From: Alphaproteobacteria bacterium
Lineage (GTDB): Bacteria; Pseudomonadota; Alphaproteobacteria; RF32; CAG-239
Direction: 5' to 3'
Assembly (NCBI GenBank): GCA_017465405.1
Contig: JAFTWG010000012.1
Span: 3,692-67,691 of the forward strand
Length of the DNA: 64,000 bases
This document shows positions 1 to 64,000 of the stretch, one piece after another. Under the pieces are notes generated by a model, which searched no databases, had not been told where the DNA came from, and was given only the letters and a program-made list of their open reading frames with translations. The position numbers and the translations under genes were made by a program. The stretch's first letter is position 1. Each line of letters starts with the position of its first letter.

Positions 1-1240
1 TAGAATAGTCAGGAACAATTTTATCCAAATTTTCAACCGTTATCTTAGCGTTTCCGACAACATAATCCCCTGCTTTTTTGGTTGCCGCAACAAAATTTAA
101 ATTTGCATCTTCAAAAACTCCGTTTACCTGCATTTTAAATTCCATTTTTGCAAGAACATCATCAACAACCAACATAAGCTCCTTTTGATACTTGTCATCA
201 ATTTTGGTCATATCTGCATTATCTTTATTTGCAAGAGCTTCTTCCATCATTTTTTCTTGTACTGATGATATTTGTTTTACGGCATCAACAGGAATATCCT
301 TAAACAAATATTTAATCACAAGTCTGTTCAATTTAAATTCGCTCAATAGCGGAGACGATATATTATACAAATCGGTTCCGGCACTAATTTTCAAACTGTC
401 ATTTGCGATATCTTTTTCAGTTTTTGTGATAACTTTCATATCCATAGTTATCGGAGTCCCCATTGCTTCAACGCTAAAACCGTTTACATTCATCACTGAT
501 GATGAATCCAAACCGGCACCGGCATCCATTATAAGTTTTGAATATTCTTTTTGACCGTTATCTTCATAAACTGCCACCATTTTGTTCACAATAGATTTAA
601 TGGACAAAGAGAACATCATGTGTTTAAAATTCAAACCGTCGGCATTCCAGTCAACACTGTATGTCATTTTTCCATCCGATGGAACCATGGTCGAATTAAA
701 ATTGAGTGATTTTAAATTGGCTATTTCACTTTTTAAACCGGTAGAGCTATCTTTTTCGGCATAAATAACATTTTCAGCTTTTATATGTTGAGCAACAATT
801 TCCTTAATTTCCGGAACAAAGTGTAATTCTTCCGAATATTTTGTCGGCACAAAATTGTGAAAAGAAAACAAATTATGAGCAATATTCTGAAGTCTGGACG
901 GAGAATTTGAAGACAGTTTGTAGCGAGATTTTCCGTTAAAATCTTCAATTTTAATCACATCCATTTCCGAAGCTGAAATTTTTTCACTTATCTCAACAGG
1001 TTCGCCTTTTTCATCAAATTTCGGCAAACCGAGTTCATCAGTTGCAAATGTTATAACCTCGTTTTCAGGAAGTTTTACTTTCCATCCGGAACCGAAATCC
1101 TCTACGGTAACAGTTTCATATATGTCAGAAAAAGTTTCTGCAAGACTTTTTTGTAATTCTTCCGTTGTTAAGTCAGCTGCATAAGAATATCCCGACAACA
1201 AACAGGCTATTGCAACGGTTGATAAAAATTTTCTACTCAT
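1..1240 (-). CDS. secreted protein of unknown function, N-terminally complete, 3' end beyond window
   Basis: Reverse-strand reading from ATG at 1240 gives MSRKFLSTVAIACLLSGYSYA|ADLTTEELQKSL..., a signal peptide with AxA cleavage site. A GGAGGTG RBS sits 4 nt upstream. The frame stays open to position 1. It is absent from the ORF track only because it lacks a stop in the window. Confidence 0.55.
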   Translation of the reverse strand, partial: MSRKFLSTVAIACLLSGYSYAADLTTEELQKSLAETFSDIYETVTVEDFGSGWKVKLPENEVITFATDELGLPKFDEKGEPVEISEKISASEMDVIKIEDFNGKSRYKLSSNSPSRLQNIAHNLFSFHNFVPTKYSEELHFVPEIKEIVAQHIKAENVIYAEKDSSTGLKSEIANLKSLNFNSTMVPSDGKMTYSVDWNADGLNFKHMMFSLSIKSIVNKMVAVYEDNGQKEYSKLIMDAGAGLDSSSVMNVNGFSVEAMGTPITMDMKVITKTEKDIANDSLKISAGTDLYNISSPLLSEFKLNRLVIKYLFKDIPVDAVKQISSVQEKMMEEALANKDNADMTKIDDKYQKELMLVVDDVLAKMEFKMQVNGVFEDANLNFVAATKKAGDYVVGNAKITVENLDKIVPDYS

Positions 1241-1379
1241 AAGCACCTCCAAATAATATTCGCCCATATTATAATCAGTAAAAAACAATTAAACAATAAC
1301 TTTAAGTAATATATTGACAAAAAACAACTTGCCAATATTGCTAAAATATGGTATAAGGTTACGCATTGCATGAAACATT

Positions 1380-2462
1380 ATGATGTTTTTGCGACTGTTT
1401 TTATTAACAATTTTAGGAAAAATAATGACACAAAACAAAGATTTGATATCAGCCTATCATACTATTGATAAGGAAATTGAAGCTTTGAATATGATGAAAT
1501 CAGAGCTTGATGCGTCTTTAACCGCAGCATTGGATTTAATGCAATCAGCAAAAGGTCGTGTTATCGTTACGGGTATGGGCAAGTCCGGTCATATCGGCAA
1601 AAAAATTGCCGCTACCATGGCTTCAACCGGCACTCCTTCTTTCTTTGTACACCCTGCAGAAGCCAGTCATGGTGACTTAGGTATGTTAACCGGCGATGAC
1701 GTTGTGTTAGCTATTTCAAACGGCGGAGAATCAAAAGAATTGTCTGATATTCTCATTTATTGCAAAAGATATGGAATTCCTTTGATTTCAATGACAAAAA
1801 ATCCTAACAGCACATTAGGCAAAGCCGGCGATATTTTATTAAGATTACCAAATGACGGCGAAGCTTGTCCTTTAGGACTTGCTCCGACATCATCAACAAC
1901 CGCAACCTTGGTTTTAGGTGACGTTTTGGCAATTGCTTTGCTTGAACGCAAAGGCTTTTCGGTTAATGATTACAAACAACGTCATCCGGGCGGAAAATTA
2001 GGTGCTATCCTACAAAAAGTTTCCGATTTAATGCACACCGGCGATGATATTCCTTTGATTGATGAAAATGCAGGAATGCGTCAAATTATTACAACCATGT
2101 CTTCAAAGATGCTCGGTTGTGTCGGAATTATTGACAAAGACGGCAACTTAACAGGTATGATTACTGATGGTGACTTACGTCGTGCAATGGTAAATTCTAC
2201 TGATGATGAATTGTTTACTCGTACAGCAACTCAAATTATGACCAAAAACCCGAAAGTTACATCTGCAGATGTATTGGTTGCTGAAGTTGTAAACTTTATG
2301 AACAGCAAAAGCATTACACAGTTGTTTGTTGTTGAGGATCAAAAACCTATCGGTGTAATTCACTTACACGACTGTTTGCGTGCCGGTTTTACAGTTGGTG
2401 AAAAAGATGAAGCATCTGCCAACGCTAATACTAACGTATATAACCTTCGTAAAGTGGCATAA
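1380..2462 (+). CDS. kdsD: arabinose-5-phosphate isomerase KdsD/KpsF (SIS + tandem CBS domains). True start more likely the ATG at 1425 (MTQNKDL)
   Basis: SIS motif GMGKSGHIGKKIAATMASTGTPSFFVHPAEASHGDLGML and a C-terminal CBS pair. Conserved position upstream of the lpt genes. Confidence 0.9.
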   Translation: MMFLRLFLLTILGKIMTQNKDLISAYHTIDKEIEALNMMKSELDASLTAALDLMQSAKGRVIVTGMGKSGHIGKKIAATMASTGTPSFFVHPAEASHGDLGMLTGDDVVLAISNGGESKELSDILIYCKRYGIPLISMTKNPNSTLGKAGDILLRLPNDGEACPLGLAPTSSTTATLVLGDVLAIALLERKGFSVNDYKQRHPGGKLGAILQKVSDLMHTGDDIPLIDENAGMRQIITTMSSKMLGCVGIIDKDGNLTGMITDGDLRRAMVNSTDDELFTRTATQIMTKNPKVTSADVLVAEVVNFMNSKSITQLFVVEDQKPIGVIHLHDCLRAGFTVGEKDEASANANTNVYNLRKVA

Positions 2463-2466
2463 TTAG

Positions 2467-3648
2467 GTGTTTGATTTAAAACAATTAGATAATCTTTTTA
2501 ATGACGATAGCCTAAAAAAACAAATTAGTGCTAATGAGGCGGTTTTGCAAAAGCAACGAAAACGAATTCGAATTATAAAAATTTGTTTTCCAGCTATTGC
2601 AGCCGCCCTTATTGGTATATTGGCCGTTCTCCCGAATTTACAGGAAAGAGACGAATTTTCCATCCAAATTTCTAAACCCACAAGACAAGAGTTAGAAAAA
2701 TTACATATGGAAAATACGGTTTTATACGTTACCGACAAAGCAAATAGAGTCAATAGCTTTACTGCTGAAAATATTGATGAAACCGCCCCCGGTTCACAGT
2801 TGGTAAAATTTAAAAATCCGGTAGGAAAAATTCCTACATCGGATACCGAATGGCTTGATATTACAGCTCCAACCGGATTTTATAACCAAAAAACCAAACT
2901 CATTTCATTAAATGAAGATGTAAACATAAAACACAATAGCGGAACAGTCGGAAAAACCAGCGAAATGTTTTACGATTCTAACAAATCTCTGGCGTACGGA
3001 AGCAAACCCACCATAATTGAGGGAGATTCCGGCACGATAAATGCTCAAGGTTTCAAATATTACACCAACAAAGAACATATTATTTTTACCGGAAAAACCG
3101 AAATTCATACATCACCGACTTCATTCGGTGAAAAAACGGATATATATGCAGATAAAACTGTTGAATATTTCAAAACCGAACAAAAACTAATCGCCAAAGG
3201 TAATGCCATTGTTAAAAGAAGCGGTATGAATATCAATGGCGAAATTATAACCGCCGTATTTATAAAACAAAATGATAAAACACAAATAAATGATTTTACG
3301 GCTCAAGAAAATGTTTCGGTTGATAACAATAAAAATAAAGTATATTCAGACTATCTGAAAGCATTTTTTAAGTTATCCGAAAAGAAAGAAAACGTTATTG
3401 ACAGAATTGAAATGACAGGTAACGTAAAAACCAAAACCGCTGACGGAGAAGTATATGCAGACAAGGCAATATACTATCCCAACACAGGAAAAGTTGAACT
3501 TTTTGAAAATGTTGTTATTGTTAAAGACGGAAATAGAATGCAGGGAACTAAAGCTGAAACAAACCTTAATACAGGGGCAAGCAAAATTTTTGCCGGCAAG
3601 AAGAATCGGGTATCCGGTGTATTTTATGAAGGCAGTATAGAAAAATAA
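2467..3648 (+). CDS. OstA-family LPS export protein, LptC-like N-terminal membrane anchor plus extended LptA-like periplasmic domain (393 aa, possible LptC/LptA fusion)
   Basis: Single N-terminal TM ([18 protein letters not shown]), then a long beta-rich periplasmic region. It occupies the lptC/lptA slot between kdsD and lptB. Confidence 0.55.
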
Positions 3649-3665
3649 TACTTGGGAAAAACAAG

Positions 3666-4406
3666 ATGTTTGATAAAAAACAAAATTCTACTCTTGAAGT
3701 TTTTAATATCGGAAAAAAATATAAAAATCGTCCGGTATTGCGTAATGTTTCTTTACATGTAAAACGAGGCGAAGCTGTCGGACTACTCGGTCCTAACGGA
3801 GCCGGAAAAACAACTTGTTTTTATTGTGTAACCGGTCTCATTACTCCTGATTATGGCGATGTACACATTGACGGACAGGATATTACAACTTTGCCTATGT
3901 ATCGTCGTGCACAAATGGGTATCGGCTATCTTCCGCAAGAGGCGTCTATTTTCAGAAGCTTGAGTGTAGAAGATAATATTAAGGCAATTTTGGAAATTGT
4001 TATTGATAACGAAGATAAAAGAGAAAATATGCTTGAAGAATTGTTATCAGAATTTTCAATTTCACACTTAAGAAAATCTCCTGCAATGGCTTTATCCGGC
4101 GGTGAGCGTCGCCGTTTGGAAATTGCAAGAGCTTTGGCAAGTCAACCCAATTTCATTCTGCTTGATGAACCCTTGGCCGGAATTGACCCTATTGCCGTAG
4201 GAGAAATCAGAAATTTGGTCTCACAGCTCAAACACCGAGGCTTGGGGGTATTAATTACTGACCATAACGTCAGAGAAACCCTTGATATTACTGACAGAGC
4301 ATATATTTTACATGGTGGTACGGTTCTAATGGAAGGAACTCCGGAAGAAATTGTTGCCAACGAAGAAGTACGCAGAGTATATCTCGGCGATAATTTTTCT
4401 ATGTAA
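3666..4406 (+). CDS. lptB: LPS export ABC transporter ATP-binding protein LptB
   Basis: Walker [10 protein letters not shown], signature [15 protein letters not shown], Walker B ILLDEP. Position after lptC/A. Confidence 0.85.
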
Positions 4407-4514
4407 TTTAACTTTTTTTTAAGTGTATTAGTCCAAAACTTGGCTTGTATTCTCTCAAAAATATGATACAATGAGAGTTCAAGGTTACAATTTATATTTT
4501 GCAAGGAAAAAATT

Positions 4515-5081
4515 ATGAAGATTACATTTACAGGTAAACAAGTTGATATCAGTGACAGATTGCGCACTCATATTGAAGGAAATGTTTTGAACGCAGTAAC
4601 AAAATATTTTAGTGACCCGATAGGTTGCAATGTTGCTTTCTCTAAAGAAGGTGAAGATTTTTCAGCTGAAGTTACCGTTCACCCTGCAAAAAACATCGTA
4701 TTAAAAGGTACAGGTAAAGGTAGCGATCCTTACACCGCTTTTGATGATGCTAATGCTCATATCGTTGTCAGATTAAGCAAACACAAAAATCGCTTAAAAG
4801 ATCATAAAAGCAAAATCGGTTTAGCTGAATTGGCAAGTGAAGCTGTTTTACCGATTATTGAAACAGAAGAAGAAATGGACGTTAACGTTGATGCTCCGTT
4901 GACTATTGCAGAAACAGGTGCAAATGTTCCGGTATGTTCTGTAAGCGAAGCTGTAATGTATATGGATTTGGCTAATGAATGTGCTTTGATGTTCAGAAAT
5001 GCTACAAACAATCGCATCAGTATGGTATATCGTCGCAAAGACGGTAACATCGGTTGGGTTGAACCGAAAGCAGACAAATAA
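4515..5081 (+). CDS. hpf: ribosome hibernation promoting factor, long form (188 aa)
   Basis: Sigma-54-modulation/RaiA-family N-domain plus a C-terminal dimerisation domain. Conserved neighbour of lptB and ptsN. Confidence 0.8.
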   Translation: MKITFTGKQVDISDRLRTHIEGNVLNAVTKYFSDPIGCNVAFSKEGEDFSAEVTVHPAKNIVLKGTGKGSDPYTAFDDANAHIVVRLSKHKNRLKDHKSKIGLAELASEAVLPIIETEEEMDVNVDAPLTIAETGANVPVCSVSEAVMYMDLANECALMFRNATNNRISMVYRRKDGNIGWVEPKADK

Positions 5082-5096
5082 TACAAGGTATTTTAT

Positions 5097-5540
5097 ATGA
5101 AAATTTCTGATATATTGAATATTGCAGACGTTATCACTTTGGATAAAATTTCATCTAAACGTGAACTTTTGCAAAATTTAACAACTCAAGCCGCTAAGAC
5201 TGCTAATGTTGACGGTCGTACCTTGTTTGATGTTGTTTTAGAACGTGAAAATTTAGGCACAACCGCTTTCGGAAAAGGAACAGCTCTTCCGCATGGACGT
5301 ATTCCTGAATTGAACAAAATTCAAACTGTATTTGCAAAGGTTAACGGCGGAGCTGATTTTGATGCTGCTGATGGTCAAAAAGTAGATTTAGTATTTATGC
5401 TACTATCTCCGGAGAATAGCGGTGCAGATCATTTGATGGCTTTGGCAGAAATGTCAAAACTGATTAAGAACGAAAATATATGTTCCCAATTACGAAAAGC
5501 AACAAACTCATCAGAAATATATAAAATTCTTACAGAATAA
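5097..5540 (+). CDS. ptsN: PTS EIIA (fructose/mannitol type, PtsN-like nitrogen-regulatory IIA)
   Basis: 147 aa with the phosphorylatable His in GTALPHGRI. Canonical position after hpf. Confidence 0.7.
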   Translation: MKISDILNIADVITLDKISSKRELLQNLTTQAAKTANVDGRTLFDVVLERENLGTTAFGKGTALPHGRIPELNKIQTVFAKVNGGADFDAADGQKVDLVFMLLSPENSGADHLMALAEMSKLIKNENICSQLRKATNSSEIYKILTE

Positions 5541-5575
5541 AAAAAACTCCGAACGACAGTTCGGAGTTTTTCTTT
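5541..5575. terminator. bidirectional rho-independent terminator between ptsN and the 326-aa minus-strand gene
   Basis: AAAAAA CTCCGAAC gaca GTTCGGAG TTTTTC. Perfect 8-bp stem flanked by an A-run and a T-run. Confidence 0.8.
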
Positions 5576-5589
5576 CAGAGGTAAATGCC

Positions 5590-6570
5590 TTAATCTTTTA
5601 ATACATTTACTTTTTCGTCACTGTATAGATTGAGCAAATCAACGACAAACCTTTCAGGTGTGGTCAATTCCTCATCCGTACGACGTTCCAAGTGCCATTT
5701 TTCGTGCAGTCTCCTAACTTTAAAGAAAACGACACTCCCCATTCCCAATTTTTTAAGTACGGGATAAGCATCGGTCAGCAGGTCATAAGTTTCTTTAGAA
5801 ACCCAATCATCAAGGAAAAGCCAGTTAATCAGGGTAACATTACCGGTAATGCTGGTCAAAACTTCACGGATGAAGTCAAAACACATTTGCTTTACCAACA
5901 ATGGTTTGTCCAGCTTGCTATCATAAATATGATATACAACCAAACTTTGTTCCTGAAGAATCTTCTGATTGTTCGAAAACTCGGTATCCAAAGCTATTTT
6001 CAACAACTCCAGAGGAATAGGTTTTTCATATTCCTGAAGATTGCGAAGATGCTTTAACACCTGTAACTGAAACAATCTGTCTTCATCAGCCCTGCGAGTC
6101 TTATCCTCTTCTTCTGCGACTTTGTTTTTCAACCCCTCCATATCAAAGTTTTTGATATATTCTACCGCATAACGATAAAACTCATCATACTTACGAAGGT
6201 AGTTCTTAACATAGTCCATAACCTGCCCCAAAATGCGACTTGGTCGGTGTCCTTTACTTTGTTGCAAATAGTTACGTCTCTCAGCCAAAGCTACAACTTT
6301 GTCCAGATTAACATCTTTCTCGTTGCGGATTTTGAGAACAAGCTGATACGCATAAGTTTCCGGATCAACTCGAAGATCGTTGATGTCTCTTGACATCTTC
6401 AGAAACCACTTGTCATACAACGCTTTTTCAAACTCCGCGAAAGGAGCCAACAAATCCAAAACGATATCCGTATCTTTCTCTAACTGAGAGAGAATAACCG
6501 CAACTTTTCTGGTTGCACGAGGCATTTTTGCATTAGCGATTTTTTCGCCTACTTCTTTTGATATTTCCAT
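5590..6570 (-). CDS. hypothetical protein, 326 aa, no recognisable domain. First gene of an atypical-composition trio
   Basis: Long clean ORF. By eye it has higher G+C and more C/G-ending codons than its flanks. Mostly helical, charged sequence with no motif I can name. Confidence 0.6.
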   Translation of the reverse strand: MEISKEVGEKIANAKMPRATRKVAVILSQLEKDTDIVLDLLAPFAEFEKALYDKWFLKMSRDINDLRVDPETYAYQLVLKIRNEKDVNLDKVVALAERRNYLQQSKGHRPSRILGQVMDYVKNYLRKYDEFYRYAVEYIKNFDMEGLKNKVAEEEDKTRRADEDRLFQLQVLKHLRNLQEYEKPIPLELLKIALDTEFSNNQKILQEQSLVVYHIYDSKLDKPLLVKQMCFDFIREVLTSITGNVTLINWLFLDDWVSKETYDLLTDAYPVLKKLGMGSVVFFKVRRLHEKWHLERRTDEELTTPERFVVDLLNLYSDEKVNVLKD

Positions 6571-6619
6571 AATAGTACTTGTTTAACTTTAGAAGTTTAA
6601 CATTTTTTCGAATTTTCGT

Positions 6620-6657
6620 CAACAAAAAGACGTTTCCCCCTATGGAGGAAACGTCTG
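6620..6657 (-). terminator. rho-independent terminator downstream of the 252-aa gene (minus strand)
   Basis: Minus strand reads GACGTTTCC-tccataggg-GGAAACGTC followed by TTTTTGTT. Confidence 0.7.
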
Positions 6658-6672
6658 ATAACAGATTTCTGA

Positions 6673-7431
6673 CTACCACTCTACATCATATCCGAATGTA
6701 TAGAGCAAAGTCTGAAAGTAGTACAACCTTCTGGCTCTTCTGCCTGCCTGCGAAGTCCTTTCAGGATCCTGCATTTCAAGCTTTCTGGCTAAAGCCAATC
6801 TCTCTTCCTCTTTTTTGAGGTGCTTGCGAATCTTGTTCACAAGCAGCGGCATCATCTCTCGGAATGCCTCAACCGGTGCATGCCTACCTGTATCCCCCTC
6901 GTGCTTAATCATAAGACGAATGGCATCCAGAGGCACAAAGTCACGATTCCAAAGCTGAATCCACATTGAAACTGATGGTTCTGCTCCTGCCTCATACCTT
7001 TTCTCCAAATATTTGAAACAGAATTTGGCGAGGTCATGGTCTTTTTCAGGATACTTCAGACCATCAATGAGAAGATTCTCTGTCTCAAGAGAGAAACCGG
7101 GAACTCCTTCATATCGAAGGATAAACTCCTTGAATTTTTCTCTTTCCTCTTCAGAGAGAGCTGCCTGCTCAAGGTTACGGTGAATAAGGTATTCGTGACG
7201 TCGATTGTAGATATAATTCCACAAATCCATCATTTCCTTTTTCACTGCATCCTTATCGCTGTCAGTAAGAAAGAACGGGATAACGTCTTCAATGTTCTCA
7301 CCCTCTTCTCTCTCCAAACTAACAGGATTTCTCTTTGCCTCTCTACGAGCAAACTCCTCAGGATGGCGTGCTTTCCACTGGTTGCGAAGTTCTTCAATCT
7401 GCTCCGCTGTCGGTTTAAACTTTTTCTTCAT
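6673..7431 (-). CDS. hypothetical protein, 252 aa, unknown function
   Basis: Clean ORF with the same atypical composition, followed by its own terminator. No motif recognised. Confidence 0.6.
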   Translation of the reverse strand: MKKKFKPTAEQIEELRNQWKARHPEEFARREAKRNPVSLEREEGENIEDVIPFFLTDSDKDAVKKEMMDLWNYIYNRRHEYLIHRNLEQAALSEEEREKFKEFILRYEGVPGFSLETENLLIDGLKYPEKDHDLAKFCFKYLEKRYEAGAEPSVSMWIQLWNRDFVPLDAIRLMIKHEGDTGRHAPVEAFREMMPLLVNKIRKHLKKEEERLALARKLEMQDPERTSQAGRRARRLYYFQTLLYTFGYDVEW

Positions 7432-7443
7432 CTGCTGTTGTTT

Positions 7444-7749
7444 TTACTTGTGTGACAAAAACTTGCTCTCGAAAGAACTGATTGCTTGCAACATTGTGCT
7501 GTTGTCTTTTGCACAGGCACGAGCTACCGCCACGAAGGTCTTGTAGGCGTCACGCGTTGTTGCATCGACGTGAGGCTTCTTGTTGTGGATGATGGCCTCG
7601 GCCTTGTACTTAATGATAGGTTTTCTGAAACCGCTCATACGCATATCCTCGGTTACTTCGTTTACTACCACGAGGATTTCCTCTACTGTTGCAGTCTTCA
7701 AGCTCTTCTTGAACTCGTTAGATGCCTTTTTAGCTTCTTCTTTTGTCAT
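7444..7749 (-). CDS. hypothetical protein, 101 aa. Start codon of the trio operon
   Basis: ORF 12 nt upstream of the 252-aa gene. It shares the atypical composition. Confidence 0.5.
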   Translation of the reverse strand: MTKEEAKKASNEFKKSLKTATVEEILVVVNEVTEDMRMSGFRKPIIKYKAEAIIHNKKPHVDATTRDAYKTFVAVARACAKDNSTMLQAISSFESKFLSHK

Positions 7750-7923
7750 TTTAAAAAAAGTTTTAAATTAATAATTATCTAAATGCTTAAATAGCTCTTT
7801 TTAATATAGACAAAAAACGGACATATTGCAAGTAAAAAATTTTATAAAAATTATAGATTTTTTGAACTTTTATAATTATTATTTCGTTTTAGAGGTATGA
7901 GTAAATTTTTATAGGATAAAAAA

Positions 7924-9069
7924 ATGATTAAAAAAATTGTTATAATCGCTACCATCGGTGCTATTGCTTGGTATGGATTTTCTTTTTATAAAAAGGATAA
8001 TACAAAAGATAGCTTTATAACTCACAAACTCTCTCGCGGAAACATCACCGAAATGGTTTCTGCTTCGGGAACAATTAATCCTATTTCAAGTATTGATGTC
8101 GGTACACAAGTTTCGGGGCGTATTCAAAAAATTTATGTCGATTATAACTCTATTGTAAAAAAAGACCAACTTTTAGCCGAAATTGATCCATCTTCTTTTG
8201 AATCAAATGTTGCAAAAGAAAAAGCTAATCTTGACGTTGCTAAAGCACAAGTTATGAGTGCTAAAGCTGCAAGAGACTATTATAAAAAACATCTCGCCAG
8301 AATAAGCAAGCTGAACAAACAAAACTACTCTGCCGATAAAGAACTTGATGAAGCACAGAGAGACTATGATACCGCCGTTGCAAATGTTGCTTTACACGAA
8401 GCTCAAGTTGAACAAGCACAAGCTGCTCTTGATTATAACAAAATTCAACTCGGTTATACCAAAATTATATCTCCGGTTGACGGCATTATCGTATCTAAAA
8501 GTGTAGAAGAAGGACAAACCGTTGCTGCAAGTTTTGAAACCCCTACCCTATTCAATGTTGCCGAAGATTTAACCAAAATGCAAATAGAAGCAACGGTTGT
8601 AGAAGCCGATATTTCAAAAGTTAAAGAAGGTCAAAAAGTTCTGTTTAATGTTGACAGTTTTCCAAACGAAACTTTTGAAGGAATTGTAACTCAGGTTCGC
8701 AATGAAGCGGTTACAACTTCCAATGTCGTAACCTATGAAGTAGTTATTTCAGTCAATAACTTGGAACATAAATTCAAACCCGGAATGACCGCTAACGTAG
8801 AAATCATTACGGCAAATGAAAAAGATATTTTAGTAGTGCCCAACAAAGCTCTACGTTTTTCAATGGGAGATGACATTCGTTATCAACAAAAAGGTGTATG
8901 GATTTTAAAAGACGGAAAACCGCAACGTATAAATGTTGTTGCCGGTGTTTATGATGATAACAATACCCAAATAACCAGTAATGAATTACACGAAGGAACG
9001 GAAATTATTGTTGAAAAAGCTGATACCGTTCAAAGAAGCGGTCGTAAAATGCCGATGAGGATGAGATAA
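7924..9069 (+). CDS. HlyD/MacA-family periplasmic adaptor (membrane fusion protein)
   Basis: N-terminal TM, coiled-coil region (ANLDVAKAQV...HEAQVEQAQAALDYNK) and a biotinyl-lipoyl-like beta-barrel. It precedes the ABC ATPase and permease. Confidence 0.8.
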   Translation: MIKKIVIIATIGAIAWYGFSFYKKDNTKDSFITHKLSRGNITEMVSASGTINPISSIDVGTQVSGRIQKIYVDYNSIVKKDQLLAEIDPSSFESNVAKEKANLDVAKAQVMSAKAARDYYKKHLARISKLNKQNYSADKELDEAQRDYDTAVANVALHEAQVEQAQAALDYNKIQLGYTKIISPVDGIIVSKSVEEGQTVAASFETPTLFNVAEDLTKMQIEATVVEADISKVKEGQKVLFNVDSFPNETFEGIVTQVRNEAVTTSNVVTYEVVISVNNLEHKFKPGMTANVEIITANEKDILVVPNKALRFSMGDDIRYQQKGVWILKDGKPQRINVVAGVYDDNNTQITSNELHEGTEIIVEKADTVQRSGRKMPMRMR

Positions 9070-9758
9070 TGTCATTAATAAAGCTCGAAAATATCAAAAA
9101 AAGTTACCCTCTGGGCGATGAAATGTTAGAAATATTAAAAGGTATTTCGTTAGAGATAAATGCCGGAGAATTTGTTGCAATTATGGGACCTTCCGGCTCA
9201 GGAAAATCGACATTGATGAATATTTTGGGCTGTCTTGATAAACCGACTTCCGGAAGATATTTTTTAGATAATAAAGAAGTAGGAACTCTGGAAAATGATG
9301 ATTTAGCAACTATTCGCAATCAGAAAATCGGCTTTGTTTTTCAAGGTTTTAATTTGCTCTCTCGCACCTCGGCACTTGAAAACGTCGAACTTCCGATGGT
9401 CTATGCAGGTGTTCCCGATTTTGAAAGACACAAAAAAGCAATTAAAGCTCTTAAAGCTGTTGGTCTGGAAAAACGTATGGACCATCAACCAAACCAATTA
9501 TCCGGTGGACAACAACAACGTGTTGCAATAGCACGAGCTCTCGTAAACGAAGCTCCGATTATTTTTGCAGATGAACCGACCGGAAATTTAGACACTAAAA
9601 CGAGTATTGAGGTTATGGAACTCTTCACAAAATTTAATAAAGAATTGGGAAGAACCATAATTTTGGTTACCCACGAAGAAGATATTGCGATGTATGCCGA
9701 TAGAATTATCAAAGTTGTTGACGGAGAAATTTTAAGCGATACGAGGAACAAAAAATGA
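9069..9758 (+). CDS. ABC transporter ATP-binding protein, MacB/LolD/FtsE-like
   Basis: Walker A GPSGSGKST, signature LSGGQQQRVAIARAL, Walker B IFADEPTGNLD. The ATGA start overlaps the adaptor's stop. Confidence 0.85.
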   Translation: MSLIKLENIKKSYPLGDEMLEILKGISLEINAGEFVAIMGPSGSGKSTLMNILGCLDKPTSGRYFLDNKEVGTLENDDLATIRNQKIGFVFQGFNLLSRTSALENVELPMVYAGVPDFERHKKAIKALKAVGLEKRMDHQPNQLSGGQQQRVAIARALVNEAPIIFADEPTGNLDTKTSIEVMELFTKFNKELGRTIILVTHEEDIAMYADRIIKVVDGEILSDTRNKK

Positions 9759-10984
9759 TAGAATTAAAAACCATAACCAGTATTGCAATACGAGCCATAA
9801 AAGCTAACAAAATGCGTTCATCACTGACCAGTTTAGGCATTATTATCGGTGTTGCAGCCGTAATCGTGATGTTAGCAATCGGAAACGGAGCTCAAGTTTC
9901 AATTCAAAAAGATATGAAAAGTATGGGTTCAAATTTAATGATGATTCGTTCAGGTTCTTCTACATCAAGCGGGGCTCGGGGCGGGCGTGGATCTCTTCCG
10001 ACAATGAAAGCCGGAGACGGAGATGCTATACAAGAAAAAATAAGTAAAATCAAATTAGCTGCACCGGTTTTAGAACAAACCAATCAAATTGTTTATGGCA
10101 ATGCTAACTGGGCAACATCTACAACCGGAACCGACAATCGATATTTTCAAATAAAAGAATGGGAACTCGATTATGGGCGTAATTTTTCCGAAAGTGATGT
10201 AAAAAATGCCGCAAAAGTTACTATTTTAGGAAAAACCGTAGTAACCGAACTTTTTGGCGATGTTGATCCTATCGGTAAAACAATTCGCATAAAAGGTATG
10301 CCGTTTACCGTCATCGGCGTCCTAGATAAACGTGGCGAAAACGGTATGGGACACGACCAAGATGACGTTGTTTTTATTCCTATTACTACTGCACAGAAAA
10401 AAATTATCGGAATTACCTTTCCCGATCAAGTAAATATGGTAATGTTGCAAGCTGTTGATAGCGAGGCCACCTATTCATCACAAGAAGAAATTACGCAGCT
10501 TTTAAGACAAAGACACAATTTAGGCGAAAATAAAGATAACGATTTTATCATTATGAATATGACCCAAATGCAAGAAATGATGGAAAGCTCAACCCAAATT
10601 ATGACAATTTTACTCGGCTCAATAGCTTCTATTTCTTTGCTTGTCGGCGGTATCGGAATTATGAACATAATGTTGGTATCAGTAACCGAACGCACCCGAG
10701 AAATCGGTATAAGAATGGCTATCGGAGCAAAAGCTTGGGATATCCGATGGCAGTTTTTAATGGAATCCATCGTATTGTCATTAATCGGTGGTTTAGCAGG
10801 AATCATAACCGGGTTGTTGGGTGTTCAGATTATGAAAACAATCACAACCTTTACCCTTATAATTGACTGGGCTTATGTTATAATTCCCTTTGTATTTTCA
10901 GGTATTGTCGGTGTGCTGTTCGGATTTTATCCGGCATATAAAGCTTCTCTCCTAAATCCGATTAATGCCTTAAGATATGAATAA
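9755..10984 (+). CDS. ABC transporter permease, FtsX/MacB-like, with large periplasmic domain
   Basis: 409 aa with an N-terminal TM, a periplasmic MacB_PCD-like region, and three C-terminal TMs with an FtsX-like signature. Confidence 0.8.
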   Translation: MIELKTITSIAIRAIKANKMRSSLTSLGIIIGVAAVIVMLAIGNGAQVSIQKDMKSMGSNLMMIRSGSSTSSGARGGRGSLPTMKAGDGDAIQEKISKIKLAAPVLEQTNQIVYGNANWATSTTGTDNRYFQIKEWELDYGRNFSESDVKNAAKVTILGKTVVTELFGDVDPIGKTIRIKGMPFTVIGVLDKRGENGMGHDQDDVVFIPITTAQKKIIGITFPDQVNMVMLQAVDSEATYSSQEEITQLLRQRHNLGENKDNDFIIMNMTQMQEMMESSTQIMTILLGSIASISLLVGGIGIMNIMLVSVTERTREIGIRMAIGAKAWDIRWQFLMESIVLSLIGGLAGIITGLLGVQIMKTITTFTLIIDWAYVIIPFVFSGIVGVLFGFYPAYKASLLNPINALRYE

Positions 10985-11011
10985 GTAATAATTACAAGCT
11001 CTCATAAAGCA

Positions 11012-11046
11012 CAAAAAAAGAGTCCGGCAGTGCCGGACTCTTTCAA
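11012..11046. terminator. bidirectional terminator after the macAB-like operon
   Basis: AAAAAAAG GAGTCCGGC agt GCCGGACTC TTTC. Confidence 0.8.
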
Positions 11047-11062
11047 AATATCTCTTGCGAGT

Positions 11063-11836
11063 TTAGTAGTTACGAGCTTTCTTATGGAAGACACCCTTAA
11101 CGTAGAATGTCAAGCCAACGAAAAATCTTTGGTCTTTGGAGTTTTTAATAGTCTCTCCATTGACTTTGAACTCGTGCTTTACGTCATATGTGTGAGCAGA
11201 AGCCTCAATACCCCATCTAACGGCCCCCATAAACTGACGGTGTTCATAACCGATTTTAAGTCCATAGGCCAAACCCATCGAAGTAGGTACTGAAGTTCCA
11301 TTGACGATAATGTGGTCATCTTCGTAGTTAAACTGCGAATCATTACGAGCTTCCTGCAAACCAACTTTAGCTCCAACGTAGAACTTATTAGTCTGTAATC
11401 CATTCTTACCCCACTTTGCTACTGCAATGCTAGGCTCAAAGAATGCATTAAAAGCTCCATAACGTTTGCCGGAAGCATCTGAAATCTGAGAGTAACCTGC
11501 GGTTACATCCCAGTCCATCAACTTGCCACTATATCCGAACACAACACCGAAGTTGTATCCGATAATAGATCCGGCTCCTTGACCGCAATCAAAGCCGCCA
11601 CCAACTTTACCGCCTAATGAGAAACCTTCTATGGTTTCTGCTTTCCAGACAATTGAGCTATCGGGAAGAATCATAACTAGCTCGTCATGTCTCATACCTC
11701 CAAGCTCTTCTATATATTCGAGTTTATAACTTTGGATATCGTTAGCTTTTGCAATCTGCTTTACCTCTTGGGCATTTGCAGCGAAAGCTGACACTACCAT
11801 TAATACACTCACGAAAATATTTCTTATATTTGCCAT
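11063..11836 (-). CDS. outer-membrane beta-barrel protein (OmpA-N/Opa-like 8-strand barrel family)
   Basis: Signal peptide MANIRNIFVSVLMVVSAFAANA|QE. Alternating amphipathic beta strands rich in G/Y/F. Confidence 0.55.
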   Translation of the reverse strand: MANIRNIFVSVLMVVSAFAANAQEVKQIAKANDIQSYKLEYIEELGGMRHDELVMILPDSSIVWKAETIEGFSLGGKVGGGFDCGQGAGSIIGYNFGVVFGYSGKLMDWDVTAGYSQISDASGKRYGAFNAFFEPSIAVAKWGKNGLQTNKFYVGAKVGLQEARNDSQFNYEDDHIIVNGTSVPTSMGLAYGLKIGYEHRQFMGAVRWGIEASAHTYDVKHEFKVNGETIKNSKDQRFFVGLTFYVKGVFHKKARNY

Positions 11837-11984
11837 TTTTGTAAGAATTTAAGTTATAAAAAATCTCCGCCGAGGTGCTTGTTGCACCTCGTGGGGAGAA
11901 TAGTTATTTTAAGATTAAACCTACTCCGGTCTTGCCGTTTCGGATAATAAGAGAGTACTTCCTAATGAACATAATGACAAAACA

Positions 11985-14219
11985 TTAACGCAGGCTCAAG
12001 CTTGAATCTGCAGTTGTCTTACCATTGTTCACAGCATACTTGATAGTAATGGTATTACCCTCAATCTTGTATGACTGTGCCTTAGGAGTAGGAGTAACGT
12101 CAACACCGATACCGAGAGAAATCGCATTGTTCTCCATTACGGTGTGATCCCAGCTAGCATTAGTACCTGCGTAGATCCAACGACCATTGCTGGTGATGAT
12201 CTTTGCAGGAGCCCACTTGCTACCGGTCCAAACACCGCTGTAAGAAGCGTTCTTTGCACACTTGCTTACACCGTTAGCTGATGCTACTGTCTGGTCGAAA
12301 GCATAGACAAGACTCATATCTACCTTACCGTTAGGAGCCATAACGACACCATTCTCGTAAGTAAACACGATCATATCCATGAAACGATCGCCAGTGTTCT
12401 TCTGTACGCGAGTGTACTTCGCTGATACAGGAGCACCCAGCCAATGAGGAGTTTCACGCTCTTCATCGTCAGAACCGCTTTCAATTTTTACCCACAACTC
12501 TGCAGGAGCCTCAGCAGATGCGTTGCGACCATTGAAGGTTGCAGACATCGTGTGAATATAGCTCTTGCGATTGTACTGGTTACCACCATCCTGAATCTTC
12601 GACATGTCAGACATGTTAAATCCGTTATCTGACACATTCTCATACTCCTTGTAGAGCATGTTGTGCTTCATAGGATTGTAAACAGCCTTCTCATAGCGAA
12701 GCGTAAAGCCTCTGTTGAACTTATTGTTGCCAACAGTGTAGTTACGCTCAAATGTCTGAATAGTGAAGTCACCAGTAGTATGGGTGTTAACCAAAGTCTC
12801 GTTGCCGAGTGAAGCGCCGTTCTGTGTCAGCTCAAAGTTGTCAACAATGCGAGTGATTGAAGCCGGAGCATCAATTGCATTCACAAGGTTAACAGACTTT
12901 GTATACTTCTTCTCACCAGATACACTCCAGATTTCAGTAATCTCGATCCATGTCTTTGAAGTGCTTTCATTGATATAGTCGATACCCTCATCTGTAATTG
13001 TTTTTGAGAGAAGCTCATCCTGCTCAGCAGTAACGCGGATTTCAGTTTCTGCAGCTGCATTTACGTTACGACCGTTGAAAGTCGCTGAAATGCTATGAGT
13101 ATTTAACATACGATCGTACTCGTAAGTTGAGCTCATATCAGTCATAGTGAAACCGTTATCTGCAATACCTTCAAAACATGCCTTAGGCATATCGAAAGTA
13201 TTATTACCATCTGACCAAACAGCAGTCTCGTGAGAAAGAACAAAAGTCTTTGTGAAGACATCGTTACCTACTACGAAATTCTGCACGTGCTGGCTGATGG
13301 TAAAGTTACCCTCAGTGCGAGTACCTGCCTTTGTCTCATCGCTCAAGCTAGAATTGATCTGATTAAGATCGAAGCTAGGAAGAACTTTGATATCGTATGC
13401 AGGAGAGTTAGCAGAGAAGTTAAGAATAACCTCGTACTTGCTAGTAACAGCACCGCTTACAGCGTATGTGCGTGTTACTTCAATCCAAGACTTAGCTGTT
13501 CCGGTACCATTCTCGAAAGAAATGATATCAAAACCCTCATTAGTCTTTGTGATTGAAATAAGCTCATCCGCAGCATTAGTTGCAAGTGTCATATAACCAA
13601 GCTCATTGCTCTTGTTACCCATGAAAGAAACTTCGTAAGTAGTAGTAGCAAGAGTATAGTTATAGTTCTTATCTGCACCATTGTCAGCAGTTGCCACATT
13701 GTTGTAAGCAACATTTCCATTAGCTGCAGGGAAATCACAACGCACTCCCCATACATAAGTATAAGCGTCCAAGTAGCTGATAGAACCAGTCTTGGTATAC
13801 TTATCGTATGCATCAACGAACTCACGAACTGATTTTGTGTAATAAACACCGCTCTCGTCGTAGTTTGTTGTCTTAGGAGCTGAGATTGTGAAATCTCTGT
13901 GCTCAACAGAGTTGTTTGCCACATAGATAGTGTCGTTCTTTGAAACCTCAAAACGAACACCACCGAGAGGAACTACCACTGTTGTGTCCTTTACGAAAGT
14001 ACCATCCTCGAACATTTCTGCTTTGATTGTACCGTTCTCACCATCGCGGGTGATAGTGGTTTTAATCTCGGTGTCAGTACCAGGTACTACCACGCCTCCA
14101 TTACCTTTTACGGTGTACTCGATTTCCTCCATGGTGTCATCACATGAAGTGAACGATACCATACTTACCATTGCCATGATAACAATGATTAAATTTCTAA
14201 AGATGTTTGCCTTTGCCAT
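11985..14219 (-). CDS. large surface lipoprotein (744 aa) with two internal ~180-aa repeats
   Basis: Lipobox ...VSFTSC followed by the acidic stretch DDTMEEIE, a Bacteroidetes-type lipoprotein export signal. Repeats end ...SATFNGRNVNAAAE and ...SATFNGRNASAEAP. By eye the gene has higher G+C and codon bias than its flanks. Confidence 0.65.
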   Translation of the reverse strand: MAKANIFRNLIIVIMAMVSMVSFTSCDDTMEEIEYTVKGNGGVVVPGTDTEIKTTITRDGENGTIKAEMFEDGTFVKDTTVVVPLGGVRFEVSKNDTIYVANNSVEHRDFTISAPKTTNYDESGVYYTKSVREFVDAYDKYTKTGSISYLDAYTYVWGVRCDFPAANGNVAYNNVATADNGADKNYNYTLATTTYEVSFMGNKSNELGYMTLATNAADELISITKTNEGFDIISFENGTGTAKSWIEVTRTYAVSGAVTSKYEVILNFSANSPAYDIKVLPSFDLNQINSSLSDETKAGTRTEGNFTISQHVQNFVVGNDVFTKTFVLSHETAVWSDGNNTFDMPKACFEGIADNGFTMTDMSSTYEYDRMLNTHSISATFNGRNVNAAAETEIRVTAEQDELLSKTITDEGIDYINESTSKTWIEITEIWSVSGEKKYTKSVNLVNAIDAPASITRIVDNFELTQNGASLGNETLVNTHTTGDFTIQTFERNYTVGNNKFNRGFTLRYEKAVYNPMKHNMLYKEYENVSDNGFNMSDMSKIQDGGNQYNRKSYIHTMSATFNGRNASAEAPAELWVKIESGSDDEERETPHWLGAPVSAKYTRVQKNTGDRFMDMIVFTYENGVVMAPNGKVDMSLVYAFDQTVASANGVSKCAKNASYSGVWTGSKWAPAKIITSNGRWIYAGTNASWDHTVMENNAISLGIGVDVTPTPKAQSYKIEGNTITIKYAVNNGKTTADSSLSLR

Positions 14220-14544
14220 AATTGTTATTGTTTTAAATTTATAATTCAGTGAAAAGCAATCCCTTACTCTTTAAAAAAACTATTTATAACTCTTTCATTA
14301 ATACAAAAAATGAAAAAGATTTTTCTAAAAATTAAGTCTCTAATTGAATAGAATAATTGCTTGTATTGTTAAAATAGCACATTTATTTTTTAATAGCAAC
14401 ATTTTTTTGCGAAAATTTACAAAAAAAATCATATAAAAATTAACTTTTTTATCCCCTAGTCTTTACGGGCTTTAATTTTCAAGGTTTTGGATATTTTTTA
14501 TTGTTTTTGTCTAAAAATTTTCAAATGGTTAAAATTTATGTTCA

Positions 14545-15183
14545 CTATAAAGCGTATTGTTTTTCGGCAGAAACCGTAAGTAATTCAAAATCTTCCAAAA
14601 ACCACTCCATTTCTTCATCGGCAATTTTTATCATTTCGTAAAATTTATTACGATATGACAATATCAGCGAACTTTCTCCTATTTTTATATCGGTAATTTT
14701 TATAGCATCTTTTACTTTGTGCATTCTAAACTCAACAACAAACTGCATCGGCTCCCCATGCTGATTTTGCTGATATTTTATATTTGCAGTTACAAAGACA
14801 TCTTTTTTTTCGCTTCGGCTTCCGGTTATGTCAAAGCTCAAGCGGTTTTCAAAAGTAAGAGGAAATCCTTTATAAACATTTATCGAATATCGTTTGAATA
14901 GCCCCATATATTGCGTACGTTGTTCCGGTGTCATTTGACGCCAATATTTACCGACTACGAATTTGCCGATATAGTCCAAATCAACATAATTTATAAACAT
15001 ATTATCAAGTTTTTGATATTTGGTCTCAATATCTTTTTCGGCAAAGAAAGACAACAAATTATTACCCTGTTCCAAAGCAAATTTTTCCGCTTCTTGCAAC
15101 GATAAGTCAGCAGACTTTACAGGTTGAGCAAATAACAATATTCCACAAAAAAGAATAAAATATAAAAAATAGTTACTTTTCAT
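14545..15183 (-). CDS. mlaC: MlaC/Ttg2D-family periplasmic phospholipid-binding protein
   Basis: Signal peptide, then the family motif DLDYIGKFVVGKYWRQMTPEQRTQY. Confidence 0.7.
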   Translation of the reverse strand: MKSNYFLYFILFCGILLFAQPVKSADLSLQEAEKFALEQGNNLLSFFAEKDIETKYQKLDNMFINYVDLDYIGKFVVGKYWRQMTPEQRTQYMGLFKRYSINVYKGFPLTFENRLSFDITGSRSEKKDVFVTANIKYQQNQHGEPMQFVVEFRMHKVKDAIKITDIKIGESSLILSYRNKFYEMIKIADEEMEWFLEDFELLTVSAEKQYAL

Positions 15184-15230
15184 AAAGAATTACCTTATAT
15201 ATTAATGTTATAGGACTAATCATAACATGA

Positions 15231-16271
15231 ATGGTAAAAAAAATGAAACTAAAATTGTGGTTATGCTGTTTTTTATTAACATTTTATAGCGGAACAGCTT
15301 TTGCATCAGCATCATCAGATGCCGGCTTATATTACATAAACAACAGAGGCGTTGTTCGTTGCGGAACCCCAAGCGACAACAAAATTTTTGCCTATAAAGA
15401 TGACGAAGGAAAATGGCAAGGTATTAGCCCGGAAATATGCCGCATTATCTCTACGGCAATTTTTGGACGCAGCGACAGAATTAAGATGGTTTTCGTTCCG
15501 GAAACCATGGTTTCAAAAGCTTTAAGCACCAACAAGATAGATGTTATGATTGGCGGAATGCCCTATTCTGCAACAAACGAATCATCAACCAAAGCTGCTC
15601 CCGTTGCCCCCATTTATTATGACCGTATGGTATTTTTAGCCAGAGATGCAGCTAAAGCAAAATCAATGAAAGATTTCCAAGGAGAGAAAGTTTGTATAGT
15701 TGATGATGTTGATGACTTAAGTCGTCTTAATGCTTTTAATGACAAACATCAGCTCAACTTCAAAATTATGAACTACAAACTATCAAGTCAAGCCAGAGAG
15801 TCGTTCTTATTAAAACGTTGTCGTTTATTTGCCGGTAATGCGATGTTGTTACAAGATATGCTTATCAACACTCCCAGTGGAATGAGCGGTGTTGAAATGC
15901 TACCGGAAACTATTGATACCCGCCCGTTTTATTTGTATACCGACAAAGCCAATACTACATTACGCAGTGCACTAAAATGGATTATCAATGCTACCAAATT
16001 GGCTGAAGAAGTCGGATTAACTCAAGAAAATTATACGATGAATCTGACAACAAAAGATCCGTCTATGCGAAACCTTTTGGGAATCGATGAAAAATTATGG
16101 AGTCGTTTCAAATTAGAACCGACTTGGGTTCAAACCTTATTAAAAGAACGTGGACACTACGGAGATATTTTTGAAAATACATTAGGCTCAAAGTCTCGCT
16201 TCAATCTAAAAAGGGGAAAAAACCATTTACTTAAAAATGGTGGTTTAATGTTCCACGAACAATTTTTATAG
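15231..16271 (+). CDS. periplasmic solute-binding protein, family 3-like
   Basis: Signal peptide plus a two-lobed SBP_bac_3-like sequence. No ABC partner genes adjacent. Confidence 0.45.
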   Translation: MVKKMKLKLWLCCFLLTFYSGTAFASASSDAGLYYINNRGVVRCGTPSDNKIFAYKDDEGKWQGISPEICRIISTAIFGRSDRIKMVFVPETMVSKALSTNKIDVMIGGMPYSATNESSTKAAPVAPIYYDRMVFLARDAAKAKSMKDFQGEKVCIVDDVDDLSRLNAFNDKHQLNFKIMNYKLSSQARESFLLKRCRLFAGNAMLLQDMLINTPSGMSGVEMLPETIDTRPFYLYTDKANTTLRSALKWIINATKLAEEVGLTQENYTMNLTTKDPSMRNLLGIDEKLWSRFKLEPTWVQTLLKERGHYGDIFENTLGSKSRFNLKRGKNHLLKNGGLMFHEQFL

Positions 16272-16280
16272 GATAAAAAT

Positions 16281-18161
16281 ATGCAGCCCTCAATATCTGT
16301 TATTATTCCGGTATATAATGCCGCTGAATATTTACCTCGTTGTATCAATAGCATTTTAGAACAAAATTATGCCGGTATTGAAATTATATGTATTAATGAC
16401 GGTTCCACCGATGAATCGCTCAAAGTTTTAGAAAGATATGGCGATAAAATAAAAATAATTAATCAAGAAAACAAAGGTGCTGCAGCTGCACGTAATGCCG
16501 GAATAAAAACAGCTTCAAAAGATTATATCACTTTTATTGATGCCGATGACTATATTGATAAAGGACTATTTCAGCATTTTGCCGATTCTGTCGGAGAAAA
16601 TGATATTGATATATTTATGTATAATGGCAAAATTATTACCTCTCAACAAGAAAAAACGCATTTTTTCTTTAATGAAAGTATGTTCAAACCAAATGTGACG
16701 GAACAGAGTGTAATTGACCATTACAGTATTGCTAACTACTTTTACGGAAACCAGTCTGTTTGCAACAAAATATATCGCCGTGCATTTCTACAAGAACACA
16801 ATATCTTATTAAATGAAGGTACGATTTTCGAAGATACTCCTTTTTATTTCAAAAGCTTAATACATGCAAAAAAAATCAAATTTACTCTCAAACCTTATTA
16901 TAACTACTTGTCTGACAATGTTTTATCCGTTACCAAGACCGTAGGAGATAATGCTTTCGGGCTATTTGATACATTTCTTGCAATGGAGAATGATGTTCAA
17001 GAGTTAAAATTATGGGATTTCTTCTGTTATGCACTGTTTCAGCTTGAATATGAAAAACTCATCTCGGTAATGAGCGAAATGAAAGAAGAAAAACGAGCCG
17101 AGTTTTTTGCTAAATCTAAAGAATTTATTATTGAACGAGTACAAAAATTAAAACCGGAAATATATTGCAGACTTATCAATATAAATTATTGCCAAGCACT
17201 GATAAACTATACATTTGAACAATTCAGAGATACATTATTGCTTTCAAAATCCGAATATAATTTCCAAAATACAACCTTTGAGAAACCTTTGTTTTCAATT
17301 ATTGTTCCGGTTTATAATACCAGACGATTTTTGCCGTTATGTTTAAAAAGTTTAATCAACCAAACTTATGGCAATTTTGAAATTGTATGTGTTAATGACG
17401 GTTCTCCCGATAATAGCGGTGAATTTTTGCAGGATATTGCACAAAAAGATACTCGTATCAAAGTTATCACTCAAAACAATAAAGGACTTGGAGGAGCTCG
17501 CAATACCGGAATCAGAAATGCGACAGGAGAATATATATTATTTTTGGATAGTGATGATTGGTTGGCACTGGACACATTACAAAAAATATCCGAAACCATA
17601 AAAGAAAAACCCACAGATGTCGGAATTTTCGGTTTTAATGAGTTTATAGATGATAATATGCACTTGTTACCGACAAATTATATCAATCAATTTGATAAGT
17701 TTGATGTATGTAAATGTACGGATATAAAACCGCTGATGTATTTATTTCAATGTGTTTGGAATAAATATTACAAAAGAGAATTTTTGATAAACAATCGTTT
17801 GTTCTTTGCAGAAAACGTCGTATTTGAAGATGTTATTATACACACCAAAGCTATGATTTTAGCAGACAGTATAACATTTTGCCGTAATAATTTTTATTAT
17901 TATCGTATTCGTCAGGACAGCATTATAAAATCTCAATATTCTCATAAAAAAATTGATGATTTGGTATATGCCTTTGCAAGTACGATTCGTTGGTTGAAGA
18001 AAGACGGTTTCTATAATGAATATAAAGACGTATTATTTGCTTTTGCAAACAACATATTGGGAGTTCATCAACAACGTGCAGGACAAACTTTCGGTAAAAT
18101 ATTGGTAGAACGAGTTAAAGAATGTTCTGAACTGCGAGAATTGTTAGGAATTAGCAAGTAA
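16281..18161 (+). CDS. bifunctional glycosyltransferase with two tandem GT2 (GT-A) domains
   Basis: Two copies of the GT2 N-terminal motif: SVIIPVYNAAEYLPRCINSILEQNY...INDGSTDES and SIIVPVYNTRRFLPLCLKSLINQTY...VNDGSPDNS. Each has a DxD (DADD, DSDD). Confidence 0.85.
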   Translation: MQPSISVIIPVYNAAEYLPRCINSILEQNYAGIEIICINDGSTDESLKVLERYGDKIKIINQENKGAAAARNAGIKTASKDYITFIDADDYIDKGLFQHFADSVGENDIDIFMYNGKIITSQQEKTHFFFNESMFKPNVTEQSVIDHYSIANYFYGNQSVCNKIYRRAFLQEHNILLNEGTIFEDTPFYFKSLIHAKKIKFTLKPYYNYLSDNVLSVTKTVGDNAFGLFDTFLAMENDVQELKLWDFFCYALFQLEYEKLISVMSEMKEEKRAEFFAKSKEFIIERVQKLKPEIYCRLININYCQALINYTFEQFRDTLLLSKSEYNFQNTTFEKPLFSIIVPVYNTRRFLPLCLKSLINQTYGNFEIVCVNDGSPDNSGEFLQDIAQKDTRIKVITQNNKGLGGARNTGIRNATGEYILFLDSDDWLALDTLQKISETIKEKPTDVGIFGFNEFIDDNMHLLPTNYINQFDKFDVCKCTDIKPLMYLFQCVWNKYYKREFLINNRLFFAENVVFEDVIIHTKAMILADSITFCRNNFYYYRIRQDSIIKSQYSHKKIDDLVYAFASTIRWLKKDGFYNEYKDVLFAFANNILGVHQQRAGQTFGKILVERVKECSELRELLGISK

Positions 18162-18164
18162 AAC

Positions 18165-18198
18165 AAAAAAAGAGTTGTTATAAGACAACTCTTTTTTA
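18165..18198 (+). terminator. rho-independent terminator after the GT2 gene
   Basis: AGAGTTGT-tataag-ACAACTCT followed by TTTTTATTTT. Confidence 0.75.
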
Positions 18199-18324
18199 TT
18201 TTATGTCTTGACATTTCAGTCAAAAAGTACGAAGTTCTTTTTCGAAATCGTCAATGAGGGGGATTTCGATGTGGATTTAACCTAACTTGTCCCGCAACAG
18301 AGGACTAAACAAGGAGAATTAATT

Positions 18325-19332
18325 ATGCAAAAAACTGCTGAAGCGGTGTCTCTCGGACATCCTGATAAAATTTCCGATTATATTTCAAGTTACATTTTAG
18401 ACCGTATGATTGAACAAGATTCTACGGTTAAATATGCTGTTGAAGTTATGATAAAAGATAATAATGTTGTTTTGGGTGGAGAAATTAAAGGAAATGTTTC
18501 TCTCAAAAAAATAAAAGAATACATTTTATCTGCTTTAGCTGAAATCGGCTATTCTGAAGACTATGCAAAAATTTGGGGCAATTTCGCTATTGAACCATCA
18601 AAAATTAATGTTATCAATATGATAGGTCAACAATCTGCTGATATTAACCAAGGTGTCGAACAACAAGACGGTTGGGGTGACCAAGGAGTATTTGTAGGCT
18701 ATGCTTGCAAAGGCGAAGGTCTGGTGAACAGAGAATTATTTTTGGCCAGAAAGCTCAATAATGCACTATATGAAAAAGCTCGCCAATCCGACAATTTGGG
18801 ACTTGATATAAAAACACAAATTACCCTAAATGATGAAAAAATCGAAACTGCCATTGTTGCAATTCCAATGCTTAAAGATGAAGATTTAACCGATTTTATT
18901 ATCGAAACTTTAGGAGAAACTCCTAAAAACATCATCATAAACGGTACCGGACGCTACACTTATCATGCGTCTATAGCCGATTGCGGAATTACCGGTCGTA
19001 AATTAGCTTGTGATTTTTATTCTACCGCCTGCCCTATCGGTGGCGGAAGTCCTTGGACCAAAGACGGTTCAAAAGCCGATTTAACCCTAAATGTCTATGC
19101 TCGACAATTAGCAATAGAAAATTTGCAAGATAATGACGAATGTTTTGTTTACTTGTCATCTTGCATCGGCAAATCAGAACTTCCCAGCGGTTTGATAAAA
19201 ACTATTAAAAATGGTAAAGAAGAAAATAAAACTTTTTGGTGTAATCAAAAGCCGAACGATTTAGTAAAATTTTTAGGACTTGATAAACCGATATACGCAA
19301 AATTATGCCGAAATGGTCTTATAGGACTATAA
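18325..19332 (+). CDS. metK: S-adenosylmethionine synthetase (MetK) family protein, unusually short and divergent (335 aa)
   Basis: GHPDKISD, SADINQGV, GWGDQGVFVGYA, CGITGRK and GGGSPWTKDGSK align with the E. coli MetK motifs GHPDKIAD, SPDINQGV, GAGDQGLMFGYA, CGLTGRK and GGGAFSGKDPSK. About 50 aa shorter than canonical MetK. Strong RBS AAGGAG. Confidence 0.7.
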   Translation: MQKTAEAVSLGHPDKISDYISSYILDRMIEQDSTVKYAVEVMIKDNNVVLGGEIKGNVSLKKIKEYILSALAEIGYSEDYAKIWGNFAIEPSKINVINMIGQQSADINQGVEQQDGWGDQGVFVGYACKGEGLVNRELFLARKLNNALYEKARQSDNLGLDIKTQITLNDEKIETAIVAIPMLKDEDLTDFIIETLGETPKNIIINGTGRYTYHASIADCGITGRKLACDFYSTACPIGGGSPWTKDGSKADLTLNVYARQLAIENLQDNDECFVYLSSCIGKSELPSGLIKTIKNGKEENKTFWCNQKPNDLVKFLGLDKPIYAKLCRNGLIGL

Positions 19333-19344
19333 AAATAACATTTT

Positions 19345-19377
19345 TTAAGAAGCCGTCCGTAATAGACGGCTTTTTTC
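19345..19377 (+). terminator. rho-independent terminator after the metK-like gene
   Basis: AGCCGTC-cgtaata-GACGGCT followed by TTTTTTC. Confidence 0.8.
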
Positions 19378-19428
19378 TTGCATAAAAATTAATTATAATA
19401 TAAAATAGACAAAAATGAGGAACAAAAT

Positions 19429-19917
19429 ATGACCAATGAAGCATTTTTCAATACACTGAACAAAGTATCAAACCAAGAATTTGAAGATACACATTCTTTC
19501 AAAATGGCTTGTCGCAGTGTGGAAGAAGCTGCTTTGCATGATCCCAGACTGTCCGAAGAAGTTTTAACTGCTTTTGACGACCTTATGACCAAAGGAAATA
19601 TACCTCAAGATGTTTCTAATGAAATATGCTATTCATTCTCTGAGATGGCGCATTTTCAGCCGGAAATGAAAAAACAAATTTCCGGAATAGCAAAAAAACA
19701 CAGTTCAAAAATCACAGAATATTTGGATAATTATAGCACCCCTTACTCTGACGAACTTAAAGATATGGTCAAAGTTCAAGAAAAAATCAATGAATTGCGA
19801 AAAAATAAAGGAATTGAAAAAACTTCTTCCCAATCACAACAAAATCAAACAAATAACTTATCTGATAATCAAGCTTTCGCTTCGTTTATAATGGACAGAT
19901 TTACTAACGTTAAATAG
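19429..19917 (+). CDS. hypothetical protein, 162 aa
   Basis: Clean ORF with a plausible RBS. No motif recognised. Gln/Asn-rich C-terminus. Confidence 0.5.
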   Translation: MTNEAFFNTLNKVSNQEFEDTHSFKMACRSVEEAALHDPRLSEEVLTAFDDLMTKGNIPQDVSNEICYSFSEMAHFQPEMKKQISGIAKKHSSKITEYLDNYSTPYSDELKDMVKVQEKINELRKNKGIEKTSSQSQQNQTNNLSDNQAFASFIMDRFTNVK

Positions 19918-20376
19918 TTAAACATCTAAATATTCCAAAAATCTTTTGCAACCTTCAACAATATCTTGATAAGTTTCATCAAAATTTCCGGTGTACCAAG
20001 GGTCTCTGATATTTCGAGGACTATCCGTAAAATCTAACAAACGAAAAATTCGGCCCTCGGTATCAAAACCGACTATTGTTTGAATATCCGTCACATTAGC
20101 ATCATCCATCGCCAAAATATAGTCATAACGCACATAATCCTCGGGCCGAATACAACGCGAATAGTGTTCGGTAAAAGGTATTTTTTTATCAATCAATATC
20201 TTTTTTGTTCCATGATGAATGCCGGCATGGCACATTTCATTATATTTTTCGGTAGCTGCGGAATCTATTATAAATTCATCTGCCAAACCTTGTTCCTCCA
20301 CCATTTGCTGAAACACAAATTGAGCCATCGGAGAACGACATATATTACCTAAACAAACAAATAAAACTTTTATCAC
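19918..20376 (-). CDS. low-molecular-weight protein-tyrosine phosphatase (LMW-PTP / ArsC-like fold)
   Basis: N-terminal P-loop VLFVCLGNICRSPMA (CX5R(S/T)) and the DPWY motif near the C-terminus. Confidence 0.85.
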   Translation of the reverse strand: MIKVLFVCLGNICRSPMAQFVFQQMVEEQGLADEFIIDSAATEKYNEMCHAGIHHGTKKILIDKKIPFTEHYSRCIRPEDYVRYDYILAMDDANVTDIQTIVGFDTEGRIFRLLDFTDSPRNIRDPWYTGNFDETYQDIVEGCKRFLEYLDV

Positions 20377-20491
20377 AATAACCTCTCTTTATCAAAGCAT
20401 ACATAATTATAAAAATATTTCACTAATTTTTCACAATTTATTATCAAAATATGTGTTAACATATACATATATTGATAATTAGAGGATAGAT

Positions 20492-21562
20492 ATGAATATT
20501 TTTTTGTCAGAAGAATGGTGGAAGACTGCAACCATTGAAGATATAAGAACAGAACTTAATGACGGAGCCGATGCCCAAAAAAGAAACGACAACGGTATGA
20601 CCCCACTTATGTATGCTGTATCAAGCTGGCAAAACAACAATCCCGAAACAATTAAAATTCTTATAAAACACGGAGCAGATGTCAACGATAAAGACAATGA
20701 CGGAACTACGGCTTTAATGTATGCCTGCAAATATAACAGCAATCCGGAAATTATCAAAACATTGATAGATTGCGGAGCTAATATAAACGAAAGAAACGAA
20801 AGTCGCACAACTCCGTTTATGTATGCTTGTGAATATAACCCTAATCCGGAAATTATTAAAACACTGGCAAAATACGGAGCAGATATTAATGAAACAAACG
20901 AATATGGACGAACTCCGCTTATGTATGCAAGCTCAAGCTGGTGGAATACCAACCCTAGAATTATAAAAACCTTGGTTGAAATGGGTGCTGATGTTAATGC
21001 CAGAGATAAAAATGGTATGACTCCGCTTATGTACGCTTGCGAATATAATGAAAATACCGAAATTATAGAAACTTTAGTAAAATTGGGAGCTAATATTCAC
21101 ACCCAAAACGAATATGGAATTACCCCGTTAATGTATGCTGCAACCAGCGAATGGAACGACAATATCGCAACATTAAAAACTCTGCAAAAATTAGGAGCAG
21201 ATATAAACTCCGCTAACGAAAAGGGAACTACTACCCTTATGTATGCAAGTTATCGTAGTGAAGATACCACAATTTTAACTACATTAATCGAACTAGGTGC
21301 CAATATCAGAAAAAAAGATTATTCCGGAAAAACTGCTCTAATGTATTCTGTCTTGTATAATAACAACATAGAAATAATCAAAACCATAATTAAACTGGGT
21401 GCCGATGTAAATAATCGTGATAATGATGATATGACCGCCCTTTTATATGCAAGTATTGATAATAAAAATCCGGAAATTATCAAAATTTTGATTGAAAACG
21501 GAGCTGATATAACCGCTAAAGATAAACACGGAAAAACAGCTATCGACTACGCCCAAAACTAA
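20492..21562 (+). CDS. ankyrin-repeat protein, ~10 tandem 33-aa ANK repeats, no signal peptide
   Basis: Iterated G(M/T)TPLMYA....NPEIIKTL(I/V)..GADVN..(D/N)..G repeats with 99-bp periodicity at DNA level. Confidence 0.85.
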   Translation: MNIFLSEEWWKTATIEDIRTELNDGADAQKRNDNGMTPLMYAVSSWQNNNPETIKILIKHGADVNDKDNDGTTALMYACKYNSNPEIIKTLIDCGANINERNESRTTPFMYACEYNPNPEIIKTLAKYGADINETNEYGRTPLMYASSSWWNTNPRIIKTLVEMGADVNARDKNGMTPLMYACEYNENTEIIETLVKLGANIHTQNEYGITPLMYAATSEWNDNIATLKTLQKLGADINSANEKGTTTLMYASYRSEDTTILTTLIELGANIRKKDYSGKTALMYSVLYNNNIEIIKTIIKLGADVNNRDNDDMTALLYASIDNKNPEIIKILIENGADITAKDKHGKTAIDYAQN

Positions 21563-21744
21563 AAAAATTTTATATTGAATTTTATAAAAATTTTGTCTAT
21601 AATGAATCCATATTTAAATTATGTTGGATACTATTGTGCGTTGTTCGTTTTGTTTTGGTTTTATGACCATTGCTTTTCGTTATCGTATTAACAGTGGTCC
21701 GACAAATAGAAAACTTTTTTATTAACTTATAAATTCAAAACATT

Positions 21745-22368
21745 ATGAAAATCGGAAAAATTAACGTGAACGTTAAAGTAGGTGATGTAACTGCAGAGAA
21801 TGTGGATTGTATCGTAGTACCCCAGTTTAGAAGCGAGGCTTCGTATGGTGGTGTCGGTCGTTCAATCTATGGCGCCGGAATGCGTAGAGGACTTGAGCTC
21901 TATGACGACATTGTCAATGCAAATCCAATCAATTACGGAGATGCAGTCATTACAGAATCAGGACGAGACGGTGTATGGCTTGCCCATGTTGCAACTGCCG
22001 GTGCTAATAAAGACACGCTCTTCAAGGCGGTTTTCCAAGCAGTTTTCAATGCCCTTAAGGTTGCAAGAGCCAAAGGTGTTAAGTCGATTGCTATTCCCGA
22101 GTTAGGAACCGGCGTCATCGGCTCGCTGACACAGGAACAGTCGGCTAAAGCTATCCTCGGCGCCGTAGTGCACTTTACCAGCATTTTTGAGAATGCCGGC
22201 ATTGAAAACATCACTGTCTGCGTATTCCGTGGCTCAACTGCTCCGGCTGAGAAAGTCCTCACCCGTATTTCGGAGATGGATATAAACCTCTTCGAGAAAG
22301 GCGAGAAAGAGTTTGACTTCGAAGCTTGGGCGGTAGAGATGTGCTTGAATGCATCCATGAATCAGTAA
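21745..22368 (+). CDS. macro-domain (ADP-ribose-binding/processing) protein
   Basis: VDCIVVPQF...GGVGRSIYGAG resembles the macro-domain core (D-x-IVNAAN...GGGV..AI). The gene is visibly GC-rich (~50% by eye) relative to the ~33% flanks. Confidence 0.5.
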   Translation: MKIGKINVNVKVGDVTAENVDCIVVPQFRSEASYGGVGRSIYGAGMRRGLELYDDIVNANPINYGDAVITESGRDGVWLAHVATAGANKDTLFKAVFQAVFNALKVARAKGVKSIAIPELGTGVIGSLTQEQSAKAILGAVVHFTSIFENAGIENITVCVFRGSTAPAEKVLTRISEMDINLFEKGEKEFDFEAWAVEMCLNASMNQ

Positions 22369-22388
22369 ACGGTTACGTAAGTTTTCAA

Positions 22389-22414
22389 AGAGAGGCCAAG
22401 CCTCTCTTTTTTTA
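22389..22414 (+). terminator. terminator after the macro-domain gene
   Basis: AGAGAGG-ccaagc-CCTCTCT followed by TTTTTTT. Confidence 0.75.
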
Positions 22415-22484
22415 TTTATTGTCAAACAGCAAAAAATATGTTATATAAAACTCCTATTTCAAATTATTCTAAACTTATTAGCCT

Positions 22485-22955
22485 ATGAAAAAAATTATCG
22501 ATTTGCTACAAGCAAAAGATTATGAAACGGCAAAAAAAGTTGCTAAAGAGCGAAAAATCAAGAGAAGTATAGTTCACGAAAATCAGCTTCTTAATATGAT
22601 TAAGCATTGCTCTCTGATTTCACCCGAAGCAGAGATTATTCGTATTCTCAGCTACCGCAAACTTTTTTGCCATGATTATAGTCAAGAAGTAGAAGTAATT
22701 GAACAATTTGCAATTACTATGCACAACTGGAAACAGGTTCAATCTCTTATCAGAGAATATCCTCTTTCCTTTAATGCGCTATTTTTGTTTATCTGCAAAG
22801 TGTATCACAATGTGAACAACAAAAAGGCCATGGAAACATTTTTCCTCTACAACGAGCTTTATGACTTCAACAAGGTTGTGTGGCCGGAAGTTTATAAAGA
22901 ACTCTGTCAGGAGATTGTTGCACAAATTGCAATTAAGCACAGTTTACGTAAGTAA
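22485..22955 (+). CDS. hypothetical protein, 156 aa
   Basis: Clean ORF followed by a terminator (GGCTCCC-tccaaat-GGGAGCC-ATTTTTT at 22961-22989). No motif recognised. Confidence 0.5.
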   Translation: MKKIIDLLQAKDYETAKKVAKERKIKRSIVHENQLLNMIKHCSLISPEAEIIRILSYRKLFCHDYSQEVEVIEQFAITMHNWKQVQSLIREYPLSFNALFLFICKVYHNVNNKKAMETFFLYNELYDFNKVVWPEVYKELCQEIVAQIAIKHSLRK

Positions 22956-23043
22956 TTCAAGGCTCCCTCCAAATGGGAGCCATTTTTTGTATATTGATAT
23001 TATATTTTTTATATAATATTATCTTAAAAAAAAGAGGTAGAAA

Positions 23044-23511
23044 ATGATAATAAGAAATTTTGCCAAAGAAGATTTATCCCAAATTTTAGAACTTTGCCGA
23101 GAAGTAAGACAACACCATATTGATATTTTAGACGGATATTTTACCGAACAAGATGACAATTTTGAACAAATGGCATTTTTAGCTTCTCTTGAAGATGAAA
23201 ACACTATCGCTTTAGTTGCTGAGGAAAACGGAACAATTTGCGGATATTTGCTGGCAGATATAAAAACCGCACCTTATTTGATAGCCCCCCATATTGCTCA
23301 TATCGGAAATTTTGGAGTTAAGAAAGAAATCAGACATCAGGGTATCGGTAAAAAATTGATGAACCATTTTTTTGAAATATGCCAAAAACGCAATATTGAT
23401 GAAATAAGGCTCGGTGTTTATAACAAAAATGTTGATTCATACAAATTTTATGTAAATTACGGCTTTGAACCGATGGAACAAAAAATGGTATTCAAATTAC
23501 CTAAGCAATAA
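23044..23511 (+). CDS. GNAT family N-acetyltransferase
   Basis: Acetyl-CoA-binding motif (R/Q)xxGxG/A in IRHQGIGKKLMNHF. 155 aa. RBS AGAGGT. Confidence 0.8.
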   Translation: MIIRNFAKEDLSQILELCREVRQHHIDILDGYFTEQDDNFEQMAFLASLEDENTIALVAEENGTICGYLLADIKTAPYLIAPHIAHIGNFGVKKEIRHQGIGKKLMNHFFEICQKRNIDEIRLGVYNKNVDSYKFYVNYGFEPMEQKMVFKLPKQ

Positions 23512-23566
23512 TATTCAACAAAAAACCTCCCCTGCTACAAAACAAGAGAGGTTTAATTTTATATTT

Positions 23567-23926
23567 TTACTTAACACATTTATAAGCAACAACAGCATCA
23601 ACAAGTTTATCATTATTGAATATATTTTTATGATAACTATCTATAACAACAAAATCAGCCCCTTGTTCTGCTGCAACTTCTTTAATTTGATTTACAGAAG
23701 ATTGTAAATCCCAAGCCCACTTACCAAATAGCCATCCTTTATTAAGAGGATTATCAACTAATGCTATTTCCTTATATTTACATGTCGGCATTGTTTTATA
23801 ATAAACAGCAACCTTTTCCGGAGAATTCGGTTCGTGATATATGTTAGGATTACCTAGTCTTACCGTATGAACTTGACAAGCATTTAGAAACAACATCGTT
23901 GCTATTACAAAAAAAGATTTTTTCAT
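23567..23926 (-). CDS. small lipoprotein, 119 aa
   Basis: Lipobox MLFLNAC following a hydrophobic signal region. Confidence 0.55.
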   Translation of the reverse strand: MKKSFFVIATMLFLNACQVHTVRLGNPNIYHEPNSPEKVAVYYKTMPTCKYKEIALVDNPLNKGWLFGKWAWDLQSSVNQIKEVAAEQGADFVVIDSYHKNIFNNDKLVDAVVAYKCVK

Positions 23927-24324
23927 GAAACTTCCTTTCTAAATAAAATTAATCGCCTTGATGAGAGGCGACCGGAAGTTCATACCTATTACAAGAATAG
24001 TGCAGTATATTCGACATATTCTACTGCCTTCCGGCCAATCAGACCAAAAGGCAGTTTTACGCCTGTTAACAGACAACTTGTAGAGGGTATGAAACCTCAC
24101 ATAGGTAATCAACCTATGCAGAATTAGGCTATTTTATTTGTTATCTATTGTCAAATACAATTTTTATTTAGAAACATATATTTTATTCTAACATTGATAT
24201 AAAAGACGGAGAATGCGGCAAATAATAAGAAATGAAGAAAAAATTTTTTGAGCGTACAAAGAGGTACGTAATAAAAATTTTTATCTGATATTTCTGTATT
24301 TAGTTGCCCATTATACGTCTTTTA

Positions 24325-24855
24325 TCAGTCTTGTATAGGCTTGCACCCGCAATACCTTTGATTATAAAGATTTAAATCTTTTGTGAGAAAAAGTCGACGC
24401 TCTTGCATTCCTGATTTGCGGGCTTCTATTTCTATGTAGGGTACAGATGTTTTTTGTGAGGCTCGCTGTGCAGCTCGATTTACTTGTGCCAAATCTTTCC
24501 AACGAGAAGCCCCTAAAACAGAAGCAACTGCATCAAATCCGTTAGATTTTGCATATTCCATGACTCTGATAAGACGCATTTCAAAGCATATATCACAGCG
24601 TTTACCTCGCTCCGGTTCGTTTTCCAGACCTTGAGTTAAAGAACACCAACGTTCGTTATCATATTCCAGAGATATAAAATTCACCCCATATTTTTCGCAA
24701 ACAGTTTTATTTTCTTGCAAACGTTTTTCATATTCGGCAAAGGGACGAATATTAGGATTATAAAACACCACTGAAAAATCGGCTTTTTCTTGTGCCATTT
24801 TTTCAATTACGGCACAAGAACAAGGGGCACAACAAGATAACAATAAAATTTTCAT
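24325..24855 (-). CDS. queH: epoxyqueuosine reductase QueH (DUF208 family)
   Basis: N-terminal MKILLLSCCAPCS motif and downstream Cys pairs typical of QueH. Confidence 0.75.
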   Translation of the reverse strand: MKILLLSCCAPCSCAVIEKMAQEKADFSVVFYNPNIRPFAEYEKRLQENKTVCEKYGVNFISLEYDNERWCSLTQGLENEPERGKRCDICFEMRLIRVMEYAKSNGFDAVASVLGASRWKDLAQVNRAAQRASQKTSVPYIEIEARKSGMQERRLFLTKDLNLYNQRYCGCKPIQD

Positions 24856-24943
24856 TATATTCTCCTATCGCCAAAATACCAAAAAACAAAAAAAAAGCAA
24901 AAGGTTTTAGTGCCTTCTGCTTTCTTTTAATTTCTTTTCAGAC

Positions 24944-25360
24944 TCAAAACAGATACACAAGGGCATCTGAAAGTTTTGAGAAAATAGCTACGGGAGCACC
25001 GCTCACGCGATCCTGCAATTCATAGGTTGACTTTGCCGGAAGATAAACCAAGTAATCAAACTCCGTCTCTCCGAGAAATACTTTCTCAAGAGAACGATTC
25101 TTCTTGTTGGCCTTAACAATATCCGTAAAGTAACCGGACTTGCCCTTTGCGTAAAAAGCGTAGAGCTCTGCACTGTCATTGCGAATACCGTTGATTTGAT
25201 GCGCTAAAGCATAAAACTCCTCGGGGAAGGCTAATTTGCCGGCCATTTTTTTGCGGATACCGTTCAAAATTTTGATATCGGCAAGAATACCATAAGCTAC
25301 ACCCTCGTCTTTTTTGATTCGTTCTACAACAACCTGCAGATCTTTTATTTTCTTGTCCAT
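24944..25360 (-). CDS. SUKH-like (SMI1/KNR4-type) immunity protein, paralog 2
   Basis: 138 aa cytoplasmic protein with the motif FPEEFYALAHQINGIR. Paralogous to the adjacent 137-aa gene: FPDEYFSLVKYSNGLR, shared ...GET(E/S)(F/Y)DYLVY....YEL/YQLRD. Confidence 0.55.
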   Translation of the reverse strand: MDKKIKDLQVVVERIKKDEGVAYGILADIKILNGIRKKMAGKLAFPEEFYALAHQINGIRNDSAELYAFYAKGKSGYFTDIVKANKKNRSLEKVFLGETEFDYLVYLPAKSTYELQDRVSGAPVAIFSKLSDALVYLF

Positions 25361-25447
25361 AACGTAAAATAATTAAGGATTAGTAATCTGAATATCGAGA
25401 TAATACTAATCCTTTTTATTTTTTATGTCAAGCTTTTTTGTCAAATT

Positions 25448-25861
25448 TTACAAAAACATATATTCGACAGCTTGAATTATTGACGAAAACGAAAACACAA
25501 CATCATCTTTTATTTTGTCACGTAATTGATATTGCGAAACACTATTATCATAAACTAAATAGTCATAAGAGGTTTCACCTAACACCGAAACAGTATCGTA
25601 GTCTTCTCTGTCAAGCTCTTCGTTCATACGCACGGCATCTTTGAAATTACGATTATCGTCAAGCGGAAGTATTGCATAAAGCTCCCCCTTATCGCTTCGT
25701 AATCCGTTTGAATATTTTACCAAAGAAAAATACTCATCAGGAAAAACTGCCATTTCTTCTTCAGCCAAATATTTTCTGGCATCAATGTTATGGTGAACAT
25801 CAGCACGTCCGCCCATAACAATCACACCTGAAGCTTTCAGTTTATCAACTAAATCTTTCAA
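25448..25861 (-). CDS. SUKH-like (SMI1/KNR4-type) immunity protein, paralog 1, translationally coupled to the upstream toxin
   Basis: 137 aa. Its start overlaps the stop of the 470-aa gene by 4 nt. Motif VFPDEYFSLVKYSNGLRS. Confidence 0.55.
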   Translation of the reverse strand: MKDLVDKLKASGVIVMGGRADVHHNIDARKYLAEEEMAVFPDEYFSLVKYSNGLRSDKGELYAILPLDDNRNFKDAVRMNEELDREDYDTVSVLGETSYDYLVYDNSVSQYQLRDKIKDDVVFSFSSIIQAVEYMFL

Positions 25862-27270
25862 CGTCCGCCCTCCCTATCTACGGCAAAATCTCTGTAGGTT
25901 TTACGGTCTGTATAATCATTACGACGAGGAGTTGTATAGCTTTCGGTACCGACTTGCAAATATACGGTTTCTTTTTCGGTATCATGCAAATTAACCAAAC
26001 GAAAAGCTGTATCGTCTCTTATGGTATCAACTGCATGCTCAAAACCCTCGTGATTCTGCTCATTCGGAAAATCTACCACTGCTGCAAAATTTTCAAGATC
26101 ATCAATTTTCATAGCATTTTCTTTTAATAACGCTGCATCTTGAACATACATCTTATGGTGAACAGACAATTTTGGATGAGGTTCAGGATATTTATTTACA
26201 TTTAACGTTGTTGTTCCTCTTTCTTTTATTTGCTCAAACAAGTCATTAATATATTCTTTGCATACACCACGACTTTCCAAAACTTTCCTTAGGCTTGACA
26301 TTTTTTCATTGTCTTTTCCAAACTCTTTCCAAAATTTGATACGCGCCCCTTCATCACATTCTTCATTCAATCGGTTAAACTGAATTTTTTGGTTATCTGC
26401 CGGAGCTTGTCCGCCATTTTTCTCTTTATAAAGGATATGTGCAACGTCTGAAATTGTCATACCGTCAACTACTTCTTGCGGAATATGTTGATTTTTTATT
26501 GCCGCTTTCAAATCCGGAATAAGTTTAGACATATTTTCACTTAAAGACATAGCTTGAATTGCAGGATTGCTTTCCCAATCATAGTTTTCCGGTAATTTAC
26601 CACCGGCAATAAGACCGCTTGTATTATTACCATGCGGATCAGCAAATTTTACATATCCGTGAGAATAACCTTGACCACTTTGGGTTGATACTTCCGTCGG
26701 AGTTGTAAACTCTCCCTCAAAAGCAGCTCTAATAACCATTTGAACATTGTGTTCGGTTTTAACATCGGGAATTCTTTCAATTTTACGACCATGAGCTTTT
26801 AAAATTTCATTATAAGCTATTCTTTTTTCTTCTGTAGGATTGTGTCTAAAATCTTCAAGAATAACTCTCACAATTTTTTGTCTCATTGCTTCACATGCTT
26901 CTCTTAAAGCATTCGGACCTTTTCGAGAGTCAAAATTACGAGTGTCCATTTTCAGCTTATGTCTAAGATACGGACTATAATCTCTATTTTTATTAATAAG
27001 TTCTCCGCACATTTTAAAACTGTCGTCGTCGTATGCGTGAACTCGTAAAAAAGAATCTAAAAGCTTGATATCTATAACATCAGTTTCCGAAAAGCCTCCG
27101 GTACCTACTCCTGAACCACCGCTCGGAGGTGTACCTCCCCCTCCACCAGCCATTGCTCTGTGAGCTATGCCAACTGGAGTTGCATTACTCACCGAAACTC
27201 TAATTCTTTGGCGTTTTCTTTTGGGAGCTTCTTCACCACTATTTTCTTTTTTGTAAACATTATCGACCAT
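25858..27270 (-). CDS. putative polymorphic toxin (470 aa). Basic N-terminus, Gly-rich linker, C-terminal effector domain of unrecognised type
   Basis: No signal peptide. KRKRQR patch, then MAGGGGGTPPSGGSGVGTGG linker, then a ~400-aa domain. Two SUKH-like immunity genes follow immediately. Confidence 0.5.
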   Translation of the reverse strand: MVDNVYKKENSGEEAPKRKRQRIRVSVSNATPVGIAHRAMAGGGGGTPPSGGSGVGTGGFSETDVIDIKLLDSFLRVHAYDDDSFKMCGELINKNRDYSPYLRHKLKMDTRNFDSRKGPNALREACEAMRQKIVRVILEDFRHNPTEEKRIAYNEILKAHGRKIERIPDVKTEHNVQMVIRAAFEGEFTTPTEVSTQSGQGYSHGYVKFADPHGNNTSGLIAGGKLPENYDWESNPAIQAMSLSENMSKLIPDLKAAIKNQHIPQEVVDGMTISDVAHILYKEKNGGQAPADNQKIQFNRLNEECDEGARIKFWKEFGKDNEKMSSLRKVLESRGVCKEYINDLFEQIKERGTTTLNVNKYPEPHPKLSVHHKMYVQDAALLKENAMKIDDLENFAAVVDFPNEQNHEGFEHAVDTIRDDTAFRLVNLHDTEKETVYLQVGTESYTTPRRNDYTDRKTYRDFAVDREGGR

Positions 27271-27416
27271 ATCAAACTCACTTTGTTGTCATTTTTTGTC
27301 TAAAATTAGATTAACATAGTTTTTTTAATATTACAATCATAAAAATTAAAAAAATCTTGATTAAATTTTCACAAAAAGCCATAATCGGCTCAACATAACA
27401 AATACAAGGATATAAA

Positions 27417-28484
27417 ATGAAAATATTAGTAGGGTTAAGCGGAGGTGTCGATTCGGCAGCAACGGCCTATTTGTTGAAACAAGCCGGACACGACGTAATC
27501 GGTGCCACAATGTCAATATGGGACAAAAACACCAATTTCCGCGGCAACGAAAGTGCTGACGGTTGCTTTAGTCCGCATATTGAACAAGATATCGAATCTG
27601 CTCGCAAAATTTGTAATATTCTTGATATTCCTTATTATGTATTTGACTGTGCTGAAGAATACAAAAAAACGGTTTTGCACAATTTCAAAACCGAATATAT
27701 GAGCGGTCGCACCCCTAATCCTTGCGTTTTATGTAATTCAACAATTAAATTTGATGCCCTGCCAAATACTGCTCGTGCAAACGGATTGGAATTTGAAAAA
27801 TTTGCTACCGGACATTATGCCCGTTTAGAACTGAACAATAATGGACGCTACCAAATTATGAAAGGATTAGATCCTAAAAAAGATCAGTCTTACTTTTTAT
27901 ATCGCCTTTCTCAAGAACAGCTTTCACGCATTTTGTTGCCCATCGGCGGATATTCAAAATCCGAAGTTCGTGATTTTGCCCGACTTGCCGGTCTGGAAGT
28001 TGCAGACAAAGCTGATAGCCAAGATTTTTATTCCGGCAACATTAATGACATTTTGCAAAATGAACCTAAGGAAGGAAATTTTGTAGATAAGAACGGAAAA
28101 ATTTTAGGTAAACATAGCGGATTTTGGCAATTTACCATCGGACAAAGACGTGGCATGGGTGTTTCTGCCGAAAGACCGTTATATGTAATCGGTATAAACA
28201 AAGACAAAAACGAAGTAATTTTGGGATTTGATGAAGATACCTTACAATCATCACTTGTCTGCAACAATCTTTCATGGATGGCCATTGAGGGAATAAATTC
28301 ACCTAAAAAAGTTATGAGCAGAATACGTTCATCTCAAATACCTACTCCGGCAACAATTACACCTTTGGAAAACGATGAGGTGTTGGTTGAATTTGACACA
28401 CCGCAAAAAGCTATTGCCCCCGGTCAATCAGTCGTATTTTATGATGAAGATATTGTATTAGGCGGCGGTTTTATCTGCAAATAA
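27417..28484 (+). CDS. mnmA: tRNA-specific 2-thiouridylase MnmA
   Basis: PP-loop SGGVDSA at the N-terminus. Conserved Cys (CNSTIKF) and the C-terminal domain. Confidence 0.9.
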   Translation: MKILVGLSGGVDSAATAYLLKQAGHDVIGATMSIWDKNTNFRGNESADGCFSPHIEQDIESARKICNILDIPYYVFDCAEEYKKTVLHNFKTEYMSGRTPNPCVLCNSTIKFDALPNTARANGLEFEKFATGHYARLELNNNGRYQIMKGLDPKKDQSYFLYRLSQEQLSRILLPIGGYSKSEVRDFARLAGLEVADKADSQDFYSGNINDILQNEPKEGNFVDKNGKILGKHSGFWQFTIGQRRGMGVSAERPLYVIGINKDKNEVILGFDEDTLQSSLVCNNLSWMAIEGINSPKKVMSRIRSSQIPTPATITPLENDEVLVEFDTPQKAIAPGQSVVFYDEDIVLGGGFICK

Positions 28485-29945
28485 CTACTGCAATTTTTCG
28501 GAAAGAATTTCAAAATTAAGCAACTGCGGTAAAATAATGTATTTACCTTTGTCAGAATAATAAACATATAAAGGAACGCTGCTTCTGCCATATTTTGAGA
28601 GAGCCTCCCCTATTTCTTTGTCTTTTGAAGTCCAGTCAGCCTTGAAGAGGTGTATTTTTCTCTCTTTAGCCAAGTTTGTAAAATCATCGCTATATAATAC
28701 AACTTCTTCATTTGCCAAACAGGTCAAACACCACTTAGCCGAAAAATCTATAAATACTTTCTCATTGTTTGCAATCAAGGTTTCTACTTTTTCCGAATCA
28801 TATTTTTGCCAAATTTTATCATTAACGTTTATATTTCCCCACAATACCCACAGCAACCATGCACAGGTAACAAACATCGGTAACGCAAAAAATCTTTTTA
28901 ATATCAACATCCATTTTCCCGGTCTGGGTAGAATTTTCTTCATAAATTCGGGGAAAAATCCGGCTAAAGTAAAAGGTAAAGAATACCCTAATGCCAAAGC
29001 TCCAAACACCGTAAAAAATACACTTGCAGGCACATTAGAGGTCAAAACAAAACCTATTGCAGCTCCCATAAAAGGTGCTGCACAAGGACTGGCAATTAAA
29101 ACCGATAACAGTCCGGTAAAAAACGAATTTACCGGCATTGTTTTTATTCGGATATTAACTCGTATAACATCAAGAAACATCAACCCCAGAACAAAAAACA
29201 CGATCGCCATAATTGTTACAAAATAAGCTGATTGCAGTTGAAATCCCCAACCTAACATTTGTCCTTGTTGCTTAAAAATCCGCAAAATAAGAGCTATTAT
29301 CAAAAAGCTGAAAACAACTCCAAACATATAATTCAAACCATCAACAATACTTTGTTTTTTATTTTTTATTCGAATAATTCCGATTATTTTTATAAATAAA
29401 ACCGGAAAAACGCAGGGCATTAAATTTAATATCAAACCACCGACAAAAGCAAAAAGAATCGCATGCCAAAATGTTTCTTTTTCTTGCGATGTAAATTCCA
29501 ATTTGTCTTGCACAAAAACTTCAGGTGTAAGAGTAAAATGTATCTCTTCGGGAACACATTCATCTTTACAAGACATAAAGGAAACTTCAAATTCAGGAGT
29601 AACATTGTTATCAGCTTTAATCATAGCATGATACTCACCGAAATTTTTATACGCATTTATTCCAAATCCGTGATACAGAATATCCTCGCCGATGCTCCAA
29701 CTTTCATCAATAATATCATAATCCCCTTTGCTCCATTTTACTTCAGCCGGCATCCCGAATTCTCCCGGATTATGAGAATGAATATACCAACCGTTTTTAG
29801 GTTTAAGGATTAAATTGATAACAACATTTTCTTTATCCGTTGATGCTGTCAACTCTGCAACTGCTTGCGGTGTCTGCTTTTCAATGGCAGACACCGTTGC
29901 ACAATAACAACATAAACAAAAGATAAAGAATATTTTTTTTATCAT
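28485..29945 (-). CDS. dsbD: thiol:disulfide interchange protein DsbD
   Basis: Signal peptide, N-terminal DsbD-alpha domain, central multi-TM core, and a C-terminal thioredoxin WCLTC. Confidence 0.8.
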   Translation of the reverse strand: MIKKIFFIFCLCCYCATVSAIEKQTPQAVAELTASTDKENVVINLILKPKNGWYIHSHNPGEFGMPAEVKWSKGDYDIIDESWSIGEDILYHGFGINAYKNFGEYHAMIKADNNVTPEFEVSFMSCKDECVPEEIHFTLTPEVFVQDKLEFTSQEKETFWHAILFAFVGGLILNLMPCVFPVLFIKIIGIIRIKNKKQSIVDGLNYMFGVVFSFLIIALILRIFKQQGQMLGWGFQLQSAYFVTIMAIVFFVLGLMFLDVIRVNIRIKTMPVNSFFTGLLSVLIASPCAAPFMGAAIGFVLTSNVPASVFFTVFGALALGYSLPFTLAGFFPEFMKKILPRPGKWMLILKRFFALPMFVTCAWLLWVLWGNINVNDKIWQKYDSEKVETLIANNEKVFIDFSAKWCLTCLANEEVVLYSDDFTNLAKERKIHLFKADWTSKDKEIGEALSKYGRSSVPLYVYYSDKGKYIILPQLLNFEILSEKLQ

Positions 29946-29947
29946 CT

Positions 29948-30652
29948 TTATTTCTTTGCCATAATTACAAAATTGTAATATGCAGCGACAATTACACTAA
30001 ATGCCTTTATCAAAGAAAGGACACCGAGAATAATGGCCAAAGGAACAAACCATTTCGGCATTAAACACAACAAAATTAAAACCACCAAAGTTTCCGAACC
30101 TTGAGCAATTCCTCCCAAATAAAACGGCGAATTGTCCAAATTGAGCTCTTGTTTAGAATTAATTTTATACGCTACGACCGAATATGCCAACATTGCACAA
30201 GCCGCTGCCGAAAAACCAAACATCAAAAAGCTTGCAGCTCCTGCATTTTCTGCATTTCCCAACGCAAAACCCCAGATAATTGCACCATAAAAAATATAAT
30301 CAAGTGTCGCGTCTAAAAATACACCGAAAGTCGTAACTTTTGTAGCTCTGGCAATTGCACCATCCAAACCGTCACAAAAACGATTGAGCAAAATTGCAAC
30401 CAATGCCCATCCGTACATTTCCATTGCTAAAAAATTAACCGCAAACAAACCTATACCGAAACCAACCCAACTTACGGCATTGGCCTTTATTCCTATTTTT
30501 CCCAATTTAGTACCGGCGGCATTAAAAAAATTATATGCCTTGCCATAAATCTTCTGACATACGGAAACAACTCCGGAAGTTGCATTTTTCATTTTTTCAA
30601 AAACTTGCTTTTCTTCCGCTTTTTTCTTTAAATTTTGTAGATATTCTTTCAT
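29948..30652 (-). CDS. CDP-alcohol phosphatidyltransferase family membrane enzyme
   Basis: DGLDGAIARATKVTTFGVFLDATLD matches D-G-x2-A-R-x8-G-x3-D-x3-D. Multiple TMs. Confidence 0.8.
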   Translation of the reverse strand: MKEYLQNLKKKAEEKQVFEKMKNATSGVVSVCQKIYGKAYNFFNAAGTKLGKIGIKANAVSWVGFGIGLFAVNFLAMEMYGWALVAILLNRFCDGLDGAIARATKVTTFGVFLDATLDYIFYGAIIWGFALGNAENAGAASFLMFGFSAAACAMLAYSVVAYKINSKQELNLDNSPFYLGGIAQGSETLVVLILLCLMPKWFVPLAIILGVLSLIKAFSVIVAAYYNFVIMAKK

Positions 30653-30736
30653 AATGGGTTGCCTTTCAAAAAATGGATTTTATTATAATATAAACATTAA
30701 ATATAAAATAATTACTAATTTTATGGTTTTTAAGTT

Positions 30737-31756
30737 ATGCGTATATTAAAATTTTTTGCACTTTTCATATTTTTAACCGCCGTTGTTTGGTTTTTTATCG
30801 GACCGAAAAAGACCTATCACATAGTAACCGGCAAAATTTTCGGTACATATTACACCGTAAAAATTCGCAATTCTGACGAAAATAAATTACTTCAAAAAAG
30901 TATAAATGACGAATTGTCAAAAATAAATGCGAGAATGTCTGTTTTTGACTTAACTTCCGAAATATCCGAAATCAATAAAGCCGAAGCCAATCAATGGATT
31001 GAGCTATCGGAAGATATGCAATTTTTGCTCAAAAACTCTTATAAAATATATCAAATGAGTAATGGAGCATTTGACCCTACCACAGGAAAACTGATTGATT
31101 TATGGGGCTTTGGTACTACCGGAAAAATCAAAAAGATACCGAATGAAGAAGATATTGCCAATATGTTGAAGACAACCGGATTTGATAAAATTCAGTTTAA
31201 TAAAGATTATAGCCAACTGAAAAAACAAGATAAAGATATTATGATAAACCTTTCGGCTATAGCCAAGGGATATGGTGTTGACAGATTGGCTAAACTTCTA
31301 AAATCGTTGGGATATACCGATTTCATAATTGAAGTCGGCGGTGAAGTTGTCGCTTCCGGCAATAAATCAAAAGAAATAAAAGGATGGAACGTCGGAGTTG
31401 TAAAACCCAGTGAAACTACAAACGAAAATGCTTTTATCGTTACCTTAAAAGATTATGCCGTAGCAACTTCGGGAGATTATCGCAATTTCTTTTATATCGG
31501 TGAAGAAAAATATTCTCACACCATAGACCCTAAAACCGGATATCCGGCAAAAAATAATCTGTTATCGGTTACGGTATTCCATGAAAGCTGTATGATTGCA
31601 GACGGTTTGGCAACTGCAATAATGTCTATGGGAGAAGAAAAAGGACTGAATTTTGCAAATAACAATAAACTGGCAGTTATTATGTTTGTAAAAACAGAAG
31701 ACAACCAAATCAAAAATATTGTTTCTCAAAAAGCACAAAAGTTAATAGGACAATGA
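30737..31756 (+). CDS. apbE: FAD:protein FMN transferase ApbE
   Basis: 339 aa with an N-terminal TM/signal. ApbE-family length and composition. Located immediately upstream of rnf, whose G and D subunits it flavinylates. Confidence 0.7.
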   Translation: MRILKFFALFIFLTAVVWFFIGPKKTYHIVTGKIFGTYYTVKIRNSDENKLLQKSINDELSKINARMSVFDLTSEISEINKAEANQWIELSEDMQFLLKNSYKIYQMSNGAFDPTTGKLIDLWGFGTTGKIKKIPNEEDIANMLKTTGFDKIQFNKDYSQLKKQDKDIMINLSAIAKGYGVDRLAKLLKSLGYTDFIIEVGGEVVASGNKSKEIKGWNVGVVKPSETTNENAFIVTLKDYAVATSGDYRNFFYIGEEKYSHTIDPKTGYPAKNNLLSVTVFHESCMIADGLATAIMSMGEEKGLNFANNNKLAVIMFVKTEDNQIKNIVSQKAQKLIGQ

Positions 31757-32157
31757 CAGAAATAGCACACAGCGGAATTATAACCGCAATAAAACAAAAC
31801 ATTATAACCGTAGAAATAGCTCAAAAAGAAGCTTGTGGCAGTTGTGCATTGAAAGATGCCTGCTCGCAAACAACCAAACAGCACAAAATAGAGGTAGAAG
31901 CTGAAACTCCCGAAAATTATAAAACAGGGCAAAAAGTGGAAGTTATAATCAGTAGCAAGCAGGCTTTTTATGCCGCCTTATATGGTTACATTATCCCATT
32001 GTTTTTAGTGGTTTTTAGTTTATTTTTGAGTTTTATATATACAAAGAATGAGACCATTTCGGCATTATGCGGATTGTCAATATTGTTCCCATATTATATT
32101 TTGTTGTGGATTTTTCGTAATAATTTGAAAAAAAGTTTGATTATTAAGATAAGATAA
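31753..32157 (+). CDS. rseC: RseC/MucC-family protein (SoxR-reducing system component)
   Basis: N-terminal GSCALKDACSQ Cys motif and two C-terminal TMs. Sits directly before rnfB. Confidence 0.7.
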   Translation: MTEIAHSGIITAIKQNIITVEIAQKEACGSCALKDACSQTTKQHKIEVEAETPENYKTGQKVEVIISSKQAFYAALYGYIIPLFLVVFSLFLSFIYTKNETISALCGLSILFPYYILLWIFRNNLKKSLIIKIR

Positions 32158-32229
32158 ATACAAAAAATAGCTTTCAATAAAAAAAAATGATGCTATTTTA
32201 TCGCCAAGTTTAACAATAGAAATACGGAT

Positions 32230-33066
32230 ATGACAGAGATAATATTATTTAACATCGCCATTTTATCGGTTATTGCCGTCATTGCTGCGATTGTATTGTA
32301 TTTTACCGCCAAAAAATTTAGAGTAGAACCTAATGTATTAGCAGAAGAAATTGCCGAAATTTTACCGCAAGCAAACTGTGGAGCCTGCGGTAGCGCCGGT
32401 TGTCAAGATTTCGCCAATCGTTGTGCAACCTCCACCGCTGAAGAATTTCGTTCATTATATTGTCCGGTCGGCGGGCGTAATGTAATGACAAAAATTGCTC
32501 AAAAATTAGGTTATGCTGCCGAAGACCACGAGCCTACGGTGGCCGTTTTGCGTTGTAACGGCAGTTGTGAAAATGCTCCCGACAAGGTAGAATATGTAGG
32601 GTTAAAAAATTGTCGTTTGGCATCAAGAGTCTTTGTCGGCAAGACCGGTTGCCCTAACGGTTGTCTTCGTCTGGGAGATTGTGTTCGTAATTGTCCTTTC
32701 GGTGCTATTGAAATGAATCCCAAAACAGGCTTACCCGAAGTGAATCCCGATAAATGTACATCTTGCGGAGCATGTGTTCGTATCTGTCCGAGAGGATTGT
32801 ATGAAATCAGACCTGTGGGTCCGAAAGGCGTTCGTGTATATGTTGCATGTAACAACAAACAAAAAGGCGCAACCGCACGTAAAAACTGTAAAGCAGCATG
32901 TATCGGTTGCATGAAATGTACAAAAGTTTGCGCAGATGTAAAAGTTGAAAACAATTTATCATATATTCCTACATCTGTCTCAGCCGAACAATATGGTGCA
33001 GAACTTGCTTCTGCTTGTCCGACAGGTGCTATTGTTTATACAGGAGAAAAGAATGAGCAAAATTAA
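32230..33066 (+). CDS. rnfB: Rnf complex subunit B (polyferredoxin)
   Basis: N-terminal TM followed by multiple CxxCxxCxxxCP 4Fe-4S motifs. Confidence 0.85.
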   Translation: MTEIILFNIAILSVIAVIAAIVLYFTAKKFRVEPNVLAEEIAEILPQANCGACGSAGCQDFANRCATSTAEEFRSLYCPVGGRNVMTKIAQKLGYAAEDHEPTVAVLRCNGSCENAPDKVEYVGLKNCRLASRVFVGKTGCPNGCLRLGDCVRNCPFGAIEMNPKTGLPEVNPDKCTSCGACVRICPRGLYEIRPVGPKGVRVYVACNNKQKGATARKNCKAACIGCMKCTKVCADVKVENNLSYIPTSVSAEQYGAELASACPTGAIVYTGEKNEQN

Positions 33067-34372
33067 AACCTTCACAACAGGAGGTATCCATCCTGATAAA
33101 TTTAAATTGTCCTCAGATGTTGCCATTGAAGATGCAGGAATCCCTGAAGTTGTTACCATTCCGGTAAGACAACACATTGGTGCTCCGGCAAAAATTTTAG
33201 TAAAAAAAGGTGATAAAGTTAAGGTAGGAACACTTATTGCCGATGCCGACGGTATTGTTTCTGCCGATGTTCACTCTTCCGTTTCCGGTGAAGTAATAAA
33301 GGTAGAAGAAAACGAAACCGGCGGCGGATATCTTGAAAAAATGATAACGATTCGAGTAGAAGGCGACGAATGGGAAGAAAGTATTGATAAAACTCCCGAT
33401 ATTGTCAGCGAAATTACCTCTTCTGCCGAAGAAATAGTACAAATTATCCGTGGTGCAGGTATTGTCGGCATGGGCGGAGCAGGATTCCCTACCCCGATAA
33501 AAGTAACTGTTCCCGAAGGCAAAAAAGTTGATTGCCTTATCTTAAACGGAATTGAATGTGAACCGTATTTAACCGCCGATGACCGCCTGATGCAAGAATG
33601 TGCTGAACAAATCGTTATCGGTGCTAAAGTAATAAATAAAGCTCTAGGCATTCAAAATGCAATTATCGCCGTAGACGAAAACAAACCGGAAGCGATAAAA
33701 GCTCTGCAGCAAGTAACTCGTCGCTATGTGGGAGTTAATGTTCAAGTATGTGCCACAAAATATCCGCAAGGAGCAGAGAAACAACTTATTGCCGCAGTTA
33801 CCGGTCGAGAAGTTCCTCCGGGATGTTTACCGATAGATGTTCATTGCGTGGTACAAAATGTTGGAACGGCATTTGCTATTTATGAAGCTGTTCAAAAGCA
33901 TAAACCTTTATTTGAACGTATTGTAACAGTTAGTGGCGATGACGTTAAAAAAGCCGGAAATTTCCGTGTTCGTATCGGAACTCCGTCATCTTATTTAATT
34001 GAAAAAGCAGGAAAGAAAAGTGAAATCGGAAAAATCATATTCGGCGGTCCGATGATGGGTATTGCCGGAGTCAATTTAGATGCTCCGATTACCAAAATAA
34101 GTTCGGGAATTTTGATATTAAAAGATGAAAGTGCATACAAACCGGAAGTTAACCCCTGTATCCGCTGTGCAACTTGTGTTGATGTATGTCCGCAAGGTCT
34201 TGAGCCATATCTCATACATAGTTTAATTCGCAACGGAGAATATCAGGAAGCTAAAAAAATTCACGTACTTGATTGTATTGAATGCGGTTGTTGTGCATAT
34301 TCTTGTCCGGCTCGCATTCCGTTGCTTGACTATTGTAAATTGGCTAAATATGAAATAAGAAAAAACAAATAG
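33053..34372 (+). CDS. rnfC: Rnf complex subunit C. Start set at MSKIKTFTTGG (track ORF starts earlier at 32945 inside rnfB)
   Basis: RnfC N-terminal and NADH-binding-like domain plus C-terminal 2x[4Fe-4S] motifs (CIRCATCVDVCP, CIECGCCAYSCP). Confidence 0.85.
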   Translation: MSKIKTFTTGGIHPDKFKLSSDVAIEDAGIPEVVTIPVRQHIGAPAKILVKKGDKVKVGTLIADADGIVSADVHSSVSGEVIKVEENETGGGYLEKMITIRVEGDEWEESIDKTPDIVSEITSSAEEIVQIIRGAGIVGMGGAGFPTPIKVTVPEGKKVDCLILNGIECEPYLTADDRLMQECAEQIVIGAKVINKALGIQNAIIAVDENKPEAIKALQQVTRRYVGVNVQVCATKYPQGAEKQLIAAVTGREVPPGCLPIDVHCVVQNVGTAFAIYEAVQKHKPLFERIVTVSGDDVKKAGNFRVRIGTPSSYLIEKAGKKSEIGKIIFGGPMMGIAGVNLDAPITKISSGILILKDESAYKPEVNPCIRCATCVDVCPQGLEPYLIHSLIRNGEYQEAKKIHVLDCIECGCCAYSCPARIPLLDYCKLAKYEIRKNK

Positions 34373-34383
34373 GACTATAAACT

Positions 34384-35367
34384 ATGCTAAAAGTTTCGAC
34401 TGCCCCTCACATGTATTCTCCGACAAACACCATGTCAATAATGCGTGATGTTATTATCTCATTAGTGCCTGCAGGACTGGTTGCAATTGCTTTGTTCGGA
34501 TTGAATGCTTTGATAACCATTGTTACCGCCGTTGCCGGTTGTGTGGTAATGGAATATATTGCCTGTAAATATATTTTGAAAGTAAAACCTTCAACAAAAG
34601 ATTTATCTGCGATTGTTACCGGTTTGTTATTGGCGTATAATTTACCTTGCAATATGCCTGTATGGATGACGCTCATCGGTTGTTTTGTTGCAATAATAAT
34701 TGCTAAAGTTGCCTTTGGCGGAATAGGTAAAAATCTATTTAATCCTGCATTAATCGGACGTGTATTTTTGTTCATATCATTTCCGATTCAAATGACAACT
34801 TGGGTAAAACCTAAACTTTTCGATTTTATGAATGCAGATGTTTCTACTTCGGCAACAACTTTAGGAATTTTGAAGCACGCAGATGCGGGAACTTCCGCAA
34901 CATCTTTAACATCTAATATTCCTAATTATTTAGAAATGTTTTTAGGTTATACCGGTGGTTCAATGGGAGAAGTATCTGCCGTAGCTTTGCTTTTAGGTTT
35001 GGTTTATTTATTATATCGCAGAGTAATATCTTGGCATATTCCGTTCTATTATGTCGCAACATTTTTTGTTTTAACCGCCGGTTTTGCCTATTATACCGGA
35101 GATGCTTCTCTTGATCCGCTTACCCATTTGTTGTCCGGCGGTTTATTCTTAGGGGCATTTTTTATGGCTACCGATTATACAACTTCTCCGATGAGTAAAA
35201 AAGGTAAAATTATTTTTGCCATCGGTTGCGGTGTTTTAACTTTTGTTATTCGTCGTTACAGTGCCTATCCGGAAGGTGTTTCTTTTGCAATTTTGATTAT
35301 GAACGCATTTGTTCCGCTTATTGATAAGCTTGCTAAACCTCGTATTTTCGGCACAGGGAGAAAATAG
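34384..35367 (+). CDS. rnfD: Rnf complex subunit D (NqrB-like membrane subunit)
   Basis: Polytopic membrane protein of 327 aa. Contains the S/T FMN-attachment region TGGSMGEVS. Confidence 0.85.
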   Translation: MLKVSTAPHMYSPTNTMSIMRDVIISLVPAGLVAIALFGLNALITIVTAVAGCVVMEYIACKYILKVKPSTKDLSAIVTGLLLAYNLPCNMPVWMTLIGCFVAIIIAKVAFGGIGKNLFNPALIGRVFLFISFPIQMTTWVKPKLFDFMNADVSTSATTLGILKHADAGTSATSLTSNIPNYLEMFLGYTGGSMGEVSAVALLLGLVYLLYRRVISWHIPFYYVATFFVLTAGFAYYTGDASLDPLTHLLSGGLFLGAFFMATDYTTSPMSKKGKIIFAIGCGVLTFVIRRYSAYPEGVSFAILIMNAFVPLIDKLAKPRIFGTGRK

Positions 35368-35949
35368 ATGAAACCTGTAAAATCAAGTCTTTTTAATATG
35401 ATTATGGCGATGACTGTCGTCTCAGTATGTTCGGCTGCATCAATCGGTTATGTATATCAAAAAACCAAAGAACCGATAGAAGCATCTAAAACAATGAAAA
35501 TTTCTAAAGCCATCGAAGAAATGGTCGGCAATTTTGATAACAAGCCTTTTGATGAAAGAACCGCTCTTTCGGGAGGAGACTTAGAACTTTATCCGGCCAG
35601 AGAAAACGGAACAATTACTTCTGTTGCCATAAAATCTTACAGTAACAACGGCTTTGGCGGAAAAATAGAATTGATTATCGGTATCTTAATGGACGGAACG
35701 GTAACCGGATATAAAATCATCCAACAAAACGAAACACCGGGATTAGGAACTAAAATTACCGAAAATAAATTCAGCGAACAGTTTGTCGGTCTCAATGCTC
35801 ATGATGACAATTTTGAACTGAGTAAAAATGGTGGCGAAATTGATGCTCTTACCGGAGCAACAATAAGTTCAAACGCAGTTGTAGAAGCTGTAAAAAAGGC
35901 CGTAACAGCATATAAAAAATTTGCAGGAGGAGCCGGAAATGACCAGTAA
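35368..35949 (+). CDS. rnfG: Rnf complex subunit G
   Basis: N-terminal TM plus an FMN-binding domain. The flavinylated Thr lies in the motif TGATISS. Confidence 0.85.
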   Translation: MKPVKSSLFNMIMAMTVVSVCSAASIGYVYQKTKEPIEASKTMKISKAIEEMVGNFDNKPFDERTALSGGDLELYPARENGTITSVAIKSYSNNGFGGKIELIIGILMDGTVTGYKIIQQNETPGLGTKITENKFSEQFVGLNAHDDNFELSKNGGEIDALTGATISSNAVVEAVKKAVTAYKKFAGGAGNDQ

Positions 35950-36538
35950 AAGCATGCAAAATTTAACTCGAGGTATTTTTAAGGAAAACCCCGTATTTGT
36001 TATGATGCTCGGAATGTGTCCGACATTGGGGGTTACAACCTCAATGGCAAACGGTATCGGAATGGGACTGGCTACATTATTTGTTTTAGCTTTATCAAAC
36101 ATGGCTATCTCTCTGGTTAAAAACTTAATTCCGGCCATGGTTCGTATTCCTTGCTATATCGTTATTATAGCCTCTTTTGTAACTATCATCAATTTGCTGA
36201 TGGAAGCTTATTTGCCGGCATTACATGCTCAACTCGGAATTTATATTCCGTTGATTGTGGTTAACTGTATCATTCTGGGTCGTGCAGAAGCCTTTGCTTC
36301 CAAAAACAATATATGGCAATCATTTTTAGACGGTTTAGGCATGGGTATCGGATTTACCATTGCTTTAGCCTTGTTAGGCGGTATTAGAGAAATTTTGGGT
36401 GCCGGTTCTATTCTCGGGTGGAATTTTGTTGGCGAAGACGGCTACCCTATCCTGCTGTTCATTATGCCTCCGGGAGCATTTTTAGCCTTAGCCGGTTTGA
36501 TTATGGTATTTAACAAAATTAGTGGAGCAAACAAATGA
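35939..36538 (+). CDS. rnfE: Rnf complex subunit E (start at MTSKSMQNL)
   Basis: NqrD/RnfE-type membrane protein. Confidence 0.8.
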
Positions 36539-37116
36539 GTTTAACTATGATTTTTATCTCTGCCATTTTGGTAAACAATATTGTTCTTTCGCAATTTTTA
36601 GGAATTTGCCCGTTTTTGGGAGTTTCCAAAAAAATATCTACCGCAGCCGGAATGGGTTTGGCCGTTATGTTTGTTATGACCATCGCCAGTATTGCCACAT
36701 ATTTGGTATATTATAAGCTTTTGGTTCCCAACGGATTAGAATTTATGAATACGGTTGTGTTCATTTTGGTAATTGCTTCACTGGTTCAAATGGTTGAAAT
36801 CATCATAAAGAAAACATCTCCTGCGCTCTATCAGGCATTAGGTATTTTCTTGCCGCTCATCACAACCAACTGCGCCGTTTTAGGTATTGCCATATTATCA
36901 ATTCAAAAAGAATACAGCCTGATATATTCGGTATGTTTCAGTTTAGCAAATGCAATGGGCTTTACCTTAGCTATTATCCTATTTGCCGGACTCCGTGAAC
37001 GCTTAAACGCTTCTATGGCAAGTATGCCCAAAGCCGTAAGAGGTGTTCCTATCGTATTGATAACGGCAGCCCTGCTATCCTTAGCATTTATGGGTTTCTC
37101 CGGAATAGGAAGATAG
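36535..37116 (+). CDS. rnfA: Rnf complex subunit A
   Basis: NqrE/RnfA-type six-TM protein. Start overlaps the rnfE stop. Confidence 0.85.
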
Positions 37117-37120
37117 AAAA

Positions 37121-37996
37121 TTAAATACATACATATAATAGAAATAAAACTAATAAAGCAGCCCAAAGCAATATTGACTGCTTTATTTTTTTGCGTAATT
37201 TATAAATCTTCTTCTCTATTTTCTCAAGCATTTTAATATGATTTATGTTTACACTAACCTTTACTTCTTTTTTAACAACAGGGGTATTAAATGCTTTATA
37301 GAAAAAATCGTTATGGTTCAGATATAAAGGTATGTGATTCATAAAAAGTTTTTTGTATAAAAGCGGTTTATTAGAGTCCGCCCTATCAGTTCTCGACTGA
37401 ACAAAATGTCTGCGATAATTAAATAAAATATCTTCAATTCGGTATACTCCGACACCTTTTTCTATTAGTGAAAGCCAAAAATCCCAATCCTCCCAACCTT
37501 CTTTCATATTTTCATTATAACCACCAACAGCAACAAAGTCCGACTTTCTAAACAAAGCACTACAAAAAATGCAATTGGAATATAAAAACTTATCTAATAA
37601 AAAAGGAGGTAAATTCCACTCTTTATTTTCTGCACCAAACATTCTGGCTTTACAATAAACTATTCCGATATCAGGTTTTTCATCTAAAACTTTAACCGCT
37701 TTTTCAATATATGTCGGTTCAATTACATCATCTGCATCAAGTGGTAAAATATATTCTCCGGTAGATTTTGCGATAGCCTTATTGCGAGCATATATCACAC
37801 CATGATTTTCTTTTTCATCAATAAAAACAACTTTTTTGCCAAAGCTTTTGATAATTTTTCGGCTGTTATCTTTTGAAGCATCATTAAAAACTACAATTTC
37901 AATATTTTTATATGTTTGATTGAAAACAGAATTAATTGCTTCAGCCACATATTCCCCTTGATTATAACAAGGTATTATTACAGACACTTTTCTCAT
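37121..37996 (-). CDS. GT2 family glycosyltransferase with C-terminal membrane anchor
   Basis: VSVIIPCYNQGEYVAEAINSVFNQTY...FNDASKDNS and DADD. Confidence 0.8.
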   Translation of the reverse strand: MRKVSVIIPCYNQGEYVAEAINSVFNQTYKNIEIVVFNDASKDNSRKIIKSFGKKVVFIDEKENHGVIYARNKAIAKSTGEYILPLDADDVIEPTYIEKAVKVLDEKPDIGIVYCKARMFGAENKEWNLPPFLLDKFLYSNCIFCSALFRKSDFVAVGGYNENMKEGWEDWDFWLSLIEKGVGVYRIEDILFNYRRHFVQSRTDRADSNKPLLYKKLFMNHIPLYLNHNDFFYKAFNTPVVKKEVKVSVNINHIKMLEKIEKKIYKLRKKIKQSILLWAALLVLFLLYVCI

Positions 37997-38055
37997 TTAT
38001 CCCTCCTGTCGTAATTATTATTACTATAATTACGCAAAAGATACAACCAAAATAC

Positions 38056-38092
38056 GAAAAAAACAGTCTCTCAAATGAGAGACTGTTTTTGT
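38056..38092. terminator. bidirectional terminator between the GT2 gene and the 265-aa gene
   Basis: AAAAAAACAGTCTCTC-aaat-GAGAGACTGTTTTTG. Confidence 0.8.
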
Positions 38093-38109
38093 ATCAACTA
38101 CATAATCAA

Positions 38110-38907
38110 CTAAAAAATATTTTTCAAAAAGCCTTTTGCTTCTTCTTTTAAGCTGTCTGCTTTATCGTTGAGAGCCTTAATACCGTCGTTTGCAACATCT
38201 TTCAAACCGCCTAAACCTTTTTCGACGACTGTTTGATAAGATGTGTTCAAAATCTTTTTCAAGATAACAACAACAGTTTCTGATAAACTCTTTCCGTTAT
38301 CGCCTTTTTCTTTTCCTATATCTTTGATTTCGATAGTCGGCAAAGGAATGGCCGCTCCAGCTCCTTTTCCGGCAATAGATGCCGCAATATTAACCTGTCC
38401 TTCGCTGACACTAACCAAGTCAACAATAACCTTTTTGCCTTCTCCGGACTTTTCTTCCTTTTTAACTTCTTCCTTCGGAGTTTCCGTTTTATCAGCAGAA
38501 GCAGTATTTTTATTAATATTTGCCAGCAAATCGGAAACATTATTATTGGTAACATTTTTCAATTCATACGTAACTTCAGGTTTAACAACGCTGACTTTTT
38601 CAACAACAATAACCGGCTCGGTCAAAGATTTTACATTAAGTTTTACAAAAATTTCCCCTAAACTGATAATATACGGTTTTGCATAACCCTTTGGATTTGC
38701 AACGGTCAAATCGCTCAACTTAACTTCACCTTTGAGCGGTGCAAAATAAAATCCGCCTAATTTAACTTCGGTACCGGTAACTTGACTGCCATATTTATTA
38801 ACCGCAGATTTTACAATATTTTCTAAATTATGTGAAACATAATAAACTCCGCCGGCTATCGCTCCGATTACAGCCGCAAGAACTATATATCTTTTTTTCA
38901 ATTTCAT
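38110..38907 (-). CDS. membrane-anchored protein, 265 aa, Lys/Glu-rich (AsmA/DUF748-like assignment tentative)
   Basis: N-terminal TM YIVLAAVIGAIAGGVYYV, then a beta-rich region and a KE-rich low-complexity tract. Confidence 0.4.
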   Translation of the reverse strand: MKLKKRYIVLAAVIGAIAGGVYYVSHNLENIVKSAVNKYGSQVTGTEVKLGGFYFAPLKGEVKLSDLTVANPKGYAKPYIISLGEIFVKLNVKSLTEPVIVVEKVSVVKPEVTYELKNVTNNNVSDLLANINKNTASADKTETPKEEVKKEEKSGEGKKVIVDLVSVSEGQVNIAASIAGKGAGAAIPLPTIEIKDIGKEKGDNGKSLSETVVVILKKILNTSYQTVVEKGLGGLKDVANDGIKALNDKADSLKEEAKGFLKNIF

Positions 38908-39033
38908 TATTTTATCTTTCTTATAAAATTAAACCTGATTATAGTTATATGCAAAATCATATTTTTTTCAATATTTTTATTATGTTGGATTTATTTTTAT
39001 TTGTGATATAATACCGATGCGGAGGGTAAGAAA

Positions 39034-39498
39034 ATGGATTTTTATTATAGCAAAAAAGAATTGAGAAAAATTTTTACAATCAGTTTAGTGGTTTTTATCA
39101 TTTCACTGACAATAACATTAACCGCATGCAACAGTGTAACAATGTCACTGATTTTAATGTTATTCCCTACCCTGTTTATGATAGCAACAAGTTTCGTTTT
39201 ATTTGTTCCGCAAAGGCTTGCTCACATTGACGAAAGAGGGATACAAATTGACCACGCGGTACCATTGTTATGGATAGATGTGGTACAAGCCCGCAAAATT
39301 AAAGCAAAAGTTATGTGTGGCGGACGAGAAGCTATTATTTTTGACCTAAAACCACGTGTTGTTTATCCGCTTACTTTTATGCAAAATCTATGTAAAAATT
39401 GCGAATTTACCCCATTTTCTATCCCGCTTTATGCAATGGAAGAAAAAGATAAAACGGCAATTTGCGAAGAAATTGCAAAATATTGTAAAATCGATTAG
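39034..39498 (+). CDS. hypothetical membrane protein, 154 aa
   Basis: Two predicted TMs. RBS GGAGGG. Confidence 0.5.
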   Translation: MDFYYSKKELRKIFTISLVVFIISLTITLTACNSVTMSLILMLFPTLFMIATSFVLFVPQRLAHIDERGIQIDHAVPLLWIDVVQARKIKAKVMCGGREAIIFDLKPRVVYPLTFMQNLCKNCEFTPFSIPLYAMEEKDKTAICEEIAKYCKID

Positions 39499-40115
39499 TT
39501 GATAGAGTTTATCCAACTGATAATTTTGTTATCCACGGCTTTGTTGTATTTTTCCGGCAAATTATTAAACGATTCTGACGGACGAAGTTTAGCATTATAA
39601 GCCATTTTATTAAAATCAACAAAGAAACTGCCATAATTGCTGCCTTGAGTAGAAAAAGGCACTACTTTTTTGGTTTTGAAATCCGCTTTTTTCAAAAATG
39701 CCAACAATGGAGTTGCCGGAGCATACCACCAAACCGGACCACCGACAAAAACTGTATCATATTTCGAAAAATCAGGTAATGGCTCTACGATTTGAGGGTA
39801 TCTTCCCTTTTTGAGCTGTTTGCGTACATTTATATAAAACGTAGCATCAATCTTAAATTTTTCGGTGGTTTGAATTTCAAAAATATCAGCATTGGTATAA
39901 TCAGCAATTTTTTCGGCAATTTCTTTGGTGTGACCGGTAAGAGAATAATAAACCACCAAAGTTTTTCCGGTTTTAGGCTCGAGTTTAATATCCGTATTTT
40001 CAAATTTTGCCATTTCATAAGCATTTTTTTGCGCAACACGATAAAGATGAATACCGCTTCCCAACAAAACTAATAAAGCAACAATCACCACAACCAAAAC
40101 AATTGCCTTAATCAT
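39495..40115 (-). CDS. membrane-anchored flavodoxin-like protein
   Basis: N-terminal TM, then the flavodoxin signature LVVYYSLTGHTKEIAEKIA. Confidence 0.7.
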   Translation of the reverse strand: MIKAIVLVVVIVALLVLLGSGIHLYRVAQKNAYEMAKFENTDIKLEPKTGKTLVVYYSLTGHTKEIAEKIADYTNADIFEIQTTEKFKIDATFYINVRKQLKKGRYPQIVEPLPDFSKYDTVFVGGPVWWYAPATPLLAFLKKADFKTKKVVPFSTQGSNYGSFFVDFNKMAYNAKLRPSESFNNLPEKYNKAVDNKIISWINSIN

Positions 40116-40174
40116 ATCAAATTCTCCTCTTATTTTGTTTTGATAATATTATATATAAGAAAAAATTCAAACAA

Positions 40175-40203
40175 AAAAGCCCTGTTAAAAACAGGGCTTT
40201 TAT
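40175..40203. terminator. bidirectional terminator
   Basis: AAAAAA GCCCTGTT-aaaa-AACAGGGC TTTTATTT. Confidence 0.8.
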
Positions 40204-40731
40204 TTATTCTGCAGCTAAAACATTATATGTTTCCATATTAATATGCGGAATCTTATATGAATAGATACAACAATCATCCTTATCGCCATAATATCCTTTT
40301 AGGCAAGCCTCCTGCATAAAACCGCAAGATTCATAAAACCGACGTGTCGGTAAATATTGTTCCGTTCCGTCTGTTTTTACAAACAATTTTGTACCTCCTG
40401 ATTGCGAAATTTTATCAATCAGTTGCCGCATTAATAAACGTCCTACACCACAACCTCGATATTCGTTATGAGTTGATAACCAATATAACTCATAAGATGA
40501 CTCCGTTGTCGGAATTTTTCCGAAACAAGCATAAGCAATCGTTTTCCCTTCCATTTCGACCAAAAGGAAATCTACATCGCATTTTCTATTGTTTTGGTTG
40601 GTTTTTATCCAATCATGAGCTAATTGATAGTTTGTATCAATATCTTCTTTATCAAAAAATCCGGTCGATGCCGCAATGTTTTTAATGATTTGAGGATCGT
40701 TATCATTTAAACCTTCTCTGAAAGTAAGCAT
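40204..40731 (-). CDS. GNAT family N-acetyltransferase
   Basis: RGCGVGRLLMRQL acetyl-CoA motif. 175 aa. Confidence 0.8.
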   Translation of the reverse strand: MLTFREGLNDNDPQIIKNIAASTGFFDKEDIDTNYQLAHDWIKTNQNNRKCDVDFLLVEMEGKTIAYACFGKIPTTESSYELYWLSTHNEYRGCGVGRLLMRQLIDKISQSGGTKLFVKTDGTEQYLPTRRFYESCGFMQEACLKGYYGDKDDCCIYSYKIPHINMETYNVLAAE

Positions 40732-41032
40732 AATTACACTCCTTTCAGAACAGTTTTGCCCTCACATGATATAAAAGTTGAACAAAAAACAGCAAACTGT
40801 TTTGTCTGCTTAAAAATGCTGTATTTAGCTACAGCGGGCCTTACAAATAACATAAAAACTCCATACTTGTTAATCCAACGTAAGCCGATTTTTTACAAAA
40901 ACCATACTTACGAAAAATAGAATAACACTAAAAAACAAAAATTTCAAGATGTATAAATTAATAAACTATTTACAAGCTATGATTATTATGTAACTATTGT
41001 AAGTATGATAACATAATAATGCGGAGAATATT

Positions 41033-42049
41033 ATGAAAAAAAGTATACTGTTTTTAGGTTTATGTATGTTAGCCTTAAATGCAAATGCTCAAAATTTTGG
41101 CGGAAAAACGAACACTAATATGACGGCAAACGCTAAACCTGAGGAAGAAATGGGATTGATAAAACCCCACCCATTGTTGTCACTTTCAATTCCTGAAAAA
41201 TACAATTTTGATGATCATTTAACCCAAAATATGAAAACACAAAATGGTGAAAGCTTAAATTGTAAAGAACAAAATGAGGTTATTGTTTGCGTGGATAAAA
41301 ATCAAAAACCATTTACAGGTATTGCAAACGGCAGTGATTCTAAATTAAAGCTGACAAGTCAGGCTAATTACAAAAATGGCATGCTTAACGGATTATCTAG
41401 AATTATGTATGATAATAATAAAATTGCTTTCGAAGCTAAATATATCAATGGCAAAAGAAACGGAGTAGCTGTTGCTTATTCAAGGTTGGGACCTAAACAA
41501 AGCGAAACTCACTATAAAAACGGTAAAAAAGATGGACGTTACACTCTGTATTATTTAACAGGCATTAAAACCGTTGAGATGACATTTAAAAATGATAAAG
41601 CAGAAGGAATGGCAAGATCATGGCATCCTAATGGAAAACTACAATCCCAGGCTCTTTTTGTAGATAATTTGATGGAAGGAAATGTAACTTCTTATTATCC
41701 GCACGGAAAAATAGCATATCAAGAAGTATACAAAAACGGAAAAAGAAATGGTATTGTAAAACACTACGAGGAAAATACCGGAAAAATGGATATTGAAGCT
41801 CCTTACATAGATGGAAAAATTCATGGAACGTTGAAAATTTATGATAACGGCAGAATTATTTTTAAAACAGATTATGAAAATGATGTAGCTAATGGAGAAT
41901 ATATCGGATACAATGATAATGGAACAATCTCAATGAGTGCAACTATCGTAAATGGTAAATTAGAAGGAATGGCAAAGGTTTTCGATGACTATGGAAAATT
42001 GGAAAGTATCGAATATTATAAAGACGGAGAAGCAGTAGACCAACCATAA
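41033..42049 (+). CDS. secreted MORN/YwqK-type repeat protein
   Basis: Signal peptide MKKSILFLGLCMLALNANA|Q. At least 8 iterated Y(K/I)NGK(K/R)(D/N)G...Y units. Confidence 0.75.
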   Translation: MKKSILFLGLCMLALNANAQNFGGKTNTNMTANAKPEEEMGLIKPHPLLSLSIPEKYNFDDHLTQNMKTQNGESLNCKEQNEVIVCVDKNQKPFTGIANGSDSKLKLTSQANYKNGMLNGLSRIMYDNNKIAFEAKYINGKRNGVAVAYSRLGPKQSETHYKNGKKDGRYTLYYLTGIKTVEMTFKNDKAEGMARSWHPNGKLQSQALFVDNLMEGNVTSYYPHGKIAYQEVYKNGKRNGIVKHYEENTGKMDIEAPYIDGKIHGTLKIYDNGRIIFKTDYENDVANGEYIGYNDNGTISMSATIVNGKLEGMAKVFDDYGKLESIEYYKDGEAVDQP

Positions 42050-42080
42050 AAAAGGGAGCGTAATGCTCCCTTAATTTTTA
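42048..42080 (+). terminator. rho-independent terminator
   Basis: GGGAGC-gtaat-GCTCCC followed by TTAATTTTT. Confidence 0.75.
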
Positions 42081-42090
42081 GATTAGGATA

Positions 42091-42471
42091 TTAGTAATTT
42101 ATCCAAACAACTCTGTCACGAGAGATTCTGTCCGCATGCAAAGCTTTAGCCGCAAGCACGAGAAAAAGAATTACCCACATAACAAAAAAAGCCACCGGTC
42201 CTACAAAAGCAATAGACAGCCAGTTACCGGCAATCACTTCAGGCAGAGCACAAAAAATGAGTACAATCATCATAAGAGCCAGCGGCCACAGATACCATAC
42301 CATCATCCAACGAATGATATTCTGACAGGTTTTGTAGGCAACAATTTCTTCTTTAGAATGTGCGTACAAAAAAGCACTCTGCTTCTCATAAATGCCTATT
42401 TCGGCAAGACCGCACTCTTTCGGTGTTTTTTTATACACAGCTACAAATTTTTCCGTAGCTTCGTCAATCAA
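42091..42471 (-). CDS. small integral membrane protein, 126 aa
   Basis: Three hydrophobic helices. No recognised family. Confidence 0.45.
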   Translation of the reverse strand: MIDEATEKFVAVYKKTPKECGLAEIGIYEKQSAFLYAHSKEEIVAYKTCQNIIRWMMVWYLWPLALMMIVLIFCALPEVIAGNWLSIAFVGPVAFFVMWVILFLVLAAKALHADRISRDRVVWINY

Positions 42472-42754
42472 TCTTTGTTACATTTGATTTGTATTTTAAA
42501 TAGTTAGACATAATTATTTCAATTTTGCTTTATATAATAACGATTTTACACAAAATGCAATAAAAAACTTTGGGCGTTTTTTTATTTGAACTAAAATTAA
42601 TTATTAGAAATACGCTATTTTTGCAGAAAATATTGACAAAAAAACTTTTAAAATTTAATATAAAAACATGATTAGAATAACTAATATTTATTGTGTATAT
42701 CCCTGATGCCTTAGGCAAGTATCAAATCGGGATTAATGCCTAAAAATAACAACT

Positions 42755-43309
42755 ATGATACAAGCAATTAAAGGCTTAGAAATTGAGAACAAGGCTCCCA
42801 GAGCCGTAGTATGTAACCGCATTCCTTCAGACAATTTCTTCGGATGGAACAGCAACAAGGATATGCTCAAACTTGGTAGAGTATATCACATTGAGCGTCT
42901 GGTTGTACACAAGTGCAACACCGAAGTATTTTTGAAGGAGTTCCCCGGTTTTTCGTTTAATTCCGTTTGTTTCGGCGAAGTCGAAAATTCGAAGGCAGCA
43001 TCTCGTTTGCAATCAATTATTGACACGGCGAAAAACCGAGGAAGAGTCATAAAAAAACTCCGGCATCTGTCTTCTCCGAGAGCTGTCAATATTCAGATGT
43101 CTCGTTTCCACGTGAAGTTGACATCTGAACGTATGTCACTTTTGAAAGATGGTGATATTTTGGTAATCGGACGCGACGCAAGCTGTGACATCAACATCAC
43201 GAAGACAGATAGAGGTGTATCAAGATATCACTGTGTAATTGTGAAAAATTCACAGGGATATGACTTGTACGATATGTCTCTCTCGGGAACTACCGTGTGG
43301 TTTGACTAA
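42755..43309 (+). CDS. FHA-domain protein
   Basis: C-terminal FHA core GRDASCDINITKTDRGVSRYHCVIV...YDLYDMSLSGTTV. Confidence 0.7.
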   Translation: MIQAIKGLEIENKAPRAVVCNRIPSDNFFGWNSNKDMLKLGRVYHIERLVVHKCNTEVFLKEFPGFSFNSVCFGEVENSKAASRLQSIIDTAKNRGRVIKKLRHLSSPRAVNIQMSRFHVKLTSERMSLLKDGDILVIGRDASCDINITKTDRGVSRYHCVIVKNSQGYDLYDMSLSGTTVWFD

Positions 43310-43349
43310 GACAAAGGACCTCGTTGCATAGGCAATGTTATTTAAACGA

Positions 43350-43380
43350 AGAAGCACTCTCACAAGAGAGTGCTTTTTTA
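43350..43380 (+). terminator. rho-independent terminator after the FHA gene
   Basis: GCACTCTC-acaa-GAGAGTGC followed by TTTTTTA. Confidence 0.85.
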
Positions 43381-43403
43381 TGGTAGGCGTGTGGGGGCTT
43401 GAG
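43381..43403 (-). repeat. partial direct copy (21/23 nt) of the tRNA-Lys 3' end, att-like
   Basis: tggtaggcgtgtgggggcttgag here versus tggtaggcgcgtgggggctcgaa at 43625-43647. Confidence 0.6.
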
Positions 43404-43580
43404 GAAAGAAAACAGTCCTGTGAACTGTTTTCTGACGAAAGGCGAACATTTGTTAGTTTGCAAACAAGATAACATCGCAGATTGCAAACGTTACAAATGG
43501 AGTGACCTAAGCGAGTTAGCGAAAGTATTGAGCTTATGAGCAAGAAGAACCCTCGGGTTCGAGCCCCGGAATATTTTGAT

Positions 43581-43613
43581 AAAAATAAAAGACCTTCAAA
43601 CTTGTTGAAGGCC
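43581..43613 (-). terminator. terminator downstream of tRNA-Lys (minus strand)
   Basis: Minus strand GGCCTTCAA-caagt-TTGAAGGTC followed by TTTTATTTTT. Confidence 0.7.
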
Positions 43614-43624
43614 TTCATTTATTA

Positions 43625-43700
43625 TGGTAGGCGCGTGGGGGCTCGAACCCCAGACCCACTGATTAAGAGTCAGTTGCTCTACCAACTGAGCTACGCACCC
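43625..43700 (-). tRNA. tRNA-Lys (anticodon CTT), 76 nt with encoded CCA
   Basis: Reverse complement folds as a cloverleaf. Acceptor GGGTGCG/CGCGCCT. D-arm GCTC-AGTTGGTA-GAGC. Anticodon stem ACTGA/TCAGT with loop CTCTTAA. T-arm CTGGGG-TTCGAGC-CCCCA. 3' end ACCA. Confidence 0.85.
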
Positions 43701-44161
43701 ATAATCTTTCTTACGGGAATATAGACCGCTAATATTTTTTTTGCAACAACTTTTTTATATAAACTTGCATTTTTTTTCTTGACATACACCGGCAAAAAAA
43801 TTAGAAAGCAGTCATTCAGTGATTTTTTAGATAATTTTTTTGTTTGTTTCCATAGGTTTTGTTTTTAATTGAGAACAATTAACTCCTTCTTTCGTTTTTA
43901 GTTGGTTGTACTCACGGACAGTATGGGCTGTGAAGTTCGTACTGTTTTCTCAAAGAAAATACGTTACCTGATATAAGCCGGTTGTTTAACCCGCTACAAA
44001 TACACTTTTTTGCTTGTGTCTGATAGGGATAGGGATGCTTTTGCATATTGTATACCTTACCATAGTGATGAATAATTTTATACCCCTATCCTACTCTTGC
44101 GAAGGCGACTTTAATCTTTTATGGTTAATGTCGCCTTTTTTATTCTCCATTCATAAAAAAA

Positions 44162-44183
44162 GGCTTTGCATTGCTGCAAAGCC
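44162..44183 (-). terminator. copy A of the conserved hairpin+U-run element, acting as the terminator after the immunity gene of cassette 1
   Basis: Minus strand GGCTTTGCA-gcaa-TGCAAAGCC followed by TTTTTTT. Confidence 0.7.
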
Positions 44184-44205
44184 GATTAAAGACTAACACA
44201 ATATT

Positions 44206-44694
44206 TTATATATCAATTTTCCGGTATACTACATAATGTATACTTTCTGTTATAATAACTATCGGAAGCCAAAACAAAACAACCCCCAAAAAAGATGTCC
44301 ATAACAACATTCCATCTATCCCTATCATAGTTACGGACAAAAGACATAACCAATTACATATTATCCAAAAGATAAACTCACCTGCTCTGATAATCACAGA
44401 TGAAAAACTTAATATTTTTTTGCGAAGATAATCATATAAAAAATATATCGGTCCCCAAAAAATATACAAAATATAAAATTTAACAGAAAAAACACAAGGC
44501 ATATCATGCCACACCCATTGATAAATAACACCATATTGCCACACATTATAATCACAAACTTCTCCATTGGGATTTGTTCCAAAACCGACTTGGAAAACCA
44601 TAGCAAAAAGAAACGTTACGCATAAAAAACATAGTATATATAATATGCTCTTAACAAATTTCTTGTTATAATATAGTCTCATTTTTCCTCCCAT
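44206..44694 (-). CDS. polytopic membrane protein, 162 aa. Candidate immunity protein for toxin 1
   Basis: 4-5 TM helices. Start overlaps the toxin 1 stop by 16 nt. Confidence 0.5.
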   Translation of the reverse strand: MGGKMRLYYNKKFVKSILYILCFLCVTFLFAMVFQVGFGTNPNGEVCDYNVWQYGVIYQWVWHDMPCVFSVKFYILYIFWGPIYFLYDYLRKKILSFSSVIIRAGEFIFWIICNWLCLLSVTMIGIDGMLLWTSFLGVVLFWLPIVIITESIHYVVYRKIDI

Positions 44695-45443
44695 GGTTTT
44701 GTTTCGTATGCAGTCTTAACTCTGGCTCCGACATTATTAATTATATATGCTCCGGTATCATTCCATAAAGTTCCTATTTTATCCGGTGTAGGATTATCAA
44801 TAGAACCATATAGTTGTTTTATAAGCCTTACTCCCAATTCAATATTTTGCTCTGCATCATAAGTATCATAATATTTACCCTGAAAATTTCCCCAAGTTTT
44901 ACCTTGTATATTCATCGGCATCTGACTACCTGACATAGAAAATAAATCGGCTAAATTATTAGCTCCCCCCTTATGTCCGGTTGCGGCTTCATTGTACATA
45001 ATAGCCTTAACTATGTCCGGAGATATGTTATATTTATTGGCATATTTTTCAATGCTGTCACTATATTTATTAACATAATATTTTCCTAGCCAATCCAAAG
45101 TATACCAAGGCCAATTATAATTTGCCTTATCATTATTTTTTATATTCAATTTAAGATGTTGCCCATTTTTTAACGCCATAATTCGTTGTCGTTCATCTAA
45201 ATTATTATCTGAAATACTTCGATATTTATCTATATCACTCATAACATTTGGATTATTATTTTGAGCATATAATATCCGTTTGTGTTCATAATCATTGTTT
45301 AGTTTTTCTCTCTCAACTCGGGCAAATTGATATTCCAATTCGTCTCGAGTAGTAAAGTTTTTATGATTGACACCATAGCTATCAATACCGTCATTATTGA
45401 TATAATAACCCGATTTTGATTTATATTGAGGATACATACTCAT
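44679..45443 (-). CDS. polymorphic toxin 1: conserved N-terminal domain plus lysozyme-like (SLT/lytic-transglycosylase-like) C-terminal domain
   Basis: N-terminus MSMYPQYKSKSGYYINNDGIDSYGVNHKNFTTRDELEYQFARVEREK is shared with toxin 2 at ~85-90% nt identity over the first ~200 nt. C-terminus has IMYNEAATGHKGG...SQMPMNIQ, reminiscent of the SLT ES...GLMQ core. No signal peptide. Confidence 0.55.
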   Translation of the reverse strand: MSMYPQYKSKSGYYINNDGIDSYGVNHKNFTTRDELEYQFARVEREKLNNDYEHKRILYAQNNNPNVMSDIDKYRSISDNNLDERQRIMALKNGQHLKLNIKNNDKANYNWPWYTLDWLGKYYVNKYSDSIEKYANKYNISPDIVKAIMYNEAATGHKGGANNLADLFSMSGSQMPMNIQGKTWGNFQGKYYDTYDAEQNIELGVRLIKQLYGSIDNPTPDKIGTLWNDTGAYIINNVGARVKTAYETKPWEEK

Positions 45444-45530
45444 TTATTTTTTTCTTTCATAAAAAAAAGGCTTTGCATTGCTGCAAAGCCGGTTAAAACA
45501 ACTTTCTTGACTTAATATTTTTTCAAACTA
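45230..45530. repeat. repeat unit copy B (toxin 5' region + hairpin/U8 + promoter-like segment)
   Basis: Matches the units at 47650-48017 and 48590-48960 across the toxin 5' region and the hairpin GGCTTTGCATTGCTGCAAAGCC at 45469-45490. Confidence 0.7.
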
Positions 45531-45570
45531 TTCTATATGAAAATACGACACAAATTTTATAAGGAAAACA

Positions 45571-46317
45571 ATGTTAAAAAAAATACTCATAATCATTTTT
45601 GCAACCTGTATTTTTTATAAAACAGCTAATGCCGATGTCTGTTATTATATAAATAAACAGACAATAAAAAATGCTGTTGAAATTATAAAAAAACAAAAAG
45701 AGGTTTTTAAGTATTGTTCAATATGTCCTTCTGCAGAAGCTCTAAAAATCGCAGTAAAAAATATCTCTGAAACATCCCCCATTGCAATAAATGGAACGAA
45801 TGTCGACATTGCTCACCTTTATTACTTCAAAAATAACAATTTTATAAATATCGGCATAGAAGCGGGTTGCATTAAAAACGGACAGTATGGTATAGAAAAA
45901 TCATTAAATAAACTTCCCATATTGTATGATTCTAAAGAAAAAAATATGGAATTGATTGAAGCTAAAATACAAAAAATTCATAATAAATGCTCGTCATTAT
46001 CAAAAAACAAAAATAATATTACTACAAATGACATGATTGATTATAACAGTCAATGCAGTCAATACTTTATTGAAGAGATAAAGAAAGAAATCAAGACAGC
46101 CTTCTCACCCCATGAACAAACAAAAATGTTAGAATATTTATCTCAATCTGAAAATGCCATTTTTAATTTTTATAATAATATATATTCCGCCAATAAATAT
46201 TGTGATGGACAATGTGGAACTATGGCAACCTACCTCCCATATATTGATAAAATCTCAATGTTGGAAAAAATGTTAAAAAAACTACTTTATCTTAATCTGA
46301 CAAAGAACGGATATTAA
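45571..46317 (+). CDS. secreted protein, 248 aa, unknown function
   Basis: Signal peptide MLKKILIIIFATCIFYKTANA|D. Lys/Asn-rich. Promoter lies in the repeat-derived segment (TTGACT...). Confidence 0.55.
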   Translation: MLKKILIIIFATCIFYKTANADVCYYINKQTIKNAVEIIKKQKEVFKYCSICPSAEALKIAVKNISETSPIAINGTNVDIAHLYYFKNNNFINIGIEAGCIKNGQYGIEKSLNKLPILYDSKEKNMELIEAKIQKIHNKCSSLSKNKNNITTNDMIDYNSQCSQYFIEEIKKEIKTAFSPHEQTKMLEYLSQSENAIFNFYNNIYSANKYCDGQCGTMATYLPYIDKISMLEKMLKKLLYLNLTKNGY

Positions 46318-46350
46318 ATAATATCCGTTTTTTTTAATTACTTTATTCTA

Positions 46351-46450
46351 ATTTGATTTATATTGAGGATACATATTCATTTATTTTTCCTTTCATAAAA
46401 AAAGGCCTTGCATTGCTACAAAGCCGATTAAAACAACTTTCTTGAATCAA
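46351..46450. repeat. repeat unit copy C: degenerate hairpin plus a 9-codon remnant of a toxin start (MNMYPQYKSN*)
   Basis: Minus strand ATGAATATGTATCCTCAATATAAATCAAATTAG. The hairpin GGCCTTGCATTGCTACAAAGCC has mismatches. Confidence 0.65.
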
Positions 46451-46466
46451 TATTTTTCCGCAAATA

Positions 46467-46901
46467 TTACAACCAACAATCACCTTTCATTTGTTGAATA
46501 TAGTCTTTTGCAATTTGTCGAAATATGTAATTAGCACGACTAATAGCCTCTGTATTGCGCATAGTTGCATGATCTGCCATGTCACTATATTGTGATATAT
46601 TATGACAATTCTTATATATATTAACAACCAATTTGTTAAAATCCTCTTTGACCTGCTTATTTCGTTTTGTATAAAAAGTATCAAATATTTTATATACAAC
46701 AGCAATAATACAATCAGCAGACTTATACGTAGCCTCATTCATATCTGCTGTTGATGGATTATTAGTCATATCAATTTTACAATTATTCAATTCTTCTTCA
46801 ATAGAATAAATGCTATTTATTATCGCAGTTGAACATATAGAATCATCTGCAAAAACACTAAAAGGCATTAATAAAAACAGCAAAAAAATAATCTTCTTCA
46901 T
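46467..46901 (-). CDS. secreted (periplasmic) protein, ~144 aa mature. Candidate immunity protein for toxin 2. Start taken at MKKIIFLL
   Basis: Signal peptide MKKIIFLLFLLMPFSVFA|DD, then a Cys-containing domain. Lies 10 nt downstream of the toxin 2 stop. Confidence 0.55.
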   Translation of the reverse strand: MKKIIFLLFLLMPFSVFADDSICSTAIINSIYSIEEELNNCKIDMTNNPSTADMNEATYKSADCIIAVVYKIFDTFYTKRNKQVKEDFNKLVVNIYKNCHNISQYSDMADHATMRNTEAISRANYIFRQIAKDYIQQMKGDCWL

Positions 46902-46911
46902 TGTTTTCCTC

Positions 46912-47796
46912 TCATTTCCCTGTATAGTACTGATGATACTTATTAAAAATATAATCGTCAACTCTATCTTTATATAGTTTTTCAAATTCATTAAAATTAC
47001 TATAATAATTCTGTAAACGATTATACCAACCTCTTAAATTATTAATATTTTCATGTGGATACTTATCTACACTATCAAAATATCTGCTCATTCTTTTTCT
47101 GGATAATAAATCATTAAACGGAACTATTTCATTTTCCTGAAATGAATTTATATAATTTGCTAATTTTTGTGAAACTCTTGTATTTCCAGCAAAGTTAGTA
47201 TTTTTATATTCATTAACAGCTGAAGCTAAATCATATCCAGCTATAGTTCCTTGATTCATCAATCCGTCAAAAACATTCCTTGCAATAGATACATTATCAA
47301 TCTGATTTATACCATACCGTTGATAGTACATTTCATCCAATATTTGTTTAGCCTGTTGAGGTTTTAGGTGCTCAACATATTTAGGAAAATTACTTCCTTT
47401 TTTTAATGGGTGATTCCATAAATTATATTCATTTAATGAATTCTGCGTAATTCCATAATTAGTAGGACCGCCTAAATCATTTTCACGATTAGAATACCCC
47501 ATTTCATGATCTGCTGTTCCTTTATATATAAAATTATTATTATCATCTTTTTTTGAATAATAAATATCGTCAAAATTATATTCCATTACATCACTCATAA
47601 CATTTGGATTATTGTTTTGAGCATATAATATTCCGTTTTTATTATTGTTAATCTGTTTTTCTCTCTCAACTCGGGCAAATTGATATTCCAATTCATCTCG
47701 AGTGCTAAAATTTTTATGATTAACTCCATAATTATCAATACCGTCATCATTAATATAATAACCCGATTTTGATTTATATCGAGGATACATATTCAT
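46912..47796 (-). CDS. polymorphic toxin 2: conserved N-terminal domain plus GH108-family muramidase C-terminal domain
   Basis: N-terminus MNMYPRYKSKSGYYINDDGIDNYGVNHKNFSTRDELEYQFARVEREK. C-terminus HEMGYSNRENDLGGPTNYGIT...IARNVFDGLMNQG matches the GH108 core (EGGYVNDPxDPGGxTxxGIT...AVFDxxVNxG). Confidence 0.7.
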   Translation of the reverse strand: MNMYPRYKSKSGYYINDDGIDNYGVNHKNFSTRDELEYQFARVEREKQINNNKNGILYAQNNNPNVMSDVMEYNFDDIYYSKKDDNNNFIYKGTADHEMGYSNRENDLGGPTNYGITQNSLNEYNLWNHPLKKGSNFPKYVEHLKPQQAKQILDEMYYQRYGINQIDNVSIARNVFDGLMNQGTIAGYDLASAVNEYKNTNFAGNTRVSQKLANYINSFQENEIVPFNDLLSRKRMSRYFDSVDKYPHENINNLRGWYNRLQNYYSNFNEFEKLYKDRVDDYIFNKYHQYYTGK

Positions 47797-48017
47797 TTAT
47801 TTTTTCCTTTCATAAAAAAAAGCTTTGCATTGCTGCAAAGCCGATTAAAACATCTTTCTTGACTTGATAATTTTTCGATACTATGCTCCTTTTATATAGA
47901 GAGGAGCTTTTACAATGAAAAAACATATTATATTATGCTTGACATTCTTATTATCTGCCTGTTCTCTTTTTAATTCTTATGATAAAGAGTTCAAAAACCC
48001 TATTTTTTACCAACCTA
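47650..48017. repeat. repeat unit copy D (~370 bp): toxin 5' region, hairpin/U8, sigma70-like promoter, RBS and first ~35 codons of a lipoprotein gene
   Basis: Near-identical to 48590-48960. Hairpin at 47822-47842. TTGACT-17-TATGCT. RBS GAGGAG. Lipoprotein N-terminus MKKHIILCLTFLLSAC. Confidence 0.8.
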
Positions 48018-48328
48018 TGCGTCCTCTTTCAACACGTACGGGATGGACATATTTAACTCCTACTTCCGTCAATTTTAGAACACCATTGGATAAAAATAAA
48101 ATCAATTCAACCGGAAAATGCGACCTCATTGAAAACGAACAAGATAAAATTACCTTAAAATGTAAAATTTTTAGGAGAGACGGATATGTCACAACTGAAT
48201 ATTTGACTTACGTAATAACTGATCTGTATCTTTTTGATCGTTTAAGAATCGAAGAAAGAATAGATGGTGGGGGAACCTATTCTCTTAGTGTAACGCCTCA
48301 TTATTTAATCTCTCCAACACACCATTGA
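47915..48328 (+). CDS. lipoprotein paralog A, 137 aa
   Basis: Lipobox LLSAC. N-terminal 35 aa and 5'UTR identical to paralog B. Shares the internal KCDLIENEQDK(I/V)TLKCK. Confidence 0.65.
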   Translation: MKKHIILCLTFLLSACSLFNSYDKEFKNPIFYQPMRPLSTRTGWTYLTPTSVNFRTPLDKNKINSTGKCDLIENEQDKITLKCKIFRRDGYVTTEYLTYVITDLYLFDRLRIEERIDGGGTYSLSVTPHYLISPTHH

Positions 48329-48740
48329 ATTTAATTTGCTTCGTGCCCAATCATTTCTACCTGCGTGAACATCTTTGCGATGAACATTATTTCTGATATC
48401 ATTAACATTACATTCTTCTATCACCCTAAATAAATTAGGCCAATACTTTGGGGTTAACTTTCCGGTATTATACTGAATATCAAGCAATACCTCTTTTAAT
48501 TCTATCGGAAATTTATCAAAATCATTAAATTGTCGACGCAAATGAGCTAAGTCATTATTCATATGTTTTTGTGCTAAAGAGCGGGCATAATCATCTGTTT
48601 TTCTCTCTCAACTCGAGCAAATTGATATTCTAATTCATCTCTAGTAGTAAAGTTTTTATGATTAACTCCATAGCTATCAATACCATCATCATTGATATAA
48701 TAACCCGATTTTGATTTATATTGAGGATACATATTCATTT
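48305..48740 (-). pseudogene. degraded toxin copy 3: 48-codon N-terminal remnant, stop, then out-of-frame T4-lysozyme-like C-terminal half (85-aa ORF 48305-48562)
   Basis: MNMYPQYKSKSGYYINDDGIDSYGVNHKNFTTRDELEYQFARVEREKQMIMPAL* then a frame change. The 85-aa ORF EVLLDIQYNTG...RNDWARSKL resembles the C-terminal lobe of GH24/T4 lysozyme (ALINMVFQMG...NRAKRV). The catalytic N-lobe is missing. Confidence 0.55.
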
Positions 48741-48960
48741 ATTTTTTCCTTTCATAAAAAAAAGGCTCTGCATTACTGCAAAGCCGGTTAAAACAACTTT
48801 CTTGACTTAATATTTTTTTGATACTATGCTCCTTTTATATAGAGAGGAGCTTTTACAATGAAAAAACATATTATATTATGCTTAACTTTTTTGTTATCTG
48901 CCTGTTCTCTTTTCAATTATTATGATAAGGAGTTCAAAAATCCTATTTTTTATCAACCTA
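48590..48960. repeat. repeat unit copy E (~370 bp)
   Basis: See copy D. Hairpin GGCTCTGCATTACTGCAAAGCC at 48764-48785. Confidence 0.8.
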
Positions 48961-49307
48961 TACAAAACACTTTATACTACTCAAGAGGGGCTATCGAAGA
49001 AATTATAATATATACATACTTGACACCTACAAGTTTTACTTTTAAGGATGTTTCAAAGAATATTGTACTCAGTACCCCAAACAAATGTGATCTCATCGAA
49101 AATGAACAAGATAAAGTAACCCTAAAATGCAAAGTTGATAAGTTTGGCGAACCCGCTATTTATTATTTGCAATTTAAAATTAAGAACACCAAAGATAGTG
49201 ACTGCACAAAAATCGTAACTTATTTGGCTTATAATGATATCAAAAAGCTAGATTCACATATTTCCGGATGTGTTGTCCATTCTGATAAACAGGCAGATAA
49301 AAATTAA
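48858..49307 (+). CDS. lipoprotein paralog B, 149 aa
   Basis: MKKHIILCLTFLLSACSLFNYYDKEFKNPIFYQP... Lipobox LLSAC. Confidence 0.65.
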   Translation: MKKHIILCLTFLLSACSLFNYYDKEFKNPIFYQPIQNTLYYSRGAIEEIIIYTYLTPTSFTFKDVSKNIVLSTPNKCDLIENEQDKVTLKCKVDKFGEPAIYYLQFKIKNTKDSDCTKIVTYLAYNDIKKLDSHISGCVVHSDKQADKN

Positions 49308-51568
49308 AATCTGTTACTGTTTATATTTCCTTTTAATATTGCCGGAATATCGTTAAAATTGCTCACATTTTGCCAGATGGAAGCAACTCTTTCTGCCGAA
49401 TAAGTTTTATAACAAAAATCTACCCGATAAAAATCTGCTTTTATCTGTTTGGCTTCTTTAGCAATGCAAAACGGCTTCTCATCAAATACAAAAGTTTGAC
49501 AATTTTTAGATAATGCCCAATAAGTTTTTCCGTCTTTTTGCAACATCATCCAACGAGTACCTTTCAAGCATTTTGCACACGGATTTTCTCTAATACAAAC
49601 TGCACTAGAAAATAGCGGAATATCCTGATAAATCGGCAAAACCACCGCTAACGGAGATTTTTTTGCTAAATCTTTCATATTATCAATAGTATCTTCTACC
49701 GACATAGATATTCTAGATACAGATATTTCTTTCGCCATATTAATAGCCTGTGTATTCATCATATAAAGACTATTATCAAAAGCCAAATCTATCCCTTTAT
49801 TCGGTAAAACTTCTAATCCCCACCAATTACCGATAGTCCATTTTTTATAGCCTTGAGCTAGGATTTTTTCGGCAACTTTAGCCAATACGGCAGAATTACG
49901 AGCTAATGCCGGCAAAACAATTCTTACTTTGGTTTTGGGAAGTTTTTTTAAGCACTCAATATCAAAATCGGCATTTATCAAAACTTCTACTTCTGCAACA
50001 GTTTCTAAATCTATTTTTGCCAAATTATCAACATTGTCTGTTCTGATAATCCATTTAGGTTCGTTTACTTTTCTTGGCTCTGAAACCTCTGGCAATTCGC
50101 CCTTTTTACCGTTAATTTCTATTTTAGTGTATAAACCGCGTCGCAATTCGTTTAACATTGACATTGGCACAAAAAGATGCTGCAAGTTATTGATATGCAA
50201 GTTTTTCAAGGTAAAAAGTGTATCTCCGGTTTTATTAAAAGCCTTTTGTACGGCATCATTCATCTTTTCAACATTTTCGGTTGGAGAAAACTCTCCTTCG
50301 ATACAAAATTCTGCCCCATTACCGCTTGCTTTTATAACATTCGGCAAAATACTGACCTCAACATCTATATCATAGCGGCGGCTATACTCCCCTGACTTCG
50401 GACGAGAATAATCATAACTACCTTTTACTTCACTTGCCGAAGCTAAATATATTTTCTGCCCTTTTTCTATGCCGAAAGTTTTTGCGGGAAGTTGCACAGT
50501 CACTTCATCGCCTACATTAGCCTCAAAAACTCTTTGCCCTTTTACCGTCATATTTTGCAATGAAAATCCGAATGGTTTTTCCTGTCCCGGAATATCAATT
50601 TGCAATCCATCGTGACGAGCTATTTTGTGATATGCTTTAAAGACAATTTTACCTTTTACAATTTGATTAATTTTTCCGATATGCAAACCACGATGACCGA
50701 CAAAATCTCTATCCACAACTTCCTTATTTTTGCCGTTGAACATAAATTTGCACCAAGGGCGAGAGAATATTTGTTTAATGTTCTCTTCTTTTTGAGCGAT
50801 AGCACCTTTACCATCTAAAATATTTCGATAATAATCAGTAACGGCAGCAACATACAAAGCATTTTTCTTACGTCCCTCAATTTTTAGTGATGTTACCGGC
50901 ATCTTCAATATATCTTGTTGTAAAGCCATATCTTTCATTGAAAAATAGTGCATTTCACCGGCTTCACCCATAAACAACGAACGACAAGGATATAAACATT
51001 TTCCCCTATTGGCGCTACGACCGCTATCTATTGACGAAAACAAACATAACCCGCTATAAGAATAGCATAATGCACCATGTATAAATGCTTCTGTTTCCAA
51101 TCCCTTAATTGAGGCAATATCCTTAATTTCGGCCAGTGAGAGTTCTCGAGCCAACACTACTCGCTTAAACCCGAGTTTTTGCAAGGCTAATGCCCCCTGT
51201 TTATTGTGTACCGCCATTTGCGTACTTGCGTGTAACTCCAATTCCGGATATTTATCACGAATAACTTTTGCCACACCTAAATCTTGTAAAATTACACCGT
51301 CAACTCGACAATTTGAACATATGTCCAAGCTTTTTATCAACTCCGGAAGCTCATTTTCTTGAACCAAAGTATTGATAGCTGCATATACTTTACGCTTCAA
51401 ACTATGAGCATATCCGACAAATTCGCTCAATTCTTCTTCGCTGAAATTAACCGCAGTGGCTCGTGCCGAAAAATGTTTTAACCCTAAATATACCGCATCA
51501 GCACCATAATATATGGCCGCATAACCTGCTTCAATATCTCCGGCAGGAGCTAATAGTTCTTTCTTCAT
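49304..51568 (-). CDS. U32 family peptidase, double-domain (754 aa)
   Basis: N-terminal LLAPAGDIEAGYAAIYYGADAVYLG U32 signature. Second U32-like half. Confidence 0.8.
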   Translation of the reverse strand: MKKELLAPAGDIEAGYAAIYYGADAVYLGLKHFSARATAVNFSEEELSEFVGYAHSLKRKVYAAINTLVQENELPELIKSLDICSNCRVDGVILQDLGVAKVIRDKYPELELHASTQMAVHNKQGALALQKLGFKRVVLARELSLAEIKDIASIKGLETEAFIHGALCYSYSGLCLFSSIDSGRSANRGKCLYPCRSLFMGEAGEMHYFSMKDMALQQDILKMPVTSLKIEGRKKNALYVAAVTDYYRNILDGKGAIAQKEENIKQIFSRPWCKFMFNGKNKEVVDRDFVGHRGLHIGKINQIVKGKIVFKAYHKIARHDGLQIDIPGQEKPFGFSLQNMTVKGQRVFEANVGDEVTVQLPAKTFGIEKGQKIYLASASEVKGSYDYSRPKSGEYSRRYDIDVEVSILPNVIKASGNGAEFCIEGEFSPTENVEKMNDAVQKAFNKTGDTLFTLKNLHINNLQHLFVPMSMLNELRRGLYTKIEINGKKGELPEVSEPRKVNEPKWIIRTDNVDNLAKIDLETVAEVEVLINADFDIECLKKLPKTKVRIVLPALARNSAVLAKVAEKILAQGYKKWTIGNWWGLEVLPNKGIDLAFDNSLYMMNTQAINMAKEISVSRISMSVEDTIDNMKDLAKKSPLAVVLPIYQDIPLFSSAVCIRENPCAKCLKGTRWMMLQKDGKTYWALSKNCQTFVFDEKPFCIAKEAKQIKADFYRVDFCYKTYSAERVASIWQNVSNFNDIPAILKGNINSNRF

Positions 51569-51577
51569 TTCTTATTC

Positions 51578-53341
51578 CTATTTAAGTTGGCTTTTGTACA
51601 GTGAAGCATAAACACTATCTTCTTTGTTAAGCAGCTCTTCGTGAGTACCTGTTTCAACAATTTCGCCATAATTTACCACCACAATTCTATCTGCGTTGCG
51701 GACAGTAGAAAGGCGGTGAGCAATGATAAATACGGTTCGGTCTTTCATTAAATTGTCGATGGCTTGTTGAACAACAGCTTCCGATTTATTATCAAGAGCA
51801 GAGGTTGCTTCATCCAAAATAACTATCGGAGCATTTTTCAGAAAAGCACGAGCTATTGCAATACGTTGTTTTTGTCCGCCGGAAAGTAAAACTCCTCTTT
51901 CACCGATTTCAGTATCAAGCCCCTTATCCAGAGAAGCAATAAATTCGCTTAAACAAGAACTCTTAATCGCATTATTTATTTCTTCTTCCGTAACATTTTC
52001 TTTGCCCAACAAAATATTTTCACGAATAGTTCCGGCAAATAAAAAATTATCTTGGAAGACGATTGCTATTTTATCACGCAAACTGTTTAAATCATATTTT
52101 CTTACGTCGACACCATCAATCATAACGCTTCCGCTTTTTACATCATAAAAACGTGGCAATAAATTTACCAAAGTTGTTTTACCACCGCCGGAATTACCGA
52201 CAAAAGCGATTGTTTGACCGACATCAATAGACAAGTTAACATTCTTCAAAACAGGTTTATTTTTTACATAAGAAAAAGATACATCTTTATATTCGATTTT
52301 ATTCTTAACTTCTTTAAGCTCAACGGCATTAGGGGAATTATGAATGGCAGGAACACTTTTCATCAATGAAAATACCCTGTCCATCGCCATAAACGCTAAT
52401 TGAACATGATGAAAACTGTTACCGATAGATTTAATCGGGTTATATAGCATAATCAATGCAGTAATGAAAGAAACAAAGTTACCGGCAGTAATTTCCTGAT
52501 GAACAATCAAATAACTTCCGGTCCAGATAACGGCAGCTATTCCCAAAGACACGATAAAGTGCATCAGCGGAGACATCATTCCCATACGCTGCACCATCTT
52601 AATCCCCAGTCTGAACACCGATTTTAATGTAGAACGAAAACGCTTTCTTTGATAATCATACAAGTTATACGAAGTAATGATACGGTTACCGCTGAAAGTT
52701 TCATTATAGTGGCTCATTACCGCCGCACCGGAAAATACGGTCTTATCCATAATTCCTTTAATTCTGCGACGAACCGTAGTTAAGGGATATAAAGCACCAA
52801 ACAAAACTGCAACAGCAATCAAGGCCAACTGCCATGAGTTATAAAATAAAACACAGATTAGAGATATAGATGAAAATACACGAGTAGTAAAAAGTTTGAG
52901 GTTAGATAAAAGGCCGTTACATGCGGCATCAACATCATTATTGTAGCGAAACATAACATTTCCTGATGTTGTAGTGTCAAAAAACTTGGCATCGCATAAC
53001 ATCAATTTATCAAACAAATCCATTTTGACATCATTGGCAATTTTGCGTCCGACCCAAGTATTGAGATAAGTTGCGGCATAGTTTAAAGAACTTTGCAAAC
53101 AGCTGAAAACAATAATGAGAATAGGAATATAGTTAGTTGCACTGGTAGTTTTTTCAACCATAACCACATCCATATATGGTTTCAATGACCAAGCAATAAC
53201 AGCATCCATGGAACCGATAGGAATAGTAATTAAAACTGACACCAATCCTCTTAGCCAATAAGGTTTTACATATGGCCACATATTGCGATAGTTCCGCACA
53301 AAATTGAGTGTCATCAATTTATCTTTAATTTTCTTGAACAT
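51578..53341 (-). CDS. msbA: ABC transporter permease/ATPase, MsbA-like (lipid A/lipid flippase family)
   Basis: Six-TM domain plus NBD with GNSGGGKTT, LSGGQKQRIAIARAF, ILDEATSALD. Confidence 0.75.
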   Translation of the reverse strand: MFKKIKDKLMTLNFVRNYRNMWPYVKPYWLRGLVSVLITIPIGSMDAVIAWSLKPYMDVVMVEKTTSATNYIPILIIVFSCLQSSLNYAATYLNTWVGRKIANDVKMDLFDKLMLCDAKFFDTTTSGNVMFRYNNDVDAACNGLLSNLKLFTTRVFSSISLICVLFYNSWQLALIAVAVLFGALYPLTTVRRRIKGIMDKTVFSGAAVMSHYNETFSGNRIITSYNLYDYQRKRFRSTLKSVFRLGIKMVQRMGMMSPLMHFIVSLGIAAVIWTGSYLIVHQEITAGNFVSFITALIMLYNPIKSIGNSFHHVQLAFMAMDRVFSLMKSVPAIHNSPNAVELKEVKNKIEYKDVSFSYVKNKPVLKNVNLSIDVGQTIAFVGNSGGGKTTLVNLLPRFYDVKSGSVMIDGVDVRKYDLNSLRDKIAIVFQDNFLFAGTIRENILLGKENVTEEEINNAIKSSCLSEFIASLDKGLDTEIGERGVLLSGGQKQRIAIARAFLKNAPIVILDEATSALDNKSEAVVQQAIDNLMKDRTVFIIAHRLSTVRNADRIVVVNYGEIVETGTHEELLNKEDSVYASLYKSQLK

Positions 53342-53416
53342 TTACATTCTTCATAAAAGTTAACTTTGTCCGCATACTATACAATTTTTAATAATTTGCC
53401 AAGACATTTTATATAC

Positions 53417-53647
53417 TTATTTACACAGCTCTAATTCTTGTCTTAACTTATTAATTTTTTCAAGCCATTGCCACAAAAAAGGAGCCTGCTCAAAACTGAT
53501 TTGAACAAGCTCTTCTGCAACTTTTACTCCTGCTTTCGGATATACGGGACAATAATACTCATAATTGGTTTTTGCGCATGAGTTCAAGCAAATTGTTACG
53601 ACCGATATTAGGACTGCCGTATATTTTTGATTTTTTCTTTTCAACAT
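53417..53647 (-). CDS. o-spanin-like small lipoprotein (Rz1-like), embedded/overlapping arrangement
   Basis: Lipobox ICLNSC. 76 aa. Overlaps the 3' end of the preceding TM-protein ORF in another frame. Confidence 0.45.
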   Translation of the reverse strand: MLKRKNQKYTAVLISVVTICLNSCAKTNYEYYCPVYPKAGVKVAEELVQISFEQAPFLWQWLEKINKLRQELELCK

Positions 53648-53861
53648 ATTTTATTACCTCTATTTGTTCGGTTATAATTTTAGTTTTGGCATGAGAGCGT
53701 CCCAAAAAATATGAAAACAATACAAGCGCAAAAATAAATATTAAATATGTCACAATCCTAACCACGATAAAACATCCCTCCCCGCCAAACACAAAGCCAG
53801 TATCATACCCCATAAAAGCCAATAAATTTTTTTGTGTTTTATCGCCAAAGCAAATAACCAT
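53559..53861 (-). CDS. i-spanin-like protein (Rz-like), N-terminal TM plus charged periplasmic tail. Start uncertain (ATG 53861 or TTG 53867)
   Basis: TM IVVRIVTYLIFIFALVLFSYFLG then ITEQIEVIKYVEKKK. Overlapped by the lipoprotein ORF. An alternative-frame 59-aa ORF with a strong RBS also exists here (see rejected). Confidence 0.4.
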   Translation of the reverse strand: MVICFGDKTQKNLLAFMGYDTGFVFGGEGCFIVVRIVTYLIFIFALVLFSYFLGRSHAKTKIITEQIEVIKYVEKKKSKIYGSPNIGRNNLLELMRKNQL

Positions 53862-53909
53862 CGCCAAAACTTATAACAACAATTTTGATGTTCCGTCATA
53901 ACTTCCTCC

Positions 53910-53941
53910 AACAAAAAAGACACGAAAAAAATTTCGTGTCT
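53910..53941 (-). terminator. intrinsic terminator inside the lysis region (minus strand)
   Basis: Minus strand AGACACGAAA-ttttt-TTCGTGTCT followed by TTTTTTG. Confidence 0.65.
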
Positions 53942-54095
53942 TTATTAAAAAAAATATCTTATAATCAAGGTAAGTTTTTTATCTCACCCGTTAAAAATAA
54001 AAATATGATTCCAATAACCCACAGGCAAAAATAAATAACTATTATCCAAGCTAAAGTTAATGATATATATTTAGGAGCTTTATATATATATTTAG

Positions 54096-54524
54096 TTATT
54101 TTTTCCATACATTATTCTTCCAATCCAAATTACTTAGCCATATTCTACAATCTTTATAAGGATTATTCAATCCCCAATTTATACCTTCCATATTATTTTT
54201 CATATCCTTATAAGAATCTTGTATACTTTCACTCCAAGGCATATCTCCTACAACAGATTTATTATAAATATCATATGCTTCTTTCAGCATTCCCAGAGAC
54301 CACCCCTTAGTTGGAGCCATAATATCACCTTTTCCCAGTCTTTGTCCAACTTCACACATTCCTAATCTATGATAATAATTATCAAGACCATTTGCTGCTC
54401 CTGAACCATATTGTCGAACAAGTCTTTTTCCCTCATTTTTCAATTTTACTTGATTGTCATTTAAAATTTTATATTCCGGCATCCAACCTAATACAACATC
54501 TGCTACTCTTTTTATATTTGTCAT
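54096..54524 (-). CDS. hypothetical protein, 142 aa, within lysis cassette
   Basis: Clean ORF between the endolysin and the spanins. Trp-rich. No motif recognised. Confidence 0.5.
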   Translation of the reverse strand: MTNIKRVADVVLGWMPEYKILNDNQVKLKNEGKRLVRQYGSGAANGLDNYYHRLGMCEVGQRLGKGDIMAPTKGWSLGMLKEAYDIYNKSVVGDMPWSESIQDSYKDMKNNMEGINWGLNNPYKDCRIWLSNLDWKNNVWKK

Positions 54525-54534
54525 AACTTCCTCC

Positions 54535-54976
54535 TTATTTTATATCATTGTAAAATAAATGATTTTTAGTTTCATAACACGGGCTATGATGTTTAGCCCA
54601 TTTCGGTTTTATCTGTTTGGTATGATAAAAAGTCGCATTATTGGTAAAATCTGACAACTCGCCATCAATCGCTTTTTTTGCTATTTTAATACAACAGACA
54701 AAAGCTTTGTCTTTTTCATTTACCGTCATCAGTTTAGAATAATTTACATCGTTTTTATTCCAACAACTGAATTGTGCTTTTTTCAAACAGGTTGCTTTTA
54801 TATCCGCAACTTTTTGACCTTCTTCAATCCTATATCCCGTAAACCATTTTTTTGCCTTAAAACGATTAATTATCACTCGAGCAACGGCCTCTATCCCCTC
54901 TGCTCCGTCCCCCCTTGCTTCTCCCCACAAAGTTCTGGCCATAATTTGCAAATCACCCCACTCGTCAATTTTCATT
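54535..54976 (-). CDS. endolysin, SleB/CwlJ-type cell-wall hydrolase (Hydrolase_2 family). Track ORF extends to 55026
   Basis: ARTLWGEARGDGAEGIEAVARVIINR family signature. Confidence 0.75.
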
Positions 54977-55264
54977 TTTACCGACCTTTCTTTTGCAATT
55001 AAGCAACAAATCAAGTTTGCTTTCAAAACTGTCGAACTTACTTTCCAGTTTTGCCAACATAATATTTTGGTGATTTTGCATCATCATAATTGAAGCTGTT
55101 TCTTTATCTGTCTTATCCACTCTCTGCATAATCCCTGACAAACGTTCTTCCAAACGTCCTTTCCAAGTTCCGACTTTTACTAAATTCCACAACATTCCCG
55201 CCAAAGCAGAAATTCCGGAAACAGCACCGATCACATTTATAAATTCCATTTGTTTTCTCCACAA
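54965..55264 (-). CDS. holin candidate, 99 aa, single TM
   Basis: TM FINVIGAVSGISALAGMLWNLV followed by a charged tail. Immediately upstream of and overlapping the endolysin. Preceded by a terminator/promoter gap. Confidence 0.55.
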   Translation of the reverse strand: MWRKQMEFINVIGAVSGISALAGMLWNLVKVGTWKGRLEERLSGIMQRVDKTDKETASIMMMQNHQNIMLAKLESKFDSFESKLDLLLNCKRKVGKNEN

Positions 55265-55287
55265 AAAAAAGGGGCATTTCTGCCCCG
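55262..55287 (-). terminator. terminator separating structural genes from the lysis cassette (minus strand)
   Basis: Minus strand GGGGCA-gaaa-TGCCCC followed by TTTTTTTT. Confidence 0.75.
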
Positions 55288-55575
55288 TTATTCTTTCGGA
55301 TAATCTGTTTTTATTTTACTTATTGTATCCGCCCATATATTAGTTTGATTTACTTTATCCCAATAAATCATATCAAGTTGTTCTCCGATATCAGGATACG
55401 CCATTCGACGTTTGGCTTGATAATCGGGTTCTTTTTTTTCTGACTTTTCCGCAAAATAAAAATCTCCTTTCTCTACAATTTTATATTGATTTTGATTACA
55501 CCACTCCGCCCATTTTTGATAAATTTCCGTATTAAACTCTTTTTTTTTCATAACAAAATTTACAAAATCAATCAT
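55288..55575 (-). CDS. hypothetical phage protein, 95 aa
   Basis: ORF in the structural block. Confidence 0.45.
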   Translation of the reverse strand: MIDFVNFVMKKKEFNTEIYQKWAEWCNQNQYKIVEKGDFYFAEKSEKKEPDYQAKRRMAYPDIGEQLDMIYWDKVNQTNIWADTISKIKTDYPKE

Positions 55576-55584
55576 TTTTATCTC

Positions 55585-56307
55585 CTAAAATCCTATTGCC
55601 AACCAATGCCAAGCTGACGTTGCAAAACAATAATATGAAAACCCAGTAGTTTGCAGTTCCCTTATTATCAACGTAGCAACTTGATTTGTGCTGGCTGTCG
55701 AATATCTTGAAGTCGTCAAAGTATACACCGTTGTGTTAAACGGTTGCGGATAACTTATGCTTCCTTCTGTTTCGGTATACACTTTTCCCCATTGAATCAA
55801 AAATCCGTTGGCAAACTTCAAATGGTTAGTTCCTTTTTCAACTAAATTGAAGCCGTTTATAAATTCCGTCGTTGCCACATTGTTTGAAATATCGTCAACC
55901 GCAGGTGTTACTGCTTTTAACAAGCCCAAAAATTCTTTATCCCCCAAAATTGTTTGTCCATCTTCAACAGTTACTATTTTTTCCAATCTGGTATCAATAT
56001 CTGCAATTCCGCTTTCAACCACCGAATTAATATCATTACGCCCTTCTGCCACTATTTCAGCTGCTTCTTGCACATAATTTTTAACTTCCTGTTTTGAATT
56101 TTCTAATTCATCAAACAACAATTTTTCTTTATCTGCCACATAGTCGTCAATTTCAGGTTTAGATTTTTCATCTACATAATATTGAATTTCTTCTTCTCCC
56201 GATTTTATGTAGCTGACATCAACTTCAGTTTCTAAACACACCTCATTTTGAAAAAAAACATCAAAATCTTTTGAGGCATAATTTTCAAAAATATTAATTT
56301 CCGTCAT
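55585..56307 (-). CDS. phage structural protein, 240 aa (possible fibre/receptor-binding protein)
   Basis: Acidic N-terminal half and beta-rich C-terminal half. Position beside the tail-collar gene. Confidence 0.4.
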   Translation of the reverse strand: MTEINIFENYASKDFDVFFQNEVCLETEVDVSYIKSGEEEIQYYVDEKSKPEIDDYVADKEKLLFDELENSKQEVKNYVQEAAEIVAEGRNDINSVVESGIADIDTRLEKIVTVEDGQTILGDKEFLGLLKAVTPAVDDISNNVATTEFINGFNLVEKGTNHLKFANGFLIQWGKVYTETEGSISYPQPFNTTVYTLTTSRYSTASTNQVATLIIRELQTTGFSYYCFATSAWHWLAIGF

Positions 56308-56656
56308 CGCCTACCTCTGCACTAATTTGAAATATTGCATTTGAAGTTAAATCTTGCGGAAAAATTGTATGTACATCTCCATTTTTGAAAATAATTTCAA
56401 TGTTAGCAGCATAAATACCCGCCTCTTGCTCAGAGTGTTTCGGCAAAATTTTAATTCTGGCTTTTCCGTTTACGCCATCAATTATTTCTCCGATAATTTT
56501 GAATTTTAGAATTTTATCCTTATCCTGTACGGTTAAAAGTATTTTGCTTTCACTTATATCAATCGGAGTTCCGTTTTTATTCTTAAATTGCATAACAATA
56601 TCAAAACTGTCACCCTGTCTGACTAAAATACTGTTAGTAGTCATAATTCCTGCCAT
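56294..56656 (-). CDS. hypothetical phage protein, 120 aa
   Basis: Clean ORF whose start overlaps the collar gene's stop. Confidence 0.45.
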   Translation of the reverse strand: MAGIMTTNSILVRQGDSFDIVMQFKNKNGTPIDISESKILLTVQDKDKILKFKIIGEIIDGVNGKARIKILPKHSEQEAGIYAANIEIIFKNGDVHTIFPQDLTSNAIFQISAEVGDDGN

Positions 56657-56657
56657 A

Positions 56658-57431
56658 TCAATCCTCCTTTGCCTTAATAAAGTAATTTAATGCAATATTT
56701 TTCATTCTTATTTCCGAAGAACGCCCATAAACCGAGTTTGATTTCGTTGCACTAAAATTAACGATTGAAAAATTTTTACCGGCATCAAGACCGCCGTCAT
56801 ATTTTCCGGTTACTGAAGATGAACTGAATGCTCCGGTTAATGACGAAGAATATTCTGCCGCACCTCCGGCAAAACGACCGCCGATATTCGGAGCACCATC
56901 TTGTTGATAGCTTCCAAATTTTCGGTCGGCATCCAATCCTCGTCCTTTATCAAGACCTCTGACAACCACACCTCGACAATCGGGAAGGTTAAAAGTAGTT
57001 ACGCCATTTCCCTTACCAAAGGCCGTTCCTATCGCCTCAAATAATATCTCATATTCTTCACGTTCAACTTCACGACCATCGCATAACAACCAGTTTTTAT
57101 GGTCTTTTTGCAAAGCAGAGCATTTGATGTCACCTACACATAATGTTTGATTTATTTTGTCGGTAACATCGTTTTTTGCTTCTTCTAATTGTTGTTTATT
57201 AATTGCATCGTTTACAGAAGTTGCTTTTCCGACATTATTAATTCTGAAACCGCCCAAATTTAAATTTGCTTCCATCGGAACTAAGCCGTTACGTAACAAA
57301 CACTCGTTTAATCCTTGTGCAAAATTATCATCTTCTTCATCATGATGATCACTGACAATATCAATATCGTCTATTCTGTCTTGTTCCCAGTTATGTAAAC
57401 GATAAAATTTTCCTTGTGAATCAAAAGGCAT
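56658..57431 (-). CDS. tail fibre protein with phage tail-collar domain
   Basis: LLCDGREVEREEYEILFEAIGTAFGKGNGVTTFNLPDCRGVVVRG matches the tail-collar (Phage_T4_gp12-like) motif. Confidence 0.7.
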   Translation of the reverse strand: MPFDSQGKFYRLHNWEQDRIDDIDIVSDHHDEEDDNFAQGLNECLLRNGLVPMEANLNLGGFRINNVGKATSVNDAINKQQLEEAKNDVTDKINQTLCVGDIKCSALQKDHKNWLLCDGREVEREEYEILFEAIGTAFGKGNGVTTFNLPDCRGVVVRGLDKGRGLDADRKFGSYQQDGAPNIGGRFAGGAAEYSSSLTGAFSSSSVTGKYDGGLDAGKNFSIVNFSATKSNSVYGRSSEIRMKNIALNYFIKAKED

Positions 57432-57434
57432 TCT

Positions 57435-58496
57435 TTATTCCTCCTCTTTTTGACAAGCAATGTCATATCGAACCGACAAATAGCCGTCTTCGTTTTCAAA
57501 AACCGCTTCAGGTTTAGTTTTAGCAACTTCTTGTGCCAATAAGCCGATTTGCGGCATATTGGAACCGACAAAATTAAAACAATAAACCGTTAATCCGTTA
57601 TCAAGTTTACCGACTGCTTTAACATTTTCTTTTAATCTTGCATCAGAAAACATCGCTGCCACTTGTGCTGCTGTTAATGCAGCATTTAATCCGGCTTGAG
57701 CCTGATCATTAGAATTTATTTGCTCTGCATTGGATATTCTATTATCTATCCCATGCCTTACTCCATAAATATTCATCGCATTGTCATATCCCGAATACGA
57801 ACCTTGTAATTGCGAGAGTATTTGGCTGATATAATTACTTCGAGCATTATTATTGAAATTTCCGGCAGTTATGGAATCAGCTAAACTTTTTGAATAAGCA
57901 TTTTGACCATTTAAAACCGAATTGTATGCAGCTTGGTTATATGCACTATTTTGCGAATTTTGCAGATTTGTCATCGCATTGTTATAGGCATCACTACCAA
58001 CCATAATTCCTTGATTTTGCAATCGGCTTTCCAAGTCATTTGTTTGTTGCGAAAATTGTGGTTGAAGCTTATCAATATACGATTGATATGTTGCTTGCTC
58101 TGCCCTTTTTCTTGCCTCATCAGAACCGTTTACATTAAAAGTATAATTATTTGCATTTGGCAAATTTTGACTCATCATATATGCGTTGTTTACCAAATTT
58201 TTTAAAGTATTATCATAGAGTTGCGTGTCATAATTATTCAAATATTTTAATATATTTCTTTCCGACCCCAACATGGAAGTATTTTGCGATCCCACACCCA
58301 ACATACTCCCGATAGTTTTAAAACCGCTCGACATTTTATTTCTCCTTTTTAGAATTATTGATAAATTTACATTCATTGCGTAACATTCCGAAAACGAACA
58401 CATCTTGTCCGTTATCTCGAAATTGCCGCATTTTTCCTTCTTTTTTAAAACCGCACCTTTTAGCCAAAGATATTGAGGATTTATTTCTTGTATCAA
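57435..58496 (-). CDS. tail fibre/spike protein with C-terminal peptidase-S74 intramolecular chaperone domain
   Basis: C-terminal SDARLKENVKAVGKLDNGLTVYCF...IGLLAQEVAKTKPEAV...GYLSVRYD matches the endosialidase-chaperone autoproteolytic domain. Confidence 0.7.
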   Translation of the reverse strand: MIQEINPQYLWLKGAVLKKKEKCGNFEITDKMCSFSECYAMNVNLSIILKRRNKMSSGFKTIGSMLGVGSQNTSMLGSERNILKYLNNYDTQLYDNTLKNLVNNAYMMSQNLPNANNYTFNVNGSDEARKRAEQATYQSYIDKLQPQFSQQTNDLESRLQNQGIMVGSDAYNNAMTNLQNSQNSAYNQAAYNSVLNGQNAYSKSLADSITAGNFNNNARSNYISQILSQLQGSYSGYDNAMNIYGVRHGIDNRISNAEQINSNDQAQAGLNAALTAAQVAAMFSDARLKENVKAVGKLDNGLTVYCFNFVGSNMPQIGLLAQEVAKTKPEAVFENEDGYLSVRYDIACQKEEE

Positions 58497-58791
58497 TCAG
58501 TGCATTAATACGCCGACATTTAAGAACTTCAAAACCTGTTCCAAAAATTTGTTTAAGAGTTTTTTGTGAACACCAATGTTTGTCATCGGTGTATATATTT
58601 ATCCAAGTTGACGTTTTGTCTTGATAATCACAATAAACCACACCGCCGACAATTTTATTTTGATAAACTATCCCAAGAGCCAAACAATCATTAACATCAT
58701 CAAAATTTAGTCCCAGACCTTTAGCTACATACGTTTTTATATTTCCGCTTTTATCATAAAAAACCTCAGACAATTCCATCTCCCGTTTCAA
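58336..58791 (-). CDS. GNAT-family acetyltransferase embedded in the tail gene block (RimJ/RimL-like)
   Basis: 151 aa with a GNAT fold signature (...LAKRCGFKKEGKMRQF...). The annotated ORF overlaps the fibre gene by 160 nt, so the true start is probably an internal Met. Confidence 0.5.
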   Translation of the reverse strand: MKREMELSEVFYDKSGNIKTYVAKGLGLNFDDVNDCLALGIVYQNKIVGGVVYCDYQDKTSTWINIYTDDKHWCSQKTLKQIFGTGFEVLKCRRINALIDTRNKSSISLAKRCGFKKEGKMRQFRDNGQDVFVFGMLRNECKFINNSKKEK

Positions 58792-60376
58792 AACGAAAAC
58801 CGGTATTGTACCATTCGATTAAATTGCCTTTTGTTTTAGTTTTAAAAACCAGTGACGCCTTAAAACCGGTTGCCGAATTTCCAATCCATTGACTGCGAAT
58901 ATGTCCTCTTAAAGTTTCCCATTTTGTACCAATCGGATTTTTAGTGCTGCTCCACTTATATTTATTCCATTTTGTTCCGTTTGAACCACCCAGATTCTCA
59001 ATATAATCCAATTCATTATCATCAAAATCCATATTGGTATAAATGCTTAAAGCGAACGAGCTCAAGCTTCTTGTTCTCGGATTTAACATTTGAATTTTTT
59101 TCAAACCGGTAATCCCAAGATTACAATAAGCTTGATGTACATTTCCCAAAATCGGCAACCCATTATCGGAATATCCGTCATCAAAACGAAAAACCCCTCC
59201 GCTTGAGCCAAAATAAAGCCTACCGTCAAATAAACACCAACATAGTGAATTTATACCGGTAAAACGGCACCAAGCACCGGAACTGATGTTTATAACATGT
59301 TGTTCAAAACGACTACGTACCGGAACATTAAAAAGCGCATATCCTCCTCGTGGATAAATTATTCCTTGCCAACCGCTCAATTTTTTATTGTCTCTAATGC
59401 GTGATAAAACAAGCCCTCTTATCTTATCACTATATGCAACCTTGCCATTTTGTCCTTCAGGTAAGGAAATAACCGTTGATAAAGGAACATATCCTTCTTC
59501 ACATATGACAATTATGTCTCCGCCATATTGAAAAGTACAATATTCTCCCACCGGCGGAGAAATAAAATATTTTCCTTTTAATTGCCAGTCATCAGAATTT
59601 GACGGATTGCTACCGGAATATACCAGAACCTCTCCCTCTGAGGTTATAAAAACGGTCAAATCATCTATTCCCTGTCCCCCGTCTTGTGTCCAACAAGCAA
59701 TAGCTTTCAAATAACCGCCTTTTGCCGTCAAAAGTGACAAATCGACCTTGTTTAAATTTCCCTGAACTTCCCCAACACCTTCAGAGAACCAATAATTCAG
59801 AGAATTTTTCTCAATAAAAAATAACCGTTGTTTTGAAACGGTTACATCACATAACATTGATTTATCAAGATTATCTCCCTGTAATTCGGTTTCTTGCCAA
59901 ATCCAATTTTCATCACTGTCCTGAAAATAACTCAAAGGTTCATCAACCCCGTTACACATAATTAAACGATTGCGAAATTGAACATAATGCCAACGATTGT
60001 TAAGCAACCCTTCTTTTTCAAGCTTATTATTTGCAGAAGTTGCATCAAATATTTTGCCGTTACCGACTGCAAAAATACGTTTATTCAACGGTGAATGAAA
60101 TGCTATTAATGTTTCAACTTTAATATTTCGTTCGTTTAAGGCATAAATTTTATATCCCCCTCGCAAACAAACTTTTGTTTCCGCCGGATAATAATTATCC
60201 ATTACAATAGCATCATTAGGAGACATATTATCCAATCCGTCTCTTTGATTTAATCCTCCGATTGGAGCCGACAAGATATAATTTTGTGTTCGATTAAGCA
60301 TTCGATTTAACATAAAACACCTCCTCGCTTTCTGCCAAATTATTTCTGCCGCCCAAAAAAATATTTTCACCGGCAA
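58766..60376 (-). CDS. large phage structural protein, 536 aa (tail/baseplate candidate). Start probably at an internal Met (MLNRMLNRTQ)
   Basis: Beta-rich, W/Y/G-rich. No motif I can name. Confidence 0.4.
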   Translation of the reverse strand: MPVKIFFWAAEIIWQKARRCFMLNRMLNRTQNYILSAPIGGLNQRDGLDNMSPNDAIVMDNYYPAETKVCLRGGYKIYALNERNIKVETLIAFHSPLNKRIFAVGNGKIFDATSANNKLEKEGLLNNRWHYVQFRNRLIMCNGVDEPLSYFQDSDENWIWQETELQGDNLDKSMLCDVTVSKQRLFFIEKNSLNYWFSEGVGEVQGNLNKVDLSLLTAKGGYLKAIACWTQDGGQGIDDLTVFITSEGEVLVYSGSNPSNSDDWQLKGKYFISPPVGEYCTFQYGGDIIVICEEGYVPLSTVISLPEGQNGKVAYSDKIRGLVLSRIRDNKKLSGWQGIIYPRGGYALFNVPVRSRFEQHVINISSGAWCRFTGINSLCWCLFDGRLYFGSSGGVFRFDDGYSDNGLPILGNVHQAYCNLGITGLKKIQMLNPRTRSLSSFALSIYTNMDFDDNELDYIENLGGSNGTKWNKYKWSSTKNPIGTKWETLRGHIRSQWIGNSATGFKASLVFKTKTKGNLIEWYNTGFRFETGDGIV

Positions 60377-61043
60377 TACCGGCTCCTAATCTTTTGCGAC
60401 ATTCTTTTTCATATTCATTAAATTCTTCCTGATAAGCTTGTCCGTTGCGAGCCTGCAATCGCCATCTTATAGCCAACTTTACCAAATATTCATCAAACAG
60501 AGGAATATCGCTGTCTTTAGTTATTTCTGTTTTTTCAACAAATAATCCTTTATCAAATGCTACCACCGCTGAACGATATTGAAAAACAATCTTAATTCCG
60601 TCTGGCGGAGGAGTTAAAAAGCGAAACATAGAATTTTGGATTTTAAATTTTATTTTATTGCTCGTATCACACAAAAATTTTTCACGTTGCCATTGTTCCG
60701 GAGTAATTGCTCCGATAACTTTTTCGTTTACATCTTTGATATAAACCGTATTATTCAAAAGCTGAAAAAAATCAGGGCAAAAAGACTTAAGCAGATAATC
60801 TGTTTTTCCTCTTATGGTTTTCAGTTCTCCATCTTTTATCAGCTCTTGCCAATCTCCAAAACGCAATAAACCGTTCAAAGCATCTTTAGCCACACTCAAA
60901 AAAATTTTATCATTTTGACTATTACTTTCAAACAAAGATTGTGGAGCTTGAACACAGGCTAAACTAGCTACGTCTTTGCATATTTCTAATATACTTTTCA
61001 TTGTTATTGCTCCTTGTTGTATTTTGTTGTTGTAACGCTTCAA
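60294..61043 (-). CDS. hypothetical phage protein, 249 aa (start likely internal)
   Basis: ORF overlapping both neighbours. Confidence 0.4.
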   Translation of the reverse strand: MKRYNNKIQQGAITMKSILEICKDVASLACVQAPQSLFESNSQNDKIFLSVAKDALNGLLRFGDWQELIKDGELKTIRGKTDYLLKSFCPDFFQLLNNTVYIKDVNEKVIGAITPEQWQREKFLCDTSNKIKFKIQNSMFRFLTPPPDGIKIVFQYRSAVVAFDKGLFVEKTEITKDSDIPLFDEYLVKLAIRWRLQARNGQAYQEEFNEYEKECRKRLGAGIAGENIFLGGRNNLAESEEVFYVKSNA

Positions 61044-61551
61044 TTTTTGACTCTAGTGTTTTGATTTTTTGAAGATATTGTTGTTCTTTATTTTGCCATT
61101 CGGCCAAACTTAAATTACCTTTAGCCCGTTCAACAAATTTGCGAGCTAAATCACGTTCTTTATTAAGTTGTAAATTTTCGGTCCGTTCATCACCTAAATT
61201 AGCCAAAGCTTCAACCGTAAAAATCCCGCGAAGTTTTAGCCCTGCAATTTCTGCAACATCAAGAAATGCAAAATGCTCTAACGGCGTGCCGTCTTCCACC
61301 TGTTTCTTATTTTGCTTATAACGTTCATATTCAAGCGGAAAGCGTCTTATTTTCTCACTGTCCGCAGGCTGATTAAAAATTTCGGAATTATTATCTTTAA
61401 TTCGTATCTCACAAAAACATTTAAGCTTGAACTTCGGCAAACCGTCAGCACTTAATTCGTCGGTTTTAACAGCCTTATCGTAAAAACGAGCGATTACCCC
61501 GTCTTCTGAGTTTGTATTACGAGTAAACTTTTCAAAAGTTGCAAAATCCAT
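60964..61551 (-). CDS. hypothetical phage protein, 195 aa, coiled-coil C-terminus
   Basis: Clean ORF immediately downstream of the capsid candidate. Confidence 0.45.
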   Translation of the reverse strand: MDFATFEKFTRNTNSEDGVIARFYDKAVKTDELSADGLPKFKLKCFCEIRIKDNNSEIFNQPADSEKIRRFPLEYERYKQNKKQVEDGTPLEHFAFLDVAEIAGLKLRGIFTVEALANLGDERTENLQLNKERDLARKFVERAKGNLSLAEWQNKEQQYLQKIKTLESKIEALQQQNTTRSNNNEKYIRNMQRRS

Positions 61552-61614
61552 TTTATTTCTCCATATAAAAAGGCGGCACCGTTAAAGCACCGCCCTTATT
61601 TATTATTCTAAAAA

Positions 61615-62586
61615 TTATTCGGCATTATTAATTAATACCCCTTGCAGAGCCGCATTAGACATTGTCATATTACCGGCCCATCCGATGATTTTATAAATTG
61701 CATCTTGGTTAACCGACATTCTCTCCCCACCGATTACTTTCATATTGCGATCTTGATGCGAGCGCAGATATAGATAATTGGTATTCAAGAAATACATTCT
61801 ATCTTCCGGACAACAACCGCCCTGTCCTGCATCACAAACAACATCTGCCCCCTTAAAACGTAATGTTTCAAAACCTGCTTCTGCCAATTTGCTGTCGGTA
61901 AATCTTTGTTGAGCAGTTAAAGATTGTTCAAAAAGAGAATATAAATCATTTCCGGTAACAATCAAATCAGGTTTATCGGTTCCACGATTTAATGACATAT
62001 ACATCTTATCCATTGCCGGACGAATTGAATCTATTGTCAATGGGTTAGCAACAGTTGTTGATTTATTACGCCAAAATTCGTTACCGGCAGTTGAACGATC
62101 AATACCTCCTACAACACCGGTTTCCGGAGCATCTGCAATTAAAAGTTTCAAACCGCCGATAGCTTTTCCCCCTGCTGATGTTCCATCTCCATAAACAGCC
62201 TCAGCCATTTTGTTGCTCATCGTTTTAACTGCGTTTTCAATTCTTTTTTCAAACAAATCCATCATCTGAAAATGACCGGAATTTTTGAGCATATCTTCAC
62301 CGGATATGGCAACGGGAACAGCACATAGTTTGAGAGAATATTCTGCTGCAGTAAAAAGTTGTTTGGGAGTATATTCGATTGTATCATAACCGGAATACCA
62401 AGTCATATCACCTTGTCCGTATTCCAGCTCTTCCACAATTTTTGAACCACCGGATATATTGCGACTATGTCCTTTTTCTTGCAATCGCTTCAATAGTGCA
62501 TTGTTGTTTGAAACCACATCTGCCAATTGACCGCTGCGATTTTTCAAAGTAGTTGTAAAAATATCATTATAATCTGAATTTGCCAT
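61615..62586 (-). CDS. putative major capsid protein, 323 aa
   Basis: Positional: follows a scaffold-like gene. Mixed alpha/beta, Gly-rich loops. Assignment by context only. Confidence 0.4.
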   Translation of the reverse strand: MANSDYNDIFTTTLKNRSGQLADVVSNNNALLKRLQEKGHSRNISGGSKIVEELEYGQGDMTWYSGYDTIEYTPKQLFTAAEYSLKLCAVPVAISGEDMLKNSGHFQMMDLFEKRIENAVKTMSNKMAEAVYGDGTSAGGKAIGGLKLLIADAPETGVVGGIDRSTAGNEFWRNKSTTVANPLTIDSIRPAMDKMYMSLNRGTDKPDLIVTGNDLYSLFEQSLTAQQRFTDSKLAEAGFETLRFKGADVVCDAGQGGCCPEDRMYFLNTNYLYLRSHQDRNMKVIGGERMSVNQDAIYKIIGWAGNMTMSNAALQGVLINNAE

Positions 62587-62621
62587 TTTATATTTTCCTC
62601 TAAAAATTAAGTTATTACAAA

Positions 62622-63176
62622 TTAATAATCCAATGCCGCAAATTGACGCTCTAACATTTCTCGGGTTGTCAATTTACCGCTGTCATCACCGCTTTTGCGA
62701 TGACCTTTAACAACAAAAGCCGCATCTTTTGCTGCCTTTGCTTCCTCTGCTTTTGCCAAAATTTTATTATCGCTTTGAACCTTAGCCATAAAATCAGCTC
62801 GCAAAAAACGAACTTCATTAATCAAATTTCCGATTGCCTCAACGCAAAAAGCCAACAATTCATTATTTTGATTTTGCGGAGGACAAAGTTCAATTCCATA
62901 TGAACGAGCTAAAAATTGCAAAGCTCCCGCCGGATTTTTTTCAATTAAATCTTCGGCTTCAATAAGCTTTTCAATCCACTCCTTTACATTTTTAAAACCT
63001 CGCTTATGTCCTTTGCTTTTAAACACCTCATCTAAAAAACGAGGAGCATCTTCCCAAACAAAAACGGCAGCTTGTTCTGAGCTGCCGTTTTGATTTTCAA
63101 ATTCATCTTCCGGTAATTTTCCGGTCATTTGTTTCATTCCATATTCTCCTTTTATAGTTATTGATAAATTCCGCAA
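62622..63176 (-). CDS. putative scaffolding protein, 184 aa
   Basis: Highly charged, helical, Ala/Lys/Glu-rich C-terminus (EEAKAAKDAAF). Located immediately upstream of the capsid candidate. Confidence 0.35.
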   Translation of the reverse strand: MRNLSITIKGEYGMKQMTGKLPEDEFENQNGSSEQAAVFVWEDAPRFLDEVFKSKGHKRGFKNVKEWIEKLIEAEDLIEKNPAGALQFLARSYGIELCPPQNQNNELLAFCVEAIGNLINEVRFLRADFMAKVQSDNKILAKAEEAKAAKDAAFVVKGHRKSGDDSGKLTTREMLERQFAALDY

Positions 63177-63375
63177 ACATAACTTTGCGAATTGCCTTTT
63201 CCCGATTATATTTCACATTTCGGCGGAAGGCCTCCGAATAATCACCTGCGGCAACCAATCCGTTTTCGTTCAAATATTTATCTACGTCTTGCTTACAACA
63301 GGCAATACCGCCATCAGGAAGTTGTATTTCTTCCATCCATTGTTTGTTAAAATAAGTCATAAAATTACTCCGCAA
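63103..63375 (-). CDS. hypothetical phage protein, 90 aa
   Basis: ORF in the head-gene block. Confidence 0.35.
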   Translation of the reverse strand: MRSNFMTYFNKQWMEEIQLPDGGIACCKQDVDKYLNENGLVAAGDYSEAFRRNVKYNREKAIRKVMFAEFINNYKRRIWNETNDRKITGR

Positions 63376-63961
63376 GTTTTATCGCCGTTTTTAGCTGTAA
63401 CTCCTTTTCCGCCAGAGCTAATTTATCAGCATCATTTTTTGCCTTCAACATTAACTCTTTTTCTTTTAACGAATTTTTTTGTTGTTCCAATTCCAACACT
63501 TTATCAGGTTGAGGAGGTAGCGGAGGAGCAAAAAGCTCTTTTTCGATATTGCTAAATACATTTTCAATTACCGTTTCAAAACAACGAGCCTTCGGCATTG
63601 TCGTTATTACTGCCTGCATCATATTGCGATATAACGGAAGTAAGTGTTTTTGTTGACTGACGGTAAGTAACGCTTCTTGTATCATTTTTCCGATACACTC
63701 TATTGCCGATAAAACTGCGCTGTTTTCTTCGCTTTGATTTAGAACATTAGCGGTTTCTACACTAAAAATCATTCCGCGTAATTTTTCGGTTTTTAATAAA
63801 TTTATTGCTTCGTCAATTAAGCTCTTATCCTCACGCATTTCTTTCGGTAAAAAAGAAACAAGCTTATCTTTTGAAAAATATTCACAAATGATTTCGGCTT
63901 TAATTCGCAATAAATCCCTTATAAAACTTTGCATCTCATTTTGTCGGTCCTGATTACGCAA
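63365..63961 (-). CDS. hypothetical phage protein, 198 aa, coiled-coil
   Basis: ORF. Another minus-strand gene appears to end near 63975, so the block continues beyond the window. Confidence 0.4.
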   Translation of the reverse strand: MRNQDRQNEMQSFIRDLLRIKAEIICEYFSKDKLVSFLPKEMREDKSLIDEAINLLKTEKLRGMIFSVETANVLNQSEENSAVLSAIECIGKMIQEALLTVSQQKHLLPLYRNMMQAVITTMPKARCFETVIENVFSNIEKELFAPPLPPQPDKVLELEQQKNSLKEKELMLKAKNDADKLALAEKELQLKTAIKLAE

Positions 63962-64000
63962 AGTTCCGAAATTAGTCTTTTTGACTATTGCAGTCGCTGT

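Follow-up and report, generated by a model that had tools for sequence, protein, structure and literature searches.

A constant N-terminal domain probably defines a polymorphic toxin-immunity family in gut and rumen Alphaproteobacteria

N-terminal markers such as MIX, LXG, and TANFOR, once defined, became tools for whole toxin arsenals, and the MIX, LXG, PAAR, and DUF4157 domains are curated in Pfam-A. T6SS effectors are known to carry Tlde1 and VgrG3-C domains, and convergent immunity genes are unusual for T6SS effector-immunity pairs. The framework for polymorphic toxin systems, to which CdiA-CT/CdiI, Rhs, and MafB are compared below, was reportedly set out by Zhang, Aravind et al. in 2012. 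We analyzed a stretch of 64,000 nucleotides (hereafter, the window) from a diderm alphaproteobacterium that carries Lpt, MsbA, and Mla genes, and found one N-terminal module at the head of three genes. With a probability of about 0.7, this module is the constant N-terminal domain of an undescribed, lineage-specific polymorphic toxin-immunity family that is absent from every library searched.

The window array and its shared N-terminal module

Residues 1-47/48, MNMYPQYKSKSGYYINDDGIDSYGVNHKNFTTRDELEYQFARVEREKQ, form a block common to three minus-strand ORFs, at positions 44679-45443 (toxin 1, 254 aa), 46912-47796 (toxin 2, 294 aa), and 48574-48738 (toxin 3, 54 aa). Codons 1-48 occupy 45300-45443, 47653-47796, and 48595-48738, respectively, all on the minus strand. 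The three 144-nt copies are 90.3-92.4% identical in pairwise DNA comparisons, slightly above the 85-90% given by the first-pass annotation, which had correctly singled out both the shared module and its conservation. The repeat also takes in the 5' UTR, as a 222-nt family with 79-95% identity. With tblastn E-values of 1e-28 to 1e-30 and all matches in the window confined to this locus, the similarity among the copies is not due to chance. Toxins 1 and 2 have a second block in common, the pre-toxin junction motif ILYAQNNNPNVMSD (45234-45275 and 47590-47631, minus strand), with 41 of 42 nucleotides identical; it is because of this motif, which lies beyond the 48-residue core, that the extent of the module had been read as 48-70 residues. 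Outside the common blocks the genes are unrelated, again as first annotated: blastn matches do not exceed 11-12 nt, the Pfam domains of toxin 1 (SLT) and toxin 2 (Glyco_hydro_108) differ, and the C-termini of the three genes, an SLT-like, a GH108, and a decayed lysozyme-like domain, bear no relation to one another.

The module had been described as rich in Tyr, Lys, and Gly, which holds for Tyr (6 of 48 residues) and fails for Lys (4) and Gly (3), neither of which is notably enriched. It contains no hydrophobic segment, in line with the earlier claim that signal peptides and transmembrane helices are lacking: the maximal Kyte-Doolittle mean over 15 residues lies between -0.15 and -0.50 in the first 70 residues (54 in toxin 3), and over 19 residues it reaches at most 0.44 along the whole proteins, with no signal peptide. 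Among seven copies, from the window and two other strains, pN/pS of the module is 0.07-0.25 at a pS of up to 0.47, and the module is a protein domain under purifying selection.

Toxin 1 is composed of the module, the junction motif, and an SLT-like lytic transglycosylase domain (Pfam SLT, E = 4.5e-5, residues 130-233), and has an orthologue in strain L002 (12214-12924). Its stop codon is overlapped by the gene of a 158-aa multi-pass membrane protein (44206-44682, minus strand; gene call in L001), a putative immunity protein whose homologous c20-type partners come after SLT-type toxins at other loci. Toxin 2 has the same head and junction motif followed by a GH108 muramidase domain (Pfam Glyco_hydro_108, E = 5.7e-15; PHROG endolysin, 9.7e-19; NCBIfam muramidase, 5.2e-10). 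The gene called behind it (46467-46901, minus strand) encodes a putative immunity protein of 144 residues, Cys-rich and with an N-terminal signal peptide, and in other genomes a c18-type partner stands behind a toxin of the same GH108 type in two of two cases. The third copy is a pseudogene: its ORF stops after 54 residues and is followed by an 85-aa ORF (48305-48562, minus strand) that holds the C-terminal part of the lysozyme-like domain only. This remnant has a weak Pfam Pesticin match (E = 0.076) and resembles in sequence the C-termini of intact "type 2" toxins of the family. The identical 54-aa sequence occurs on 23 contigs, with the 85-aa ORF after it in 10 of the 10 places listed.

Two lipoprotein genes accompany the decayed copy on the plus strand. 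The convergent one (47915-48328, 137 aa, lipobox LSAC) is a putative immunity gene for the toxin 3 type, as its c4/c9 homologues, also lipoproteins, follow lysozyme-like type 2 toxins in convergent orientation in seven of eight cases. Its paralogue at the start of the array (48858-49307, 149 aa) matches the 5' part of that gene at 89% identity and, with no toxin gene before it, is a putative orphan immunity gene. A second putative orphan immunity gene (45571-46317, plus strand, 248 aa, with a signal peptide) is convergent with a deleted toxin, of which a vestigial fourth head persists as an RBS and nine codons, MNMYPQYKS (46352-46380, minus strand). In place of this vestige, strain L004 has an intact module-GH108-PG_binding_3 toxin, with the same 248-aa gene (6178-6924) convergent behind it. 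We read the array as one decayed and two intact "minimal" toxins with two orphan immunity genes. The window copies are devoid of family-domain residues 49-92 and of the long linker found in relatives (see below), so any function of those parts is dispensable.

A terminator-like hairpin with a T-run (45469-45490, minus strand) precedes the ATG of toxin 1 by about 25 nt, and further copies are found at 48764-48785, 47821-47842, 46404-46425, and 44162-44183; overall, 12 terminator-like sites are observed against 2.1 expected. An Rfam search of 43400-49400 returned tRNA only. A candidate 6-codon uORF across the start codon was dropped, as other loci do not conserve it.

Family members, toxin domains, and partner genes

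An exhaustive HMM search at E ≤ 1e-3 retrieves 197 cluster representatives (clusters at 50% identity), 119 of which also pass E ≤ 1e-10; in nearly all 197 the module sits at residues 1-59, and the proteins carry no signal peptide. Confinement of the module to one species, as suggested by a word-indexed search (proteins of up to ~160 aa), was abandoned when the exhaustive search showed otherwise. By genome scan, 231 loci are confirmed, nearly all in MAGs of gut or rumen Alphaproteobacteria, with up to six per genome among the best 80 of the 231. The consensus has 11 invariant residues: Y13, D21, Y23, G24, V25, H27, F30, D34, Y38, R42, and E46. In most relatives, the 48-residue core grows to ~90 residues and is followed by a Q/N/S/T-rich linker; the disordered Q/N-rich linkers contain QTPTPW motifs, and Tyr, Asn, Gln, and Gly abound in the adjoining segments. 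In a subset the linker is followed by a junction motif that fits the pattern xQYAQNxxxNxxSDV; the motif is present in about 25 of 150 long members, immediately before diverse toxin domains. An AlphaFold model of the 88-residue N-region of the family, built from 87 sequences (pLDDT 82.8, pTM 0.70), predicts a small folded domain with a long helix; toxin 2 modeled from its single sequence gave a pLDDT of 37 and no usable model.

That the module is unrecognized, as the first-pass annotation had proposed, is borne out. Pfam, NCBIfam, and PHROGs hold no significant match, the sole N-terminal alignments being to PHROGs at E-values of 0.009-0.09. Pfam was searched with the window proteins and 42 module sequences at E ≤ 1-10 and returned noise only for the module, as did a sequence-profile search of the PDB, and Foldseek found nothing in the PDB and BFVD. 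Literature searches turned up no paper that treats this domain or the lineage's secretion systems. A plasmid collection yielded no relatives of the module, the loci being chromosomal.

The proteins are small (about 250-600 aa), and their C-termini are mostly cell-envelope enzymes, although some toxin domains are no recognizable peptidoglycan hydrolases. Pfam domains assigned to the 73 long members are GH108 (12), PG_binding_3 (6), SAA (5), T6SS_VgrG3-like_C (4), Tlde1 (4), YkuD (2), GH46 (2), SLT (2), and Phage_lysozyme (1). A candidate nuclease-type member was set aside, its weak PBECR2 match lying below the Pfam cutoff and finding no confirmation in related proteins. The 73 full-length neighbors sort into 16 C-terminal types, and the module heads at least this many. 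To each toxin type belongs a partner gene, for a multi-pass membrane protein in some types and for a secreted protein or lipoprotein in others, that co-varies with the C-terminus and not with the module: type 4 is paired with c3 in 6/6 cases, type 6 with c12 in 4/4, type 2 with the c4/c9 lipoproteins in 7/8, and type 1 with c6/c55 in 8/10. By their position, co-variation, and signal-peptide or transmembrane features, the partner genes fit an immunity function. Those for soluble proteins and lipoproteins are mostly convergent with the toxin gene and would therefore be transcribed separately from it. The sole recurrent neighbor that is not immunity-like is a regulator (c1), present at 17 of 80 loci and not in the window. 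The toxins are preceded by a repressor-like HTH gene together with palindromes, or by terminator hairpins.

Comparison between strains places the exchange points at the end of the module. Homology between the window and other strains stops at codon ~50 in toxin 1 and at codon ~75 in toxin 2 and reappears from the next cassette boundary onward, while 5'-truncated orphan cassettes at other loci begin at the junction motif. The module, together with the preceding hairpin and the RBS, constitutes the upstream homology arm for cassette exchange between strains. With breakpoints at the constant/variable junction, orphan cassettes, and at least 16 C-terminal types under one module, the recombination-driven displacement of C-termini proposed at first reading is supported. 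Unrelated C-terminal toxins thus share a constant N-terminus, and a co-varying putative immunity gene lies adjacent. Given the shared N-domain, the interchangeable toxin C-termini, the type-specific partners, and the breakpoints, we therefore consider the module to be the constant domain of a polymorphic toxin family. A single profile of it finds hundreds of toxins in gut and rumen alphaproteobacteria, many with C-domains and putative immunity proteins recognized by no library, and in this it does for the lineage what the defined N-terminal markers did elsewhere.

Possible delivery routes and alternative functions

The module is the sole part common to all the toxins, and the partners follow the C-terminus; it is therefore most likely the determinant of delivery from cell to cell. 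As first suggested, a trafficking domain is the best reading, and the module probably moves the toxin between cells. What stood of that suggestion is that the module is constant, under selection, and strictly N-terminal on diverse toxins; the link to a secretion system that went with it was not found. The profile search proposed along with it confirmed the module as unrecognized and matched no trafficking domain, and the analogy to MIX, LXG, PAAR, and DUF4157 N-termini was not borne out, as the module resembles none of the Pfam-A families. The puzzle raised is how cell-wall enzymes without a signal cross from one diderm cell into another's periplasm with no secretion genes visible nearby. Two answers are about equally likely, and each taken singly is tentative: export targeting, in which the module would be the recognition tag for an export machine whose genes lie elsewhere in the genome, and colicin-like import, trafficking in the reverse direction, in which the released toxin would use the module to engage an envelope component that related target cells conserve.

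In the case of export, the module would be a signal or an adaptor-binding marker for a dedicated system, T6SS-like (as for MIX, FIX, and PAAR-linker proteins), eCIS, T1SS, or flagellar T3SS. The leaderless proteins with their strictly N-terminal constant domain, the several toxin loci per genome served by one module, the arrays of orphan cassettes like those of CDI, Rhs, and MafB, and the Tlde1 and VgrG3-like_C domains typical of T6SS effectors are consistent with this possibility, and one locus (L079) adjoins genes that resemble flagellar hook-associated (FlgK/FlgL-type) genes by sequence. It is opposed by the profile searches, in which the module resembles no trafficking domain of Pfam, and by the gene neighborhoods, in which co-occurrence with a secretion system had been anticipated. 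Genes for VgrG, Hcp, PAAR, adaptors, T1SS, T4SS, and eCIS are not found in the Pfam-annotated region of the window, nor were any recognized among the recurrent or large neighbors in the 10-kb flanks of 80 loci, inspected mostly by eye; the same holds for ABC/MFP pairs and tail-like clusters within 10 kb of these loci and in the window. None of the 73 long members is fused to a T6SS structural domain (VgrG, PAAR, or Hcp), and many putative immunity genes are convergent. Two neighbors in the window were considered and rejected: the ABC transporter as a bacteriocin exporter, because it is of the MsbA-like kind and lacks a peptidase domain, and the FHA protein at 42755-43309 as the T6SS protein TagH, its matches being to generic FHA domains only.

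In the case of import, the proteins would be bacteriocins akin to colicin M, pesticin, or S-pyocins, freed by leakage or lysis, with the N-module as a translocation handle to a Ton/Tol-type envelope protein that would bring the enzyme into the periplasm of related cells. Such bacteriocins would account for loci at which only toxin and putative immunity genes, and no export genes, are recognized; for small proteins (250-420 aa) with peptidoglycan-active C-domains, including a pesticin/lysozyme-like type; for putative periplasmic immunity genes that are convergent and independently transcribed; and for a repressor-like regulator with operator-like palindromes, or terminators, upstream. The Q/N/G/S-rich disordered segment with QTPTPW motifs after the module and the narrow lineage to which the module is limited point in the same direction. 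At residues 21-25, the near-invariant D-[ST]-Y-G-V bears a loose resemblance to the TonB-box pattern, with a match at only three of five positions. Against import, neither colicin nor pyocin families are matched, we see neither a variable domain for receptor binding nor a gene for release or lysis, and the structure prediction gives a folded, not a disordered, N-region. A single import handle would also have to serve several toxin loci per genome, and the loci are chromosomal, with no plasmid examples found.

A route for leaderless antibacterial toxins of diderms that is neither T6SS-type export nor Ton/Tol-type import, hitherto undescribed and specific to uncultured gut and rumen alphaproteobacteria, would make the 48-residue core a self-sufficient, portable targeting tag; we regard this as a speculative idea of low probability. 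As the core is found on natural "minimal" toxins, it would be an attractive delivery tag if the route can be identified.

A role outside trafficking, as a pro-domain or autoinhibitor, as a site at which a chaperone or the c1 regulator docks, or as a surface-anchoring or self-assembly segment, is unlikely. The small folded domain with a long helix in the AlphaFold model would suit such a role, as would the lack of any delivery partner found, and the adjoining Tyr/Asn/Gln/Gly-rich segments could drive aggregation. Yet peptidoglycan hydrolases require no inhibition in the cytoplasm, the module always starts at residue 1, and its fusion to at least 16 unrelated toxin folds makes fold-specific autoinhibition unlikely.

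Less probable still is that the module encodes no functional peptide at all and that its conservation reflects a handle for DNA recombination, left by recent duplication or gene conversion. The conserved block does run into the untranslated leader and the hairpin, and the cassette breakpoints coincide with it. This account is largely refuted by the pN/pS values given above, the substitutions being overwhelmingly synonymous; moreover, the protein module is conserved over an order-level lineage in which the leader and hairpin DNA has fully diverged.

Finally, the idea that the genes are phage-derived endolysins or autolysins for self-lysis, with the module as a lysin regulatory domain, draws on the GH108 and SLT C-domains, the PHROG endolysin matches, and a prophage with tail-fiber and lysis genes 4 kb away, but is contradicted by the position of the array outside that prophage, with MsbA-like and U32 genes between, by the prophage's own Hydrolase_2 lysin, by the absence of the module from 2.9 million viral contigs, by the toxin-specific and orphan putative immunity genes, and by the same module on toxin domains without recognizable peptidoglycan-hydrolase identity. 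The first-pass annotation had named a phage lysin domain or self-lysis enzymes as what would speak against trafficking; we found no viral occurrence and, instead, cognate and orphan putative immunity genes. The sole match in phage collections, MT838567.1, is an unverified 5-kb fecal scaffold with a regulator and toxin/immunity genes and no phage genes, and was discarded as a mislabeled bacterial fragment.

Comparison with described toxin systems

With the GH108 and SLT endolysins of phages, including holin-associated muramidases, toxins 1 and 2 have their catalytic domains in common; they differ in standing outside a lysis cassette, in their putative immunity partners, and in the additional N-module, which is absent from viral collections. 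LXG (T7SS) and DUF4157 (eCIS) embody the same concept, an N-terminal targeting domain on polymorphic toxins, but the present module has no Pfam match. LXG, moreover, belongs to the Gram-positive T7SSb, whereas the host here is a diderm alphaproteobacterium, and in contrast to DUF4157 cargo no eCIS cluster is present: the nearby tail-like genes are those of a complete prophage with terminase, and no such cluster was recognized at the 80 loci.

Colicin M, pesticin, and the S-type pyocins are likewise small leaderless proteins in which an N-terminal delivery module (putative in our family) precedes a C-terminal enzyme acting in the periplasm, with periplasmic or membrane immunity often encoded in the opposite direction and no exporter at the locus, and one C-domain of the family is pesticin/lysozyme-like. 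Unlike these bacteriocins, the family has chromosomal multi-copy arrays, and its module is not homologous to their domains for translocation or receptor binding.

The T6SS effector markers MIX, FIX, and RIX resemble the module as N-terminal, family-defining domains of leaderless proteins with diverse antibacterial C-termini, adjacent immunity, and scattered chromosomal loci, and toxin domains of Tlde1 and VgrG3-C type occur in our family as well. The module differs from them in that it is much shorter, has no sequence or profile similarity to them, is not linked to vgrG, hcp, PAAR, or adaptor genes at 80 loci, and is restricted to one alphaproteobacterial gut lineage.

From CdiA-CT/CdiI, Rhs, and MafB, the family is set apart by its very small proteins with a constant part of just 48-92 residues, by the absence of a signal peptide and of TPS, RHS, PAAR, and DUF1020 domains, by a head that is complete, RBS and start codon included, in each window cassette, and by the convergent orientation of many putative immunity genes. 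It is like them in its constant N-terminus, its variable C-terminal toxins with an adjacent cognate, here putative, immunity gene, its short pre-toxin junction motif at the swap point, and its orphan 5'-truncated cassettes and orphan immunity genes, with breakpoints at the boundary between constant and variable parts.

Organization of the toxin array

The array occupies 44.2-49.3 kb of the minus strand and contains three toxin genes whose products open with a common stretch of 47-48 residues, MNMYPQYKSKSGYYINDDGIDSYGVNHKNFTTRDELEYQFARVEREKQ. Toxin 1 (44679-45443, 254 aa) carries an SLT-type lytic transglycosylase domain (Pfam, E=4.5e-5) and toxin 2 (46912-47796, 294 aa) a GH108 muramidase domain (E=5.7e-15). 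The third gene, toxin 3, is a pseudogene: its head ORF (48574-48738, 54 aa) stops after 54 codons and is followed by an 85-aa ORF (48305-48562) in which no more than the C-terminal end of a lysozyme-like domain is left. The 54-aa sequence is present on 23 contigs of the species, with the 85-aa ORF behind it in 10 of the 10 places shown. A vestigial fourth head of 9 codons lies at 46352-46380, on the same strand. Putative immunity genes are interspersed with the toxins: an orphan lipoprotein gene (48858-49307), which is first in minus-strand order, a lipoprotein gene convergent with toxin 3 and assigned to it (47915-48328), a same-strand gene for toxin 2 (46467-46901), an orphan gene convergent with the vestigial head (45571-46317), and a same-strand membrane protein gene for toxin 1 (44206-44682). 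The tRNA-Lys(CTT) gene (43625-43700) adjoins the array at its other end.

The first-pass annotation described an N-terminal module repeated on three genes, free of hydrophobic signal or transmembrane segments and attached to unrelated sequences, and the present data agree with it on each point. The three 144-nt module copies are 90.3-92.4% identical in DNA, and the repeat extends upstream across the RBS and a hairpin. None of the three proteins has a hydrophobic segment, the top 19-residue Kyte-Doolittle mean being 0.44. A further block, ILYAQNNNPNVMSD, is common to toxins 1 and 2 and agrees at 41 of 42 nt; past it the two genes are unrelated in both DNA and protein.

The hairpin is terminator-like, GGCTTTGCA-GCAA-TGCAAAGCC with a T-run, and ends about 25 nt ahead of each toxin start codon, with a further copy at the close of the array (48764-48785, 47821-47842, 46404-46425, 45469-45490, and 44162-44183, minus strand). 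All four variant positions of the stem form G.U pairs in the minus-strand RNA and A.C on the other strand, so it is in the toxin-sense transcript that the hairpin acts. The gap between hairpin and RBS is too short for a promoter. In other genomes, a hairpin with a T-run is found within 120 nt upstream of 20 of 56 toxin heads. The stem ends 20-24 nt short of the ATG in about half of these, and its sequence comes in at least four unrelated versions. The window hairpins could possibly permit conditional read-through or insulate the individual cassettes. In the window copies, a mini-ORF of 6 codons (MKEKNK or MKGKNK; 45444-45470 and equivalents) overlaps the toxin start codon by ATGA; it is not conserved in other genomes and is probably a by-product of the A/G-rich RBS region.

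Cassette exchange and genomic surroundings

Collinearity between the window and L004, a locus from another strain, extends from 49391 to 47570 (codon ~75 of toxin 2, immediately beyond the junction motif). The two then diverge, are collinear again from 46351 to 45292 (codon ~50 of toxin 1), and diverge a second time before collinearity returns at 44209. At the position of the vestigial head, L004 has an intact module-GH108-PG_binding_3 toxin before the 248-aa gene that is an orphan in the window (45571-46317). L002, from a further strain, likewise differs from the window by entire cassettes. Other genomes contain 5'-truncated orphan cassettes that lack the N-terminal module and start in the linker right before the junction motif, MQSLNLNASSALYPQQNSF.TYSQPYQLAQNSLPNSGSD... 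(L022 3913-4602, 5522-6313, and 8574-9404; L028 4397-5185; L082 2120-2788), an arrangement analogous to that of orphan cdiA-CT or rhs-CT modules. Together, the breakpoints and truncated cassettes support the recombination-driven C-terminal displacement argued for earlier.

Gene content past the tRNA varies between strains, so the array sits in a variable island reaching from the tRNA to a U32-family gene. In the window, the segment beyond the tRNA (41033-43309) encodes an FHA-domain protein and a MORN-repeat protein; its counterpart in L002 encodes a 325-aa protein and a faintly ADP-ribosyltransferase-like one. According to Pfam, the flanks of the window carry Rnf, Lpt, Mla, MacAB, an MsbA-like ABC exporter, and the U32-family protein. 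A prophage late region (~53.4-64 kb, minus strand) contains capsid-size and tail genes, tail fibres with Peptidase_S74, Collar, and Gp53-like_C domains, and its own Hydrolase_2 lysin; its terminase lies just past the window end, as seen in the retrieved locus L011. Two serum-amyloid-A-like domain proteins are also encoded at the prophage just outside the window (L011), and this domain also forms the C-terminal toxin part of some module proteins.

The module family and its partner genes

In a comparison of seven module copies, taken from the window and two further strains, most of the changes are synonymous (pS up to 0.47, pN at most 0.08, ratio 0.07-0.25): the module is a selected protein domain and more than repeated DNA. 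When 1.84 billion cluster representatives were searched exhaustively with HMMER, 197 matched at E<=1e-3, 119 of them at E<=1e-10; a word-indexed search returned four short clusters only, all of the same species. The match covers residues 1-59 in nearly all representatives found with HMMER, and the few offset modules look like miscalled starts. The family consensus, MxMYxxYKSPLGYxxGxNxIDSYGVDHSGFSTRDELEYQxARxxRENQLxxxYNxQGITxNYPQYGTNFWGxxxxNNYGFGxSNIxxNIEN, exceeds the window version and is usually followed by a low-complexity linker rich in Q/N/S/T/P, with QTPTPW-type motifs in 18 of 150 long members. A subset of relatives resembles the window copies in having the first ~50 residues alone, indicating that the 48-residue core can stand alone. 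Residues Y13, D21, Y23, G24, V25, H27, F30, D34, Y38, R42, and E46 do not vary across 42 diverse sequences. The AlphaFold model of the 88-residue N-region (87-sequence alignment) is a confident one (pLDDT 82.8, pTM 0.70) and has a long helix at 32-55. The module was rightly called unrecognised: no similar entry was found in Pfam, NCBIfam, PHROGs, or PDB sequences, nor a similar structure with Foldseek in PDB and BFVD, and a literature search returned no description of it.

The C-termini of 73 long members match GH108 (12), PG_binding_3 (6), serum-amyloid-A-like (5), T6SS_VgrG3-like_C (4), Tlde1 (4), YkuD (2), GH46 (2), SLT (2), and phage lysozyme (1) in Pfam, and many further C-termini are not recognised by it. 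The junction motif, [IQ][QLK][YL]AQNxxxNxxSD[VA], is carried by about 25 of 150 long members, including both intact window toxins, immediately before a toxin domain of whatever kind.

Among 185,579 species-representative genomes scanned, 231 module loci were confirmed. We called and clustered ORFs in the best 80 of these, which come from 48 assemblies, with up to six loci per genome. The hosts are gut or rumen MAGs named 'Alphaproteobacteria', 'Azospirillum sp. 51_20', UMGS, or RUG, save three short contigs; L072, L080, and L042, binned as Bacteroidaceae, Eubacteriales, and Gastranaerophilales, most likely reflect binning errors rather than horizontal transfer. Nearly every module gene is followed by a small partner gene, which encodes a multi-pass membrane protein where it lies on the same strand and a signal-peptide protein or lipoprotein where it is convergent. 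The partner's family follows the C-terminal type of the toxin: c3 with type 4 (6/6), c12 with type 6 (4/4), c4/c9 lipoproteins with lysozyme-like type 2 (7/8), and c6/c55 with GH108+PG_binding_3 (8/10). Such co-variation is the signature of cognate immunity.

Of the recurrent neighbours, family c1 alone is not immunity-like. It immediately precedes the first toxin at 17 of the 80 loci, among them L015, L021, L034, L037, L038, L050, L053, L054, L076-L078, L085, L088, and L090. It comprises proteins of 150-250 aa with a weak XRE-type HTH domain, PHROG transcription-regulator matches, and a conserved C-terminal domain (RDKKYAPFREYFK...NNREFKK). Palindromes, e.g. TTGCAAAATTTTGCAA or TACGTAAT...ATTACGTA, separate it from the toxin RBS, and c1 is probably a dedicated repressor. 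It was not found in the window. A human-faecal GenBank record titled 'UNVERIFIED: Bacteriophage sp.' (MT838567.1, L094, 5120 bp) contains only a c1 regulator, module toxins, VgrG3-C-like toxins, and immunity genes, with no phage genes in its 5120 bp; bacterial DNA carried into a virome preparation is its probable origin. The VgrG3-C-like ORFs of this record start differently, with MKNQSEYVWSYAAYGGEPQYIQTPYG..., perhaps a head of a second kind.

Role of the module and comparison with known systems

The module is the single element common to toxins of many activities, strictly N-terminal and strongly constrained, while the remaining genes and parts of its loci are all toxin-type-specific. The best-supported inference, to which we give a probability of roughly 0.7, is that it is a delivery determinant. 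The trafficking role proposed in the first-pass annotation stands to this extent, but no secretion apparatus was recognised at any of the 80 loci.

Two routes, about equally likely, can be considered, each tentatively. The module might direct toxins to export, as originally proposed; one module common to several toxin loci per genome, the orphan arrays typical of secreted polymorphic toxins, and the Tlde1 and VgrG3-C domains are consistent with this. However, none of the 80 loci showed a recognisable apparatus, adaptor, or structural-domain fusion: VgrG, Hcp, PAAR, T1SS, T4SS, and tail-like genes were not recognised among recurrent and large neighbours, and the large ones, within 4.5 kb, resemble housekeeping genes or autotransporters in sequence. 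Nor is the module similar to any Pfam trafficking family, which speaks against the analogy drawn with MIX, LXG, PAAR-linker, and DUF4157. Alternatively, it might carry the toxin into target cells, as in colicin M and pesticin. Loci with only toxin and immunity genes, small proteins with PG-active C-domains, convergent and independently transcribed soluble immunity genes, repressor-like regulation, disordered Q/N-rich segments behind the module, and restriction to a narrow lineage are consistent with import, with a weak lead in the invariant D-[ST]-Y-G-V, which may loosely resemble a TonB box. Against it stand the lack of any evident receptor-binding domain or release gene, the predicted folding of the N-region, and the use of a single handle by many toxins of one genome.

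Other readings fare worse than delivery. A role unrelated to trafficking is unlikely; a pure DNA recombination handle, contradicted by the pN/pS of 0.07-0.25, is very improbable; and self-lysis endolysins are scarcely credible in view of strain cassette exchange, type-specific partner genes, and a scan of 2.9 million viral contigs in which the module did not occur.

On the features compared, the locus falls outside T6SS marker-domain effectors, colicin/pyocin families, LXG, DUF4157/eCIS cargo, and phage endolysins, whereas it displays the tested defining features of a polymorphic toxin system, trafficking route aside. The module is an undescribed N-terminal constant domain that defines a polymorphic toxin family of uncultured gut and rumen alphaproteobacteria, the interest of which would rise if its delivery route proves new.
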